Shown here: one piece after another, positions 1 to 64,000 of the stretch
Layout: the number at the start of each line of letters is the position of its first letter
How positions within the stretch are numbered: the first letter of the stretch is position 1
Origin: Gemmatimonadota bacterium
GTDB taxonomy: Bacteria > Gemmatimonadota > Gemmatimonadetes > Palauibacterales > Palauibacteraceae
Assembly (NCBI GenBank): GCA_965116475.1
Contig: OZ220691.1
Location: 800,001 to 864,000 of the forward strand
DNA length: 64,000 nucleotides
Direction of reading: 5' to 3'
Made by a program: the position numbers and the translations under genes
Notes under the pieces: model-generated
The model's input: the letters and a program-made list of their open reading frames with translations, nothing else
Told to the model about the DNA's origin: nothing
Database searches by the model: none

Positions 1-370
1 CGCTCCCGCCTTCGAGCCCGAGCATCGCATCGCCCTGCACCGTCTCCCCGTCCCGTACCGGGAGGTCGAACAGCCGGTCCGCCAGGTCGCGTGAGAAATC
101 CTCGAACGCCTCGCTGCGCGCGACGAAGTCGGTTTCGCTCAGCACCTCGACCATCGAGGCGGATCCGTCGCGCATCGCCACGCGGATCGTCCCCTCCGAC
201 ACCGTGCGCGCCTCGCGCTTCGCCGCCTTCGCCGCGCCCGCCTTCCTCAGCAGGTCGATGGCCCGCTCCGTATCTCCGTCCGACTCGATGAGCGCGCGCT
301 TGCAGTCCATCATCCCGGCGCCTGTCCGGTCGCGGAGAGCCTTCACCGCCCCGGCCGTGATCTGCGTCAT
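1..370 (-). CDS. tsf: Elongation factor Ts (N-terminal part; runs off window start)
   Basis: Manual translation of minus strand from ATG 370: MTQITAGAVKALRDRTGAGMMDCKRAL...VLSETDFVA; AAGGAGA SD at 381-387; downstream of rpsB. Confidence 0.95.
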   Translation of the reverse strand, partial: MTQITAGAVKALRDRTGAGMMDCKRALIESDGDTERAIDLLRKAGAAKAAKREARTVSEGTIRVAMRDGSASMVEVLSETDFVARSEAFEDFSRDLADRLFDLPVRDGETVQGDAMLGLEGGS

Positions 371-390
371 GGTCACCATGTCTCCTTCCC

Positions 391-416
391 AAAAAAAAGG
401 GCCACCGAAGTGGCCC
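391..416 (-). terminator. Intrinsic terminator/attenuator between rpsB and tsf
   Basis: GGGCCAC-TTCG-GTGGCCC followed by T8 on minus strand. Confidence 0.85.
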
Positions 417-423
417 CTTGTGG

Positions 424-1488
424 TCACTTCTCTTTCGACTCCACCTCTCCGACGACTGCCGCTTCGGCATCCTCCGATCCGGCATCCGCCGCGGGCTCCG
501 GGTTGTCGGCCGCCTCGGCCTTCGCCTCGGGCTCCGGGCTGTCGGCCGCTTCGGCCTTCGCCTCGGGCTCCGGGCTGTCGGCCGCGCTGTCGGCCGCTTC
601 GGCCTTCGCCTCGCTCTCGGCCGGCTCGGCGGCGCCGTCGGCGCTCTCTATCACGGCCGGATGGTGCAGTCGCTGCGCGATGACCTCGGGACGCGGCTTT
701 CGCCTCGGCCTTCGGCGGCGCGAACCGCCGCCGGCGTCGGCGACCCCGCCGGCGTCGCTCGAATACGTGTACGCCTGCGACTCGGCCTCTTCGCGTCCCG
801 CCTCCGGAATCTCGCGCCGCGACGCCTCCACGACATCCGCGATCGAGCGCGTGATGAGGGAAACGGAGCGAATCGCGTCATCGTTGCCCGCGATGGCGAT
901 CGTGAGGAGGTCCGGGTCCGCATTCGTGTCCGCGATCGCGACGACCGGGATGCCGAGGCGGTTCGCCTCGCGCACCGCGATATCCTCGCGGGTGGAATCC
1001 ACCACGAACACGAGCCCCGGCAGCCGCGTCATCTCCTTGATGCCGGACAGGTAGCGGTCGAGCTTCTGGCGCTCCCGCTCGAGGAGCAGCCGCTCCTTCT
1101 TCGTGTAGTACTCGAACGCCCCTTCCTCGACGCCCCGCTCGAGTTCCTTCAGGCGGGCGATGTTCTTCTTGATCGTCTGGAAGTTGGTGAGCATCCCGCC
1201 GAGCCAGCGTTCCGTGACGTAGAAGGAACCGCACCGCTCGGCCTCGCCGCGCACGACGCGGGCGAGTTGGGACTTGGTGCACACGAAGAGCACGGATTTG
1301 CCCTCGACGATCGTCTGGCGCACGAGTTCGTGGGCCCGTTCGAGCTCCCGCTGCGTCTTCTTGAGATCGATGAGGTAGATCCCGCCGCACTCGGCGAAGA
1401 TGTATTTCCGCATCTTCGGGTTCCAGCGATGTGTCTGGTGCCCGAAGTGTACGCCCGCCTTCAAGAGGTCCTGCAGCTCGACGCCCAT
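424..1488 (-). CDS. rpsB: 30S ribosomal protein S2 with long acidic C-terminal extension
   Basis: LLKAGVHFGHQTHRWNPKM, ERWLGGMLTNF, DTNADPD, GNDDAIRS motifs. Confidence 0.98.
   Translation of the reverse strand: MGVELQDLLKAGVHFGHQTHRWNPKMRKYIFAECGGIYLIDLKKTQRELERAHELVRQTIVEGKSVLFVCTKSQLARVVRGEAERCGSFYVTERWLGGMLTNFQTIKKNIARLKELERGVEEGAFEYYTKKERLLLERERQKLDRYLSGIKEMTRLPGLVFVVDSTREDIAVREANRLGIPVVAIADTNADPDLLTIAIAGNDDAIRSVSLITRSIADVVEASRREIPEAGREEAESQAYTYSSDAGGVADAGGGSRRRRPRRKPRPEVIAQRLHHPAVIESADGAAEPAESEAKAEAADSAADSPEPEAKAEAADSPEPEAKAEAADNPEPAADAGSEDAEAAVVGEVESKEK
490..625 (-). repeat. Imperfect 36-nt coding tandem repeat (PEPEAKAEAADS) in S2 tail
   Basis: gccttcgcctcgggctccgggctgtcggccgc repeated in DNA; EAKAEAAD occurs three times in protein. 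Confidence 0.85.
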
Positions 1489-1511
1489 GCGCTCGGCTTT
1501 CCGCCTTCCCG

Positions 1512-1907
1512 CTATCGTTTGGAGAACTGGAAGCGCTTGCGCGCCTTGGGACGACCCGGCTTCTTCCGCTCGACGATGCGGGGATCGCGGGTCAGCATGC
1601 CGTGAGACCGCAAGGTCCGCCGGCGGTCTTCATCCATTGCGAGGAGGGCGCGCGCGATGCCCAGGCGCGTGGCCTCCGCCTGCCCGGTGACTCCCCCACC
1701 GCGCACCCGGACGGCGATGTCGTACGATGTCCGCGTCCCGGTGACGTCGAGGGGCGCCGCGACGAGCGAACGGTGCCGCGGGATCGTGAAATACTCTTCG
1801 AACGCCCGACCATTCACGTTCACGACGCCCACACCACGTTTCATCGTGATGCGGGACACCGACCTCTTCCGGCGTCCGACCGACTGGACCTGTTCCGTTT
1901 CCGCCAA
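1512..1907 (-). CDS. rpsI: 30S ribosomal protein S9
   Basis: GRRKRSVSR, GGGVTGQAEA, LTRDPRIVERKKPGRPKARKRFQFSKR; TTG start. Confidence 0.98.
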   Translation of the reverse strand: MAETEQVQSVGRRKRSVSRITMKRGVGVVNVNGRAFEEYFTIPRHRSLVAAPLDVTGTRTSYDIAVRVRGGGVTGQAEATRLGIARALLAMDEDRRRTLRSHGMLTRDPRIVERKKPGRPKARKRFQFSKR

Positions 1908-1953
1908 CTCTCGTCTCCCTGGCAGCCCTGTGCGCGCTGCCGCTATTCCGCCG

Positions 1954-2391
1954 CTATGCCGAGATCGTGTCGAAGGGGCGGGGGTGCTGAGGCGCGTGCG
2001 GATGCTCCGGCCCCGCGTACACTCTCAGCTTTCCGAGCATCTGCCGGCCGAGCGTGTTCTTCGGCAGCATGCCCTTCACGGCCAGCTTGATCACCCGGTC
2101 GGGGTGCCGGTCGAGCAGGCGTCGGAAGGGGATGAAGCGCTCTCCGCCCATGTAGCCCGAATGTCGGAAGTATTCCTTCTGATCCGCCTTGTTCCCGGTC
2201 AGCCGCACGCGCTCCGCGTTCACGACGACCACGTAGTCGCCGGTGTCGAGGTGCGTGCTGTAGATCGGCTTGTGCTTGCCGCGAAGGACGGTCGCGATCC
2301 TCGTCGCGAGACGGCCGAGAACCTGATCCGCGGCGTCGACCACGTACCAGTCCCGTTCGATCTCCCCCGCCTTCACCGAGTACGTCTTCAT
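1954..2391 (-). CDS. rplM: 50S ribosomal protein L13
   Basis: MKTYSVK...[36 protein letters not shown]; start set at ATG 2391. Confidence 0.98.
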
Positions 2392-2428
2392 CCGTTCTGC
2401 CCACCTGGAAAAACGTTCCGCCCACCTC

Positions 2429-2451
2429 AAAAAAACCGCCCGGCGGGACGG
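2429..2451 (-). terminator. Terminator-like hairpin upstream of rplM
   Basis: CCGTCC-CGCC-GGGCGG followed by T7 on minus strand. Confidence 0.6.
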
Positions 2452-2481
2452 ATGCCGAGCGCGTGAAAATGATAGCCCGTG

Positions 2482-2510
2482 AAGCTATTCAGCGCCTCGC
2501 ATGAAGTCAA
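2482..2510 (-). promoter_or_regulatory. Sigma70-type promoter for rplM operon
   Basis: TTGACT-17 nt-TAGCTT, overlapping the 3' end of the sigma gene. Confidence 0.65.
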
Positions 2511-3279
2511 TCGCGAGTGAACGTGCGTTGTCCCGGGCGGGACGGGAGGGCGGCGCGCCCCGGCGAGGGATGCTCCCGGCGCCGGGCGCCCCGTCGTTGA
2601 CGAAGCGAACGAGTCCGGACCGTTCGGCGCCCGCGCGCAGCCGCGAAAGGCCGCGCTCCTTGAGTTGGCGCGTCCGCTCACGGGACAGGTCGAGGGCCGC
2701 CGAGATCTCGGCGGGCGTCTGCGGTCTCTCGTAGCCCAGGCCGAAATAGCGGCGCACGACCTCCGACTCGAGCGGCGGCAGGTCGGTCAGACTCGCCTCG
2801 ATCGCGTTCCGCAGCCGCTCGCGAATCAGCTCGGCGCCGGGCTCGGGCGCCTGCTCGTCGGGCAGGAGTTCCTCGAAGGTACAGGAGCGCCCCGGGGCCA
2901 TCTCGTCGAGCGAGAAGCGGTGCGCGGCGGGGCCGCCGGGACGCGGATGATCGACCTGGTCGGCGATGGCCTGCGTCATGGCCCGCCGCACCCAGTAGTG
3001 CGCGTAGCTGATGAAGCGGACGCCGCGCTCCGGATCGAAGCGGTCCGCGGCGCGCACGAGCCCCAGATTCCCCTCGTTCACGAGGTCGGCCAGCGGGACG
3101 CCGCGGCCGCGGTACCCGCGCGCGACGGATACGACGAAGCGGAGATTCGCGCTGACGAGCCGCACGCGCGCCGCCTCGTCGCCGGCCCGGCTCCGCCGCG
3201 CCAGTTCCGCTTCGGCTTCCGCGTCGAGCAGGCGCTCGCGACGGATGTCCGCCAGGTAGCGTTCGAATACGCGGACCAT
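2485..3279 (-). CDS. Sigma-70 family RNA polymerase sigma factor (short RpoD/RpoS-like)
   Basis: YLADIRRERLL (region 1.2), LVSANLRFVVSVA, DLVNEGNLGLVRAADRFDPERGVRFISYA.YWVR (region 2), LSRERTRQLKERGL (region 4). Confidence 0.92.
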   Translation of the reverse strand: MVRVFERYLADIRRERLLDAEAEAELARRSRAGDEAARVRLVSANLRFVVSVARGYRGRGVPLADLVNEGNLGLVRAADRFDPERGVRFISYAHYWVRRAMTQAIADQVDHPRPGGPAAHRFSLDEMAPGRSCTFEELLPDEQAPEPGAELIRERLRNAIEASLTDLPPLESEVVRRYFGLGYERPQTPAEISAALDLSRERTRQLKERGLSRLRAGAERSGLVRFVNDGAPGAGSIPRRGAPPSRPARDNARSLAIDFMRGAE

Positions 3280-3291
3280 TGCGGGGCGCCC

Positions 3292-4119
3292 TCAGTCGAC
3301 GCCGCGCAGAATCCGGCCCCAGCGGATCTCGGTGAGCCAGGACCAGGGGCCTCTCGGCTCGCGAGCGTACGAATAGTACACCAGGAAGGGCCTTCCCCGG
3401 ATCGCATCGCGGGGAACGAAGCCCCAGTAGCGGGAATCCTCGGAATTCGACCGGTTGTCGCCCATGACGAAGTAGCTGTCGTCCGGCACGACGAGCGGCC
3501 CCCAGTTGTTCCGCGTCGTGATCGCGCCGGAGCGGCGCGCGCCATCGGTCAGGAAGCGGCGCTGCCACGCGAACTTCGGGCTCGGGGCGTCCGGGAAGTT
3601 CGACGCGGCCTTCACGTACGGTTCCTCGAACGGAACTCCGTTCAGGAAGAGCGTCGCCCGCCGCATGCGCAGCGTGTCTCCCGGCATCCCGACGATTCGC
3701 TTCACGTAGTTCGTGCGCGGCGGCTGTGCCGCGGACGCCGGTGGCTCGAACACGATGACGTCGCCGCGCGAAGGCTCGCCGAACGCGGGAAGCTCCAGGT
3801 CGGTACCGGGAATCTCGGCTCCGTACACCATCTTGTTGACGAGGAGAAAATCGCCGATAAGGAGCGTGTTCTCCATCGAGGCGGTCGGGATCTGGAAGGC
3901 CTCCACGACGAAGGTCCGGATGAAGAGAAACAGGACGAGGGCGACGAAAATGGATTTCGTCCATTCCCACATCCACCGGCCGACTGACGCGTCGCGACCC
4001 CGGCGCGCCCGGACCGTGGGAGCGCGAAACCTGCGGACGGTCTTCTCAGTCGGTTGTTTCTCCATCCCACCCATTCCCTGCACTCCCTGTTCCACGAGCC
4101 GGCGATTGGCCTTCACCAC
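3292..4119 (-). CDS. lepB: Signal peptidase I (start uncertain, may be downstream)
   Basis: AFQIPTASMENTLLIGD, YVKRIVGMPGD, GDNRSNSEDSRYWG. Confidence 0.96.
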   Translation of the reverse strand: MVKANRRLVEQGVQGMGGMEKQPTEKTVRRFRAPTVRARRGRDASVGRWMWEWTKSIFVALVLFLFIRTFVVEAFQIPTASMENTLLIGDFLLVNKMVYGAEIPGTDLELPAFGEPSRGDVIVFEPPASAAQPPRTNYVKRIVGMPGDTLRMRRATLFLNGVPFEEPYVKAASNFPDAPSPKFAWQRRFLTDGARRSGAITTRNNWGPLVVPDDSYFVMGDNRSNSEDSRYWGFVPRDAIRGRPFLVYYSYAREPRGPWSWLTEIRWGRILRGVD

Positions 4120-4164
4120 ACCAAGATGTACGGTGGAACCTCAACGGGGTCTCACCGTCCGGCC

Positions 4165-5655
4165 TCACCAGTCGACATCGATCTGCGCGCGCTGCAGCGT
4201 GCCGCTGTAATCGACGTACGCCACCTTCGTTTCCGTGTAGAACTCGTAGACTTCCCAGCCCCCTTCACGGTGCCCGTTGCCCGTGTTTTTGACACCGCCG
4301 AAGGGGAGGTGCGCCTCCGCGCCGATGGTGGGCGCGTTCACGTACGTGATGCCGTTGTCGAGTTCTTCCACGGCGCGGAACGATGCGGTCACATCCTGCG
4401 TGTAGATCGACGACGAGAGTCCGTACGGAACTTCGTTGTTGATATCGAAGGCCTCCTCGATCGTGTCGAAGCGGATCACGGAGAGCACGGGCCCGAAAAT
4501 CTCCTCGCGCGCGGCCCGGTGTTTCCGGTCGACGCCCGCGAGCACCGTCGGCTCGAAGAACCAGCCATCGCCGAGGCCGCTCTCGGCCGGCCGGCCGCCC
4601 CCCGTCGCGACCGTCGCCCCCTCCTCGCGGGCGATCGCGATGTAGCGCTCGCACTTCTCGCGGGCGGCCTCGTGGATGAGCGGACCCACGTCGACGCCGG
4701 CCTCCTGCCCGTCGCCGAGGCGGAGGGAGCGCGCTTCGTAGCACAGCCTCTCCACGAATTCGTCGTGGACCTTGCGCTGTACGAGGAGTCGGCTGGTCGC
4801 GGTGCAGCGCTGTCCCGTCGTGCCGAAGGCGCCCCACAGCACGCCCTCGAGGGCGAGGTCGAGGTCCGCGTCGGCCATGACGATCTGCGCGTTCTTGCCG
4901 CCCATCTCGAGGGAGAGGCGCTTGTGCATGCGCCCCGCGACCTCGCCGATGCGGCTGCCCGTCTCCGTGGATCCGGTGAAGGAGAGGCCGGGGACGCCGG
5001 GGTGTTCGACGATGGCGCGCCCGATCGTCTCGCCGCGGCCGTGCAGCAGCTGCACGCACTCGGGCGGCAGGCCGGCCTCGAGCAGGATTTCCACGAACCG
5101 GTGCGCGCTGTGCGGCACATCCTCCGAGGGCTTGTAGATGATGCTGTTCCCGCACAGCAGCGCGGGGAAGATCTTCCAGCTCGGGACCGCGACCGGGAAG
5201 TTGAAGGGGGTGATGATCCCGAACACGCCGATCGGACGCCGGAACGACATCGCCCACTTGCTCCGCAGCTCCGAAGGCGCCGTGCGTCCGAAGAGCCGCC
5301 GGCCCTCCACCGCCGCGTAGTAGGCCGTGTCGATGGCCTCCTGGACGTCGCCGCGCGTTTCGTCGAGCACCTTCCCCATTTCGCGCGTGGCCGTGCGCGC
5401 GAGGTCCTCCTTGTGCCGCGTGAGGAGGTCCCCCGCGTTCTTCAGCACGAGGCCCCGCTCGGGGGCCGGCGTCCTGGACCAGCGCTCGAAGCCGCGCTGC
5501 GCGGAGGCCACGGCCGCGTCCAGTTCGGACGGGCCGGTGTCCGGGAAAAGGCCGATGAGGTCCGACGTGCGCGCCGGGTTCCGGTTCTCGATGTATTCGC
5601 CGGTGGCGGGCACAGTCCACTCGCCCGCGATGTAATTCAGGAACTTCTCAGCCAT
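4165..5655 (-). CDS. NAD(P)-dependent aldehyde dehydrogenase
   Basis: IITPFNFP, FTGSTETG, LEMGGKN, GQRCTA, EEIFGP, PFGGVK. Confidence 0.96.
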   Translation of the reverse strand: MAEKFLNYIAGEWTVPATGEYIENRNPARTSDLIGLFPDTGPSELDAAVASAQRGFERWSRTPAPERGLVLKNAGDLLTRHKEDLARTATREMGKVLDETRGDVQEAIDTAYYAAVEGRRLFGRTAPSELRSKWAMSFRRPIGVFGIITPFNFPVAVPSWKIFPALLCGNSIIYKPSEDVPHSAHRFVEILLEAGLPPECVQLLHGRGETIGRAIVEHPGVPGLSFTGSTETGSRIGEVAGRMHKRLSLEMGGKNAQIVMADADLDLALEGVLWGAFGTTGQRCTATSRLLVQRKVHDEFVERLCYEARSLRLGDGQEAGVDVGPLIHEAAREKCERYIAIAREEGATVATGGGRPAESGLGDGWFFEPTVLAGVDRKHRAAREEIFGPVLSVIRFDTIEEAFDINNEVPYGLSSSIYTQDVTASFRAVEELDNGITYVNAPTIGAEAHLPFGGVKNTGNGHREGGWEVYEFYTETKVAYVDYSGTLQRAQIDVDW

Positions 5656-5679
5656 GGCCGGAGAAACTCCGCTCTGGAG

Positions 5680-6327
5680 TTAGCGATTCATGAGGAGGAC
5701 GATCTCCTCGTCTTCCACCCGGACGTCGACGACGGTCCCGGGGATGTCGAAGAGCACGGTTCGCCCGTCCGCACGCAACCCCAGTTGCTGCGCGGCCAGC
5801 CCCATCATCAGCGGGGGCACCGGGAGGATGCCGGCCTGGAGACTCACGACGTGGAGGCCTCCCTCGCCGCCCTCCGTCACCTGCGGGAGCACCTCTCCGG
5901 CGACCCGGGCGGAATCCCCGAGCGTGCGCGCCAGGTTCGCCGCCATGTCCGCTTCGATCGGGAGTTGCGTGAAGTTGAGCATGACGGAGAAGGCCACGGT
6001 CGAGTCGCGCAGTTCGACGGCGGGCTCTCCGACGCCGGCCGGCAGCCGGGGCATCAACTCGTAGCGAACGTAGCTCTGGAGGTCCGCCTCGCTGAATCGC
6101 GTCTCGGCCGCCCCGCCACCGGCCGCCAACTCCTGCAGCGCCGTTTCCACCTGCGCCGCCGCCTCGGGACCGAATTCGGGCGTGGACTCCGAGATGACGA
6201 TTTCATCGGCGCCCGCGTTCGAGAGCCACGCTTCGATGTCTCCCCGGAAGATCCAGCCGGCGATCAGCAGAATCAGCAGGAAGATGAGAAAGCCCAGACC
6301 TTTGAAGAGCTTCCGGAAGATACCCAT
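5680..6327 (-). CDS. Hypothetical membrane-anchored protein
   Basis: 215-aa ORF with N-terminal hydrophobic helix; co-oriented with neighbours. Confidence 0.8.
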   Translation of the reverse strand: MGIFRKLFKGLGFLIFLLILLIAGWIFRGDIEAWLSNAGADEIVISESTPEFGPEAAAQVETALQELAAGGGAAETRFSEADLQSYVRYELMPRLPAGVGEPAVELRDSTVAFSVMLNFTQLPIEADMAANLARTLGDSARVAGEVLPQVTEGGEGGLHVVSLQAGILPVPPLMMGLAAQQLGLRADGRTVLFDIPGTVVDVRVEDEEIVLLMNR

Positions 6328-6366
6328 GTCGACCGCCTCCGACCGGAATCGGGGAAAGAGAAAAAA

Positions 6367-6981
6367 CTAGTGCCGTGCGCGGCGGGCGTCATCGTCGCCG
6401 CCCGCCAACGGGCAGACGGCGACCTCCGTGTGCCGCGCGCCGCGGGGGAGAAGTTCGCTCCGCATCAGTGACACGCACCGAACGTCCACCGTGGCCTCGA
6501 AGCGGACACGCGCGACGGCCCCCGCCAAACCTACGGGGGGCGGGGGACGACGGATTCGTCCCACCGTCACGTGCGGGCGGAAGGGGCGCGGGTCGGGGGC
6601 CACGCCGGCGCGGACCACGGCCGCCTCCACGGAGCGCTGCAGCGCGGCGAGCGCGGGCGTCTCCTCGACGCCGACCCAGAGGACGCGCGCGCGCCGCTGG
6701 GAGGGAAACACGCCGGCGGCGCGCAGCCGCATCGGGAAGCCCGGCAGCTTCCCGGCCGCGGCGGCGATCTCGCGTGCGAGCGGAGTTTCGAGGCCGCGAT
6801 CGACCTCGCCGATGAAGCGCAGCGTGAGGTGGAGTTGCTCGGCGCGCACCGGGCGCACGCCCTCCAGCGCCCGCAGGGCCCCGGTGGCGCGCGTGAGATC
6901 CGCGCGGACCGCGGCGGGGAGGAGGACGGCCGCGAAGAGTCTCGACCGGACGTCGGGGGGGACATATCCTGCGCCTGCCAT
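6367..6981 (-). CDS. thpR: RNA 2',3'-cyclic phosphodiesterase (2H phosphoesterase)
   Basis: RLFAAV, two HxT motifs (LHLTLRFIG, FRPHVTVGR); start uncertain (ATG 6981 to 6999). Confidence 0.93.
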   Translation of the reverse strand: MAGAGYVPPDVRSRLFAAVLLPAAVRADLTRATGALRALEGVRPVRAEQLHLTLRFIGEVDRGLETPLAREIAAAAGKLPGFPMRLRAAGVFPSQRRARVLWVGVEETPALAALQRSVEAAVVRAGVAPDPRPFRPHVTVGRIRRPPPPVGLAGAVARVRFEATVDVRCVSLMRSELLPRGARHTEVAVCPLAGGDDDARRARH

Positions 6982-7618
6982 GATCCTCCTCATCGACAAC
7001 TACGATTCGTTCGCCTTCAACCTCGCGCGCTACCTGGAGGAACTTGGGGAGACCGTGCGGGTGCGGCGCAACGATGCCGTCGATCCCGGGACCCTGGGGG
7101 ACGAAGGCCCGTCTCACATCGTGATCTCGCCCGGTCCCTGCACGCCCGCCGAAGCCGGCGCCTCCGTCGAGGTGATCCGGACCGTGGGCGCGGAGATCCC
7201 GATTCTGGGCGTCTGTCTCGGACACCAGTGTATCGCCGCGGCGACCGGGGGACGCGTCCTCCGGGCCGCCCGCCCGATGCACGGGCGCCTGTCCGCGATC
7301 CGGCACGAGGGGCGCGGGCTCTTCGCGGGCCTCCCCTCACCGCTCGAGGTCACCCGCTACCACTCGCTCGTCGTGGATCCCGGCGAACCGGGGGACGGCC
7401 TTCGGGTCACCGCCCGCACGGAGGAGGGCGAAGTCATGGCCCTCGAACACGTGTCGCGGCCCCTGTGGGGCGTGCAGTTCCATCCGGAGGCCGTGCTCAC
7501 GGCGGGAGGACGCCGCCTGCTCCGGAATTTCCTCGCGCTCGGAAGGGGGGACGTCCCCGCCCCCGAGCCCGTTGCAGCCGGCCGCTGCCCCGAACTCCCG
7601 GCCGGCTCGCTGCCCTGA
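6980..7618 (+). CDS. Anthranilate/aminodeoxychorismate synthase component II (glutamine amidotransferase, TrpG/PabA)
   Basis: MILLIDNYDSF, ISPGPCTP, GVCLGHQ, RYHSL, GVQFHPE; start set at ATG 6980. Confidence 0.96.
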   Translation: MILLIDNYDSFAFNLARYLEELGETVRVRRNDAVDPGTLGDEGPSHIVISPGPCTPAEAGASVEVIRTVGAEIPILGVCLGHQCIAAATGGRVLRAARPMHGRLSAIRHEGRGLFAGLPSPLEVTRYHSLVVDPGEPGDGLRVTARTEEGEVMALEHVSRPLWGVQFHPEAVLTAGGRRLLRNFLALGRGDVPAPEPVAAGRCPELPAGSLP

Positions 7619-7671
7619 TCGAGGCCCCGGGCGACCCTGCTCTGCCCGGGGACCCGTGCTGGGGACCCGTG

Positions 7672-9207
7672 CTAGTGCGGTCCGCGGAAACGAATCGCTT
7701 CGGCGACGTGGTCCTCGGATACGCGGCTCTCTCTCTCGAGGTCCGCGATCGTCCGGGCGACGCGAAGCGCGCGGTGGTAGCCACGGGCCGTGAGGCCGAG
7801 ATGCGTGACGGCCTTCCTCATGAGCGAGCGGCCGCCGCGGTCGATCCGGCACGCCTCCTCGAGACGGACGGGAGGAATCCGCGCGTTCGTCGTGTCGTGG
7901 CGGCGGGCGGCGCGGGCGCGGGCCTGCGACACCCGGGCCCGCACGGCGGCGCTCGTCTCGCCGGGCGCCCCATCCGCGAGTTGCTCCCAGCGTACGGCGG
8001 GCACGTCGACCAGCATGTCGATCCGGTCGAGGAGGGGTCCGCTGACCCGGCGGCGGTAGCGCTGCACGGCTTCCTCCAGGCAGCGGCAGCGGCCCGGCAC
8101 GCCCAGGAAGCCGCACGGACAGGGGTTCATCGCGGCCACGAGCGTGAACTCGGCGGGGAAGCAGGCCGACCCGGCCGCGCGGACGATCCGCACCTGCCCC
8201 TCCTCGATCGGCTGGCGGAGCGCCTCCAGCGTGCGGCGCCCGAACTCGGGGAGTTCATCGAGGAAGAGCACGCCGTGATGCGCGAGCGATGCCTCGCCCG
8301 GCCGCGGCCGCGTCCCGCCTCCGATGAGCCCGGCCTCGCTGATGGAATGGTGCGGCGCCCGGAAGGGTCGGGTGCGCTTGAGGCCCGAGCCATCGGCCAC
8401 GAGGCCGGCGACGCTGTGGATCGCCGTCACGTCCACCGCCTCCTTGACGGCGAGGCTGGGGAGGAGGCCGGGGAGGCAGCGCGCGAGACTCGTCTTTCCG
8501 GCGCCCGGGCAGCCGGAAAGGAGGAGGTTGTGCCCCCCGGCGGCGGCGATCTCCAGCGCCCGCTTGGCGACCGGCTGCCCCTTCACGGCGGACAGGTCGA
8601 ACCCGCCGTCGTCCGGGCCGCGGCCGCCCGTCGCCCGAGCGGAGGAGGAGAGCAGCGCCGCGGGCCCGCGCAGCCGCGCCTTGCCTCTCAGCGCGGCGAG
8701 GAGGTGGGTCAGCGACTCCGAGCCGCCCACGGCGATCCCTTCCGCCGCCGACGCTTCGCGGAGGTTCGCGGACGGCAGAAGGAGGCGAGCGACGTGCGGG
8801 TTCGCGGCCGCAAAGAGGGCGATCGGGAGGGCGCCCCGGACGGAACGCAGGGAGCCGTCGAGCCCGAGTTCGCCCACCGCCAGCGTCCCCTCGAGCGCGT
8901 CCTGGGGGAGGTCTCCCTTCGCGCACAGGATGCCGAGCATGATCGGCAGGTCCAGCGCGGCCCCGGTCTTGGGAAGGTCCGCCGGCGCCAGGTTCACGGT
9001 GATGCGCAGCCCGGGAACGTGAAGGCCCAGTTGCGCCGCGGCGGCCCGGATTCGCTCGCGGCCCTCGCGCACGGCGCTCTGCGCGAGACCGACGATCTGC
9101 ATCAGCGGCGTCCCGTTGATCAGCGACACCTCGACACTCACCGGCCGCACGTCGAGCCCCATCACCGCCGCCGACATCACCGAGGCCGACCCCATCCACT
9201 TCGCCAT
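7672..9207 (-). CDS. comM: YifB/ComM Mg-chelatase-like AAA+ ATPase
   Basis: ITVNLAPADLPK, GHNLLLSGCPGAGKT, PFRAPHHS, PGEASLAHHGVLFLDE, AAMNPCPCG. Confidence 0.93.
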   Translation of the reverse strand: MAKWMGSASVMSAAVMGLDVRPVSVEVSLINGTPLMQIVGLAQSAVREGRERIRAAAAQLGLHVPGLRITVNLAPADLPKTGAALDLPIMLGILCAKGDLPQDALEGTLAVGELGLDGSLRSVRGALPIALFAAANPHVARLLLPSANLREASAAEGIAVGGSESLTHLLAALRGKARLRGPAALLSSSARATGGRGPDDGGFDLSAVKGQPVAKRALEIAAAGGHNLLLSGCPGAGKTSLARCLPGLLPSLAVKEAVDVTAIHSVAGLVADGSGLKRTRPFRAPHHSISEAGLIGGGTRPRPGEASLAHHGVLFLDELPEFGRRTLEALRQPIEEGQVRIVRAAGSACFPAEFTLVAAMNPCPCGFLGVPGRCRCLEEAVQRYRRRVSGPLLDRIDMLVDVPAVRWEQLADGAPGETSAAVRARVSQARARAARRHDTTNARIPPVRLEEACRIDRGGRSLMRKAVTHLGLTARGYHRALRVARTIADLERESRVSEDHVAEAIRFRGPH

Positions 9208-9321
9208 TCTTCTTCGCTCCCGTCCGCGCAGCCTTGTAACTTCACCGTGAAGTCATGATCGGCGCCGGTATCAACCGGTTCTCAACCAGGCCGGGAACGA
9301 GCGCGGGAACGAGGCGGGAGA

Positions 9322-10047
9322 GTGGCAAAGAGCGTGAGATCGACGTGCAGCGCCGCTCGAACGCGGCGGGGCCTTTTGCACGGGCTGCCGGGAACGCTGC
9401 TTCTGGGCCCGCTACTCGCGGCCCTGCCGACCCCTCTTCCGTTGGGCGCGCAGGAACTGGACGCGGGCCACCTTTATCTCCACGAAGGGGGGCGCCGCGT
9501 GGGGACGGAGCGCTTCCGGATCTGGCGGACCGGATCGACGGTGAACGCCGCGGCGAGCGTCGAGATGGTGCAGCGGGCGGCCTGGCTGGTGCGGCTCCAG
9601 ATGGACCCCGACCTGCTCCCGGTGAAATACGAGATTCGCGAAGGTGTATCGGCTCTTGTGAGCGGGGAGCGCTTCCCCGACCGGGTCCGCTTCCACTTCG
9701 CGACCGCCGAGGGCGAGCGCTGGAAGCAGTACCCGGTCCAGGATGCGGCAGCGATCCTGGAGCCGGGCGTCGCGCACCACTATCTCGTGCTCGTGCGTGC
9801 GCTCAGAGAGGCGCCGGAAGGGCGGTTGAAGGCGATCCTGCCCCTTGACGGCCGGACCGTGACCGTGCGCCTCGCCGCGCAGACGGAGGAAAGCGTTTCG
9901 CTCGGCGAAGAGTCGGTGGACGCGACCCGCTACGACGTGGACATGGAAGGCGCCCGGCACCGGGTGTGGCTCGACGCGGACGACCGGCTGCTCCGCGTCC
10001 TGGACGCCGAGGGCCGCGAGGCGCTGCGCGCCCCCGCCAGGGGCTGA
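9322..10047 (+). CDS. Hypothetical secreted beta-rich protein
   Basis: Signal-peptide-like segment ending LGAQE; first gene of plus-strand transporter cluster; start uncertain. Confidence 0.7.
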   Translation: MAKSVRSTCSAARTRRGLLHGLPGTLLLGPLLAALPTPLPLGAQELDAGHLYLHEGGRRVGTERFRIWRTGSTVNAAASVEMVQRAAWLVRLQMDPDLLPVKYEIREGVSALVSGERFPDRVRFHFATAEGERWKQYPVQDAAAILEPGVAHHYLVLVRALREAPEGRLKAILPLDGRTVTVRLAAQTEESVSLGEESVDATRYDVDMEGARHRVWLDADDRLLRVLDAEGREALRAPARG

Positions 10048-10065
10048 GACAGACTGGAGGAGAAG

Positions 10066-10791
10066 ATGGAACACCATCCGGAATCGTCCGAGGCACCCGC
10101 GGAGGAGCACGGGATCCCCTCCCTGCCCGTGCGCATCGCGCAGGTCTTCGTCTCGCCGGCGAAGCTGTTCGACGCCCTCCGCGACCAGCCCGCCTGGATG
10201 GGCGCCGTCCTGGGGCTGATCGGCCTCAGCATCGCGCTTCAGTTCCTCACACCGGTCATCGTCCCCGAAGAGGTCAGGCGGACGATGCTTGAGAGTCAAT
10301 TCGTCGCTGGAGGCACCGATCCCGCGATCGCTGAGCAGCAGATCGAATTCTGGCTCCAGTGGTCCCCGGTTGTGTTCGGGGTCGGGGCGGTCGTAATGAC
10401 GCCGGTCGCACTCAGCATCGTTTCGGGGCTCCTGCTGATCGCGTTCAACGTGCTTCTCGGCGGCGAGGGTACGTTCCGGCAACTCTTCAGCGCCAGCGCG
10501 CATGCCTTCTATGTCAACCTGGCCGGAGGAGTCGCCGTGCTGGTCCTCATGGTGCTCGGTGCCGAGAACCCCATTCTGACGCCGGGTCTCTTCCTGCCGG
10601 AGATCGAGGGATTCGTTGGCAGGTTCGTAAACGGAATGAACATCTTCGCTGTTTGGACGTGCGGGGTGCTCGGGGTCGCGGTCAGCCGCATCTATCCGGG
10701 GCGCTCCGTTGCGGCAGGCACGACGTACCTGCTCGTGCTCTATCTGCTGATGGTCGCTCTGGGCGCGGCCGCGGCAGGCCTGGGAGGTTGA
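10066..10791 (+). CDS. YIP1 family membrane protein (YknW-like)
   Basis: VFVSPAKLFDALRDQPAW N-terminal motif, about 5 hydrophobic helices, GGAGG SD. Confidence 0.8.
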   Translation: MEHHPESSEAPAEEHGIPSLPVRIAQVFVSPAKLFDALRDQPAWMGAVLGLIGLSIALQFLTPVIVPEEVRRTMLESQFVAGGTDPAIAEQQIEFWLQWSPVVFGVGAVVMTPVALSIVSGLLLIAFNVLLGGEGTFRQLFSASAHAFYVNLAGGVAVLVLMVLGAENPILTPGLFLPEIEGFVGRFVNGMNIFAVWTCGVLGVAVSRIYPGRSVAAGTTYLLVLYLLMVALGAAAAGLGG

Positions 10792-10935
10792 GTGGCGGAC
10801 CCTCGCACCTGAGCGTCGCCCAAAGGGAATGAAACCGGGCGGGCGGCACGGACGTACCCTTGGGCGCGCGAGTCGGGGTATCCCGGACGTCGCGCAGTTG
10901 CCCGCCGAGCCTCGAAATAAAGGTCCTTGTACAGG

Positions 10936-12249
10936 ATGAAGAAAGCGATCATCGCGGTCGTCGCGGTTGGACTTCTCGCGACCATGGGATTCCTCGCCAC
11001 GCAGCGGCAAGGGCGTGGCGCCGTTGAAGTTCGCGTGGAAGCCGTCGGCCTGCGGGATCTCGTCGACGACGTCTCCGCGACGGGCCACATAGAACCCAAG
11101 ACGCACGTGGACATCACCACGGACGTCGCCGGGCGGATCATCGAGCTTCCAGTGGAGGAAGGTCAGGACGTGGAGGAGGGGGACCTCCTGCTCCAGATCG
11201 ATCCGGCGCTGTTTCAGGCCGCCGTGCAGCGGGCCGAGGCGGCGCTGGCGCAGGCGAGCGCCAACCGCGCCCAGCAGGAGGCGGCGTACCGGCAGGCACA
11301 GCGGGACGCGGACCGCCTCACGGCGTTGCAGGCGCGAGGGACGGACTTCGTGACGGAGGCGGAAGTCGAGCAGGCGGTGACGAACGCCGATGTCCAGAAT
11401 CGGCTCCTGGAGGCGACCGAGCATCAGGTCGACCAGGCCGAGGCGAGTTTGGACCAGGAACGGGACCGGCTCGGGAAGACGACGATCCGGGCGCCGATGT
11501 CCGGCCGGATCACGCGGCTCAACGTCGAGCGCGGCGAGACCGCGATCGTCGGGACGATGAACAATCCGGGCAGCCTGCTGCTCACCGTCGCGGACCTCTC
11601 CGTCATGGAGGCCGTGATCGAGGTGGACGAAACGGACGTGCCGGATATCACCATCGGCGACTCCGCCTACGTCGAGATCGACGCCTTTCCGAACCGGCGT
11701 TTCGTGGGGACCGTCACCGAGATCGGCAACAGCTCGATCGTCCCGTTGAATCCCGCCGCGTCCGGCGGTTCTGCCCAGGCGATCGATTTCGAGGTGCGCA
11801 TCGAGCTTCGTGAGCCGCCCGAGGGGATCCGGCCGGACCTGTCGGCCACGGCCGACGTGATCACGGCCACCCGCGACGGCGTGCCCAGCATCCCCATCAC
11901 GGCGCTCACGCTGATGGATGCGGATGAGTACGAGGAGATCCCGAACGAGAATCTGCCGAGCGCTCCACAATCCGACGCGGTGCGCGACATCGAGGGCGTC
12001 TTCGTCATTGAGGGCGACATCGTCCGCTTCCGGCCCGTCGAGATCGGGATCGCCGGCGAGAACTACTTCGAGGTCCTGTCCGGGATCGAAGTCGGCACGA
12101 CCGTCGTCTCGGGCTCGTTCCAGGCGATCCGCGAACTCACCGACGGAAGCCGGATCCGGATCGACGCGCCGGCCGCCGGCGCCACCGCCAACGGCGAAGG
12201 CAGTAGCGGAGGAAGCGACGCCGCGGTCAACGGGGAGAACGGCCGATGA
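10936..12249 (+). CDS. Efflux membrane-fusion/periplasmic adaptor subunit (MacA/YknX-like)
   Basis: Lipoyl-like halves ([39 protein letters not shown]), coiled coil, VDETDV, IDAFP. Confidence 0.93.
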
Positions 12250-13289
12250 GCGGGAACGGGCAGATGAAGTCGATGATCGTCACGCGCGATCTGAGGAAGG
12301 AGTACGTGATGGGCACGGAGACGGTGCACGCGCTGGCGGGCGTGGACATCGAGATTCTCCGCAACGAGTACGTGTCGATCATGGGACCGTCGGGTTCGGG
12401 CAAGTCGACGCTGATGAACATGATCGGCTGCCTCGACTCACCGACGAGCGGGGAGTACGTCCTCAACGGGCAGGCGGTCCAGGACCTGAGCGACGACAAC
12501 CTGGCCCGGATTCGAAACCGGGAGATCGGTTTCGTGTTCCAGACGTTCAACCTCCTGCCGAGGGCGACGGCGCTGCACAACGTGGAGCTGCCACTGATCT
12601 ACGCGGGAGTGTCGAGCCGGGACCGGCAGCGGAAGGCGGCGCAGGCGCTCGAGATCGTTCAGCTGGCCGACCGGATGGACCACAAACCCAACGAGCTGTC
12701 CGGCGGTCAGCGCCAGCGCGTGGCCATCGCGAGGGCGCTCGTCAACGACCCCTCGATCCTCCTCGCGGACGAGCCGACAGGCAACCTCGACTCCTCGACG
12801 TCGGAGGAGATCATGGACGTCTTCGACACGCTCCACGAGAACGGGCAGACCATCATCATGGTCACGCACGAGTACGACATCGCGGCCCGCTCCCAGCGCG
12901 TGATCACGCTCGTCGACGGCAAGGTCGAGGCGCAGATGTCGGTGGATTACTACCTGGCGCGCGGCCTCCAGAAGCCCACGGCGGCTTCGGTCGCGACAGC
13001 TCCCGCGGCGAGCCCGGAGGCCGAGCCCGCTCCCGAGCCGGAGACCGCTCCCCGGCCGGAGACCGTTTCGGCGCCGGAGACCGCGCCGGAGCCGGAGACC
13101 GCGCCGGAGCCGGAGACCGCGCCGGAGCCGCCACCTACGGCTGCGCCGGTGGACCCGGTACGACCGCCGACCGCCGCCCCGGTGGAACCGGCGCCGCCTG
13201 AGGCGACCCCTCCGGCCCCGGGAACCCCACGCCCGATCTCGAATCCGTGGGCGCCCCCGCGCACGCCGCCGCTCGACGGTGGCCGCTAG
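12246..13289 (+). CDS. MacB/LolD-type ABC transporter ATP-binding protein with Pro-rich tail
   Basis: [48 protein letters not shown]. Confidence 0.97.
13022..13130 (+). repeat. 18-nt coding tandem repeat (APEPET)
   Basis: gcgccggagccggagacc and variants, about 6 copies. Confidence 0.85.
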
Positions 13290-13310
13290 CGGCCGCGCGA
13301 CGCTCCGACG

Positions 13311-14555
13311 ATGAGATTCTGGGAGGGCATCCGCCTTTCGCTGCAGCAGGTCCGCGCGCAGAAGCTGAAGTCGTTCTTCGCGCTCCTCGGCATCAGCATC
13401 GGCATCACCTTCCTCATGGCGGTGATCACGATCGTCGAGGGCATGAACAGCTATGTGCGCGACGACTTCGCGGGTTCCCTGTTCGGCGTGAACACCTTCA
13501 CCGTCGTGCGGCGGCCGCAGATCCAGACCGGCCGCATCGATGAGGCCGAACGTCGCCGACAGCGCCGCAATCCCCAGCTCACCATGGAGGATGTGCAAGT
13601 CGTGCAGGACGCGGCGCCCGACGCCCTGTACCTGGCCTACTATGCGCGGGATTTTGCGGGCGCGGTCCGCTACGGGCAGTACGAGCGGCGCAATATCCTC
13701 ATGGTCGGGGGCTCGCCGGAGTACGAAGCGGTCCAGGGGTGGAAGGTCGTGGATGGGCGGGGCCTGACGCCGATCGATGACCAGCAGGCGCTTCCCGTCG
13801 CGGTCATCGGCGCCCAGATCGCCGAACGGCTCTTCCCCACGACCTCGCCCATCGACAAGCGCATCCGGGCGGGCGGGCACGGGTTCAGGGTCGTCGGCGT
13901 GCTGGAGGCCCAGGGCGGCCTCGCCGGGAATCTGCGCGATGCGGCCGTACTCGTTCCCTTCGAGACGTTTCAGCGCACCGTGGCGCGCCGACGGCTGGAG
14001 GTCGACGGGATCACCGTCAAGATGGGGTCGCTCGACGAACTGGAGCCGGCCATGGCGGAAGTGGAGGGTGCGCTGCGGTCGAACCGGCGCCTGCGCCCCT
14101 CCGAGCCGAACAATTTCGGCATCGACACTTCGAGCGGACTGCTCGATGCGTGGGAGACGATCAACCGGGTGCTGATGACGGCGCTGCCCGGCCTGGTCGG
14201 AGTCTCGCTCGTGGTGGGCGGCATCGTGATCATGAACATCATGCTGCTCTCGGTCACGGACCGGACGCGTGAGATCGGGCTCCGCAAGTCTCTCGGAGCC
14301 CGGCGCCGTGACGTTCTGTTCCAGTTTCTGACCGAAGCCTCCACGCTCTCGATCGCGGGGGCGGCGCTAGGCATCGGGAGCGGATTCGGGCTGGCGTTCA
14401 TCGTCGAGAGACTCTGGTCGCTCCCGGCGGCGGTCTCGGTTCCCGCCATGATCGTCTCGCTCATGCTCGGGCTCGGCGTCGGGATCGCCTCCGGACTCTA
14501 CCCCGCCTATCGCGCGGCCCGGCTCGACCCCATCGAAGCCCTCAGGTTCGAGTGA
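13311..14555 (+). CDS. MacB-family ABC transporter permease
   Basis: KLKSFFALLGISIG, VGGIVIMNIMLLSVTDRTREIGLRKSLGA, YPAYRAARLDPIEALRFE. Confidence 0.95.
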   Translation: MRFWEGIRLSLQQVRAQKLKSFFALLGISIGITFLMAVITIVEGMNSYVRDDFAGSLFGVNTFTVVRRPQIQTGRIDEAERRRQRRNPQLTMEDVQVVQDAAPDALYLAYYARDFAGAVRYGQYERRNILMVGGSPEYEAVQGWKVVDGRGLTPIDDQQALPVAVIGAQIAERLFPTTSPIDKRIRAGGHGFRVVGVLEAQGGLAGNLRDAAVLVPFETFQRTVARRRLEVDGITVKMGSLDELEPAMAEVEGALRSNRRLRPSEPNNFGIDTSSGLLDAWETINRVLMTALPGLVGVSLVVGGIVIMNIMLLSVTDRTREIGLRKSLGARRRDVLFQFLTEASTLSIAGAALGIGSGFGLAFIVERLWSLPAAVSVPAMIVSLMLGLGVGIASGLYPAYRAARLDPIEALRFE

Positions 14556-14562
14556 GGTTGCG

Positions 14563-15858
14563 GTGAGCGCGGGCGGGCGGGGCACGCGAGGCATGGGGTT
14601 CATCGCGACGATCGCCGAGGGGATCGCCGTCGCCTTCGACTCGCTCGGGGCGAACAAGGTGCGGAGCGGTCTCACGATCCTCGGGGTGACGATCGGCGTG
14701 CTCGTCGTCATGGTCATGGCGGCGGTGATCACCGGGATCAACCGGAGCTTCTCGGAACTGATGGCCCCGGAGGGGATCACCACGTTCTGGGTGGCGCACT
14801 TCGACTTCTCCTCCATCCAGTTCAGCGGCCCGCTCGAGGAAGGGGAGGATGCCTTCTTCAGGAACCCACCGCTGGAGCCGGAATGGGCGAAGGATCTGGG
14901 GCGGATCGAGGGGATCCGGAGCGCGGCGCCCATCGTGGACCTGGCGGGATCGGGCTACGAAGCCTCCTCGGGCCCCGACCGGGTCGAGATCGGACTCTAC
15001 GGGGTGGGCGCCGACTACATCGAGATCTCGGGCGGCGATATCATCTCCGGCCGCTGGTTCACGCAGTCGGAAGCCGACCGGCGCGCCGCGGTCACCGTGA
15101 TCGACTCCGCCACGGCGGTGGAGTTGTTCGGGACCCGGGATCCGATCGGACGCGACATCCGCATCAGCCGAGGCAGCGAGAACGCGAGGGTGCGCGTGGT
15201 CGGCATCTACCGGGTGCCCGCCAACCTCTTCGCGGGCCTCGTCTCGCACTATGTGTGGATGCCCTTCGCGACGGCGGACAAGCTGCTGCGGGTGTGGGAC
15301 CGGCAGATCAGTTTCGTCGTGCGGCCGGAACCGGAAACGGAGCTGCAGGCCGCACTCGACGCGACCCGCGCCCGCATGCGGCAACTGCGGGGATTGCAGG
15401 TCGGCGAGGAAGACGACTTCGCCATCATGACCCCGGACCAGATGATGGAGCTCTGGGGCCAGCTGACGAACGTGCTGTTCGCCGCGATGGTCGGCCTGTC
15501 GAGCATTGGGCTCATGGTCGGCGGCGTCGGGGTGATCGGCATCATGATGATCTCCGTCACGGAGCGGACCCGGGAGATCGGGCTGCGCAAGGCGATGGGC
15601 GGACGCCGCCGCGACATCATGTGGCAGTTCCTCGTCGAAGCGGCCACGCTCACGCTGCTGGGCGGTGCGACCGGCATGCTGCTCGGAGGCGGACTCGTGT
15701 GGGTCGTGAACCAGGCCACGCCGCTGACCGCCGTCGTGCCGCTGTGGTCCATCGTGGCCGCGCTCGCCGCCTCGATTCTGACCGGCGTTGGCTTCGGACT
15801 CTACCCGGCCTCCCGGGCCGCGGGTCTGGACCCCATCGACGCGTTGCGTTACGAGTAG
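14563..15858 (+). CDS. MacB-family ABC transporter permease (paralog 1 of tandem pair)
   Basis: NKVRSGLTILGVTIGV, VTERTREIGLRKAMG, LDPIDALRYE. Confidence 0.95.
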   Translation: MSAGGRGTRGMGFIATIAEGIAVAFDSLGANKVRSGLTILGVTIGVLVVMVMAAVITGINRSFSELMAPEGITTFWVAHFDFSSIQFSGPLEEGEDAFFRNPPLEPEWAKDLGRIEGIRSAAPIVDLAGSGYEASSGPDRVEIGLYGVGADYIEISGGDIISGRWFTQSEADRRAAVTVIDSATAVELFGTRDPIGRDIRISRGSENARVRVVGIYRVPANLFAGLVSHYVWMPFATADKLLRVWDRQISFVVRPEPETELQAALDATRARMRQLRGLQVGEEDDFAIMTPDQMMELWGQLTNVLFAAMVGLSSIGLMVGGVGVIGIMMISVTERTREIGLRKAMGGRRRDIMWQFLVEAATLTLLGGATGMLLGGGLVWVVNQATPLTAVVPLWSIVAALAASILTGVGFGLYPASRAAGLDPIDALRYE

Positions 15859-15932
15859 TCGTCTCCCGCGGCAGGAAACGCGCGACCTGACTCCGGCAGG
15901 CGATCGACGCCGCGGGCGACGGGGAGGCGCGT

Positions 15933-17237
15933 ATGAACGCTCGTGCACGAGGCGGCATGGGGTTCGTTGCGACGGTCACCGAAGGGATTGCCGTCGCGTT
16001 CGACTCGATCGGAGCCAACAAGGTTCGAAGCGGCCTCACGATCCTGGGCGTGACCATCGGGGTGCTCGTCGTCATGGTGATGGCGGCCGCGATTACCGGG
16101 ATCAACAAGAGCTTCGAAGAGCTGATGTCTCCGAACGGCATCGCGACGTTCTACGTATCCCACTGGGATTTTACGTCGGCGGGCTTCGGTGGCGGACCTC
16201 TGAGCGAGGAGGAGCCGGACCTCCTGAGGAACAAGCCGCTCGATCCGCGGTGGGCCCGGGACCTCGGACGCATCCCGGGCATCCAGAGCGCGTCTCCGTT
16301 CGTCGAGATCACCGGCGATTTCGGCACGCCGGCCTTCGAGGCGAACGTCGGACCGGATCGTGTCGAGATCCTGTTCTACGGCGTGGGCGCCGACTACCTC
16401 GAGATCTACAGCGGCGACCTCATCTCGGGACGCTGGTTCACGCACCCCGAGGCCGAGCGGCGGGCGCCCGTCGCCGTGATCGATTCCACCGTGGCGGCCG
16501 ACCTGTTCGGGTCGCTCGATCCGGTCGGCCGCGAGATCCGAATCGGCGAGGGCAGCCGCGGAGCCATGTTCCGCGTGATCGGCGTCTACCGGGTGCCGGC
16601 CAACCTGCTCGCCAGCCTCGCGTCGCACTTCGTGTGGGTGCCGTTCGCGAGCGCGGACAAGCTGCTCCCCATCTGGGACCGGGCCGTCAGCATCATCGTG
16701 CGACCGGAGCCCGAAGCCGACCTTCAGACGGCGCTCGACGCGACGCACGCGCGGATGCGGCAGCTCCGTCGACTGGAGCCGGGCGAGGAGGACGACTTCG
16801 CGGTGCTGGGCCAGGAACAACTGCTGAATCTCTGGGGTCAGCTGACGAATGTCCTGTTCGCGGCGATGCTCGGGTTGTCGAGCATCGGTCTCATGGTGGG
16901 GGGCGTCGGCGTGATCGGGATCATGATGATTTCCGTCACGGAGAGAACTCGGGAGATCGGGCTGCGGAAGGCGATGGGCGGGCGCCGCCGGGACATCATG
17001 TGGCAGTTCCTGGTCGAGGCGGCCACGCTCACGCTGCTCGGCGGGGCGACGGGGATGCTGATGGGCGGCGCGATCGTGTGGGTGGTGAACCAGTTGACGC
17101 CGCTGCCGGCGGTCGTGCCGCTGTGGTCGATCCTGGCTGCCCTTGCGGCATCCGTGCTGACCGGGATCGGTTTCGGGCTCTACCCGGCCTCGCGGGCCGC
17201 GGGGCTGGATCCGATCGACGCGCTGCGCTACGAGTAG
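15933..17237 (+). CDS. MacB-family ABC transporter permease (paralog 2 of tandem pair)
   Basis: Nearly identical N- and C-terminal regions to 14563-15858. Confidence 0.95.
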   Translation: MNARARGGMGFVATVTEGIAVAFDSIGANKVRSGLTILGVTIGVLVVMVMAAAITGINKSFEELMSPNGIATFYVSHWDFTSAGFGGGPLSEEEPDLLRNKPLDPRWARDLGRIPGIQSASPFVEITGDFGTPAFEANVGPDRVEILFYGVGADYLEIYSGDLISGRWFTHPEAERRAPVAVIDSTVAADLFGSLDPVGREIRIGEGSRGAMFRVIGVYRVPANLLASLASHFVWVPFASADKLLPIWDRAVSIIVRPEPEADLQTALDATHARMRQLRRLEPGEEDDFAVLGQEQLLNLWGQLTNVLFAAMLGLSSIGLMVGGVGVIGIMMISVTERTREIGLRKAMGGRRRDIMWQFLVEAATLTLLGGATGMLMGGAIVWVVNQLTPLPAVVPLWSILAALAASVLTGIGFGLYPASRAAGLDPIDALRYE

Positions 17238-17268
17238 GCGGCCTCAAAGCGAAGCGGCTGACCACCCG

Positions 17269-17994
17269 ATGACCGAACCACCGCTGGACCTCCTTGCCAT
17301 AGCGGCGCATCCCGACGATGCCGAACTCACCTGCGGCGGGACGCTGGCCCGGGCGGCGGAGCAGGGGCACCGGACGGGGATCCTGGACCTGACGCGGGGC
17401 GAGATGGCCTCCCAGGGGACCCCCGAGCTTCGGGCCGAGGAGGCGGCCCGGGCGGCGGCGGTGCTGGGCGTCGGGGTGCGGGTCAACGCCGGGCTCCCGG
17501 ATGCGCGGCTCGAGAACTCGCTGGAGGCGCGGCGGATCGTCGTCGGACACCTGCGGGACCTCGCCCCGGCGACCGTGATTCTGCCCTGGCCGCGCGGCCG
17601 CCATCCGGATCACCGGGTCGCCTCCGAGCTCGCCCGCGATGCCTGTTTCCTCGCGGGACTGCGGGAGTACGAGGGCGGACCGGGGCGGCGGCCGGACAAG
17701 ATCCTCTACGCGATGGCCTACCGGGAGGACGCGGTGAAGCCGACGTTCGTCGTCCCGCTCACGGAGGCGCAGTTCCAGCGCAAGGTCGAGGCGGCGCAGT
17801 GCTACGCGTCACAGTTCGAGGGCGCGACGGCGGCGGGCGAGATCTTTCCCACCGGACAGCTGCTCGCCGAACGCATCGAGACCGCGTCGCGACACTACGG
17901 CTCGCTGATCCGGGCTCCGCACGGGGAACCGTTCCATACCGAAGAGACGATGTGCGTGAGCGATGTCACGCGGCTTGGAGTCCGCTCGTTGTAG
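17269..17994 (+). CDS. bshB1: Bacillithiol biosynthesis deacetylase (PIG-L family)
   Basis: AHPDDAELTCGGTL, GILDLTRGEMASQGT, RHPDH, YASQF. Confidence 0.85.
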   Translation: MTEPPLDLLAIAAHPDDAELTCGGTLARAAEQGHRTGILDLTRGEMASQGTPELRAEEAARAAAVLGVGVRVNAGLPDARLENSLEARRIVVGHLRDLAPATVILPWPRGRHPDHRVASELARDACFLAGLREYEGGPGRRPDKILYAMAYREDAVKPTFVVPLTEAQFQRKVEAAQCYASQFEGATAAGEIFPTGQLLAERIETASRHYGSLIRAPHGEPFHTEETMCVSDVTRLGVRSL

Positions 17995-18010
17995 AAGGGC
18001 GCTGGAGCCG

Positions 18011-18445
18011 TCAGCCGCAGCGAACCTCGACGAGGAGGCGCTTCCAGCTCGGGACCGACTCGGCGCCCACCTTGATCACCTGTACGCGTGCCGCGCCGCC
18101 GCGCCGCATCCACGGGGCGAGCCAGGCGCCGATCTCCCGCGGGAGGTGGCCGACCGGATCGCCGTCTCGGATGTGGACCCAGACATCGTCGGGTTCGCCT
18201 CCGGGCGGGTCGGGGATGAGGAGGAGTTCCTCCTTCGGGTTTACGGCGTCGAGGTGGCGGGCGCGGTCTTCGAAAGCGAGTCCGTGAACGGTGGTGCGGA
18301 ACACCGGGGCCCCGTGTGGCGGTATGCTCTTCTGGTCGGACGCGGGCCCGGCGGGGCCTGGCGCCGGGGGGGTCGGCCCCGGCGCGGAACGAGGTGGTTC
18401 CATGTACTCCATCCCGAGTTGCGGCGTCGTTTGAAGCTTCGACAC
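18011..18445 (-). CDS. Stand-alone HIRAN-domain protein
   Basis: FRTTVHGLAFEDR...LLLIPDP...VWVH...PVGHLPREIGAWLAP resembles HIRAN consensus; start uncertain. Confidence 0.65.
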   Translation of the reverse strand: MSKLQTTPQLGMEYMEPPRSAPGPTPPAPGPAGPASDQKSIPPHGAPVFRTTVHGLAFEDRARHLDAVNPKEELLLIPDPPGGEPDDVWVHIRDGDPVGHLPREIGAWLAPWMRRGGAARVQVIKVGAESVPSWKRLLVEVRCG

Positions 18446-18492
18446 AATAGACGCTCCTTGCTCGGCGGGCGAATCCGGACCGAAGAACGGCG

Positions 18493-19665
18493 ATGATACA
18501 ACCGGAAGAAGAGCGACTTTACCTCGACTACGCGGCGACCTGGCCCATGCGGCCGGAGGTGTGGGACGCCATGGGAGCGGAGCTGCGGCACGGCTTCAAT
18601 CCCGCGAGCGCGCACGCCCCCGGCCGGCGCGCCCATCGCTGCCTCGAGGTCGCGCGCGGGCGGATTGCGGATCTGCTCGGGTGCCCGCGGTCATCCATCT
18701 ACTTCACGGGCGGCGGCACGCAGTCGGACAACCTCGCGATCCTCGGCTTCGTCCGATCGAATCCGGGGCGGAGCCCGCGCGTGTTCGTGTCGGAGATCGA
18801 GCACAAGGCGTGCCTCGAGGCGGCGGACCGCGGGGCGGTGGAGGGGGCCCGCGTGGGGCGGATTCCGGTGGACCGCTCGGGGACGATCGATCTCGGGTGG
18901 CTGCGGCGGGAACTCGCGGCGGACCCGGACGCGCCGACGCTGATCTCGGTGATGTGGGCGAACAACGAGATCGGCACGGTCCAGGCGATGGACGACATCG
19001 TGGAGCTGGGCCACGAGTACGGGGCGCTCGTGCACACGGACGCCGTGCAGGCGCTGGGGAAGGTGGACTGCGACCTGGAGCGGACGCCGGTCGACCTCCT
19101 GTCGGCGACCGCGCACAAGCTGGGCGGGCCGGTGGGGATCGGCGTCCTCTACCGGCGGCCGGGGGTGGCCCTGGAGCCGCTGAGCTACGGCGGCGGCCAG
19201 GAGCGGTCCATGTGGCCGGGCACGCAGAATCCGATCGGCGCGACGGGCTTCGCCGCCGCGCTCGCGCTCGCGCTCGAGGACCGCGAGGCGGAGGTCGCGC
19301 GTTGGACGGGCCTGCGCGATCACCTCGAGGCGCGGATCCGTGCGGAGATTCCGGATGCCCGGATTCATGCGGGCGACGCGCCGCTGCGGATGCCGAATCT
19401 CGTCAGCGTCGGGATTCCGGGCTGCGACAGCGGAGCGGTGCTCGTGTCCCTCGACTTCGAGGGGATCGCGGTCTCGGGCGGATCGGCCTGCGGCTCCGAT
19501 TCGAGCGTCGGCTCCGACGTGCTGGACGCGATCGGGATCACGAGCGATGTGCCGTACGCCGCGGTGCGCTTCAGTTTCGGCCACGACACGTCCCGGGCGG
19601 ACATCGACGCGGCGGCGGACGCGCTCGCGCGGGTGGCCGCGCGGGTCGTCGCCATCACGGCCTGA
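18493..19665 (+). CDS. Cysteine desulfurase (IscS/NifS family)
   Basis: YLDYAAT, NPASAH, MWANNEIG, HTDAVQA, TAHKLGGP, SGGSAC; adjacent to mnmA. Confidence 0.95.
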   Translation: MIQPEEERLYLDYAATWPMRPEVWDAMGAELRHGFNPASAHAPGRRAHRCLEVARGRIADLLGCPRSSIYFTGGGTQSDNLAILGFVRSNPGRSPRVFVSEIEHKACLEAADRGAVEGARVGRIPVDRSGTIDLGWLRRELAADPDAPTLISVMWANNEIGTVQAMDDIVELGHEYGALVHTDAVQALGKVDCDLERTPVDLLSATAHKLGGPVGIGVLYRRPGVALEPLSYGGGQERSMWPGTQNPIGATGFAAALALALEDREAEVARWTGLRDHLEARIRAEIPDARIHAGDAPLRMPNLVSVGIPGCDSGAVLVSLDFEGIAVSGGSACGSDSSVGSDVLDAIGITSDVPYAAVRFSFGHDTSRADIDAAADALARVAARVVAITA

Positions 19666-19677
19666 GACCGCCCGCCC

Positions 19678-20775
19678 ATGATCGCCCCCGGCCGCCTCGC
19701 GGACTCCGTGCTCGTCGCCATGTCGGGAGGCGTGGACTCGTCGCTCACGGCGGCGCTGCTCGCGCGCGCGGGCCGCCCGGTCATCGGCGTGACGATGAAG
19801 ACGTTCTGCTACACCGGCAGCGAGGGCCCGACACGCACCTGTTGCGGCCTCGACGGGATCACGGACGCCAAGTCCGTCGCCGCCCAGCTCGACATGCCCC
19901 ACCACGTGTTCGATGTGGAGGAGGAGTTCACGCGCGACGTGATCGACGACTTCGTGTCGGAGTACGCGGCCGGCCGCACGCCGATCCCGTGCGTCCGCTG
20001 CAACAGCTTCACGAAGTTCCGCGACCTTCTCGTGCGGGCGGACGCGCTGGACTGCCGGTGGCTGGCGACGGGGCACTACGCGCGCGTGGTCCGGCCCCGC
20101 TCCGGCCCTCCGGAACTCCGCCTCGGCGCGGACGACCACAAGGACCAGACGTACTTCCTGTGGGGGATGCCGCGGGAGGCGCTCGACCGCCTGCTCCTGC
20201 CGGTCGGCGAGCTCACGAAGCCGCAGGTGCGGGCGGAGGCGCGGCGGCTGGGCCTCGACACGGCGGACAAGCCCGAGTCGTTCGAGATCTGCTTCGTCCC
20301 CGACAACGACTACGCCGGGGTCCTGCGCCGGTACCTGCCGGAGGACCACCCTGCCCTCTCACCGGGCGCCATCCGCTTCGAGGACGGCTCGGACGCGGGC
20401 AGGCACGCCGGCTACGCGCACTACACGGTGGGACAGCGCAAGGGGCTGCCGGGCGGTCTTCCCGAGCCGATGTTCGTGCTCGAGATCCGGCCGGAGTCGC
20501 GCGACGTCATCATCGGGCCGCGGGCCTCGCTGGCCCGCTCGCGCATCGGCGCCCGGGGCGTGAACTGGCTGGCCGAGCCTCCCGCCGCCGGCGAGCGCAT
20601 CGGCGTAAGGATTCGGCACGGGGCCGCGATCGTCGACGCGGATGTCCTCGAGGCGACGCCGACCGGCTTCTCGCTGGAGCTGCCCGCTCCGCAGTCAGCC
20701 ATCACGCCCGGACAGAGCGCCGTGCTCTACCGGGACGATCTCGTCCTCGGCGGCGGCGTCATCGTCTCGAACTGA
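19678..20775 (+). CDS. mnmA: tRNA 2-thiouridine(34) synthase
   Basis: VAMSGGVDSS, GRTPIPCVRCN, ATGHYA, KDQTYFL, KPESFEICF, YTVGQRKGL, TPGQSAV. Confidence 0.97.
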   Translation: MIAPGRLADSVLVAMSGGVDSSLTAALLARAGRPVIGVTMKTFCYTGSEGPTRTCCGLDGITDAKSVAAQLDMPHHVFDVEEEFTRDVIDDFVSEYAAGRTPIPCVRCNSFTKFRDLLVRADALDCRWLATGHYARVVRPRSGPPELRLGADDHKDQTYFLWGMPREALDRLLLPVGELTKPQVRAEARRLGLDTADKPESFEICFVPDNDYAGVLRRYLPEDHPALSPGAIRFEDGSDAGRHAGYAHYTVGQRKGLPGGLPEPMFVLEIRPESRDVIIGPRASLARSRIGARGVNWLAEPPAAGERIGVRIRHGAAIVDADVLEATPTGFSLELPAPQSAITPGQSAVLYRDDLVLGGGVIVSN

Positions 20776-20810
20776 CGGCGGGGCCTGACGGCCGGACCTG
20801 ACGGCCGGGC
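20772..20810. repeat. Three 13-nt tandem repeats at convergent mnmA/dnaJ junction
   Basis: ctgacggcggggc / ctgacggccggac / ctgacggccgggc. Confidence 0.8.
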
Positions 20811-20816
20811 CGCGGG

Positions 20817-21917
20817 TCAGTAGGAGAGGCCCTCCTCCTGCGCGAGGTCCTTCACCTTCTGCAGGCCCTCGCCGGAGAGGTCGGGCGTCTCCACGACCAC
20901 CTTGACGAGCTGGTCGCCGCGGTTCTCGCCGCGTTGGATGCCTTGGCCGCGGATCCGGAACGTGGTGCCGCTCTGCGTACCCGGCGGGATCCGGAGCACG
21001 ACCTTGTTCCCGCCGATCGTCCTCACCTTGACCTTCGAGCCGAGGATCGCCTGCGCGACGTTGATCGGCACCTCGCAGGCGAGGTCGAGCCCGTCCCGGG
21101 TGAAGAAGCGGTCGGGGTCGACCTGGAACTTGATGATGAGGTCGCCCGTCCGGCCGCCGCCCGGACCGCGCTCGCCCTTGCCGGAGATGCGGACGCGCGA
21201 CCCGTTCTCGACTCCCGCGGGGACCTTGACGCTGAGCTTGCGCCGGGTGTTCACCTGGCCGCGCCCGGAGCAGCTCGAGCACGGCGTCTCCGGCACCATT
21301 CCGCGCCGCACGCAGACGGGACACGGGCGCCTGACGGAGAACCCGCCCTGCCCGAATGTGACTTCGCCGCGGCCCTCGCACTCGGGGCAGCGCTTCAGCG
21401 ACGTGCCGGGCGCGGCGCCGTCCCCGTCGCACGTCGCGCATTCCTCGTTGATCGGCACGGTGACCGCGACCCGTCCGCCCCTCGCCGCCGCGCGGAGCGA
21501 AACCGTGACCAGGTATTCGACGTTGCGGCCCCGCTTCGGCCCCTCCTTCTCGGGCTTCGCCTTCTTCCCGAAATCGAAGATCGAGGAGAAGATGCCGCCG
21601 ATGCCGCCCAGATCGGACAGGTCCTCGAACTTGAAGCTGCCGGCGCCCCCGGGGGCTCCGCCCGGCTGGCCGGGCCCGAACGCCCCGATGCCTCCGTACT
21701 TCCGCACGCGGTCGTACTTCTTGCGCTTGTCGGGATCCGAGAGGACGCCGTGGGCCTCCGACACCGCCTTGAACTTCTCCGTCGACCTCGGATCGCCCGC
21801 GTTCGCGTCCGGGTGGTGCTCCTTCGCGAGCTTGCGGTAGGCCTTCCGGATCTCATCCGCGCTCGCGTTCTCGGCGACCCCGAGAATCTTGTAGTAGTCC
21901 TTCGCCTGCGTTGCCAT
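20817..21917 (-). CDS. dnaJ: Molecular chaperone DnaJ
   Basis: J domain with HPD, G/F region, four CxxC zinc-finger repeats, C-terminal IPPGTQSG. Confidence 0.96.
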
Positions 21918-21921
21918 CGGA

Positions 21922-22554
21922 TCAGGAAGCTTCGTCTTCGTGACGATAGACCGTGACGCGCGCGGGGCGGAGCAGCCGGTCGCCGAGCCGGTATCCGACG
22001 AGGACGACGTGCGACACGAGTTCGTCCTGCTCCGGGTCGTCGGTCGGGGTCATCATGAGCGCGTCGTGGAGGTTGGGGTCGAAGCGCTCCTCCACCGGGT
22101 TCACCGGTTCCACTCCGGCGTCGGAGAGGACCTTCGCGAACTTCCGGGCCACGAGCCCGATCCCCTCGTGCAGCGCCTCCGTCGTCGTGCCCTCCAGCGG
22201 CGTCTCGGCCACGCGCTGCAGGTCGTCCATCAGTTCGAGCAGCTTGGCGGCAAGATCCGCGCGCGCCCGCTCCCCTTCATCGCCCAGCTCGCGCCTCGTG
22301 CGGCGCCGGAAGTTGTCGAACTCGGCCGCAAGGCGAAGGTGGCGGTCCTGCAGCGCCGCGAGTTCACCCTCCGGCCCGGGGTCCTCGCCGGACTCGGGCG
22401 GGCGGACTTCGTCTACGTGCCCGGGCGTCTCCGAAGCTTCCTCGGGCACGTCCCGCTCGGCAGCGTCGGCGGAGGCCTCCGAGCCGGCATCCTCCGGACC
22501 GCCGTCCCCCGGCGCCGCGCTCTCCATCTCCTGCTCCAGATCCTTCTTTCCCAT
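21922..22554 (-). CDS. grpE: Nucleotide exchange factor GrpE
   Basis: [38 protein letters not shown]. Confidence 0.97.
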
Positions 22555-22576
22555 CGAATATCCTCAAGTAGGCTTG

Positions 22577-23062
22577 TCAGAGCCGTGAATCCAGCCAGCG
22601 CATCGCTTCGAGCGCGGCCGCTTCCCGGATCTCGTCCCGGCTCCCCCCGAAGCGGTGGCGCCGCGCGTCGCGCGAGGGTCCGTCGTGGGCGATCCACACC
22701 GTGCCCACGGGCTTGTCGGCGGATCCTCCCGAGGGGCCGGCGATCCCCGTGACGGCGATGGACCAGGTGCTCTCCGCCACGCGCCGCGCCCCGGCGGCCA
22801 TCTCCTCCGCCACGGCCCGCGAGACGGCGCCGTGCCGGCGGAGCGACGCCTCCGACACCTTCAGCAGCGCCCGCTTGGCGGCGTCATCGTAGCTTATCAG
22901 CCCACCCCACAAAACCTCCGAAGCGCCGGGTACGGCGGTGAGGGCGGCGCCGATCAGGCCGCCGGTGCAACTCTCGGCAAGCACGAGGGTGTGCCCCCTC
23001 TCCCGCAGGCGTTCGATGAGCGTCGCGGCGGCCTCGAACAGCGACGCACCGCGCTTACGAAT
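22577..23062 (-). CDS. CinA C-terminal domain protein (NMN deamidase PncC-like); start uncertain
   Basis: AESCTGG, PGAS, HGAVS, TGIAGPSGG..KPVGTV; frame stays open upstream of GTG 22984 to ATT 23062. Confidence 0.9.
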   Translation of the reverse strand: MRKRGASLFEAAATLIERLRERGHTLVLAESCTGGLIGAALTAVPGASEVLWGGLISYDDAAKRALLKVSEASLRRHGAVSRAVAEEMAAGARRVAESTWSIAVTGIAGPSGGSADKPVGTVWIAHDGPSRDARRHRFGGSRDEIREAAALEAMRWLDSRL

Positions 23063-23684
23063 GGCGGCCCGCCATGACCCGCGAGAAGGTGCCCAGATAG
23101 GTCACGGCGGAGACCACGGTGAGCAGCACGGCGAGGGTGAGAAACGTCGTGGTGAACCAGCCGTGGAACGCGGAGAACCACTGCCACGCCCGCCCGACGG
23201 GGGCCACGAAGCCGGGGGTCAGGAACGCGACCCACAGGATCGCGGAGCCGATGAAGATGTTCTGGGCGAGCGCCTTTCTCTTGCCCAGGATCTGCGCCGC
23301 AACGATCCGGCCGCGCCGGGCGGCGAGGGAGCGGAGCAGCGTGATCAGCGCCTCGCGGCCCAGGAAGATGACGATGGCCCAGAGCGGGATGACGTGGAAC
23401 AGGGGGAGAGAAGGCGTTCCCGCCTGCCCGAGATTGATGGCGTACACGGGGATGAGGGCGGCAACGAGCAGCAGCTTGTCGGCGAGCGGGTCGATGATCT
23501 TGCCGAAGGAGGTCACCTCGCCCCGGGCCCGGGCCAGGTGGCCGTCCCACAGATCCGAGAGCGCGGCGAAGACGAACACGACGAACGCGATCATGCGGGG
23601 CGTCGGGCGGGGCTGCAGGAGCAGCGCCGTCACGACGGGGGCCGCGAGGATCCTGCCCGTGGTAATCGCGTTCGGGAGATTCAG
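23055..23684 (-). CDS. pgsA: CDP-alcohol phosphatidyltransferase (PgsA-like)
   Basis: NLPNAITTGR N-terminus; SDLWDGHLAR...TSFGKIIDPLADK signature; probable CTG start. Confidence 0.9.
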   Translation of the reverse strand: MNLPNAITTGRILAAPVVTALLLQPRPTPRMIAFVVFVFAALSDLWDGHLARARGEVTSFGKIIDPLADKLLLVAALIPVYAINLGQAGTPSLPLFHVIPLWAIVIFLGREALITLLRSLAARRGRIVAAQILGKRKALAQNIFIGSAILWVAFLTPGFVAPVGRAWQWFSAFHGWFTTTFLTLAVLLTVVSAVTYLGTFSRVMAGRHS

Positions 23685-24034
23685 TGTGGGTCTCCGCTCT
23701 CCAGTGTAGCGTCGTCGCTCGCGAGCACGCTCTCGAGACTCTCCAGAACCGCCATGGCGCGCTTGCGGAGGAGCGGCCGCTCTTCCCACGCCAGATAATC
23801 TCTCAACAGCGGCAGATCGTCCACCGACGGGTGCGATTTCAGGTATCCGAGCGCCGCCAGGCGCCGGAGCGGGTGCGGACTGAACAGCTCGCGCCGGTGG
23901 CGCCGCATCTGGTCTCGCGCGAGATAGATCCCGAGGCCGACGGCGGCGGCGGCGCCCAGCAGGGCCGCAGCCGCGATCTTCCACCCCGTCGCGGAACGGC
24001 GATCCGCGTCCTCGTATTCGTTTCGAGTCGTCAT
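23681..24034 (-). CDS. Small hypothetical membrane-anchored protein
   Basis: 117-aa ORF with one TM helix, between recR and pgsA. Confidence 0.8.
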   Translation of the reverse strand: MTTRNEYEDADRRSATGWKIAAAALLGAAAAVGLGIYLARDQMRRHRRELFSPHPLRRLAALGYLKSHPSVDDLPLLRDYLAWEERPLLRKRAMAVLESLESVLASDDATLESGDPH

Positions 24035-24041
24035 CGGTTCG

Positions 24042-24629
24042 CTACATCTCCCGTCGGCCGGCGAAGGCTTCGGCGATCGTCACGCCGTCGGCGTACTCGA
24101 GGTCCCCTCCCACGGGCAGCCCGCGCGCGAGCCGCGTGACCGTGACGTCGGCGGCCGAGGCGAGCAGGCGCTGCAGGTACGTTGCCGTCGCTTCGCCTTC
24201 CACGCTCGCGTTCGTCGCGATGATCACCTCTCGGACCGGCGTGTCGAGACGCCGAAGCAGGGCCCGGATGTTCAGGTCGTCGGGTCCTACCCCATCGAGA
24301 GGGGACAACCGTCCGCCAAGTACATGATACAGACCTCCGAAGTTCCCCGAATTCTCGATCGCCGGGATGTCCGAGGCTTCCTCCACGACGCACACCTGCG
24401 CCGGATCGCGCCTCGGGCTCCGGCAGTATTCGCACGGCTCCATGTCGCTGAGGTTGCCGCAGTCGCCGCATACGCGGACCTCGGCCGCGACCCGTTCTAT
24501 GGCCCGCGCCAGCCGCCGCGCATCGTCCTTCGAACTCTTGAGAAGGTGATAGGTGAGCCGCCGCGCGGTCTTGCGGCCGATCCCCGGGAGCCGGCCGAGC
24601 TCGCCCACGAGTGCTTCGATCGCGTTCAC
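24042..24629 (-). CDS. recR: Recombination mediator RecR
   Basis: LPGIGRKTARRL, C4 zinc finger, YHVLGGRLSPLDG, EGEATA, LARGLPVGGDLEYAD. Confidence 0.98.
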   Translation of the reverse strand: MNAIEALVGELGRLPGIGRKTARRLTYHLLKSSKDDARRLARAIERVAAEVRVCGDCGNLSDMEPCEYCRSPRRDPAQVCVVEEASDIPAIENSGNFGGLYHVLGGRLSPLDGVGPDDLNIRALLRRLDTPVREVIIATNASVEGEATATYLQRLLASAADVTVTRLARGLPVGGDLEYADGVTIAEAFAGRREM

Positions 24630-24961
24630 GGACGGCCGAGGAAGTTGCCCAGGCCCGGCAACGGCAGACCTCCCGCCGCCTCACGCATCTCGCTCTCCAT
24701 GCGGTCCTTCGCTCGCCGTTGCGCGGCGGAGGCCGCGGCGACGATGAGGTCCTCGAGCATCTCGACCTCTGCCGGGTCCACCGCGGCCGGGTCGATGGAG
24801 ACGCCCTTGATGTTGCCCTGGCCATCCACCGTCACCTCGACCATCCCGCCGCCCGAAGCCGCCGTCATTGTCTCGCGCTCGAGCTTCTCCTGCATCTCGC
24901 TCATACGCGACTGCATCTGTTGACTGAGTTGAATCAACTGCTGGATGTTCACGCCGTCCAC
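24626..24961 (-). CDS. ybaB: YbaB/EbfC nucleoid-associated protein
   Basis: SGGGMVEVTVDG, EMLEDLIVAA; between dnaX and recR. Confidence 0.95.
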   Translation of the reverse strand: MDGVNIQQLIQLSQQMQSRMSEMQEKLERETMTAASGGGMVEVTVDGQGNIKGVSIDPAAVDPAEVEMLEDLIVAAASAAQRRAKDRMESEMREAAGGLPLPGLGNFLGRP

Positions 24962-24971
24962 TCGGATTCTC

Positions 24972-26756
24972 CTACTCCTTCAGGGTGAGGTCGAGTTCCT
25001 TCACGGCTTCCCGGAGCCGGGGGTTTCCGTCCAGCAGCCGTTCGACCCGCGATCGGGCCGCTTCCCCGGCGGTCATGCGGGCGCCCCGGTGGTCGACGAT
25101 CGCGAATTTGACAGTCGGCAACCCGAGGCGTTCCGCGAGGTTCGCCCGAAGGGGGCCGGAACGCGACTCGTCCTTGAACAGTTTCTCCAGTTCCTCGCGC
25201 CACCCGGCCTGGACGCGGAGCCGAACCTCGTCCTCCACGAGGCCATCGACCTCGGTGCCGCGCAGGGCCAGTCCGGATACTCCGCCCAGCCTCGGCATCT
25301 CGGCGACGGCGGCGGTCCATGCGTCGCGGATCCGGGCGGCCGGCGCCCCGCCGGAGGGGCTCGCCGGCGCCTCGTCGGAGCGGCCTGCCGGAGGGGGCTC
25401 CGGCGGAGCGGCCCGCTCTTCTTCGGCTACGGGCGCCGAAGGGGGCGCCGGAGGGGGTTCCGGCGGGGGTTCCGGTGGGGGCGCCGGCGGCGTCGATGGG
25501 TTCGCGGGAGCGGCGGGGGGCACCGAAGGACGCTTCTCGCGCTGGCGGGGGGGCGGCCGCGGCGGCCGCGTGCGAGACGCGGGTTCGCCGGCGGGGGCGC
25601 CCAGGGCGGCCAGAAGTTCCTCGAGTTCGACGGTCGATTCCATGCGGACGAGACGAAGCAGCAGGACCTCGAGCTGAATGCGCGGCTGCGAGGACCGGTG
25701 GAGCATGCCGGAGGCCTCGAACTCGCTGAGCGCGGCCAGCATCCTGAGCAGGTCGGCGGGAACCAGGGCCCCGGCGGCGGCGAGGAAGCGCTCGCGGGAC
25801 TCGGGCAGGAGTTCGACCGTCTCGGCCTCCGGATCGAGCCCGAGCACAAGGAGGGTTCGCAGCGCGTCGCCGAGTCCGCGCAGGAACTCCGCGGGGTCGT
25901 GCCCATCGTCGAGGAGATCCTGGACGAAGGCGAACACGCCCGCCCGATCCCCGTTCGCCGCGATCTCGAAGAACGCGAGATATCGATCCTCGTCGACGAG
26001 TCCCAGCATGCGGCGCACATCCGCCAGTTCGACCGCGTCTCCCCGGAAGGAGAGCACCTGGTCGAGCGAGGAGAGCGCGTCGCGGACGCCGCCTTCGGCC
26101 CGCCGCGCGATCGCCCGCAGCGCTCCCGGTTCGGCCGTGATCCCCTCCGCCTCGAGCACCGTCTCCATCCGGCTCGCGATGTCCTGCACGGAGACCCGCC
26201 GGAAATCGAATCGCTGGCACCGGGACATGACCGGAGCCGCGCCGCGCTCGATCTTCTGCGGCTCGGTGGTGGCGAAGGCGAAGATCACGCGGGGCGGCGG
26301 CTCCTCGAGGATCTTCAGGAGCGCGTTCCACGCGTCGCGCGTGAGCATGTGCGCTTCGTCGAGGATATAGATCTTGTAGCGCTCCTCGCTCGTGGGCGCG
26401 TACGCGGCCCGGCGGCGGAGGTCTCGGGCGTCCTCGACGCCCCGGTGGCTCGCCGCATCGATTTCGACGACGTCGAGCGAGGCGCCGCCGGACCAGATCC
26501 GCTCGCACGAGGAACACGCGCCGCACGGCTCGCCGGCGGAGCGGTCGGGGCAGTTCAGGGCCATCGCAAGGATGCGCGCGGTCGTCGTCTTCCCGACTCC
26601 GCGCGGGCCGCAGAAGAGATATGCGTGGCCGACCCGCCCGGACTCGATCGCGGCCTTCAGCGTGGGCGCGATGTGGTCCTGTCCGATCAGCTCCGAGAAG
26701 CCTCGGGGCCGGTAGGTTCTGGCCAGCGCGGTGCGGTACAAGGGCTCGTGAGCCAT
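24972..26756 (-). CDS. dnaX: DNA polymerase III subunit gamma/tau
   Basis: LARTYRP, GPRGVGKTT, EIDAASHRGVE, LDEAHML, LLKILEEPP, SRCQRFDF. Confidence 0.98.
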   Translation of the reverse strand: MAHEPLYRTALARTYRPRGFSELIGQDHIAPTLKAAIESGRVGHAYLFCGPRGVGKTTTARILAMALNCPDRSAGEPCGACSSCERIWSGGASLDVVEIDAASHRGVEDARDLRRRAAYAPTSEERYKIYILDEAHMLTRDAWNALLKILEEPPPRVIFAFATTEPQKIERGAAPVMSRCQRFDFRRVSVQDIASRMETVLEAEGITAEPGALRAIARRAEGGVRDALSSLDQVLSFRGDAVELADVRRMLGLVDEDRYLAFFEIAANGDRAGVFAFVQDLLDDGHDPAEFLRGLGDALRTLLVLGLDPEAETVELLPESRERFLAAAGALVPADLLRMLAALSEFEASGMLHRSSQPRIQLEVLLLRLVRMESTVELEELLAALGAPAGEPASRTRPPRPPPRQREKRPSVPPAAPANPSTPPAPPPEPPPEPPPAPPSAPVAEEERAAPPEPPPAGRSDEAPASPSGGAPAARIRDAWTAAVAEMPRLGGVSGLALRGTEVDGLVEDEVRLRVQAGWREELEKLFKDESRSGPLRANLAERLGLPTVKFAIVDHRGARMTAGEAARSRVERLLDGNPRLREAVKELDLTLKE

Positions 26757-26835
26757 CTGGGTCCGGGTCTGAGGGCGCCCGCGCCCCGCGACGCGGAGCC
26801 GCCGCCGACATGGGGCCGCCGCCGACGTGGGGCGA

Positions 26836-26932
26836 CGACCCCAGGCGGGCCGTGGCGACCGTCACACGCTTACCGCTGCTACCTTCACGGTCCTGACGGG
26901 ATTCACGCGCTCCGGCCCCACGGGCCTGGGGC
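26836..26932 (-). ncRNA. ffs: Signal recognition particle RNA (4.5S)
   Basis: Long hairpin (CCCCAGGC..CCGTGG / CCACGG..GCCTGGGG) with domain IV core GTCAGGACC-GTGAA-GGTAGCAGC; upstream of dnaX; TAAGAT -10 at 26939-26944. Confidence 0.93.
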
Positions 26933-26977
26933 ACCGTTATCTTATCGGCCGGCCGGGGCAGCGGCCAGAAAAAACCG

Positions 26978-27382
26978 TCATGTATCGTCGCCGTAGAAGG
27001 CTTCCGGGATGTGCCGCACCCGGCATCGTCCGCGGCGATCGACGTCCACCGCGACGACATCGAAGCGGGCTTCCGCGGCGGCGCCGGGATGCCGGCTGAG
27101 CCACGCGCCGGCCGCGCGGCGGATCCTTCCCCGCTGGGCGCGCGAGAGCGCCTCCTCGGGCGCCTGCACGCCGGGGCGGCGGGTCTTCACTTCGACGAAG
27201 GCCACCGTGTCTCCGGCCCGGACGACGAGATCGATCTCCAGCCGCCCGACGCGCCAGTTGCGGTCGAGGATCTCGTACCCCTCATCCGCCAGATGCCGCG
27301 CGGCGATTCGCTCGCCCAGGCCCCCGAGGCCGCGCTTCGTCCCGCTCCGGGGGCTCCGGGGGCTCCGGGTCGGGTCAGCCGT
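26978..27382 (-). CDS. yraN: YraN family protein (UPF0102); start uncertain
   Basis: Manual extension of ORF 26978-27205: [34 protein letters not shown]...[17 protein letters not shown]. Confidence 0.9.
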
Positions 27383-28418
27383 GGGCGGGGACGCGGGCGC
27401 GCGCGATCCGGCGGCCGATGGCGTTCGCGATGGGGTGAAGCTCGACCATCAGCGCATCGAACTGCTCGAGCGTGAGGGACTGCTGGCCGTCCGACGCCGC
27501 CGTCGCGGGATCGGGATGGACCTCGAGGATGAGCGCGTCCGCGCCCGCCGCGACCGCCGCCCGCGCCATCGGTCCGACCTTGGACCGGGCCCCCGTGCCG
27601 TGGCTTGGGTCCGCGACGATCGGGAGGTGCGACAGCTCGTGGATCGTCACGATGGCCGTGAGGTCGAAGAGGTTCCGCGCGTGCGTGTCGAAGTTGCGGA
27701 CGCCGCGCTCGCACAGCATCACCCGCGATTCGCCCTCGGCGACGACATACTCCGCGGCGAGCAGCAACTCCTTGATCGTCGCGGCCAGCCCCCGCTTGAG
27801 GAGCACCGGCTTGCCGGCGCGGCCCGCCGCCCGCAGCAGCGAATAGTTCTGCATGTTCCGCGCGCCGATCTGGATGACATCGGTGTATTCCGCGACGAGG
27901 CCCATGCTCTCCGTGTCCAGCGCCTCGGTGACGATCGCGAGACCCGTCTCCTCCCGCGCGCGGGCGAGCAACTGCAGTCCCTCCTCCCCCAGCCCCTGGA
28001 AGGAGTAGGGCGAGGTCCGCGGCTTGAAGGCTCCGCCGCGCAGCACGGTCGCGCCGGCTTCCGCGACCCGGTGCGCCGTCTCCAGGATCTGTTCGCGCGA
28101 TTCCACGGAGCACGGGCCGGCCATGACGACGACGTCCTCCTCCCCGATCCGCACGCCGTTGGACAGCTCGATGATCGTGTCCTCGGGGCACCATTCCCGG
28201 CTCACCTGCTTGTAAGGCGGCGACACGTGAATGACGCGGAGCACGCCGTCGATCCCCACGAGCCGGCTCTCTTCGACGCGTCCATCGTTGCCGACCAGGC
28301 CCACGGTCGTGCGCTGAGCGCCCGGCATGGGCCGGGCCCGGTATCCCATGTCCTCTATCGCGCGGACCACGTCCTGGACCTGCCCGTCCGTGGCGCCGTG
28401 CTTCATGACCACCAGCAT
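27375..28418 (-). CDS. aroF: 3-deoxy-7-phosphoheptulonate synthase (type I-beta, N-terminal regulatory domain)
   Basis: [50 protein letters not shown]. Confidence 0.96.
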
Positions 28419-28529
28419 CGTTCCCCCTGTGGGTGACGTTCGACCGTCGCGCGCGCGCCCGGCGCGGCAGGGCCGTGACCTCCGGTCCGCTCCCCGCGGC
28501 GCCGGCAGGAGCAGGATACTCCACTGGTG

Positions 28530-29378
28530 TCACCCGTTCGTCAACGAGACCCGGAGCCCTTCCCTCGCGAGGCACGCATCCCCGGCGTATCCGGCGTCGG
28601 CCACGAGACGGGCCACGTCGTGGTCTGTTCGGAAGTGCGGGTAGATGTGCGTGAGCACGAGAAGGCGCGGGCGCGCGGCGACCGCCAACTCGGCGACGCG
28701 GGCGGGCGACAGGTGGTTGTCCGTCGCCTGCGAGTCGTGGAGCGAGCACTCGCAGACGAGGGCGTTCACCCCGCGCATGAACGAGCCCAGCTCCGGGGAC
28801 GGTCCCGAGTCTCCCGTGTACCCGAAGCTGAACGCTCCGCCTTCGAGCCGCCACGCGACGCTCTCCTCGGTGTGCGGCGTCTTGTGGGCTGCGAGCTGCG
28901 GACCTCCGCTCAGTTCGCGGGTTTCACCCGGCGCCAGTTCCTCGATGAGGACGGGGAAACCGGGATCCAGGACGAAGTCCCCGTAGGCGCCCGCAAGCTT
29001 CTCGAGGAACGCGCGGGTGCCCGCCGGCCCCCACACCGTGAGCGGCCGGCCCCGGGGTCGGGAGAGGCCGTGCCGCAGCGCGAAGAAAAGGCCCGGGAGC
29101 GCGCCGACGTGATCCGCGTGAAAGTGGGTGATCGCGAGGTCGGTGATCTCCCCCCAGGGCAGGCCGAGGCGGGCGAGCGCCTGCAGGGTTCCGGGACCGC
29201 AGTCGAACAGGGCGCGCGTCCGTGCCGCGGACCCCGTGCCCGGGGACGAGACCCAGTAGGAGGACGAAGCCCGGTCCGCTTCCGGGACGACGGTACCGCA
29301 CCCGGCGACGATCAGCTCGGGTCCCGCGTTGCCGGCCGGCGCGTGCGCGGTGGGTTCCGTGGGTTCCGTGTCGCTCAC
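28530..29378 (-). CDS. MBL-fold metallo-hydrolase (RNase Z/BN-like)
   Basis: LFDCGPG, THFHADH, YTGDSG, LVCEC, HLSP, LVLTHIYP. Confidence 0.9.
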   Translation of the reverse strand: MSDTEPTEPTAHAPAGNAGPELIVAGCGTVVPEADRASSSYWVSSPGTGSAARTRALFDCGPGTLQALARLGLPWGEITDLAITHFHADHVGALPGLFFALRHGLSRPRGRPLTVWGPAGTRAFLEKLAGAYGDFVLDPGFPVLIEELAPGETRELSGGPQLAAHKTPHTEESVAWRLEGGAFSFGYTGDSGPSPELGSFMRGVNALVCECSLHDSQATDNHLSPARVAELAVAARPRLLVLTHIYPHFRTDHDVARLVADAGYAGDACLAREGLRVSLTNG

Positions 29379-32300
29379 GCCACCTGCGGGGCGGAGTTGA
29401 ACTCCACGCCGACGATCGAGGAGACGCCCGCCTCCTGCATCGTCACGCCGTAGATCCAGTCGGCGTTCTCGATCGTCCGCGGATTGTGCGTGATGACGAT
29501 GAACTGCGTCTCGTCCTTGAATTCCTTCAGCATGCGGACGAACCGCAGGATGTTCGTCTCGTCCAGCGGCGCGTCCACCTCGTCCAGCAGGCAGAACGGG
29601 CTGGGCTTCGCGAGGTAGATCGCGAACAGCAGGGCGAGCGCGGTCAGGGCCCGCTCACCGCCCGAAAGCAGGTGGATCCGCTGCGTCTTCTTGCCGCGGG
29701 GGCTGGCCGAGATCTCGATCGGGGAATCCAGGGCGTCGTCGGGATTCTCGAACCGGAGATCGCACTGCCCGCCCTCGAAGAGGGAGTCGAAGGTGCGGTG
29801 GAAGTTGGTCCTCACCTGCTCGAACGTCTCCAGGAGGGCGGAGGTCGCCTGCCGATTGATCCGGCGGATCGAGGTGCGGAGGTCGTCGCGTGCGCGCGTG
29901 AGGTCGTCGCGCTGGTCCGTGAGGAACTCGAGTCGCTTCTGTTCTTCCTCGTATTCCCGCTGTGCGAGGAGGTTGACCGGGCCGATGCGGGCGATCGAGC
30001 GCCGCACGCGCTCCAGCTCCGGTTCCCATTCGGCGGGCTCCGCATCGTCGACGGGGTCGACGCGTTCCCGGAGTTCCGCGAGCGGCGCATCCCACTCCGC
30101 TTCCACGCGGCCCCGGATCGCGGACTCGCTCGCCTCGAGTTGCGTGATTTCCAGTTCGAGCCGATGCCGGGCGTCGACGCGCTCGCGCTCGCGCCGCCGC
30201 GCCTCGCTCAGTTCCAACTCGAGTCTGTCCAGCTGTCCGCGGCGTTCGGCGATTCGCCGCTCCAACTCCGACAGATCCGCTTCACGCCGGGTCCTGGCTT
30301 CGAGCGCGGCCCCGATCGACGCCTCCAGTGCCTCCGCCTGCGCCTCGCTGTCCGCGATCACGTCGTGGAGCCCGTCCACTTCCCGCGCCAGCGCGCGCGA
30401 CCGTTCCTCCGCGTCGTCCGCGGCCTCGGCGAGGCGGCTCTCCACTCCGCGTCGATTCTCGACCTCGGCTTCCCGCCTGGCCTGCGCCAACTCCTCCCGG
30501 TGAAGTTCCGCCTTCCCCGCCTCGGCGGCGGCGCGGGCGTCATCGGCCTTCTCCCGCACTGCCTCGTATGTGGAAGAGCACTCCGCGACCCTCCGGTCGA
30601 GTTGGGCGACGCGGGCGTCGTCGTCCGCCGAGAGCGACACCTCATCCTCGCTGAACGCCTCCAGCTGTTCGATGCGGCCGGCAAGTTCGCTGCACTCCCG
30701 GTCCAGCCGGACGAGCCTCGCCTCCGCCGAGGTCCGGTCGGCTTCGGCTTCGCGGCGGGCCGACTCGGCGTCGGACACCGCGCGCTCCAGGGCGTTCGCC
30801 CCTGCGAGCGCCTCCGAGGCGGCCGCCCCCAACGCCTTCATCGCCTCCCGCGAGCGCGCGCGATCCTCTTCCAGCGCCTCCGCTTCCTCGCGCAGGGCCT
30901 GGAGCTCGGCCCGCCGGCTCAGGAGCCCCTCCGAGGCGGCGCCCCCGACGTAGACGCCGCCCCACCGATCCTGGCGCCGTCCCTCGGGATCCACCCAGGC
31001 GTGCGGGCGCGGCGCCGGTTCGCCGCCGGAGGGGACCTCGACGCCCGCGAGCAGCGCCTCCACCCAGACCGCGCCAGCCCCCTTCGCGTCGACATGCCGC
31101 ATGAGGGGCGCGTCCGCCTCGGGAGGTCCCGGGAGGGGGCCCGGATCGAGCGGGAGCACGAGGACGCTCTCCTCTCCGCCGCGCCCTTCGAGCCATGCCT
31201 CGACCGCCCGTACCGTGGACCAGTCGCGCACAACGACTCCGTGCAGGTACGGGCCGAGATGGGATTCGACCGCGGACGCCCACGGGGCGGCCACCTCCAT
31301 GAACTCCGACAGCGCGCCGTGAAGCCCCGGGACCGCGCTCCGGTCCGCCAGCAGTTGGGCGACGGCCTCGGGGAGCAGCGCGCTCGACGCCACCAGGGAT
31401 CCGAGACTCGAGGCGCGGGCCCGCGCGGCGGCGAGGCGGCCCTCGAGGTCGGCCGCTTCTTCGCGGGCCCGACGCAGCGCCGTGTCGGCGGAGGACGCGG
31501 CGTCACGCGCCGCCTTCAGCCGGCCGCGCGCATCCTCCAGCGTCCGGTCCGCCTGTGCCTCGCGTTCCGCCGCGCTCTCCGCCTCGACCCGCAGCCCGCG
31601 CTCCTGGGCGGCGAGCGCATCGAGGGCCGGCCGCCGACGCTCGAGTTCTTCGCGGCGGTCGCGCGCCCGACCCTCTCTCACTCCGAGTTCGAGCCTCCAG
31701 CGGTCCCGTTCCCGGCCAGCCTCCTCGAGCGCCTCCCGGGCGGCTGCGCGCTCGCGCGAGGCGGTGCGGGCCGTCTCGGTCAGAGCCTCCGCCCGAAGCG
31801 CGAGCTGAGCCGACGCGGTGGCGCCTTCGGCGGCGAGCGACTGCCCCTCCTTCAGGGCGGACCGCGCTTCCTCCACGCGCTCCCGGAGGTCCCCGCGCCG
31901 GCGCTCGTTCCGGCGCACCTCTTCCTCGAGGATCTCCAGCCGGTCGCGCGCGCTCGCACCCTTCGCCCCGGCGAGAAGGCGGGCACGCTCCTGCTCCTCC
32001 ACGGCCCGCCGGGCCTCCTCCAGGCGCCGGGCCAGACCGGCCCGTTCCCGTTCCATGCCGGTGTGCTCCAGGCGAAGCGCCTCCGCCCGGGTCTCCGCCG
32101 TGCTCAGATCCGCGTCGTCCGGGCCCGTGTCCGGCTCGAGGCGCTCGAATTCGGCCCGCGCTTCGGCCAGCCGTCGAGTCGTGTCCTCCAGCTGGGCGTC
32201 GGCGACGGCGATCTCGAGTTGCAGGAGCCGGGTTCGCAGCTTCGCGTGGCGCTCGGCCCGTCCGCGCTGTTGCGCGAGCGAGCGGACCTTGGACGCCACC

Positions 32301-32890
32301 TCGACGAGCACGTCCTCGAGCCGCTGCAGATCGCCGTCCGCCTGCTCGAGCCGGCGGGTCGCGATCCGGCGACGGTCCTTGTAGCGCCCGATCCCGGCCG
32401 CCTCCTCGAACAGCGTCCGGCGCTCTTCGGCGCGGTCCGAGAGGATCGCGTCCACCATGCGGCCCTCGATCATCGCGTAGGCGTTCGAGCCCAGCCCGGT
32501 GTCCCGGCACAGGTCCAGGATGTCCTTGAGCCGGCACGCCGTTCCGTTGAGCGTGTATTCGCTCTCGCCTCCGCGGTAGACGGTGCGGCCGATCGCCACA
32601 TCGGCGTAGGGCACGGGAAGCACGCCGTCCTCGTTCGAGAGTTCGAGCAGGACCTCGGCCCGGTGGATGGGCTGCCGCGCCTCCGTCCCTCCGAAGATCG
32701 CCTCCTCCATGCGGGATCCGCGGATCGCGGTGGGGCGCTGTTCTCCCAGCACCCAGCGCAGCGCGTCGGAGAGGTTGGACTTTCCGCAGCCGTTCGGTCC
32801 GACGACGGCCGTGATGCCCTGGTGCAGTTCGATCCGCGTCCGATCGGCGAACGACTTGAATCCGCGCAGCGTCAGGGCCTTGATCTTCAA
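29375..32890 (-). CDS. smc: Chromosome segregation protein SMC
   Basis: GFKSFA, VGPNGCGKSN, long coiled coils, hinge, LSGGERAL, LDEVDAPLD, FIVITH. Confidence 0.98.
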   Translation of the reverse strand: MKIKALTLRGFKSFADRTRIELHQGITAVVGPNGCGKSNLSDALRWVLGEQRPTAIRGSRMEEAIFGGTEARQPIHRAEVLLELSNEDGVLPVPYADVAIGRTVYRGGESEYTLNGTACRLKDILDLCRDTGLGSNAYAMIEGRMVDAILSDRAEERRTLFEEAAGIGRYKDRRRIATRRLEQADGDLQRLEDVLVEVASKVRSLAQQRGRAERHAKLRTRLLQLEIAVADAQLEDTTRRLAEARAEFERLEPDTGPDDADLSTAETRAEALRLEHTGMERERAGLARRLEEARRAVEEQERARLLAGAKGASARDRLEILEEEVRRNERRRGDLRERVEEARSALKEGQSLAAEGATASAQLALRAEALTETARTASRERAAAREALEEAGRERDRWRLELGVREGRARDRREELERRRPALDALAAQERGLRVEAESAAEREAQADRTLEDARGRLKAARDAASSADTALRRAREEAADLEGRLAAARARASSLGSLVASSALLPEAVAQLLADRSAVPGLHGALSEFMEVAAPWASAVESHLGPYLHGVVVRDWSTVRAVEAWLEGRGGEESVLVLPLDPGPLPGPPEADAPLMRHVDAKGAGAVWVEALLAGVEVPSGGEPAPRPHAWVDPEGRRQDRWGGVYVGGAASEGLLSRRAELQALREEAEALEEDRARSREAMKALGAAASEALAGANALERAVSDAESARREAEADRTSAEARLVRLDRECSELAGRIEQLEAFSEDEVSLSADDDARVAQLDRRVAECSSTYEAVREKADDARAAAEAGKAELHREELAQARREAEVENRRGVESRLAEAADDAEERSRALAREVDGLHDVIADSEAQAEALEASIGAALEARTRREADLSELERRIAERRGQLDRLELELSEARRRERERVDARHRLELEITQLEASESAIRGRVEAEWDAPLAELRERVDPVDDAEPAEWEPELERVRRSIARIGPVNLLAQREYEEEQKRLEFLTDQRDDLTRARDDLRTSIRRINRQATSALLETFEQVRTNFHRTFDSLFEGGQCDLRFENPDDALDSPIEISASPRGKKTQRIHLLSGGERALTALALLFAIYLAKPSPFCLLDEVDAPLDETNILRFVRMLKEFKDETQFIVITHNPRTIENADWIYGVTMQEAGVSSIVGVEFNSAPQVA

Positions 32891-32896
32891 GGGCGC

Positions 32897-35800
32897 TCAG
32901 GGGGTTGAGGGAACGGCGCCGCCACGTCTCGCAATGAGCGTCGCGGTTTCGCCGGCCGCTTCCAGGACGTCGCTCATGGGGGCCGCAGCCTCCTCGTTCT
33001 CGTACGCACCCCCGTACACTCTGAAGACCGGCATGCCGTCGAGCGTCGCCTCCAGGCTGTACGCGGGGATGCCGAGCGCCGCGAGTTCGGCGATGCGCGC
33101 CTCCATCTCCGGGCGATCCGCGAACACGCCGAAATCGTACGCAAATCTCACGGGACGGAGGAGCCACGGACTCGCGTCCTCGGCCACGCCGGCCGCCACG
33201 AGTTCGTCCATGAGGGCGGAAGCCTCCGCCTCGCTCGCGACGGCCCCGGCAAGAATCCGTTGATACCGGACCCCGCGGACCGTCGTGGGCGCCATGAAAT
33301 ACAGGACTTCTCCGTGCAGCGCGCGGATCTCCGCCACGCGCTCCGCCGCCTCGGCCGGATCCGTGAAGCTCCCGAGGAGCACGGAATACGGCCGCTCGGC
33401 GGCCGACTCGAACGCCGCGGCGACGGAGGCTTCATCCGGCGGCGCCGGCAGAATGTCGCTCGACGGAACGTCGTCCGACGGGATGTCCTCCAACGGGGTG
33501 TCGTCCGACGGGGTGTCCTCCGGCGGCTCCGCCGACGTGCCCGCAACATCGGCAGCCGAGCCGTCCTCCGCGGGCGCCGCGGGTGTTGCCGCCGTCGCCG
33601 GAGCCTCCTCCCGGGCCGCGACCAGCGATCCGACGCGCGAGATCGCGCGGTCGAACCAGCCGTTCCTGTACGCCCACCAATTCCCGACGGCCAGCGCCGC
33701 GATCACCAGCGCCGCGACAAGCGGCCCGCGCCTTCGGCGGCCCCGGACTTTTCCGGGCGCCGGCTCAGGCACCGGCTCGGGCGCCGGCTGCGAGTCCGCC
33801 GGGGCCGCGTCAGCCTCGGGCTCGTCCGCCTCGGACTCGTCCGCGGGTTCGGGCCGGGGCGCGGCGTCCACGCTCACCTCGTCCGACTCGCGCTCCGGCT
33901 CCGACTCGCGCTCCGATTCGCCCTCCGATTCACTCGACTCGAAGGGCACCTGACCGTAGCACTGCATACCGTGGTCTTCGGGGGGCATCCTTCCCACGGC
34001 GATGTAGCCGTCGAGCAGACCGAGCAGGCCGGCGGAGGGCCGCCCGCGATCGGACATGGCGATGAAGAGCGTCCCGCCCCCGTCCTTCACGCGGGACACG
34101 AAGCGCTCGAGCGCGGCGGATTCCAGCAGCCCGGCCACGCCTTCGGGCACCTGTCCCGCCGGCAGATACACGTAGGGGCAGTCCGCGCGCCGCACGGCGA
34201 TCCCGGCAAGTCCGGACTGGCCTCCGAGGAATCCCGCCATCCCGCCCGAGTCGGCCCGCTCGGACGCGCCCGCCAGTTCATCGAGAGGCGACGGCCCGGA
34301 TTCGGAGTTGAGGACGAGGGTCCGTCCTCGCCGGCGGGCGATGGAGGTGGCGATCGCGTCAACGGCCGTGGCGCTCCGCTCGGCGTCCGAACGCCGGAAC
34401 ACGAGCGCCACGATCCGCGCGGCGCCGGGCAGGTCCCAGGTGAACAGAGCCGGGTCGCGCCCGCTCACGGGTCTCGCCTCGCCGACGGATCTCCCGACGA
34501 ATCTCCGGACGGATCTCCCGACGGATCCCTCCTCGTGAATCCACGCATCGATGCCGCGTTCCCGCTGCAACTCGAGCGCCGCCCCCTCGACATCCGGGCG
34601 CGTCTCGTACGGGCCCACGAGGAGTCGGTACCAGGTTTCCCCGGCTTCATCCATCCGACGCAACACGTGCGTCGAATAGCCGGCGCCGTCGAGGAGTTCG
34701 CGCATCTGTCCGAGCGCGGCGACCTGCCGCGAGGAATGCGCGACGACGTAGAACCCCGGCGCGGGATCATCGGAGGCTTCCGGGCTCCCGTCCGACAGCC
34801 TCTCCACCCTCCCCACCGTCAACAGCCCGATGCGGCCGGGCGAGACGCTGTCGGCGAGCGCGTCGAGCGCCTCTTCGGCATCTTCCAGCGTGTCCTCCGG
34901 CACGAGGGCGGCGGACGCGACGGGCAGACGGCGCCCCCATCGGAACGGGAGCCACCAGGCGTCGGCGGGACCTTCGACGGCGGCGACTTCGCCGTTCGGG
35001 CGCAGGAGGCCGGGACCGCTCTCCGTGGACACCAGAACCGCACCGCCGGGCAGCGGGAGCGGCAGATCCGCGCGCCACTCTCCGGGCACCGCGTTCAAAC
35101 CGGCTTCGCCCGCCCGCGCGGACCACGCGTTCGAGCCATCCCAGGCCACGAGCCGGTCGCCCGTCATGCCGGGCCGCAACACCTCAAGCGGCGCCGCGAG
35201 CCGCGAGGATCCGACCTCGCGCCAGTCGTAGCGGTCGATGACCGTGAAACGCGGCCGGTCGAGCGACGCCGTGAACACGCGGTGCTGCGAGGGGGAGATG
35301 GCCAGGGCCGATGGCGCGCCGCCGATCTCCGTCCCCTCGGCCGGTTCGAGTTCCGGGATCGACCACTCCATGAGTCCCCCTCCATCCTCGGATGCGGTCA
35401 CGACCGTTCGGCCCCAGCCCGCGAGCGCGACCGGGCCGCTCGTGCCGACGGTCCGCGTCGTCACGGGCTGTGATTCTCCGGCTTCCCATACCGTGAGTTC
35501 GGCTCCGCCCGCGCCCTCGACGAGGGCGACGACCCGGTCTCCGGCGGCGGGGGCCGCCCAGTGCACGGGGCCATCGGCGGCGACCTCCGCGGTGCGGGTG
35601 GGGGTGATGGCGAGAATCCGCTCCCCCGACACGAAGGCGCCCCCCGAGGGGGAGGCGATCCAGCGCGCGTCGGCGGGGGCATCGGGAAGCGGCGTCTCGG
35701 CTTCCACGGGCGAGGTCGTGTAGAGGCGAAGTTGCGGCCCCCGTCGCAGCACGACCGCCGAACCGAGCGAATGAGCCGCCGTGACGTTGCCGAGCGAAAG

Positions 35801-36028
35801 CCGTCCGGTCCAGCGCACGGTCGACGGGCTCTCGATCGAGCGGAACTGCGCCACTCCGCCGTCGCGCGGAATGACGAGAAGCCCGTACCGTTCGAGCGAC
35901 GAGCCGGAGACGAGGGCCGGGCCTTCAAGCGGGTCTGGCTGATCTTCCGGGGGGCTTCCGCAGGCGCCGGAAACACCCCAGACCCCCGGCAGGAGAAGGA
36001 GCGCGGCCGACAATCTCGCACGATTCAT
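32897..36028 (-). CDS. Large SPOR-domain protein; probably two genes read in one frame
   Basis: Lipoprotein-like signal MNRARLSAALLLL...GACG at ATG 36028; SPOR-like WYRLLVGPY; internal TM helix; further SPOR-like repeats (YSVLLGSF, FRVYGGAY). Confidence 0.75.
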   Translation of the reverse strand: MNRARLSAALLLLPGVWGVSGACGSPPEDQPDPLEGPALVSGSSLERYGLLVIPRDGGVAQFRSIESPSTVRWTGRLSLGNVTAAHSLGSAVVLRRGPQLRLYTTSPVEAETPLPDAPADARWIASPSGGAFVSGERILAITPTRTAEVAADGPVHWAAPAAGDRVVALVEGAGGAELTVWEAGESQPVTTRTVGTSGPVALAGWGRTVVTASEDGGGLMEWSIPELEPAEGTEIGGAPSALAISPSQHRVFTASLDRPRFTVIDRYDWREVGSSRLAAPLEVLRPGMTGDRLVAWDGSNAWSARAGEAGLNAVPGEWRADLPLPLPGGAVLVSTESGPGLLRPNGEVAAVEGPADAWWLPFRWGRRLPVASAALVPEDTLEDAEEALDALADSVSPGRIGLLTVGRVERLSDGSPEASDDPAPGFYVVAHSSRQVAALGQMRELLDGAGYSTHVLRRMDEAGETWYRLLVGPYETRPDVEGAALELQRERGIDAWIHEEGSVGRSVRRFVGRSVGEARPVSGRDPALFTWDLPGAARIVALVFRRSDAERSATAVDAIATSIARRRGRTLVLNSESGPSPLDELAGASERADSGGMAGFLGGQSGLAGIAVRRADCPYVYLPAGQVPEGVAGLLESAALERFVSRVKDGGGTLFIAMSDRGRPSAGLLGLLDGYIAVGRMPPEDHGMQCYGQVPFESSESEGESERESEPERESDEVSVDAAPRPEPADESEADEPEADAAPADSQPAPEPVPEPAPGKVRGRRRRGPLVAALVIAALAVGNWWAYRNGWFDRAISRVGSLVAAREEAPATAATPAAPAEDGSAADVAGTSAEPPEDTPSDDTPLEDIPSDDVPSSDILPAPPDEASVAAAFESAAERPYSVLLGSFTDPAEAAERVAEIRALHGEVLYFMAPTTVRGVRYQRILAGAVASEAEASALMDELVAAGVAEDASPWLLRPVRFAYDFGVFADRPEMEARIAELAALGIPAYSLEATLDGMPVFRVYGGAYENEEAAAPMSDVLEAAGETATLIARRGGAVPSTP

Positions 36029-36081
36029 GGCCCTCCAAGCTAGCGGCGCGCCCCCGGTCGCGGAACGGCCCCGGTCCCGCT

Positions 36082-36498
36082 TCACTCCAGTTCGAAGAGG
36101 GGGGCGTCGCCCCACAGCCGCTCGAGCTGATAGAACTCCCTGACTTCGCCCAGGAAGACGTGCACGATGAGGCCCACGTAGTCCATCAGCACCCAGCGGC
36201 CCGCGTTCAGCCCCTCCACGCCGACGGGACGGAAACCGTCCTCGCGCGTTCGATCGAGGATGTTCTCGCTGATCGCGCGTGCGTGCGTGTCGGAGTCGCC
36301 CGTCGCGATGAGGAAGAAGTCGGTGACGTCCGACAGCCCGCGCAGATCGAGGATCGTCGGGCGGCGCGCGTTCCTCTCGAGCGCGGCCTCCGCCACGCTG
36401 CGGAGTTCCGGGGAAGGGGCGCCCCGTTCCGAGAGCCGGCGCCAAACGTCTTCCAGCGGGAGCGGATCCGTCATCGGATCCATCGGATCGTGGGTCAT
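36082..36498 (-). CDS. rsfS: Ribosome silencing factor
   Basis: ILDLRGLSDVTDFFLIATG, WVLMDY..LIVHVF...REFYQLERLWGD. Confidence 0.96.
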   Translation of the reverse strand: MTHDPMDPMTDPLPLEDVWRRLSERGAPSPELRSVAEAALERNARRPTILDLRGLSDVTDFFLIATGDSDTHARAISENILDRTREDGFRPVGVEGLNAGRWVLMDYVGLIVHVFLGEVREFYQLERLWGDAPLFELE

Positions 36499-36551
36499 CG
36501 GTGGCCGACCGCTAGCGCCGTGGACACGACACTATTCGTCACTATTCCTCA

Positions 36552-37001
36552 CTATTCCTCGGCAACCACGGACACCTTGACTTTGGGCTCGACATCCACG
36601 TGGACCCGCACCGGGACCTCGTGTTCGCCGAGGTCCTTGATCGGATCCTCCAGCCGGATCGCGCGGCGGTCCACGGCGACGCCCTCCTTCTCCAGTTCGT
36701 CCGCGATGTCCCCGGCCGTCACCGAGCCGAACAGGCGTCCGCCTTCGCTCGCCCTGCGGACGAAGCTCACCGCTCTGCCCTCGAGTTCGCCCGCCAGTTC
36801 CTGGGCCGCCTCGCGTTCCCGCTCGGCGGACTGTTCGATCTGGCGCCGCTCCTCCTCGAACCGCCTCCGGTTTCCCTCCGTCGCCACGAGCGCGATCCCC
36901 TGCGGAACCAGGTAGTTGCGCGCATACCCCGGCCGCACGTTCACCATCTCGCCGGCGAGGCCGAGATCCGCGACGTCCTTTCTCAGAATCACTTCAACCA
37001 T
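36552..37001 (-). CDS. rplI: 50S ribosomal protein L9
   Basis: VILRKDVADLG, VRPGYARNYLVPQG, GRLFGSVT, PIKDLG. Confidence 0.98.
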   Translation of the reverse strand: MVEVILRKDVADLGLAGEMVNVRPGYARNYLVPQGIALVATEGNRRRFEEERRQIEQSAEREREAAQELAGELEGRAVSFVRRASEGGRLFGSVTAGDIADELEKEGVAVDRRAIRLEDPIKDLGEHEVPVRVHVDVEPKVKVSVVAEE

Positions 37002-37016
37002 CGATCCCTCCAGTTT

Positions 37017-37952
37017 TCATCCACCGTCCGGTTTCACCCCCGGACGCGACCGCAGATCCAGCCACGTATCGCTGATTCCCATGACGAGGGCGGCACCGGC
37101 CGTCACCGGGTAGAGGACCAGCGCCGCGAGCACCCACGCGGCGATCGCCCAGCCCGAGCTTAGCACGGAAGCCCCCAGCCACACGAGCACCGCCAGGCCC
37201 CGGAGCAGATAGAGACCACCCATCACCGTCACCATGTTGCCGCCCGCGCGTTCCGCCCACGCTCCCGCGGGAAGGACCAGGAGCGCAAGCCCGAGCACGA
37301 GCACCCAGGCCAGGTGGTCGCCGAACCGGAACTCCCGCAGCGGCGGGAGCGGTCTCGGCTCTCCCCGGACCCGCCCGAGTATGTAGCCGGCGACGCCGAG
37401 GGCCGAGATCGAAGCCAGCGCGAGCATGGCGGGGTAAACCGCCGCCCACACGCTCACGATGCGACGCACCGTCGCTTCCACCGATCGGCCGCCCCACGCG
37501 TTGAAGTCGTACGCGGCCAGCGCCTGGCTGAACTGCGCCGTAATCCGCCAGTCCAGGTCCGCCGGAAGTTCGGGTCGCAGCAGCGCCACGACCGCGACTG
37601 TTGCTCCCGCGATCGCGACCGCCGCCAGCGACCGGTCGAACACGCGCCGGCCAGGCGCCAGCGCCGTGCTGAGGGCGAACCCGCCGGCCAGCAGCAGCGC
37701 CCAGCCGCGTTCCATGAACCACAGCGGTCCGGCCTCCCGAAACCCGAGCCCCGCGCCGGCCAGGAGCAGCAGCGCCAGGGCGGCCGACCCGGACCGGGGC
37801 GGTTCGAACGTCAGAATCGCCACGGCCGCCGGTACGCCGACGATGGCCATGAGCCCGAGCGGCGACGAACTCAGCGGCGACAACAGCATGACCAGCAGGA
37901 GGAGACCCGCGGCCGGCCAGAGACCGCTCCAGCGCTCCCTCAGCGGCCCCAC
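37017..37952 (-). CDS. DUF2232/YybS-like membrane protein
   Basis: Multi-TM protein in usual position between rpsR and rplI; C-terminal GISDTWLDLR; start set at GTG 37952. Confidence 0.8.
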   Translation of the reverse strand: MGPLRERWSGLWPAAGLLLLVMLLSPLSSSPLGLMAIVGVPAAVAILTFEPPRSGSAALALLLLAGAGLGFREAGPLWFMERGWALLLAGGFALSTALAPGRRVFDRSLAAVAIAGATVAVVALLRPELPADLDWRITAQFSQALAAYDFNAWGGRSVEATVRRIVSVWAAVYPAMLALASISALGVAGYILGRVRGEPRPLPPLREFRFGDHLAWVLVLGLALLVLPAGAWAERAGGNMVTVMGGLYLLRGLAVLVWLGASVLSSGWAIAAWVLAALVLYPVTAGAALVMGISDTWLDLRSRPGVKPDGG

Positions 37953-37963
37953 GGCAAAGAGGA

Positions 37964-38182
37964 CTAGTCGTGGTAGCCGCGGATGTATGGCAGGAGCGCG
38001 AGATACCTCGCCCGCTTGATCGCTGCCGCCACCGCCCGCTGGTGCCGCGCGCACGTCCCCGTGGCTCGGCGCGGCAGGATCTTGCCGCGATCCGAAATAT
38101 AGCGGTCCAGCGTGCGCTCATCCTTGTAGTCCACGCCGGGCATCCGGGCTTCACAGAACCGGCACGCCTTTCGAAAGGCCAT
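37964..38182 (-). CDS. rpsR: 30S ribosomal protein S18 (zinc-binding form)
   Basis: [40 protein letters not shown]. Confidence 0.98.
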
Positions 38183-38842
38183 CTATTCCTCCTTCGCGTC
38201 GGCGGAATCTTCCGCCTCCGCGTCGTCCGCGGGCGCCTCCGCTTCGGCTTCGGGCTCGGGCTCAGCTTCGGGCTCGGCTTCGTCGGCCTCCTCTGCTGTT
38301 TCGTCGGCCTCCTCTGCCGCTTCTTCGGCCTCGTCCCCCTCCTCGCCGCCGTCGGCGTCCTCGGCCTCCCCGGTTTCGGACGCTTCCTCCGCGTCGGCTG
38401 TTTCCGCGTCGGCTTCGTCCGCATCGGCTTCGTCCGCATCGGCTTCCTTCGCGTCGTCGGCCTCTTCTGCGGGGGCCTCCTCGGCGGCGGGTTTCTCGGC
38501 CTCGGCTTCCTCCGCGGCGGGGGCCTCCGGCGCCGGGTCGGGAAGCGGCAGCGGATATTCCGCGATCACGATCAGGTATCGGAGGATGTCATCCTCGAGC
38601 TTCAGCACGCGCTCCAACTCCCGGAGCGGTTCGGGCGCCGAAGTGAACTGGGCGACGACGTAGTAGCCGTTCGGCTGCTTCTTGATGGGGTAGGCGAGTT
38701 GACGCTTGCCCCAGTGGACCGAGGCGGTGACCTCGCCCGGCCCATCGGTCGCAATGATGGCGTGGTAGCGCTCGAGCTTTGCCTCGATCTCCTCGGAGGT
38801 CAGGCTCGAACGGAAGATGTACACGATCTCGTAATCGCGCAT
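38183..38842 (-). CDS. rpsF: 30S ribosomal protein S6 with very long acidic tail
   Basis: MRDYEIVYI, WGKRQLAYPIKK, GYY, ILRYLIV; then about 120 aa rich in A/E/D. Confidence 0.97.
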   Translation of the reverse strand: MRDYEIVYIFRSSLTSEEIEAKLERYHAIIATDGPGEVTASVHWGKRQLAYPIKKQPNGYYVVAQFTSAPEPLRELERVLKLEDDILRYLIVIAEYPLPLPDPAPEAPAAEEAEAEKPAAEEAPAEEADDAKEADADEADADEADAETADAEEASETGEAEDADGGEEGDEAEEAAEEADETAEEADEAEPEAEPEPEAEAEAPADDAEAEDSADAKEE

Positions 38843-38847
38843 GGAGA

Positions 38848-38894
38848 ACTCCCTCGGTCTCGTCGGCCCCGACCCGCGCGGTCGGAGCAGGAGT
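38848..38894 (-). promoter_or_regulatory. S6:S18 autoregulatory mRNA leader
   Basis: ACTCCT-GCTCCGACC-loop-GGTCGGGGC-CG...AGACC-GAGGGAGT immediately before rpsF ATG; anti-SD/stem/CCG layout of the known motif. Confidence 0.7.
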
Positions 38895-38947
38895 CTGGAT
38901 TTGCCGGCCCGCCGGACGACGGCGAACCGGTATGTGAAGGCGGCACT

Positions 38948-38975
38948 AGACTAGGTCATGCCGCCCCGCTGTCAA
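38948..38975 (-). promoter_or_regulatory. Sigma70-type promoter for rpsF operon
   Basis: TTGACA-16 nt-TAGTCT. Confidence 0.65.
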
Positions 38976-39021
38976 GTTGGCCGCCAGCCCGCGTCGGCCC
39001 GGTCCGGCGGCCCGCCAATGG

Positions 39022-41154
39022 CTAGAACAGTCCCAGAGCCTGCAGCGCGCCGCTGACGACGGCGAGGGCCGACTCCACGGCCTCCGGCGCGGCGGCCATC
39101 CCGTGCACATCCACGAACCAGGGCGCGAGGACGAGCGAGACGACGCTCATCAGCTTCACGACGATGTTCATCGACGGCCCGGACGTGTCCTTGAAGGGAT
39201 CGCCCACCGTGTCGCCGACCACGGCCGCCTTGTGCGGCTCGGACCCCTTTCCGCCGTGGGCTCCGGTCTCGATGAACTTCTTGGCGTTGTCCCACGCGCC
39301 CCCGGAGTTCGCCATGAAGAGCGCGAGCAGCACGCCGCTCACGGTCGCGCCGGCCAGCGCGCCGCCGAGCGCCTCGACACCGAGGAAGCGGCCGACCATG
39401 ATGGGGACGATGATCGCCACCAGCCCCGGCACGATCATCTCCCGGAGCGCCGCCTTCGTGGAAATGTCCACGCAGCGCGCCGAATCCGGCTTCGCCGTCC
39501 CCTCCATGATGCCGGGGATCTCGCGGAACTGCCGACGGACTTCCGCCACCATGCCCGCCGCCGCCCGGCCCACCGCCGTCATCGTGAGCGCGGCGATGAA
39601 GAAGGGCGTCACGCCGCCGATGAAGAGGCCCATCACGACGAGCGGGTCGATGAGATTGATCCCGGTCTCGCGCAGACCCACGGCGTTCGCATAGGCGGAG
39701 AACAGAGCGAGCGCCGTGAGCGCGGCGGAGCCGACCGCGAATCCCTTCCCGATCGCCGCCGTCGTGTTGCCGAGCGAGTCGAGCGAATCCGTCACCGATC
39801 GGACCTCGGGGCCCAGCTCCGCCATCTCCGAGATGCCGCCCGCGTTGTCCGCCACCGGGCCGTACGCGTCCACGGACATCGTCACGCCGACCGTGGCCAG
39901 CATCCCCACCGCGGCGATCCCGATCCCGTACAGGCCCGCGAAGTTGAAGGCGAGGAAGATGGCGGCGGAGATCAGGAGCATGGGAATCAGCGTGGATTCC
40001 ATCCCGACGGCGAGCCCCGTGATGATGTTCGTCGCGGAGCCGGTCTCGGAGGCCGAGGCGATGCGCCGGATCGGCTTCTCCGCCGTGTAGTACTCCGTCA
40101 CGAGGCCGATGGCGATGCCGACGAGCGAACCGAACAGCATGGCCCAGAAGGGACCGGCGTTCGGGTGGATGAAGATCCACTTGCCCTGCGCCGCGGCATC
40201 GAAGATCTGGAGGTTCACCGTGATCGCGTACGCCGCGATCCAGAAGATCACGGCCCCGATGATCGGCGCCCAGCGGAGGGCCGCCGCGGGGCTCATGCGC
40301 TCGAGGGCGCGGATGGCGAGGACGCCGACCGCGCTCGCGAGGAAGCCGGCCATGATGTAGAGGATCGGCAGCGCCACGGCCTGGAGCCGCGCCCCGTCGA
40401 GGATCATCGCGCTCGTCACGCCGATGACGATCGTGGCGATGACCGAGCCGACGTACGACTCGAAGATGTCCGCCCCCATCCCCGCCACGTCGCCCACGTT
40501 GTCGCCCACGTTGTCGGCGATCGTCGCCGGGTTGCGCGGGTCGTCCTCCGGGATGCCGGCCTCGACCTTGCCCACCAGGTCCGCGCCGACGTCGGCCGCC
40601 TTCGTGTAGATGCCGCCGCCCACGCGCGCGAAGAGCGCGATCGACGACGCGCCCATCGCGAAGCCCGAGATGATCTCGCCGAAGGGGCGGAAGCCGGTCG
40701 CCTGGGGGTCGTAGATCACGATTACGGCGCCGATCCCGAGCAGGCCGAGCGCCGCCACCGCGATGCCCATCACGGCGCCGCCGGAGAAGGCGACCCGGAG
40801 CGCCTTGGCCTGGCCTTCCGCGCGCGCCGCCTCGGAGGTCCGGACGTTGGCCGCCGTCGCCGCCTTCATCCCGAAGAAGCCGGCCAGGATGGAGCAGGCC
40901 GCGCCCAGCGCGTAGGCCACCGCCGTGTGCGGGCCCACGAGCCAGAACAGGAGGGCCGCGACGACGATGATGAACGGCAGCAGCACCGTGTACTCGCGCC
41001 GCAGAAACGCCATCGCGCCCGAGTGAATCGCCTCCGACAGCTCGGCCATCTTCTCGTTTCCGACGGGCTGCGACTTCACGTACATGAAGAGCCCGAAGGA
41101 GAAAAAGAGCCCGATCACGCCGAGCCAGACCGCAAAATCGATGTTCCCGACCAC
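39022..41154 (-). CDS. hppA: Membrane-bound pyrophosphatase, K+-dependent type (probably Na+-translocating)
   Basis: [40 protein letters not shown] (Ala at K+-dependence site), [14 protein letters not shown]. Confidence 0.95.
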
Positions 41155-41194
41155 GTTTCCCTGCTCCCTCTGCTATCCTTCGATCAGCGGGGCT

Positions 41195-41764
41195 TCACCC
41201 CGGACGGTTGAAGCGGTTCATTGCCGCTTCCGAGCCATGGTCCAGCCAGTACTCCACCGCTTCGGCGGCACGGGGGAAGGCGCCGAGCGCCTCCTCCTCC
41301 TCCGCTCGCGGCATCCGTGACAACACCCAGGCCGCCAGATCGATGCGCTCGTCCCGCGGCCGTCCGACGCCGAGCCTGAGGCGCCCGTAGTCGTCGGATC
41401 CGAGGCTCGCCGATATCGAGGCGAGCCCGTTGTGCCCGCCCGGCGACCCTCTCGCCCTCAGGCGAAAGCGACCCGGCGGCAGCGCGACATCGTCAACGAG
41501 GACGAGCATGTCGGCCGCCGGGTCGAACTGCCGGCAATCCAGCAGCGCCGCCAGCGCTTCGCCACTCAGATTCATGTACGTCCGCGGCTTGTGGATCTCG
41601 ACCCCGGGGCGCGCGGCCGCCGTCGTCCACGCGGTGAGCCCGTCCACGCGGAAGGCGTCTCCGCCCCACCGGCGCGCCAGGCGGTCGGCGAGCCACCAGC
41701 CGATGTTGTGCCGCGTGTCCCGATACTTTGCGCCGGGATTCCCCAGAGCCAGCAGCAGCCGCAC
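41195..41764 (-). CDS. pth: Peptidyl-tRNA hydrolase
   Basis: LGNPGAKYRDTRHNIG, KPRTYMNLSG, GGHNGL, RLRLGVG. Confidence 0.97.
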   Translation of the reverse strand: MRLLLALGNPGAKYRDTRHNIGWWLADRLARRWGGDAFRVDGLTAWTTAAARPGVEIHKPRTYMNLSGEALAALLDCRQFDPAADMLVLVDDVALPPGRFRLRARGSPGGHNGLASISASLGSDDYGRLRLGVGRPRDERIDLAAWVLSRMPRAEEEEALGAFPRAAEAVEYWLDHGSEAAMNRFNRPG

Positions 41765-41797
41765 GGTCCCCCGCGGATCGGTCCCCGGCCGTTCGGC

Positions 41798-42457
41798 TCA
41801 GCCCTCCTCCGCCTCGGCCTCCGGATCCTCGGCCTCGGCCTCGGCTTCGCCCTCTTCCGCCTCCTCCAGTTCTTCTTCCTCCTCCTCGACCTCCTCCGCG
41901 GCAGGCGGCACGACGGTGCAGATCGTCACCGCCTCGTCGTCGAGGACCTCGACCTCGCCCGTGTCCACATCCGAGACGTTAAGCGCGTCGCCGATCTCGA
42001 GCGCCGAGACATCGATGGTGAACTCGGACGGAATCTCGTTCGGCAGACACTCGACTTCGATTTCGTGCCGGAGCTGCTGAAGGATTCCGCCCACCTCCAC
42101 GCCGGCGGGCGTCTCGAGCAGGTGGAGCGGGACCGATACGCGGATCTTCACGTCCGCGCGGATCTCGAAGAAATCCACGTGCAGAAGCTGGGGTCGGTAC
42201 GGATGGCGCTGGATCTCGCGGATCAGGACCGGGCGCGGCTCGCCGCCGTCGACCTCGAGGTCGATCACCGTGGTGGCCGCGTGGATCCGGCTCAGCAGGC
42301 GCGAAAGCTCGTGCGTGTCCAGCGCCAGCGACTCGGTCTCGTCGCGGCGGCCATACACCACCGCGGGCAACTGGCCGCTCCGGCGAAGCTGTCTCGCCGC
42401 GCCTTTTCCGGAGGTGGTCCTCGCCCGCGCCGTCAATCTGGCGGATTCGTTCGTCAT
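41798..42457 (-). CDS. rplY: 50S ribosomal protein L25/Ctc
   Basis: GKGAARQLRR, PAVVYG, IQRHP, HVDF, C-terminal beta domain and acidic tail. Confidence 0.96.
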   Translation of the reverse strand: MTNESARLTARARTTSGKGAARQLRRSGQLPAVVYGRRDETESLALDTHELSRLLSRIHAATTVIDLEVDGGEPRPVLIREIQRHPYRPQLLHVDFFEIRADVKIRVSVPLHLLETPAGVEVGGILQQLRHEIEVECLPNEIPSEFTIDVSALEIGDALNVSDVDTGEVEVLDDEAVTICTVVPPAAEEVEEEEEELEEAEEGEAEAEAEDPEAEAEEG

Positions 42458-42466
42458 CTTTCTCTC

Positions 42467-43432
42467 TTACTTGAACAGTTTGCTCACAGAGGTGTTCGCG
42501 TGCGTGCTCTCGATGGCCTGCGCGAGAAGGCTCGCCACCGACAGCACGGTCAGGTTCGGCAGGGCCTCCTGCACGCCGGGAGCGAGCGGCACGGTGTCCG
42601 TCACCGTGATCTCCTTCACGTCGGCCGACGCGAGGCGCTCCACGGCCGGCCCCGAGATGAGCGGGTGCGTGGCGAGGACATAGATGTCCCGGGCGCCGCG
42701 CTCCTTCAACTCCCGGACGGCCGACACCATGGTCCCGGCCGTGTCGATCATGTCGTCGGGCACGATGCAGTGCTTCCCGTCGACTTCGCCCACGATGTTC
42801 GAGACCTCGGCCTCGTTCGGCGCCGGGCGCCGCTTGTCGATGATCGCGAGGTCCCCCCCCAGTCGTCGTGCGTAGCCGCGCGCCATCTTCGCCGCGCTCA
42901 CGTCCGTCGCGACGACGACCAGGTTGTCGAGCTTCTTCATCTCGTAGTAGCGCCGGAAGACGGGGGCCGCGTAGAGGTGATCCACGGGGATGTCGAAGAA
43001 GCCCTGGATCTGGTGCTGGTGGAAGTCGATCGAGAGCACCCGGTCCGCGCCGGCGGCCGTCATCAGGTTCGCGAGCAGCTTGGCCGCGATCGACACGCGG
43101 GGCTGGTCCTTCCGGTCCGAGCGCCCGTACCCGTAGTAGGGGACGACCGCCGTGACCCTCGCCGCCGAGGCGCGCTTCGCCGCGTCAATGAGGATGAGGA
43201 GCTCGAGCACGTTCTCCGCAGGCGGGTTCGTGGGCTGGATGAGGAACACGTCTCGCCCGCGCACGTTCTCGTCGATGCGCACGAAGATCTCGCCGTCGGC
43301 GAAGCGCTTGATCGTGACGTCGCACAGCCGCTCTCCGAGCACGTCGGCGATCCCCTGCCCGAGGGCGGGATTCGCCGTACCCGAAAGCAGCAGGATCGGA
43401 CTCGTATGGAACGAGAAGTCCGTGGTGTCCAT
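42467..43432 (-). CDS. prs: Ribose-phosphate pyrophosphokinase
   Basis: FADGE, PYYGYGRSDRK, QIQGFF, IIDKRR, DDMIDTAGT. Confidence 0.98.
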   Translation of the reverse strand: MDTTDFSFHTSPILLLSGTANPALGQGIADVLGERLCDVTIKRFADGEIFVRIDENVRGRDVFLIQPTNPPAENVLELLILIDAAKRASAARVTAVVPYYGYGRSDRKDQPRVSIAAKLLANLMTAAGADRVLSIDFHQHQIQGFFDIPVDHLYAAPVFRRYYEMKKLDNLVVVATDVSAAKMARGYARRLGGDLAIIDKRRPAPNEAEVSNIVGEVDGKHCIVPDDMIDTAGTMVSAVRELKERGARDIYVLATHPLISGPAVERLASADVKEITVTDTVPLAPGVQEALPNLTVLSVASLLAQAIESTHANTSVSKLFK

Positions 43433-43578
43433 GCGTGTCGACTGGCTCGCTGGTCTGGTTCCGGCGCTCGTCGCTCCGCGCCCGTGCCGCGCGCGGGGGC
43501 CCTGCCGGAATGGAAGAGAAACTGTGTGGGTCCCGAACCCATGTGCCGCGGGGCCGAACCCCGCGGCGACAGCCGCCC

Positions 43579-43604
43579 AGACTATCGATTCGCGCGGGTT
43601 TTTG

Positions 43605-43608
<4 letters not shown>
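43579..43608 (-). promoter_or_regulatory. Sigma70-type promoter for prs-rplY-pth
   Basis: TTGACA-18 nt-TAGTCT. Confidence 0.6.
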
Positions 43609-44657
<1,049 letters not shown>

Positions 44658-44705
44658 GCCTCGAACTCCAGTGTCGGTCGTGTAGCGATGTCTGTCGTCG
44701 GGAGG

Positions 44706-46844
44706 TCAGGCGAGTTGTTCCGTCATCTCCCGGATGTCGGTGGTCGGGCGTCGGCAGGCGAAGCCGGTGCAAACGTATGCCGTCGCCTTCCCGTCCAGCA
44801 GGTCGTGCGGCGCGGTGAAGGGCGCGATCTCCGCGAGCAGGTCGGCGGCGGGCCCGCCGGGCGCTTCGGACGGCGAGGCGGCCGGCTTGAAGAGGACGGC
44901 CGTACGGGGCGCGTAGCGGCCGGCGAGCGCGGCCAGCATGCGCCGCGTGCCGGGCTCGTCGGGGTCTCCCGTCACGACGACCTCATGCGCCGGCCCCAGC
45001 GCGAGATCGAGCGCGACGAGCGACATCGTGTGCGCGGAAGGGGCGCCGGCGACGGGGCCGGCGAGCGCCCCGCGCAGCGCCTCCGCCCGGTCCAGGAGCG
45101 CGTGGTCCCCCGTGAGCCGGCCGAGCCGGAGGAGCACGTACCACGTCGTCGCGTTGGCCGAGGGCGTGGCTCCGTCGTACAGCTCCTTCTGCCGGACGGG
45201 CACGTCGCGCTGCGCCGCGTCCACGTTGAACACGCCGAGCCGCTCAGCGTCCCAGAAGCCCTCCAGGAGGGCATCGAGCACCTCGCGCGCCGCCTGGAGC
45301 CACCGCGGGTCGAACGTCGCCCCGTACAGCTCGATCAACCCCCAGATGAAGCAGGCGTGGTCCGCCGCGCCCGCGGGGATGGCCGCGTCCCCATCCCGGT
45401 AGCGGTGGAGCAGCTGTCCCTCGCCGTCGCGCAGCCGCTCGAGGATGAAGTCCGCCGCCCGCGCCGCCGCCTCGACGAGCGCTTCGTCGCCGAACGCGAG
45501 GCCGCTCCGCGCCAGCGCCGCGATCATGAGCCCGTTCCAGTCCGTCAGGATCTTGTCGTCGAGCAGCGGCCTCTCCCGCGCGGCGCGACTTTCGAACAGG
45601 ACGCGGCGCGCCACCTCGAGTCGTTTCTCGGCGCGGGCGGCGTCCTCCCCGAGCGCGGCCGCGATTTCGGCGGGCGTTTCTCGCGCGTGCAGGATGTTCT
45701 CGCCGGTCCGGAGCCCCGACGCCTCGTCGGCGAAGTTGCCGCGCTCCTCGACCCGGAAGGCGCGCCGTGCAAGGGTGGCCGTGTCCTCTCCGAGCGCCTT
45801 CGTAAGCACCTCGTCGAACTCGTCCCGGGTCCACACGTAGAACGCCCCTTCACGCCCCTCGCTGTCCGCGTCCTCCGCAGAATAGAAGCCGCCCTCCGCG
45901 TCCGTGAGGTCGCGCGCGACATACTCGTAGATTTCGAGGGCCACCGTCCGGTGCGCGTCGTCCCCCGTCACCTGCCACAGTTCCGTGTACGCCATGGCGA
46001 GCAGCGCCTGGTCGTACAGCATCTTCTCGAAGTGGGGGACGAGCCAGCGGGCGTCCGTCGAGTAGCGGTGGAAGCCGTACCCGACGTGGTCGAACACGCC
46101 TCCCCGCCTCATGGAAACGAGCGTCTTCTCCACCATCTCCACCCCGAGCCGGTCGCCCGTGCGGTCGCTCCAGCGCAGGAGAAAGAGGAGTTGGTGCGGC
46201 GCGGGGAACTTCGGAGCCCGGGAGAATCCTCCCTGGTGGGGATCGAAACGGGCCCGCAGGTCGCTGAAGCCGCGGCGGAGCGTCTCCTCGTCGAGCGCGC
46301 CCTCCCCGGAACCCAGTCCGCGCACCTCGACCTCCCGGATGGCCGCGAGCGCCGAGGCTCCGGCCGCCTCGACATCCGCCCGCCGCTCCCGCCACAGCGC
46401 GGCGAGCCGAGGCAGCAGGTCCAGCATCCCCGCACGCCCGGCCACGCTCTCGCGCGGGAAATAGGTTCCGGCGAAGAAGGGCTGCTTGTCCGGCGTCATC
46501 ACGATCGTGAGCGGCCATCCCCCCTGCCCCGTCATGAGCTGGCACGCCGTCATGTAGACGCCATCGATGTCCGGCCGTTCCTCGCGGTCCACCTTGATCG
46601 GCACGAAGTCCCGATTGAGGAGGGCGGCCACGTCCGCGTCCTCGAAGGACTCGCGTTCCATCACGTGGCACCAGTGGCAGGTCGCGTACCCGATGGAGAG
46701 GAAGATCGGACGGTCCTCGGCCCGGGCGCGCGCGAAGGCTTCCTCCCCCCACGGAACCCAGTCCACGGGATTGAAGGCGTGCTGGAGAAGGTACGGACTC
46801 TTCTCCCGCGCAAGTCGGTTGGGGCGGGGGCCGGAATCAGGCAT
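44706..46844 (-). CDS. Thioredoxin-domain protein, YyaL/SSP411 family
   Basis: [67 protein letters not shown]. Confidence 0.95.
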
Positions 46845-46861
46845 GGAAATTAGGCATGAGA

Positions 46862-46932
46862 TTGGCCCCCCAGGGGTCGAACCTGGATCATCGGCTCCAA
46901 AGGCCGGTGTCTTGCCATTAGACGAGGGGCCA
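46862..46932 (-). tRNA. tRNA-Gln(UUG), CCA not encoded
   Basis: TGGCCCC acceptor stem, D-loop TAATGGCAA, anticodon loop CTTTGGA, T-arm CCAGGTTCGACCCCTGG; usual position after ispE. Confidence 0.96.
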
Positions 46933-47006
46933 GAGGCGCCGAAGATGGCGCGATCCGGCGAGCGGCGTCAAACCGCGCCAGCGCCTCGGATGGGCTTCCG
47001 AGGGCG

Positions 47007-47936
47007 TCAGACGGGGAGTGAGGCGTCCAGGATTCGGAGGCCGTCGGCGCGTTCGGGGGTGGCGAGCGTTCGGCGGGCGCGGGCGCGCCCCGCCTCGTCG
47101 CGGAAGATGGCGAACAGCGTCGAACCCGATCCCGTCATAGCGGCCAGGGCCGGATCGTACGACCGCAGCCGGTCGAGGAGTTCGGACAACTCGGGGTGCC
47201 GGGCGAGGACGGGCGCCTCGAGGTCGTTTCGGGCCAGCCGCTCGAGAGAGTCCCACTCCGCCAGCCGCGTCGCGCCCGGCAGGACGGAGGCGGCGCCGGC
47301 GTCCTCGTCCGTGCGGCCGAGCCAGTCGTAGGCCACGGGCGTGGAGACGTGGATCGGCGGGCAGATGAGGAGCGCCGGACGGGGCCGGGGCGGGCTAAGC
47401 GGGAGGAGCCGGCGGCCGCGCTCCCAGCCCAGCGCCATCGGCACGCCGAGGAGCGCGAAGGGCACGTCGCTGCCGATCTCGCCGGCGAGTTCCACGAGTT
47501 CGCGCGTCTCCAGCCGGGGCCAGCGGCCCGCGAGCAGGCGCAGCGTCGCGCCCGCATCCGCGCTCCCTCCGCCGAGCCCGCTCCCCATGGGGATTCGTTT
47601 CGTGAGGCGGATGTGGACGGCGGGCCGCGGCCGCCTGCCGAAGGCCCGCTCGAAGAACCGCTCCGCCGCCCGCCGGCACAGGTTGTCGGGACCCTCCGGC
47701 ACCCCTTTGGCGAGCGGTCCATCGACGGAGAGGGTGGCGCCCCCTCGCCGGCCGCGCGCGGGCGCGGGCGCGGAGAGGGAAACCGTGTCGGTCAGGCTCG
47801 TGCGGGCGAGCACCGTCTCGACGCCGTGGAAGCCCGTTTCGTCCCTCGCGAACACGCGCAGCCGGAGGTTGACCTTCGCGTGCGCTTCGGCCGTCCCGAT
47901 CTCGCCAGCGCCCGCCACCCCTCCTGCAGCCGTCAC
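47007..47936 (-). CDS. ispE: 4-(cytidine 5'-diphospho)-2-C-methyl-D-erythritol kinase
   Basis: AHAKVNLRL, KRIPMGSGLGGGSADAG, IGSDVPF, NDLE, MTGSGST; start set at GTG 47936 (GTGA overlap). Confidence 0.96.
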   Translation of the reverse strand: MTAAGGVAGAGEIGTAEAHAKVNLRLRVFARDETGFHGVETVLARTSLTDTVSLSAPAPARGRRGGATLSVDGPLAKGVPEGPDNLCRRAAERFFERAFGRRPRPAVHIRLTKRIPMGSGLGGGSADAGATLRLLAGRWPRLETRELVELAGEIGSDVPFALLGVPMALGWERGRRLLPLSPPRPRPALLICPPIHVSTPVAYDWLGRTDEDAGAASVLPGATRLAEWDSLERLARNDLEAPVLARHPELSELLDRLRSYDPALAAMTGSGSTLFAIFRDEAGRARARRTLATPERADGLRILDASLPV

Positions 47937-48952
47937 GCCGGGGGCTCCGGGGCCGGGGGCTCGCTCCGTCCGAGTTCGCGGCGGCTGATCCCGAGGCGTC
48001 GCATGTACAAGATCCCGAGCACCGTGATGGGCAGGAAGGTGAGGATGTGGTAGCCCGCGGCGAAGCTGATGATTCGCGCCGGCTCGATATGGTGCAGTTC
48101 GAGCGCGACGCGGGCCGCCGTCTCGAACGGTCCGAAGAACCCCGGCGTCGACGGGATCGCGACCGCGAAACTGATCGTCGTCTGGAGGACGAGCGCGCCG
48201 AGGAACCCGGGCCCGACGATGCCGAAGGCGAGGAACCCGAGATAGAACGAGGCCGCGTTCCAGGCCCAGACGGCGAACGACCACAGCATCGCGCGGGCGA
48301 AGACGTGCGCGTGGCGCAGCGCCCCGAGGCCGTCCACGAACGCGGAGAGCACCTCCACGATGCGGCCGGCGACGCGGTCGGGCGCGACCCGGTGGGACCA
48401 CTTGGCCGCCAGCCGGAGGAAGCGGTCCGGCGAGCGGACGAGGAGGGCGAGCGCAAGCAAGCTCGCGGAGACGAGGATGACCCCCAACGTGAACAGGTCC
48501 CGCAGCGTCCCGGAGGCGGCTTCGTCGACCCCGACGAGGAAGAAGGCGGGGACGAGGAACACCATGAGCACGATCGCGTCGAGCAGGCGCTCCACGACGA
48601 GCGAGGCCAGCGCGGCGGTCAGAGGCACGGGGGTGATCCGCGACAGCGAGTAGGCGCGGGCGAACTCTCCGAGTCGGCCGGGCAGGACGTTGTTCGCCAT
48701 GAAGCCGATGCACACGGCCGCGTAGCGCGAACCGAACGGCAGGCTTCCGTTCGAGGCGCGGAGCAGGATCTCCCACCGTATCGCGCGGAGGTTGAAGGTG
48801 AGCGTGGCCACGACCGTCGCGGCGATGAGCAGCCAGACGTTCGCCTCGCCGAGGTGTCTCAGGAGTTCGGCCGCCGATACGCCCCGCAGCGCCCAGACGA
48901 GGAGCGCGACGGAGAAAAGGACGCCGATGAGGACTGTGAGGCGGCCTCTCAC
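47933..48952 (-). CDS. Lysylphosphatidylglycerol-synthase TM-domain (flippase-like) membrane protein
   Basis: [37 protein letters not shown]; start set at GTG 48952. Confidence 0.9.
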
Positions 48953-49704
48953 CCGCGCGCCTCGCGCACGAGTTCCGACATCTCGAGTACCGCGCGCTCG
49001 ATCCCCACGAGCACGGAGCGGCTCACGATCGAGTGGCCGATGTTGAGCTCTTCGCACTCCGGGATCGCGGCCACCGGCTGGACGTTCTCGTAGGTGAGCC
49101 CGTGTCCGGCGTGCACGCCGAGGCCTGCGGCTGCCGCCCGGTCCGCCGCTTCCTCCAGCCGCCCGAGTTCGCGGTCGGCGCTCGCCCGGTCCGCCGCGTT
49201 GGCGTATTCGCCGGTGTGAAACTCGATCGCCGCCGCGCCCGCCTCGACCGAGGCGTCGACGGAGGCGGGATCGGGATCGATGAAGAGCGACGTGCGGATG
49301 CCGGCCTCCTGGAGCCGCGCCACGGCGGCGGCGATGCGCGCGGGATCCGCGGACAGGTCCAGCCCGCCTTCCGTCGTCAGTTCCTCCCTCTTCTCGGGGA
49401 CGAGCGTCGCCTGCGCCGGCCGCCAGCGTTCGGCGAGGGCAAGCACCTCTTCCTCGGCCGCGAGTTCGAGGTTGACGAAGGTGCGGACGGTCGCCAGCAG
49501 GAGTTCCACGTCGCGGTCCTGGATGTGGCGGCGGTCTTCGCGGAGATGCACGGTGATCCCGTTCGCGCCCCCGAGTTCGGCGAGCACGGCGGCCCGCACC
49601 GGGTCGGGTTCATCCGTGCCGCGCGCCTGACGGACGGTCGCCACGTGATCGATGTTCACGCAGAGCCGGCAGTCGACCAGGTGCGAGAAGCTGCTGTTCG
49701 CCAT
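48949..49704 (-). CDS. pdxJ: Pyridoxine 5'-phosphate synthase
   Basis: [45 protein letters not shown]. Confidence 0.98.
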
Positions 49705-49748
49705 GATGTGCTCCCGTTCCAGCCTCGACGGTTCACCGGTTCGCCGCG

Positions 49749-51035
49749 TCAGGCGGCGTCGGCTCGCTCCACGGCCAGGCCGCTCTCGCGCCAGCGGCCG
49801 GCCACCCCGGCGGGCACGCGGGCCACGATGACCACGCACCCGGCTTCGTACGCGCGCTCCAGCACCTCCCCCTCCCGGTACGCCTCGGCGAGTCGCGCGC
49901 CGTCGCTGGCGGGCAGGCTCACCCGCACTGTCTCGAGGCGGGCCCGCATCGCCGCCTGGAGCGCCTCGCGCAACGGCTGCAACCCGCCTCGCTCCACGAT
50001 CGAGGTCAGCACGTGCGGCCGGCCTTCCGCCGCCGCCCGCTCGCGGAGCGCCCGCTCCTCCTCGTGCGTGAGCCGGTCGATCTTGTTGAAGACCTCGACC
50101 ACCGGGCGGTCCGCCACGCCGGCCTCCGCCAGCACCCCCTCCACGGCCTCGCGCTGCGCGTCCCGGCTCGGCGATGAGGCGTCGATCACGTGCAGCAGGA
50201 GGTCGGCCTCGGCGAGTTCCTCCATCGTCGCGCGGAAGGATGCCACGAGATGATGCGGCAGCTTCCGGATGAACCCGACCGTGTCGGTGAGGAGGATCGG
50301 ACCCGGACCTTCGAGATCGCAAACCCGGGTCGCCGAGTCCACCGTAGCGAACAGCCGGTCCTCGACGAAAACATCCGAGCCCGAGAGCGCGCGCAGGATG
50401 GAGGACTTCCCCGCGTTCGTGTAGCCCGTGAGCGCCACGGTGAACTGCTCGCTCCGCGCCCGGCGCTGGGTGACCCGCGCCCGTGCGATGTGGTCGAGCT
50501 TGCCCCGCAGCCGGGCCAGACGCCGGTCGATGAGCCGGCGGTCGGTCTCGATCTGCTGCTCGCCGGGCCCGCGCGCGCCGATGCCCCCGCCCTCCCGCGA
50601 GAGGTGGGTCCACATCCGCTTCAACCGCGTCCGCATGTACTGAAGCTGGGCGAGTTCGACCTGGAGCTTCGCTTCCGCCGTCCGGGCCCGGAGCGCGAAG
50701 ATGTCGAGGATGAGCTCGGTCCGGTCCAGCGCCCGCACGCCGAGCGCCGCTTCGAGATTCGCCCCCTGCGCCGGCGTGAGTTCCTCGTCGAAGATGGCGA
50801 GCGTCGCGCCGTGCTCCCGGAGCGCCCGCCCCAGGCTTTCGACCTTCCCCTTGCCGATGAAGGTCGAGGCGTTCGGCCTGCGCAGCCGCTGCACGACCGC
50901 GCCCCGGACATCGGCGCCCGCCGTTCCCGCAAGGCGGGCGAGTTCCTCGAGGTGTTCGTCCACCGTCTCCTGGGGCATGTCCGTCGGCGGCGCCCCCACG
51001 AGCACCGCGCGCTCCGCCGCACCGTCCGACATCAC
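49749..51035 (-). CDS. hflX: Ribosome-splitting GTPase HflX
   Basis: [50 protein letters not shown]. Confidence 0.98.
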
Positions 51036-52543
51036 TCTGTCGATCGATTCTCCTCCGTGGTCTCGCCGCCCGTTCCGGCGCCCGTTCCGGCGCCCGTTTC
51101 GGCCTCCGTTTCGGCCTCCGGGTCTCCCCGGGAGCCCGCTTCCTCTGCCGCCCGCGCCCGGCTGGCGCGAATCGCTTCGAGCCTGCGCCTCGCCTCCGCT
51201 TCCCAGCCGCGTCCCACCGGATCGTACCAGCGGCTTCCGCGCAGCGACTCCGGAAGGTAGGACTGGGCGGCCACGCCGTCTTCCTCGTCGTGATCGTAGC
51301 GATACCCCGATCCGTACCCGAGTTCCTTCATGAGCCGCGTGGGCGCGTTCCGGATATGGAACGGGACGGGCTCGGCGGGCGTTTCGCGCGCCGAGCGGGC
51401 CGCGGCGCCGAAGGCCCGGTAGACCGCGTTCGATTTCGGGGCGATGGCCAGATAGGTCACCGCCTGCGCCAGGGCCAGATCGCCCTCGGGGCTGCCGAGA
51501 AAGTGGTACGCGTCCCGCGCCGCGATCGTGACCGCCAGCGCGCCGGGATCCGCGAGTCCGACATCCTCGGCGGCCATGCGGACGATGCGCCGGGCCAGGT
51601 ACATGGGATCCTCGCCGCCGTCCAGCATCCGTGCGAGCCAGTAGAGCGCGGCGTCCGCGTCCGAGCCGCGGACGGCCTTGTGCAGGGCGGAGATGAGGTT
51701 GAAGTGCTCCTCGCCCGACTTGTCGTAGCGCGCGAACCGCTTCTGCAGCGCCGCCGCCACGTGATCCTCGGAGATCGCGGGAACGCCGGCCACGCCGGCC
51801 AGATCCGCCGCCGTCTCGAGCGCGTTGAGGGCGCGGCGGGCGTCCCCGTCCGATTCGGTCCCGAGCCGGGCGAGGGCGTCGTCGTCGATGGAGAGGCCCG
51901 TGGCTCCGAGCCCGCGCTCCCGGTCCCGCAGCGCGCGGGCACAGATCTCCGAGACGTCGTCCGGCGCGAGCGGCTCGAGGACGAAGACGCGGGTGCGGGA
52001 GAGGAGCGGGCCGACGACCTCGAAGCTGGGGTTCTCCGTCGTGGCCCCGATGAGGGTGATGGCGCCGCACTCGACGTGCGGGAGGAGGGCATCCTGCTGC
52101 GCCCGGTTGAAGCGGTGGATCTCATCGACGAAGAGGACGGTGCCGCGGCCGGTGGCCGCGCGCCGCGCCTTCGCCTCCTCCAGGACGCGGCGGACGCGGG
52201 GGATCCCGTCGGTGACGGCGGAGAAGGGGACGAACGCGGCTTCCATCCGGCCGGCGAGCAGCCCGGCGAGGGTCGTCTTTCCGGTGCCCGGCGGACCCCA
52301 GAAGATGAGGCTCGGGACGCGTCCACTCTCGATGAGTTGGCGCAGGGGCCGGTCCGCGCCGACGAGTTTCGGCTGTCCGACGAACTCTTCCAGCGTCCGC
52401 GGCCGCATGCGGGCGGCGAGCGGCGAGTCGGCCAGGGCGGCATCCCGGGCCCGGGCGGCCCCCGGCTCGCCCGCGGGCGCGGGCTCGGCGGGCGGGGCGG
52501 CGCGCGCTTCCATGCCGGCGAACAGGCTCGGCTCGTCAGCCAT
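51032..52543 (-). CDS. rarA: Replication-associated recombination protein A
   Basis: [61 protein letters not shown]. Confidence 0.97.
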
Positions 52544-53915
52544 CGGCGCCGGACGGCCCGTTACCGGCTGCACCGGTCGGGGGCGCATCGGGGGGGCGCG
52601 ACGCCTCCGCGAGCGCGCCGATCTCGATCAGCCGGCGAGCCTCTTCGAGGAGGGGCTCGCGCTCGTTGCGGCCGGGGTCCTCGATGACCTGTTCGAGCAG
52701 CTCGTCCAGCAGCAGCCGAACGAGCGGACCCGGCGACATGCCGAGTGCGAGGAGGTCGTCCCCGTTGACCGCGAGACGCGCCAGATCGAGCACCGGGTCT
52801 TCTTCGCGCTCTTCCCGGACGCGCTCGAGGGTCGCCTCGAGGTAGCGCTCCGCCCGCGTCTCTCCGGCGGCGTGGGCGGCGGCGAAGTGCAGTTCGAACA
52901 GGTCCTCCCACGCGCCGCCGACCGCTGCGAGCCAGCGTCGATGCTCCGCCGCGGAGTCCAGCGGCCCGACGAAGGGGAGGTACAGCCGGACGAGCCGCGC
53001 GACGTAGCGCCGGTCCGCGTTGGAGAACTTGAGCCGCGAGAGCAGCGACTCGGCGGCTTCGGCCCGCCCGTCCGGTGTTTCGGACGCGGGCACGAGCAGG
53101 CTCGCAAGGCGCACGTTCGCGGCGTGCGCCGGGGCCGCATCGACGGCGCCGAGCGCGGACCGCCACGCGTCGCCGTCGGCCACGAGCCCGAGCAGCTCCG
53201 GGTACCAGTGGCCCAGCGCCCCGCAGTCCGCGTAGAGCTCCAGCGCGGCCGAAGGCTTCGGGTCCGCCAGGACCTTGAGCAGCTCCTCGCGCACGCGCTC
53301 GGCCGACAGCCCGGCCAGACCGCTCACGGCCTCCCGCATCGCTTCGTCGGTGCGCGCCTCCACCGCCCACTCGAATCGTCCCGCGAACCGGAAGCCGCGC
53401 AGCACGCGCAGGTAGTCCTCGCGGAAGCGCGCTTCGGGTTCGCCGACGGCGCGCAGGATCCCGTCTTCGATGTCCTCCGCGCCGTCCCACTCGTCGCGCA
53501 CCTCGCCGGTGGCGGGCCGCCAGGCGATGGCGTTCGCCGTGAAATCCCGCCGGCTCAGATCCTCCTCGATGGAATCGGCGAAGGCGACCCGCGCGTGGCG
53601 GCCATCCGTCTCGACATCGCGCCGGAACGTCGTCACCTCGTAGGCGTGGTCCCCGTCGAGGACCGTCACGGTCCCGTGCGACACGCCGACCGGGACGGTC
53701 CGCGGAAAGAGCCGCATCACGTCCTCCGGCCGCGCAGCCGTCGTCAGGTCCCAGTCCGGCTCGGGCAGGTCGGGCGTCCCTCCGATCTGGGCGACGTAGG
53801 CGTCGCGGATCGAGCCGCCCACGGCCCAGGCCTCGAAACCCGCGGCCTCGAGCCGTTCCGCGGTACGGGAGAACCCGGGCGAGGGGGAGAATCGGCCCGG
53901 ATCGATCGCGCTCAC
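52536..53915 (-). CDS. CCA tRNA nucleotidyltransferase / poly(A) polymerase family
   Basis: AVGGSIRD, DWDLTT, EVTTFR, DLSRRDFTANA, RFREDYLRVLRGFRF, SAERVREEL. Confidence 0.93.
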   Translation of the reverse strand: MSAIDPGRFSPSPGFSRTAERLEAAGFEAWAVGGSIRDAYVAQIGGTPDLPEPDWDLTTAARPEDVMRLFPRTVPVGVSHGTVTVLDGDHAYEVTTFRRDVETDGRHARVAFADSIEEDLSRRDFTANAIAWRPATGEVRDEWDGAEDIEDGILRAVGEPEARFREDYLRVLRGFRFAGRFEWAVEARTDEAMREAVSGLAGLSAERVREELLKVLADPKPSAALELYADCGALGHWYPELLGLVADGDAWRSALGAVDAAPAHAANVRLASLLVPASETPDGRAEAAESLLSRLKFSNADRRYVARLVRLYLPFVGPLDSAAEHRRWLAAVGGAWEDLFELHFAAAHAAGETRAERYLEATLERVREEREEDPVLDLARLAVNGDDLLALGMSPGPLVRLLLDELLEQVIEDPGRNEREPLLEEARRLIEIGALAEASRPPDAPPTGAAGNGPSGADG

Positions 53916-53934
53916 GACATTCTCAGCCGCGTTC

Positions 53935-54717
53935 TCAGCCGCACAACACGCTGCCGCCGTTCACGTTGAGGATTTCGCCCGTGATGTGCCGGGCCGCGTC
54001 GGAGAGAAGGAAGCAGATGGGCCCGGCGATGTCCTCGGCCGTGGCGACGCGCCCGAGCGGAATGAGGGCCAGCGCGGCGCGCCCGGCCTCCCCCTGAAGC
54101 GCAGGCGACGACATGTCCGTGTCGACCCAGCCGGGGGCGACGGCGTTCACGTTGATCGATCTCGGACCAAGTTCGGTCGCGACCGACTTGCAGAACGCGT
54201 TGATCGCTCCCTTGGACGCGGCGTAGTGGCTGTGCTCCGCCTCACCCCGCTGCGATGCCGTGGAGGACACGAGGACGATCCTCCCGTCCGCCCGCATGCG
54301 CACCGCCGCTTCCCGCGTGCTCGCGTAGATCGACGTGAGGTTCGTCTCGATCATGCGTCGCCACTCGTCCGCTTCGAGCGACTCGATGGGGCGCGCGTCC
54401 ACGTTCCAGATGCCGGCGTTGCCCACGAACCCGTCCAGCCCGCCGAACTCGGCATCGGCGCGCTCGAACAGCTTCCGGCACTCCGCCGTGTCGGCGAGAT
54501 CCGCGCCGGCGCACCAGTGGCGCCCGTCCGGGGCGAGCGCGTAGGCCTCTTCGACCGCCTGCCGCCCCTCTGCCTCCGCCCGGTGGTAGGCGACGCCGAC
54601 GGATGCGCCGGACGCCGCGAGGCACCGCACGGTGGCTCGTCCGATCCCGCGCGACCCACCCGTTACGAGCACGCGCTTGCCCGCGAGACCGGGCAACCCC
54701 GGTACGCTCGATGTCAT
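53935..54717 (-). CDS. SDR family NAD(P)-dependent oxidoreductase (FabG-like)
   Basis: TGGSRGIG, NAGIW, YAASK, VNAVAPGWVDT, ITGEILNVNGG. Confidence 0.95.
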   Translation of the reverse strand: MTSSVPGLPGLAGKRVLVTGGSRGIGRATVRCLAASGASVGVAYHRAEAEGRQAVEEAYALAPDGRHWCAGADLADTAECRKLFERADAEFGGLDGFVGNAGIWNVDARPIESLEADEWRRMIETNLTSIYASTREAAVRMRADGRIVLVSSTASQRGEAEHSHYAASKGAINAFCKSVATELGPRSINVNAVAPGWVDTDMSSPALQGEAGRAALALIPLGRVATAEDIAGPICFLLSDAARHITGEILNVNGGSVLCG

Positions 54718-54721
54718 TCCG

Positions 54722-55090
54722 TCATCTCCTCCTTGTTTCCCCCTCGTTGAATCGTTCGCCGATCAGCCCGCGCGGACCCACCTCCTCGGCGAGTCGGCTT
54801 GCCCGCGCGGCGCTCCCCCCGAGAGCCGGATCCGCCGCCGCCTCGAGCGCGTAGGTGAGGATCGCGTCGGCGGCGAGCAGCGTCACCGCCTCCGAGCGGG
54901 TTGCTTCACCTTCCGCCGCGACCGCCAGCGCATCGAGCGCCGCGTGGACGAGTCCGACCTCGCCCTCCGCCAGACGTCCCTTGACCAGCGGCCACACCGC
55001 CTCCCCGAGCTCTGCCGGTGCGCTCTGGAGCCGCCCTGCGAGCCAGGTTTCGAGCGTGAGAGCGCCGGGTTCGGCCGGCACGTCAAGCAC
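54722..55090 (-). CDS. Small hypothetical protein
   Basis: Helical ORF (LLAADAILTYALEAAA) filling the gap between alaS and SDR; GTG start at 55090 or 55081. Confidence 0.7.
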   Translation of the reverse strand: MLDVPAEPGALTLETWLAGRLQSAPAELGEAVWPLVKGRLAEGEVGLVHAALDALAVAAEGEATRSEAVTLLAADAILTYALEAAADPALGGSAARASRLAEEVGPRGLIGERFNEGETRRR

Positions 55091-57785
55091 CCGACAGGGC
55101 GGGCACCCGCTCGGAAGCCCAGGCCCAGGCCGCTCCGAGTCCGTCTTCCGTTCGCGACGGGTCGCCCACGCCCCCCTGCGCGAAGCGCGCGCCCCCGCCG
55201 CCGCCGGAACCCGTCGCCCGGCTCGACACACGGACGAGGTCGCCCGCCTTCACGCCCAGCCGGATGAGGTCGTCCGACACGACGGAGATGAACGCATGGC
55301 GGTCCTCGTCCGGGAACACGACATGGACGACAGCGGCGCCCGACCCCATTCCGCCGCGCAGGCGATCGCCGAGCGCGCCGAGGTCCGTGCCCGCGGGCAC
55401 CTCCAGGCGCCCCGACACGAAGCGCGCCCCGTTCGCGTCCGCCGCCCCCGTCGCTCCCGCTCCTGCGAGCAGCGTCTCCAGTTGTCGGTCCGCGGCAGCT
55501 CCCCTCCGCCCCCGAACTTCTTCGGCGAGCGCGTCGCGTTCTTCGAGGAGCCGGTCCATGCGCGCGGTCAGATCCGTCGGTTGGCAGCGCAGCCGCGCGG
55601 CCAGTTCGGCGAGCAGCCGGTCGCGCTCCAGTTCCCGCCGGTAGGCCCCCTGCCCCGTCACAGCCTCGATACGCCGGATCCCGGCCGCGACGCCCGTCTC
55701 GGCCACGATCCGGAACGTCCCGATCTGGCCCGTCGTGCGGACGTGCGTGCCGCCGCACAGCTCCAGGCTGAGGCCCGGAACCTCGATCACGCGCACGATG
55801 TCCCCGTACTTCTCTCCGAACAGGGCCATCGCCCCGGCCGCGATCGCCTCGTCGTAGTCCCGCTGCGACGCGTCGACGTCGTGGTTGCCGAGGATCGCTT
55901 CCGTCACCTCCGCTTCGATGTCCGCCCGTTCCTCCGGCGTCAGCGGTCCCCGGTGGCTGAAATCGAAGCGCAGCCGGTCCGGGGCGACGAGCGAGCCGGC
56001 CTGCTGCACGTGCTCGCCCAGCCGGTTGCGGAGCGCGGCGTGCAACAGGTGCGTCGCCGTGTGATTCCGCTCCGTCTCGTGCCGCGCCGGATCCACCTGC
56101 GCGAGCACCGTGTCCTCGACCCCCTCGGCTTCTCCCCCGGCTTCGGGCAGCGAGCCGTCAGCGAGCACCCCCGCGACCACGGTCCGGCCGTCGTCGTCCC
56201 AGACCTCGGAGATGTCCACCGCCCACCCGTCTCCCGCGACCCGGCCGGTGTCGGAGACCTGTCCCCCGCTCTCCAGGTAGAAGGGATTCCGTGCGAGCAG
56301 GAACGCGTGCCGCCCATCGCCGGACCAGCGCCGGCAGTCCGTTTCGACTTCGAGGTCCCCGTAGCCCACGAATTTCTGTGGTCGGGGGCCGAGGGAAGCG
56401 GTCGCCTGGATCGAACCGACGAGCCCGCCCGTAAGAGTCGCCACCGCGTCGATGGGCGCCACTTTGCCACCCTCGCGCGAACGGGCGCGCTGGGCTTCCA
56501 GGGCCTCGCCGAAGCCCTCCCAGTCCACGCCGTAGCCGCGTTCGCGGGCGATGAGGCCTGTGAGGTCCTCGGGGATGCCGTACGTGTCCTTGAGCTTGAA
56601 CGCGACGTCGCCCGCGACCGTGCCCGAACCTCCCTCCGGCATCGCGCGGTCGATCTCGCGCATGCCGCCCTCGATGGTCGACAGGAAGAGTTCCTCCTCC
56701 GCCCGCGTCGTCGAGAGGAGGTGTTCCCGCCTCGCCTCCAGTTCGGGGAAGGTGGCCGACATGCGGTCCGCGACGACGCCCACGAGGTCGTGCAGGAGCG
56801 GGTCGCGCCGCCCGAGCAGCCAGTAGTGCCGCACCGCCCGGCGCAGGATCCGGCGCAGCACGTACCCCCGCTTCTCGTTCGAGGGGAAGACGCCGTCGGC
56901 GAGCAGGAACGCCACGGCCCGGGCGTGATCCGCCAGCACGCGGAAGGCGACGCCGTCCTCCCAGTCTTCCGGCGCTCTCGAGTACTCGATCCCGAGTCCC
57001 TCCTCCGCCGCCTCGATGATCGGGAGGAAAAGGTCCGTGTGGTAGTTCGTGCCCACGCCCTGCAGCAGCGCCGCGATCCGTTCGAGTCCGGCGCCGGTGT
57101 CGATCGAGGGCGCGGGGAGCGGCGTGTCCGTCCCGTCCGGTGCGCGGTCGAACTGCATGAACACGAGATTCCAGAACTCGATGATCGCGTCCGCCTCGCC
57201 CGCCGCCTCGAACTGCGCGTCGGTGATGCGGTCATCGCGCTCCGCGCGCAGGTCGTAGTGCAGTTCCGAGCACGGACCGCACGGACCGGTGTCGCCCATC
57301 TGCCAGAAGTTGTCCTTGTCCCCCATGCGCCGGATCCGCGATTCCGGGATCGAGGTCCGTTTCAGCCAGAGGTCGAAGGCGTCGTCGTCGTCGTGGTGGA
57401 CCGTGGCCCACAGGCGTTCGGGCTCGAGGCCGAGGTCTCCGGTCACCCACTCCCAGGCGAAGTCGATCGCGTCGCGCTTGAAGTAGTCGCCGAAGGAGAA
57501 GTTCCCGAGCATCTCGAAGAAGGTGTGGTGGCGCGCGGTTCGCCCCACCTCCTCGAGGTCGTTGTGCTTGCCGCTGACGCGGAGACATTTCTGGGACGTG
57601 ACGGCGCGAGGGGGGTGCGGGCGTTCCGTCTCTCCGGTGAAGATGCCCTTGAACTGCACCATCCCGGCGTTCGTGAACATGAGGGTCGGGTCATCCGCGG
57701 GGACGAGCGGGCCGCTGGGCCGATGCTCGTGCCCCTGCCGCTCGAAACAGGAGATGAAACTCCGCCGGAGTTCGTCCGCCTTCAT
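55083..57785 (-). CDS. alaS: Alanine--tRNA ligase
   Basis: DPTLMFTNAGMVQFK, HHTFFEMLGNFSFGDYFK, NHTATHLLH, ELCGGTH, GGGGG C-Ala domain. Confidence 0.99.
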   Translation of the reverse strand: MKADELRRSFISCFERQGHEHRPSGPLVPADDPTLMFTNAGMVQFKGIFTGETERPHPPRAVTSQKCLRVSGKHNDLEEVGRTARHHTFFEMLGNFSFGDYFKRDAIDFAWEWVTGDLGLEPERLWATVHHDDDDAFDLWLKRTSIPESRIRRMGDKDNFWQMGDTGPCGPCSELHYDLRAERDDRITDAQFEAAGEADAIIEFWNLVFMQFDRAPDGTDTPLPAPSIDTGAGLERIAALLQGVGTNYHTDLFLPIIEAAEEGLGIEYSRAPEDWEDGVAFRVLADHARAVAFLLADGVFPSNEKRGYVLRRILRRAVRHYWLLGRRDPLLHDLVGVVADRMSATFPELEARREHLLSTTRAEEELFLSTIEGGMREIDRAMPEGGSGTVAGDVAFKLKDTYGIPEDLTGLIARERGYGVDWEGFGEALEAQRARSREGGKVAPIDAVATLTGGLVGSIQATASLGPRPQKFVGYGDLEVETDCRRWSGDGRHAFLLARNPFYLESGGQVSDTGRVAGDGWAVDISEVWDDDGRTVVAGVLADGSLPEAGGEAEGVEDTVLAQVDPARHETERNHTATHLLHAALRNRLGEHVQQAGSLVAPDRLRFDFSHRGPLTPEERADIEAEVTEAILGNHDVDASQRDYDEAIAAGAMALFGEKYGDIVRVIEVPGLSLELCGGTHVRTTGQIGTFRIVAETGVAAGIRRIEAVTGQGAYRRELERDRLLAELAARLRCQPTDLTARMDRLLEERDALAEEVRGRRGAAADRQLETLLAGAGATGAADANGARFVSGRLEVPAGTDLGALGDRLRGGMGSGAAVVHVVFPDEDRHAFISVVSDDLIRLGVKAGDLVRVSSRATGSGGGGGARFAQGGVGDPSRTEDGLGAAWAWASERVPALSGA

Positions 57786-58455
57786 CGTGTATCCGCCTCA
57801 GCCTGCCAGTTGACCTCGATCCACGCCCGAATGCGACTCGCGGCGAACCCGCGCCGGGCCAGGTAGTCGAACAGCCGCCGACGCGCCTTCGACGGGTCCG
57901 CGCCCGTCAGCCTCCGCGCCCGGGCCGTCGCGACGCGCTCGAGGAGCGCCTCTTCCGTCGCGCCCTCCTCCGCCATCGCTTCGCGGATGCCGCGATCCGC
58001 ATCCTCCCGCGACACACCCCGGGCGAGAAGGTCGGACTGCATGCGTCGGGTTCCACAGGGCCGGAGCCGGATGCGGTCCCGCGCGAAGCTGGCGGCGAAC
58101 TGCGCGTCGTCGAGATACCCCAGCGCCGCGAGACGTTCCAGTGCGTGTTGAATCGCGGCCCGGTCGATCCGGTCCCGCCGCAGCCGACGCTCCGTTTCCC
58201 GGCGACTCCTCGGGCGCACGGAAAGATAGCGCAGCCCGACGAACATCGCTTCGGCGCGCCCGCCCGCCGCCTGGACGGCTTCGAGCTCCGCGGACCGGAG
58301 CCGGAGTCCGACATCGAGCCGCAGTCGATGCACGTCCTCGTCCGGAAGCCGACAGAGGGAAGCGCCGTCCAACTGGATTTCGGTCCAGCCGGAGCGGCGC
58401 TTGACGGGGACGAGGCCGGTGATCTCCCCGGTTGTGAGGCGGTCGGGGCCGGAAT

Positions 58456-58459
<4 letters not shown>
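57782..58459 (-). CDS. recX: Regulatory protein RecX (probable CTG start)
   Basis: [29 protein letters not shown]; directly after recA; frame open upstream of TTG 58372 to CTG 58459. Confidence 0.92.
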
Positions 58460-59556
<1,097 letters not shown>

Positions 59557-59631
59557 TTCACGCTCTCCCGATTTCCGAGGGGTCCGCCGGGCCGATGACG
59601 GGGAGTCGATCACCCGCCGCGGCGGAGGTTG

Positions 59632-59660
59632 ACAATACCACGCCGGACGACCTTTCGCAA
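59632..59660 (-). promoter_or_regulatory. recA promoter
   Basis: TTGCGA-17 nt-TATTGT with extended TG. Confidence 0.65.
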
Positions 59661-59803
59661 TTTCTTCGGTTTTGCTCCGACCGTCGAATCCGGCCGTCCA
59701 GAATCAGGATGGAGCGACGCCTCAACGCGGCGTCAACGACCCTCGGGAGGGATGTGAGTCAGGAGTGGTCGCCGGGCTCGCTTGAGGCTGTGGGGGAGGC
59801 GCG

Positions 59804-60190
59804 TCAGGGGCCGGGGGCGAGGTCGATTCCGCAGGCGGGACAGAAGGCTTCGCCGCCGACCAGGACTTCGGGGCATGCCGGGCATGTCCGGGGGGATGCC
59901 GTGGGCTCCCGGGGCTCGGGGGCGGGAGCCTTCGTGGGTCCACGGGCGGCGGCGTCCCGGGCGTCGATGGCCGCGCGCTCAAGGCGGGCCCGCGTGGCCT
60001 GGTACTCCTCTTCCTGGAGCTTGCCCGTTCGGTACTCCAGCTCGAGATCGCGGAGCGCCTCGATGGCGGCGTCGCGGCGCTCCGCAGCGCCGAGCGACGC
60101 GCCCGTGTCTTCGCCGGACCGGATCGCGGCCCAGATGATCGTGGCCAGCAGCACCGCGAGGATGACGCCGAAGAGGATGAATCCGGTCAC
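59804..60190 (-). CDS. Membrane-anchored protein with C-terminal zinc ribbon
   Basis: N-terminal TM, LRDLELEYRTGKL.EEEY helix, CPAC...FCPACG. Confidence 0.85.
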   Translation of the reverse strand: MTGFILFGVILAVLLATIIWAAIRSGEDTGASLGAAERRDAAIEALRDLELEYRTGKLQEEEYQATRARLERAAIDARDAAARGPTKAPAPEPREPTASPRTCPACPEVLVGGEAFCPACGIDLAPGP

Positions 60191-60708
60191 TCGTTCACCT
60201 CCCGTGGCGAACGCCGCTTCCGACGCGGACGCCCCTCCCGCCGATCCGCCGCGAGTTCGAGGGCCCGCGCCGCCGCCCCCGCCGCGTCCGCGGCCGCCTC
60301 GTCAACGACGCTTTCGGGCAGCGATGACGCGAGTCCGATTACGGGCACACCGAACTTCCGGCAGAACGCCGCCTCGCTGAGCGTGCCCCACTCGCCGGCG
60401 ATCGCGACCACCGCCTCGGAGGCCCGCGCCACGATGACGTTCCGCGCCTCTCCGAGCCCGGTCGGGATCGGGATGTTGACCCCGTCCGCCGCCGCGCCCG
60501 GATCGCCGCCGGGCAGGATCCCCAGCACGGTCCCCCCTTCCGACGAGGCTCCGTCCGCCGCCGCCCGCATGACGCCGCCCATGCCGCCGCAGACGACGAT
60601 GGCCCCGGCGCGGGCGAGGGCCGCCCCCACCGCGTGAGCCAGGCCCGCTTCCGCCGGTGCCGCGTCTCCCGAGCCGATGACGCCGATCCGCAGCGGCCGC
60701 AAGCTCAC
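60187..60708 (-). CDS. TIGR00725 family protein (LOG/DprA-like Rossmann fold)
   Basis: IGVIGSG, VVCGGMGGVM, GILPG, TGLGEARN, GTLSE; start set at GTG 60708. Confidence 0.9.
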   Translation of the reverse strand: MSLRPLRIGVIGSGDAAPAEAGLAHAVGAALARAGAIVVCGGMGGVMRAAADGASSEGGTVLGILPGGDPGAAADGVNIPIPTGLGEARNVIVARASEAVVAIAGEWGTLSEAAFCRKFGVPVIGLASSLPESVVDEAAADAAGAAARALELAADRREGRPRRKRRSPREVNE

Positions 60709-61139
60709 CGCTCCAGTTGGAGGGTGACGGGGCCGTCGTTGACCAGCTCCACCTCCATCATCGCGCCGAACTCCCCCTCGGCGACCTCGCCGCCCCTTCG
60801 GCACAGCTCCACGAAACGGCCGTAGAGCGCCCGGGCCGCCTCCGGCCGCGCCGCCCCCGTGAAGGAAGGGCGCCGTCCGCGCGACGCATCCCCGTACAGG
60901 GTGAACTGGGACACGACCAGAAGCGCCGCCCCGACCTCCCGCGCCGAGCGGTTCATGCGGCCTTCCGCGTCCGCGAACAGACGCAGGTTCCAGAGCTTGT
61001 CCGCCATCCACGCCATCTTCGCCTCGGAATCATCCGGCGCGAAACCCGCGAGGACGGCCAGCCCGGGGCCGATCGCTCCCACGACCTCGCCTCCGACCCG
61101 GACGCGGGCCTCACTGACTCGCTGAATCACGACTCGCAA
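60705..61139 (-). CDS. dtd: D-aminoacyl-tRNA deacylase
   Basis: RVVIQRV, LRLF.D, VSQFTL, GRRPSF, FGAMMEVELVNDGPVT; TTG start 61139. Confidence 0.98.
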   Translation of the reverse strand: MRVVIQRVSEARVRVGGEVVGAIGPGLAVLAGFAPDDSEAKMAWMADKLWNLRLFADAEGRMNRSAREVGAALLVVSQFTLYGDASRGRRPSFTGAARPEAARALYGRFVELCRRGGEVAEGEFGAMMEVELVNDGPVTLQLER

Positions 61140-61349
61140 TTGCGTCGTCCCTTGCCGACCCCGGCCGCTCGCGGCTGACCGCTTTTTCCACAGCACGTCA
61201 AAATCGGTGAACGACGAAAAGATGCGACAGCGCTCGGTCCCGGGCGACTCCGCTGGCGACCGATCTGGCGGTCCGTTTCAAAATCCACGTTTTTTGGACA
61301 AAATACCCACAATTTATGGACATCATTTTTTTGAAAAAACGAGAAGCTT

Positions 61350-61872
61350 GATTCGAAGCGATGAGGCCTTCGGAGCGGCGTCATGCGCTGGCTGGGAATC
61401 GGATAGGACGAAGCGGATGAAGGGGAGCCAGCCCGCAGGCACCCGGCATCCTCGTCCGGGGCTCCGGCGGCGATCCACTTCAGGGGTCCGTCAACGATCC
61501 GCGATCCCGGCGAGGGGGCGCCCCCACGGGGCACTCTGGAAGATCGCGAACAGGCGAACAGGTATGGGTAGATGCACTCAGCCCCTGGCCACCCGAAGGT
61601 GTCAGGGGCTGAGCAAGGAAGCTTGTTTACGGCCAACTACCGCCCGGTCCTGGTAGCTTGCGCGGTCTTCCAGAACCTCTCCGCGAGCCTGGTACCGTCT
61701 GTCCGACCAGCTGTGCTCGATCCCTCTTCCCTCGGTCGCCTCGTTCCGTCGCCGGAACTCCGCTTCCTCAGGCCCGGGACTCGCGCCCCGGTTTCGCGAT
61801 CTCGCGTCGGGCAACTCGCGGTGCGGTCATCGGCCTCGACCTCCGGTCGGTCGGTGCCGCCTCCCTTAGCAC
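61350..61872. ncRNA. Candidate structured non-coding RNA locus (family not recognised)
   Basis: No credible ORF; cUUCGg and GCGA hairpins on minus strand; nested long-range complementary blocks; strong promoter at right end. Extent and strand uncertain. Confidence 0.45.
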
Positions 61873-61878
61873 GCCCTG

Positions 61879-61907
61879 ATTCTAAAAAGATTTTTTTGGG
61901 TCGTCAA
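61879..61907 (-). promoter_or_regulatory. Near-consensus sigma70 promoter firing into the gene-free interval
   Basis: TTGACG-17 nt-TAGAAT with A/T tracts upstream (61930-61954). Confidence 0.8.
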
Positions 61908-61999
61908 CCTCAAACAGCGGCGAGTCGTATTTTTTTCAAAAATTGATTGATTGAATGGCCATTCCCCGTGCCGATTCGCGGGAGAAAACCGGATTTTGT

Positions 62000-63991
62000 T
62001 CAGCGGCCGTGCCAGAGGTCGGTGGGGGCGGCGTCGATGCGCGAGCCGAATCGTTCGACGTGGGCGAGGAGGCGGTTGAGGAGGGCCTCCGGGGGCAGCG
62101 TTCGGCGGAGGCCGGCGACGGTCGCGATGATGACCAGGCGTTCGCGGGCCCGGGAGAGAGCGACGTTGAGCAGGCGGGGGAAGTCCCGGTTCCGGCGCTC
62201 GTCGAGGAACCAGCTGCGGCCGGGAGGCGCGTCCACGGTGTCGATGAGGACGAGGCGCTTCTCGCGCCCCTGGAAGCGGTGGATCGTGCTCACCTCCAGT
62301 TCGGCGGGGGCGGCGCGACCGAGCCTGCGGCGGACGAGGTCGTTCAGGTGACGGGTCTGGGCGCGGTAGGGAGAGACCACCGCGATGTCGTCGATTCCGT
62401 CGCGGGCCGCCGAGCCGAGAAAGTCCGCGACGGCCTCGGCGTGAGCCCGGTTGCGCCGCGATCCATCCACGCGTTCGACCCGCGGATCGAGTTCGCTCGT
62501 GTCGAGCACGGTGAGGGCGGCCCGCTCCGTGGCCCGGCCCGTGGCCCGGCCGGCCGCGCGCTCCGCGATCTCCGGTGCGTCCCGGAGCCGCCCGCCGTAG
62601 AAGAACTCACTCACCAGTTCGCGGATGTCGGGCGCCATCCGGTATTGGAGGTCGAGCATCGCGCACAGCCCGTCGTTGGGTGAGGGCAGCATGTCGTCGG
62701 CTTCACCCACCACGCCGGCTTCGCGGAACAGGTCGGTGCGCAGCCAGCGCATGGCCGCCGGGGCGGTGCTCGACACGACCGGGGGAAGCTGCTGGAAATC
62801 GCCGACGGCGATCGCGGGGCCCGCGACCCTCGAGGCAGCGAGCGCCACGTAGGGAAGCGGCGCCGTGCTCGCCTCGTCGATGAGCAGGGACTCGAACCTC
62901 AGCTCGCGGAGTTCCTCCCGAATCGAGAGCCGGGCGAAGGTGGTGAGGACGATGTGCGCCTCCTCCAGCGCGCGTTCCGCCTGGCGCGCGATCTCGAGCA
63001 TGACGCGGCCCAGGGCGCGCGCGGACTCCGCATCGCCCCGCGAGCGCGCGAGCGAGAGCAGGCGTCCGGCCCGGGCGTAGGGGTTGAGGGCGGGAGCCCC
63101 CTCGCGCGTCGCGGCCGGCGGGCGGGTGCGCAGCCGCCCCTCATGCTCCGCGAGCGTCCGGTCCACGCCGCCGGCCCCGCCCTCGATCCGGCGCGCCAGC
63201 GCCGCGCCCAGGTCGATGCGCGAGTCGGGCGCGGCGCCGAGGTCGAACCCCACGCGAATGATCCGGTCGCTGTCGAGCATGGCCGGATCCGCGATGGAGG
63301 CGAGGCGGCGCGCGATCTCGTCCACGGCCCCGTTGGTCGTCGCCGCGACGAGCACCCGGCCGCGGAGCGCGAGTTCAAGCGCCGCGCGCGCCACGAGGCG
63401 GGACTTGCCGGTCCCGGGCGGACCCCAGACGAGTTGGGCGCTGCTGCCCAGCACCCGTTCCAGGGCGTCGCGCTGCGGCTCGTTCAGGTCAGCGGAAGAG
63501 TCGAGACGCGGGGACTCCCGGCCGAGGCGCGGCGGCAGGCGGCCGAAGGCACCGAGCACGGTGTCCGGGAAGAAGTCCCCCGGCTCGTGCCCCACCTCGG
63601 CCAGCCGCGTGGAGAGTTCGCGGAGGAGCCACGTGGGATCGAACTCGAGCTCGGCGCCGTCGAGGCGCTCTCCGAGCCACTCCGGGCTCACGGCCTGCAG
63701 GAGCCCGAGCGTGCGGTCGAAACGGTGGACGACACCGAGCGCGTCGCGCCCACCCGCGTGGATGCGCACGCGGTCCTCCGCGCGGATGTCGTATGTTCCC
63801 CCCGCGATCTGGAAGGCGTAGCGATAGCCGGTCCCCACCTCTCCCCGCAGGCGTCCGGAGAGCGCCGGGATCGGCCCGTCCAGACGGCGGCGGGAGAGGT
63901 CGGCCGCGACCGCCTCGATCTCCTCCTCGATCGCCACGCGGAGATCCGCCAACAGAAGCCACAACGACTCCCGGGAGTCAGGAGCTTGCAT
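62000..63991 (-). CDS. Superfamily 1 helicase, UPF1/DNA2/NAM7-like
   Basis: LNEPQ, GPPGTGKS, TTNGAVD, LIDEAS, GDFQQLPP, QYRM, SPYRAQ, TIHRFQGRE, LNVALSRA. Confidence 0.93.
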   Translation of the reverse strand: MQAPDSRESLWLLLADLRVAIEEEIEAVAADLSRRRLDGPIPALSGRLRGEVGTGYRYAFQIAGGTYDIRAEDRVRIHAGGRDALGVVHRFDRTLGLLQAVSPEWLGERLDGAELEFDPTWLLRELSTRLAEVGHEPGDFFPDTVLGAFGRLPPRLGRESPRLDSSADLNEPQRDALERVLGSSAQLVWGPPGTGKSRLVARAALELALRGRVLVAATTNGAVDEIARRLASIADPAMLDSDRIIRVGFDLGAAPDSRIDLGAALARRIEGGAGGVDRTLAEHEGRLRTRPPAATREGAPALNPYARAGRLLSLARSRGDAESARALGRVMLEIARQAERALEEAHIVLTTFARLSIREELRELRFESLLIDEASTAPLPYVALAASRVAGPAIAVGDFQQLPPVVSSTAPAAMRWLRTDLFREAGVVGEADDMLPSPNDGLCAMLDLQYRMAPDIRELVSEFFYGGRLRDAPEIAERAAGRATGRATERAALTVLDTSELDPRVERVDGSRRNRAHAEAVADFLGSAARDGIDDIAVVSPYRAQTRHLNDLVRRRLGRAAPAELEVSTIHRFQGREKRLVLIDTVDAPPGRSWFLDERRNRDFPRLLNVALSRARERLVIIATVAGLRRTLPPEALLNRLLAHVERFGSRIDAAPTDLWHGR

Positions 63992-64000
63992 GCCGGACCA

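Follow-up and report, generated by a model that had tools for sequence, protein, structure and literature searches.

Few natural RNAs are known to form multimers from RNA alone, and the cellular relevance of such assemblies is described as open in the available portion of PMC12990946. In OLE and GOLLD, bridges seen by cryo-EM are supported by the palindrome-switching argument of Kretsch et al., as set out in the accessible part of PMC12286853. At the datA locus of E. coli tRNA read-through controls the binding of IHF, according to the text available of PMC10950094.

Here we analysed a stretch of 64,000 nucleotides (the window) from a Gemmatimonadota bacterium and found, between the genes for an SF1 UPF1-like helicase (62000-63991, minus strand) and for dtd (60705-61139, minus strand), a stand-alone, conserved and highly structured RNA of about 300 nt that is likely very abundant and likely self-assembling, and that appears to be linked to an array of DnaA-box-like motifs. 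The probability of this reading as a whole is, in our estimate, about 0.68. That the RNA represents a new family of structured bacterial RNA is close to certain, and comparison of homologues shows a promoter and a fold with a long-range pseudoknot and a terminal hairpin that are conserved, together with palindromes that paired changes have preserved. Neither the conserved palindromes nor the linked array featured in the original prediction for this locus, which had proposed either one novel, large structured noncoding RNA of ~500 nt or a pair of convergent RNAs, with conflicting evidence as to the strand. The features of the RNA gene are as follows.

61879-61907, minus strand: conserved sigma-70-type promoter, TTGACG-17-TAGAAT
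61571-61873, minus strand: structured noncoding RNA, ~303 nt (243-308 nt in homologues), its ends placed by conservation and promoter spacing
61854-61872, minus strand: 5' hairpin P0 (GUGC/GCAC), whose loop holds the purine strand of the long-range pseudoknot
61860-61865, minus strand: 5' strand of the pseudoknot, GGGAGG, pairing with 61616-61621
61837-61853, minus strand: hairpin H1, with a covarying stem and a loop carrying palindrome site 1
61631-61835, minus strand: long irregular arm that includes a three-way junction and ends in a variable apex of GNRA hairpins (61774-61791 and 61743-61758)
61646-61677, minus strand: hairpin H4, with a covarying stem and a loop carrying palindrome site 4
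61616-61621, minus strand: 3' strand of the pseudoknot, CUUCCU, the partner of 61860-61865
61576-61614, minus strand: covarying 3' terminal hairpin (cUUCGg), followed by a U-run in some homologues

The window also contains a small SRP RNA (26836-26931) and a tRNA-Gln (46862-46932). Several irregularities were seen around the locus in related genomes: the helicase is reported as two pieces in several of them; at one locus (L199, in genome G006) about 1 kb is inserted between helicase and promoter, with two ORFs that by eye resemble a RES/Xre toxin-antitoxin pair; and one RNA run holds an insertion of similar size at 61998-62006. L100 (G042:C48:1142-1244) is a second, truncated copy, in which the helicase end and the promoter lead into just the 5' ~100 nt of the RNA before unrelated sequence takes over, through either an insertion or a misassembly.

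The stretch was matched in 20 of 24 relatives from the genus. Identity over 61586-61915 was 0.90-1.0 in the 13 close relatives and 0.61-0.80 in the seven distant ones, and over 61346-61555 it fell to 0.33-0.52 and 0.01-0.42, respectively. Since identity falls beyond the conserved core, the element is taken to be ~303 nt long, and positions 61346-61570 are, as judged from the alignments, an unconserved spacer. The proposed novel structured RNA thus stands, as a single molecule on the minus strand that begins near 61872, but neither its length of ~500 nt nor the convergent pair does. The leftward promoter already read there (61907-61879) proved to be the sole promoter-like site within 60000-64000; its pattern is kept in 51 of 53 homologues, the remaining two carrying TTGCA, and the RNA would start 6-7 nt past the -10 box.

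The conflict over the strand resolves to minus, given a folding z-score for the core of -3.85 on this strand versus -2.03 on the plus strand, and predicted pairs with 178 G-U cells versus 30 A-C cells. Covariation, which had been suggested as a check, was evident in 25 genus sequences, where 34 of 80 pairs have changed on both sides and 96.6% of the cells are paired; none of 500 shuffles reached the observed value and slid controls paired 30-48%, in a test somewhat favoured by a structure drawn from the window's own fold and the same 25-sequence alignment. The core helices covary in 52 distinct family sequences too. Overall the fold comprises a 5' hairpin pseudoknotted to the segment before the 3' hairpin, H1, the long arm with its three-way junction, and the terminal hairpin. 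P0 covaries, with GCGC/GCGC in 2 of 53 sequences and the inner pair changed from CG to UA in seven. The pseudoknot is paired in 96% of cells in the 25 genus sequences, and its duplex is predicted in all 66 listed sequences save L115, whose row is mis-cut, with matched changes such as GAAGG/CCUUC. The three minus-strand hairpins noticed at the outset (61774-61791, 61743-61758 and 61576-61614) are present and covary; the apex hairpins are missing or altered in other genera, and loops interchange among GNRA and UUCG across homologues. The 3' terminal hairpin is likely a terminator or a 3' protector.

A conserved protein-coding signature had been named as evidence that would count against an RNA. 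No start codon or frame of a small protein gene is kept among the relatives, and the lengths of the homologues spread over all three classes modulo 3. One candidate, an ORF from the ATG at 61830 with a good ribosome site, was rejected even with TGA read-through included, since its ATG is ACG or AAG in relatives and 1-2-nt indels interrupt it. The complementary blocks that the original prediction had nested across the region (61410-61417/61759-61766, 61463-61471/61748-61756, 61535-61548/61661-61674 and 61549-61555/61621-61627) do exist, as does the stem 61387-61393/61426-61432, but the blocks use the unconserved spacer and pair at chance level, and the stem lies in the spacer with its pseudoknot at chance level as well. 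Complementarity between RNA and spacer did not exceed that of shuffles (window, P=0.09; P<=0.05 at 2 of 48 loci). The GGA motifs, put at about 11, were indeed counted as 11 but show no enrichment over mononucleotide shuffles (mean 9.1, sd 2.3; P=0.28). This, together with the lack of CsrA (PF02599) in the 96% complete genome, disposes of the suggested Csr/Rsm sponge of the CsrB/RsmY type.

The Rfam search that had been called for supports novelty: no Rfam 15 family matched the window at the gathering score (OLE, ROOL, GOLLD, ARRPOF, raiA, T-box and riboswitches included), and 25 homologous loci gave three sub-threshold matches and none above. The early remark that RNase P and tmRNA hallmarks are missing was correct, and permuted forms of either were rejected because standard copies of both lie elsewhere in the genome, as does SRP. 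Readings as a dtd leader, CsrA sponge, Ms1 or T-box fail and 6S is unlikely, mostly on grounds that are weighed below. No description of the RNA was found in the literature listings covered, though supplementary motif tables could contain one.

Two models, a structural one built from the genus (R1) and one based on sequence only (R2), were used to determine the distribution of the RNA; together they may miss remote structural homologues. R2 found the RNA in 89 of 114 family genomes (Palauibacterales), the source genome included, in 54 of the 63 of good quality and in 17 of 20 genera; R1 found it in 77 of 113. The members of this family are bacteria of the sea and of sponges. The source genome has one copy, and most genomes of one genus have a second full copy. 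Three genera gave no match to the RNA, nor did five members of the genus with genomes of 2.2-3.1 Mb, and in five sister-family genomes none was seen upstream of dtd. The helicase-dtd interval is intact without it in ten genomes, so the RNA is dispensable. Outside the family the models gave weak matches, four with R1 and seven with R2, each among 151 genomes, and a further one within the order; six of these were re-scored and none of the six held. L096 is without the promoter and the neighbours. Scanning 185,579 species genomes with a pattern gave 54 matches, 43 true and 11 by chance, and 42 of the true ones are titled Gemmatimonadota or members of it. The remaining one (L259), titled Akkermansiaceae, is a full copy matching a family-genome sequence, probably through an error of title or binning. 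The same approach in metagenomes gave 35 matches (20 true, 15 by chance), and viral, phage and plasmid collections gave none. The RNA is thus without a credible match outside the family.

Four short palindromes, all outside conserved helices, are the features that bear on self-assembly.

61843-61846, minus strand: site 1 (CCGG), in the H1 loop; core CCGG, CGCG, UCGA or CAUG, palindromic in 86 of 86 sequences
61708-61713, minus strand: site 2 (CAGCUG), bulged out of the covarying arm; core AGCU, CGCG, CUAG or CAUG, palindromic in 86 of 86
61691-61696, minus strand: site 3 (GGUACC), in an internal loop; a perfect palindrome in 69 of 86, GGAUCC in two
61660-61663, minus strand: site 4 (GCGC), in the H4 loop; invariant in 86 of 86

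In a palindrome scan of 245 alignment columns and 53 sequences, where the median palindrome fraction was 0.13, these sites rank at the top. Among 66 sequences, of which 11 came from a search pattern with sites 2-4 fixed, the cores at site 1 are CCGG (47), CGCG (7), UCGA (7) and CAUG (5), and those at site 2 are AGCU (57), CGCG (6), CUAG (2) and CAUG (1), while site 3 is a perfect palindrome in 58 and site 4 is GCGC in all 66. When columns were simulated independently, site 1, with its six parsimony changes, was fully palindromic in 0 of 10,000 runs and site 2 in 34 of 10,000, or in none with four cores; the level observed at site 3 was reached in 708 of 10,000, or 66 with two cores, which gives this site weaker support. 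These simulations had no slip, whereas the palindromes had been picked with 1-2 nt of it, and the changes amount to few events on the tree (6, 3 and 7). In 20 homologues found afterwards with R2, sites 1, 2 and 4 were palindromic in all 20. At site 3, 11 of them carry GGUACC, four an extended palindrome mismatched at its centre, and five an intramolecular tetraloop hairpin; these five together with L191 make six such hairpin sequences, all of one genus. Site 3 is imperfect in 17 of the 86 sequences.

Since neighbouring bases cannot pair within one strand, switching between palindromes points to pairing between copies; and since sites 1 and 2 never have an equal core within one molecule, contacts would be from site to same site. 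The sites also vary independently and are not mutually complementary. We consider it likely, from these patterns of change, that every palindrome binds its own counterpart on a second molecule, and six-base self-duplexes at the sites are predicted at -4 to -11 kcal/mol. Palindrome switching at adjacent loop bases, as laid out in the accessible part of PMC12286853, was found in this RNA. Site 4, being invariant, permits no covariation test and could reflect a protein or tertiary contact, and parts of sites 2 and 3 are buried when a single sequence is folded. A dimer, a cage and a network are indistinguishable at the level of sequence.

Signs of expression came from the contigs of RNA runs, 8 of 24 listed, all of them picked for holding this stretch and with overlapping contigs of related organisms summed. 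In run X2 the summed depth was 1,092-5,107 over 61676-61858 versus 12-106 on the flanking genes; X3 gave a single 287-nt contig of depth 1,622 with no flank; X6, X14 and X18 reached up to 230,020, up to 309,967 and 993, respectively, with nothing outside 61608-61879; and X4, X7 and X9 were shallow (3-27). Contigs leave most of the 3' hairpin uncovered, but they are uninformative on the ends. Contig depth, which gives neither strand, ends nor true level, hints at an abundant discrete RNA, and high-level transcription of the gene is strongly hinted. If the depth signal holds, the RNA makes up a large unannotated share of some sponge and marine metatranscriptomes.

On either side of the RNA gene lies a T/A tract, and the downstream one heads the array.

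61930-61942, no strand assigned: upstream T/A tract (T5-C-A7 on minus), a putative bend or nucleoid-protein site
61326-61339, no strand assigned: downstream T/A tract (T6-C-A7 on minus), heading the box array
61281-61322, minus strand: four DnaA-box-like 9-mers phased at 11 bp, with a distal box at 61184-61192

The 9-mers are DnaA-box-like by motif match to the DnaA consensus. At <=2 mismatches the array is the densest such cluster in the genome (10 in 300 bp; the next has 9). The T/A motif itself occurs only twice in the genome, once on each side of the RNA, and a looser tract lies upstream of the RNA in 67 of 74 homologues. Of 72 homologous loci, 67 have the tract and phased boxes after the RNA, whereas in the source genome 1 of 47 looser tracts has such boxes. 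Eleven second copies of the RNA occupy sites apart from helicase and dtd. The seven of them scanned all follow an M1 peptidase gene, and the array is retained in both of the two copies inspected for it. Going by motif match, this is a cluster of DnaA-box-like motifs away from the origin, and the array may be a datA/DARS-like element. The IHF consensus matches only when two mismatches are allowed, and it does so at many places. In two low-GC reduced genomes (G015 and G047; loci L142 and L144) the RNA is lost and the promoter-like site, T/A tract and boxes are kept; the link is therefore one-sided and its functional reading a lead. That the RNA is tied to DnaA control is accordingly offered as a tentative suggestion.

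An oriC at this locus was considered and rejected, since the origin, as located from 8-mer skew together with parS, dnaA and a dif-like site, is near 1.77-1.81 Mb, 0.91 Mb away, and in genomes with both on one contig the RNA lies at least 0.23 Mb from dnaA. On the source contig (G000:C1) the likely oriC region spans 1769085-1776400, with two parS sites and dnaA followed by degenerate boxes and a trinucleotide repeat, and the dif-like site is near 14.9 kb (about 14916). A second DnaA-box-like cluster, at 2998580-2998720, sits beside two NrdR-box-like repeats.

Our preferred explanation is that copies of the RNA would associate via three to four short palindromes to form a symmetric dimer or a larger complex, and that this complex may act as a stable scaffold or sink for some protein. 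The RNA gene and the downstream array might, with some doubt, act as a single unit of control, where transcription or read-through would gate DnaA loading on a non-origin titration site, as at E. coli datA. An unlikely extension is that a compact, four-armed and very abundant RNA builds a cage, filament or condensate that couples self-assembly to replication initiation via the DnaA-titration site.

Were the RNA monomeric, its palindromic loops would bind symmetric or dimeric proteins or make intramolecular tertiary contacts, and the array would be an inherited neighbour. This is improbable in our view: although site 4 is invariant, site 3 tolerates mismatches, and the array survives without the RNA in the two reduced genomes, sequence-specific binding would preserve sequence, whereas sites 1 and 2 change and keep only their symmetry. 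The independent variation of the sites, which do not complement one another, likewise argues against a monomer, and the second copies, which keep the array in a new gene context, argue against mere inheritance. We see little chance that the RNA is a decoy that binds RNA polymerase like Ms1 or 6S RNA, despite its apparent abundance, the absence of an Rfam 6S match in any of 31 family genomes, and a build (~300 nt, a long arm flanked by short hairpins at the 5' and 3' ends) that recalls Ms1 as depicted in the accessible part of PMC9130861. Neither RF02566 (Ms1) nor RF00013 (6S) matched, the fold is branched and pseudoknotted with no open-promoter rod, unlike the ~180-200-nt rod with a central bubble of 6S, and the palindromes would go unexplained. 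Moreover, a separate 6S-like gene (G000:C1:2562925-2563061; L317), which a profile built from nine 6S genes of the class picked up at E=4.9e-11 and which folds as a rod with a central bubble, is probably 6S RNA, though missed by Rfam.

A remnant or backup replication origin, with an ARRPOF- or ColE1-like RNA acting in cis at the array, would suit an RNA that points into an A/T tract and phased boxes within a unit that moves and duplicates as a block; ARRPOF, as reported in the available parts of PMC12990946 and PMC5737381, is itself a 255-nt dimeric RNA of a plasmid replication region. We hold it very unlikely, given the single origin near 1.77-1.81 Mb, the lack of plasmid, phage or viral matches, and no mobile-element genes in the 42 flanking frames scanned. 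Equally constant neighbours could speak for a cis-regulatory leader (riboswitch- or T-box-like) of the dtd-recA-alaS genes or a partner of the helicase, which lies upstream at 55 of 56 first loci with dtd downstream at 51 of 56, and which is nearly family-restricted (72 of 75 inside the family and 1 of 225 outside; E<=1e-40). The GGUACC of site 3 is also similar to the T-box motif. But both neighbours are missing from eleven second copies and the helicase from three loci of another genus, and in eight genomes the helicase abuts dtd without the RNA. T-box leaders carry a UGGN antiterminator bulge that overlaps the terminator, whereas here the base before GGUACC varies and is no fixed U, the motif lies ~80 nt upstream of the terminal hairpin, and no T-box or riboswitch model matched, all of which makes this reading highly implausible.

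With Ms1 and 6S the RNA shares size (Ms1), apparent abundance and terminal hairpins, but it matches no model of either, is branched and pseudoknotted, and has a separate 6S-like gene in its genome. The order of stable-RNA gene, terminator, A/T-rich site and DnaA-box cluster, away from oriC, is that of E. coli glyV-X-Y/datA as given in the available text of PMC10950094, except that the upstream RNA is here no tRNA and the DnaA and IHF sites are predicted from motifs only. ARRPOF, the 255-nt homodimer of a Fusobacterium plasmid replication region, is similar in size and also pseudoknotted, dimerises via complementary pairing and adjoins replication-related DNA (accessible parts of PMC12990946 and PMC5737381); the RNA described here is alike in these respects, its pairing being predicted, but it has no Rfam match, is chromosomal and far from oriC, and was not found on plasmids.

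OLE, ROOL and GOLLD, which form an RNA-only dimer and nanocages, are likewise structured bacterial noncoding RNAs whose function is poorly understood, and their symmetric kissing contacts are likewise shown by palindrome-to-palindrome switching at adjacent bases, going by the available parts of PMC12286853 and PMC12990946; the contacts proposed here come from sequence alone. The same parts of those papers give them 550-833 nt, against which the 243-308 nt of this RNA is about half or less. Unlike them, it matches no Rfam family, has a Gemmatimonadota host and does not lie beside tRNA arrays, and it has two repeatedly switching sites plus two more palindromes, with two of the four in bulges. 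The RNA likely works like these ornate multimeric RNAs while belonging to none of them. Since it is small and easily transcribed, natural swap variants and the hairpin replacement make the rules of assembly directly testable, and screening for palindrome switching could reveal more such RNAs. Its consistent link to a DnaA-box-like array is, moreover, a functional lead that OLE, ROOL and GOLLD do not offer.
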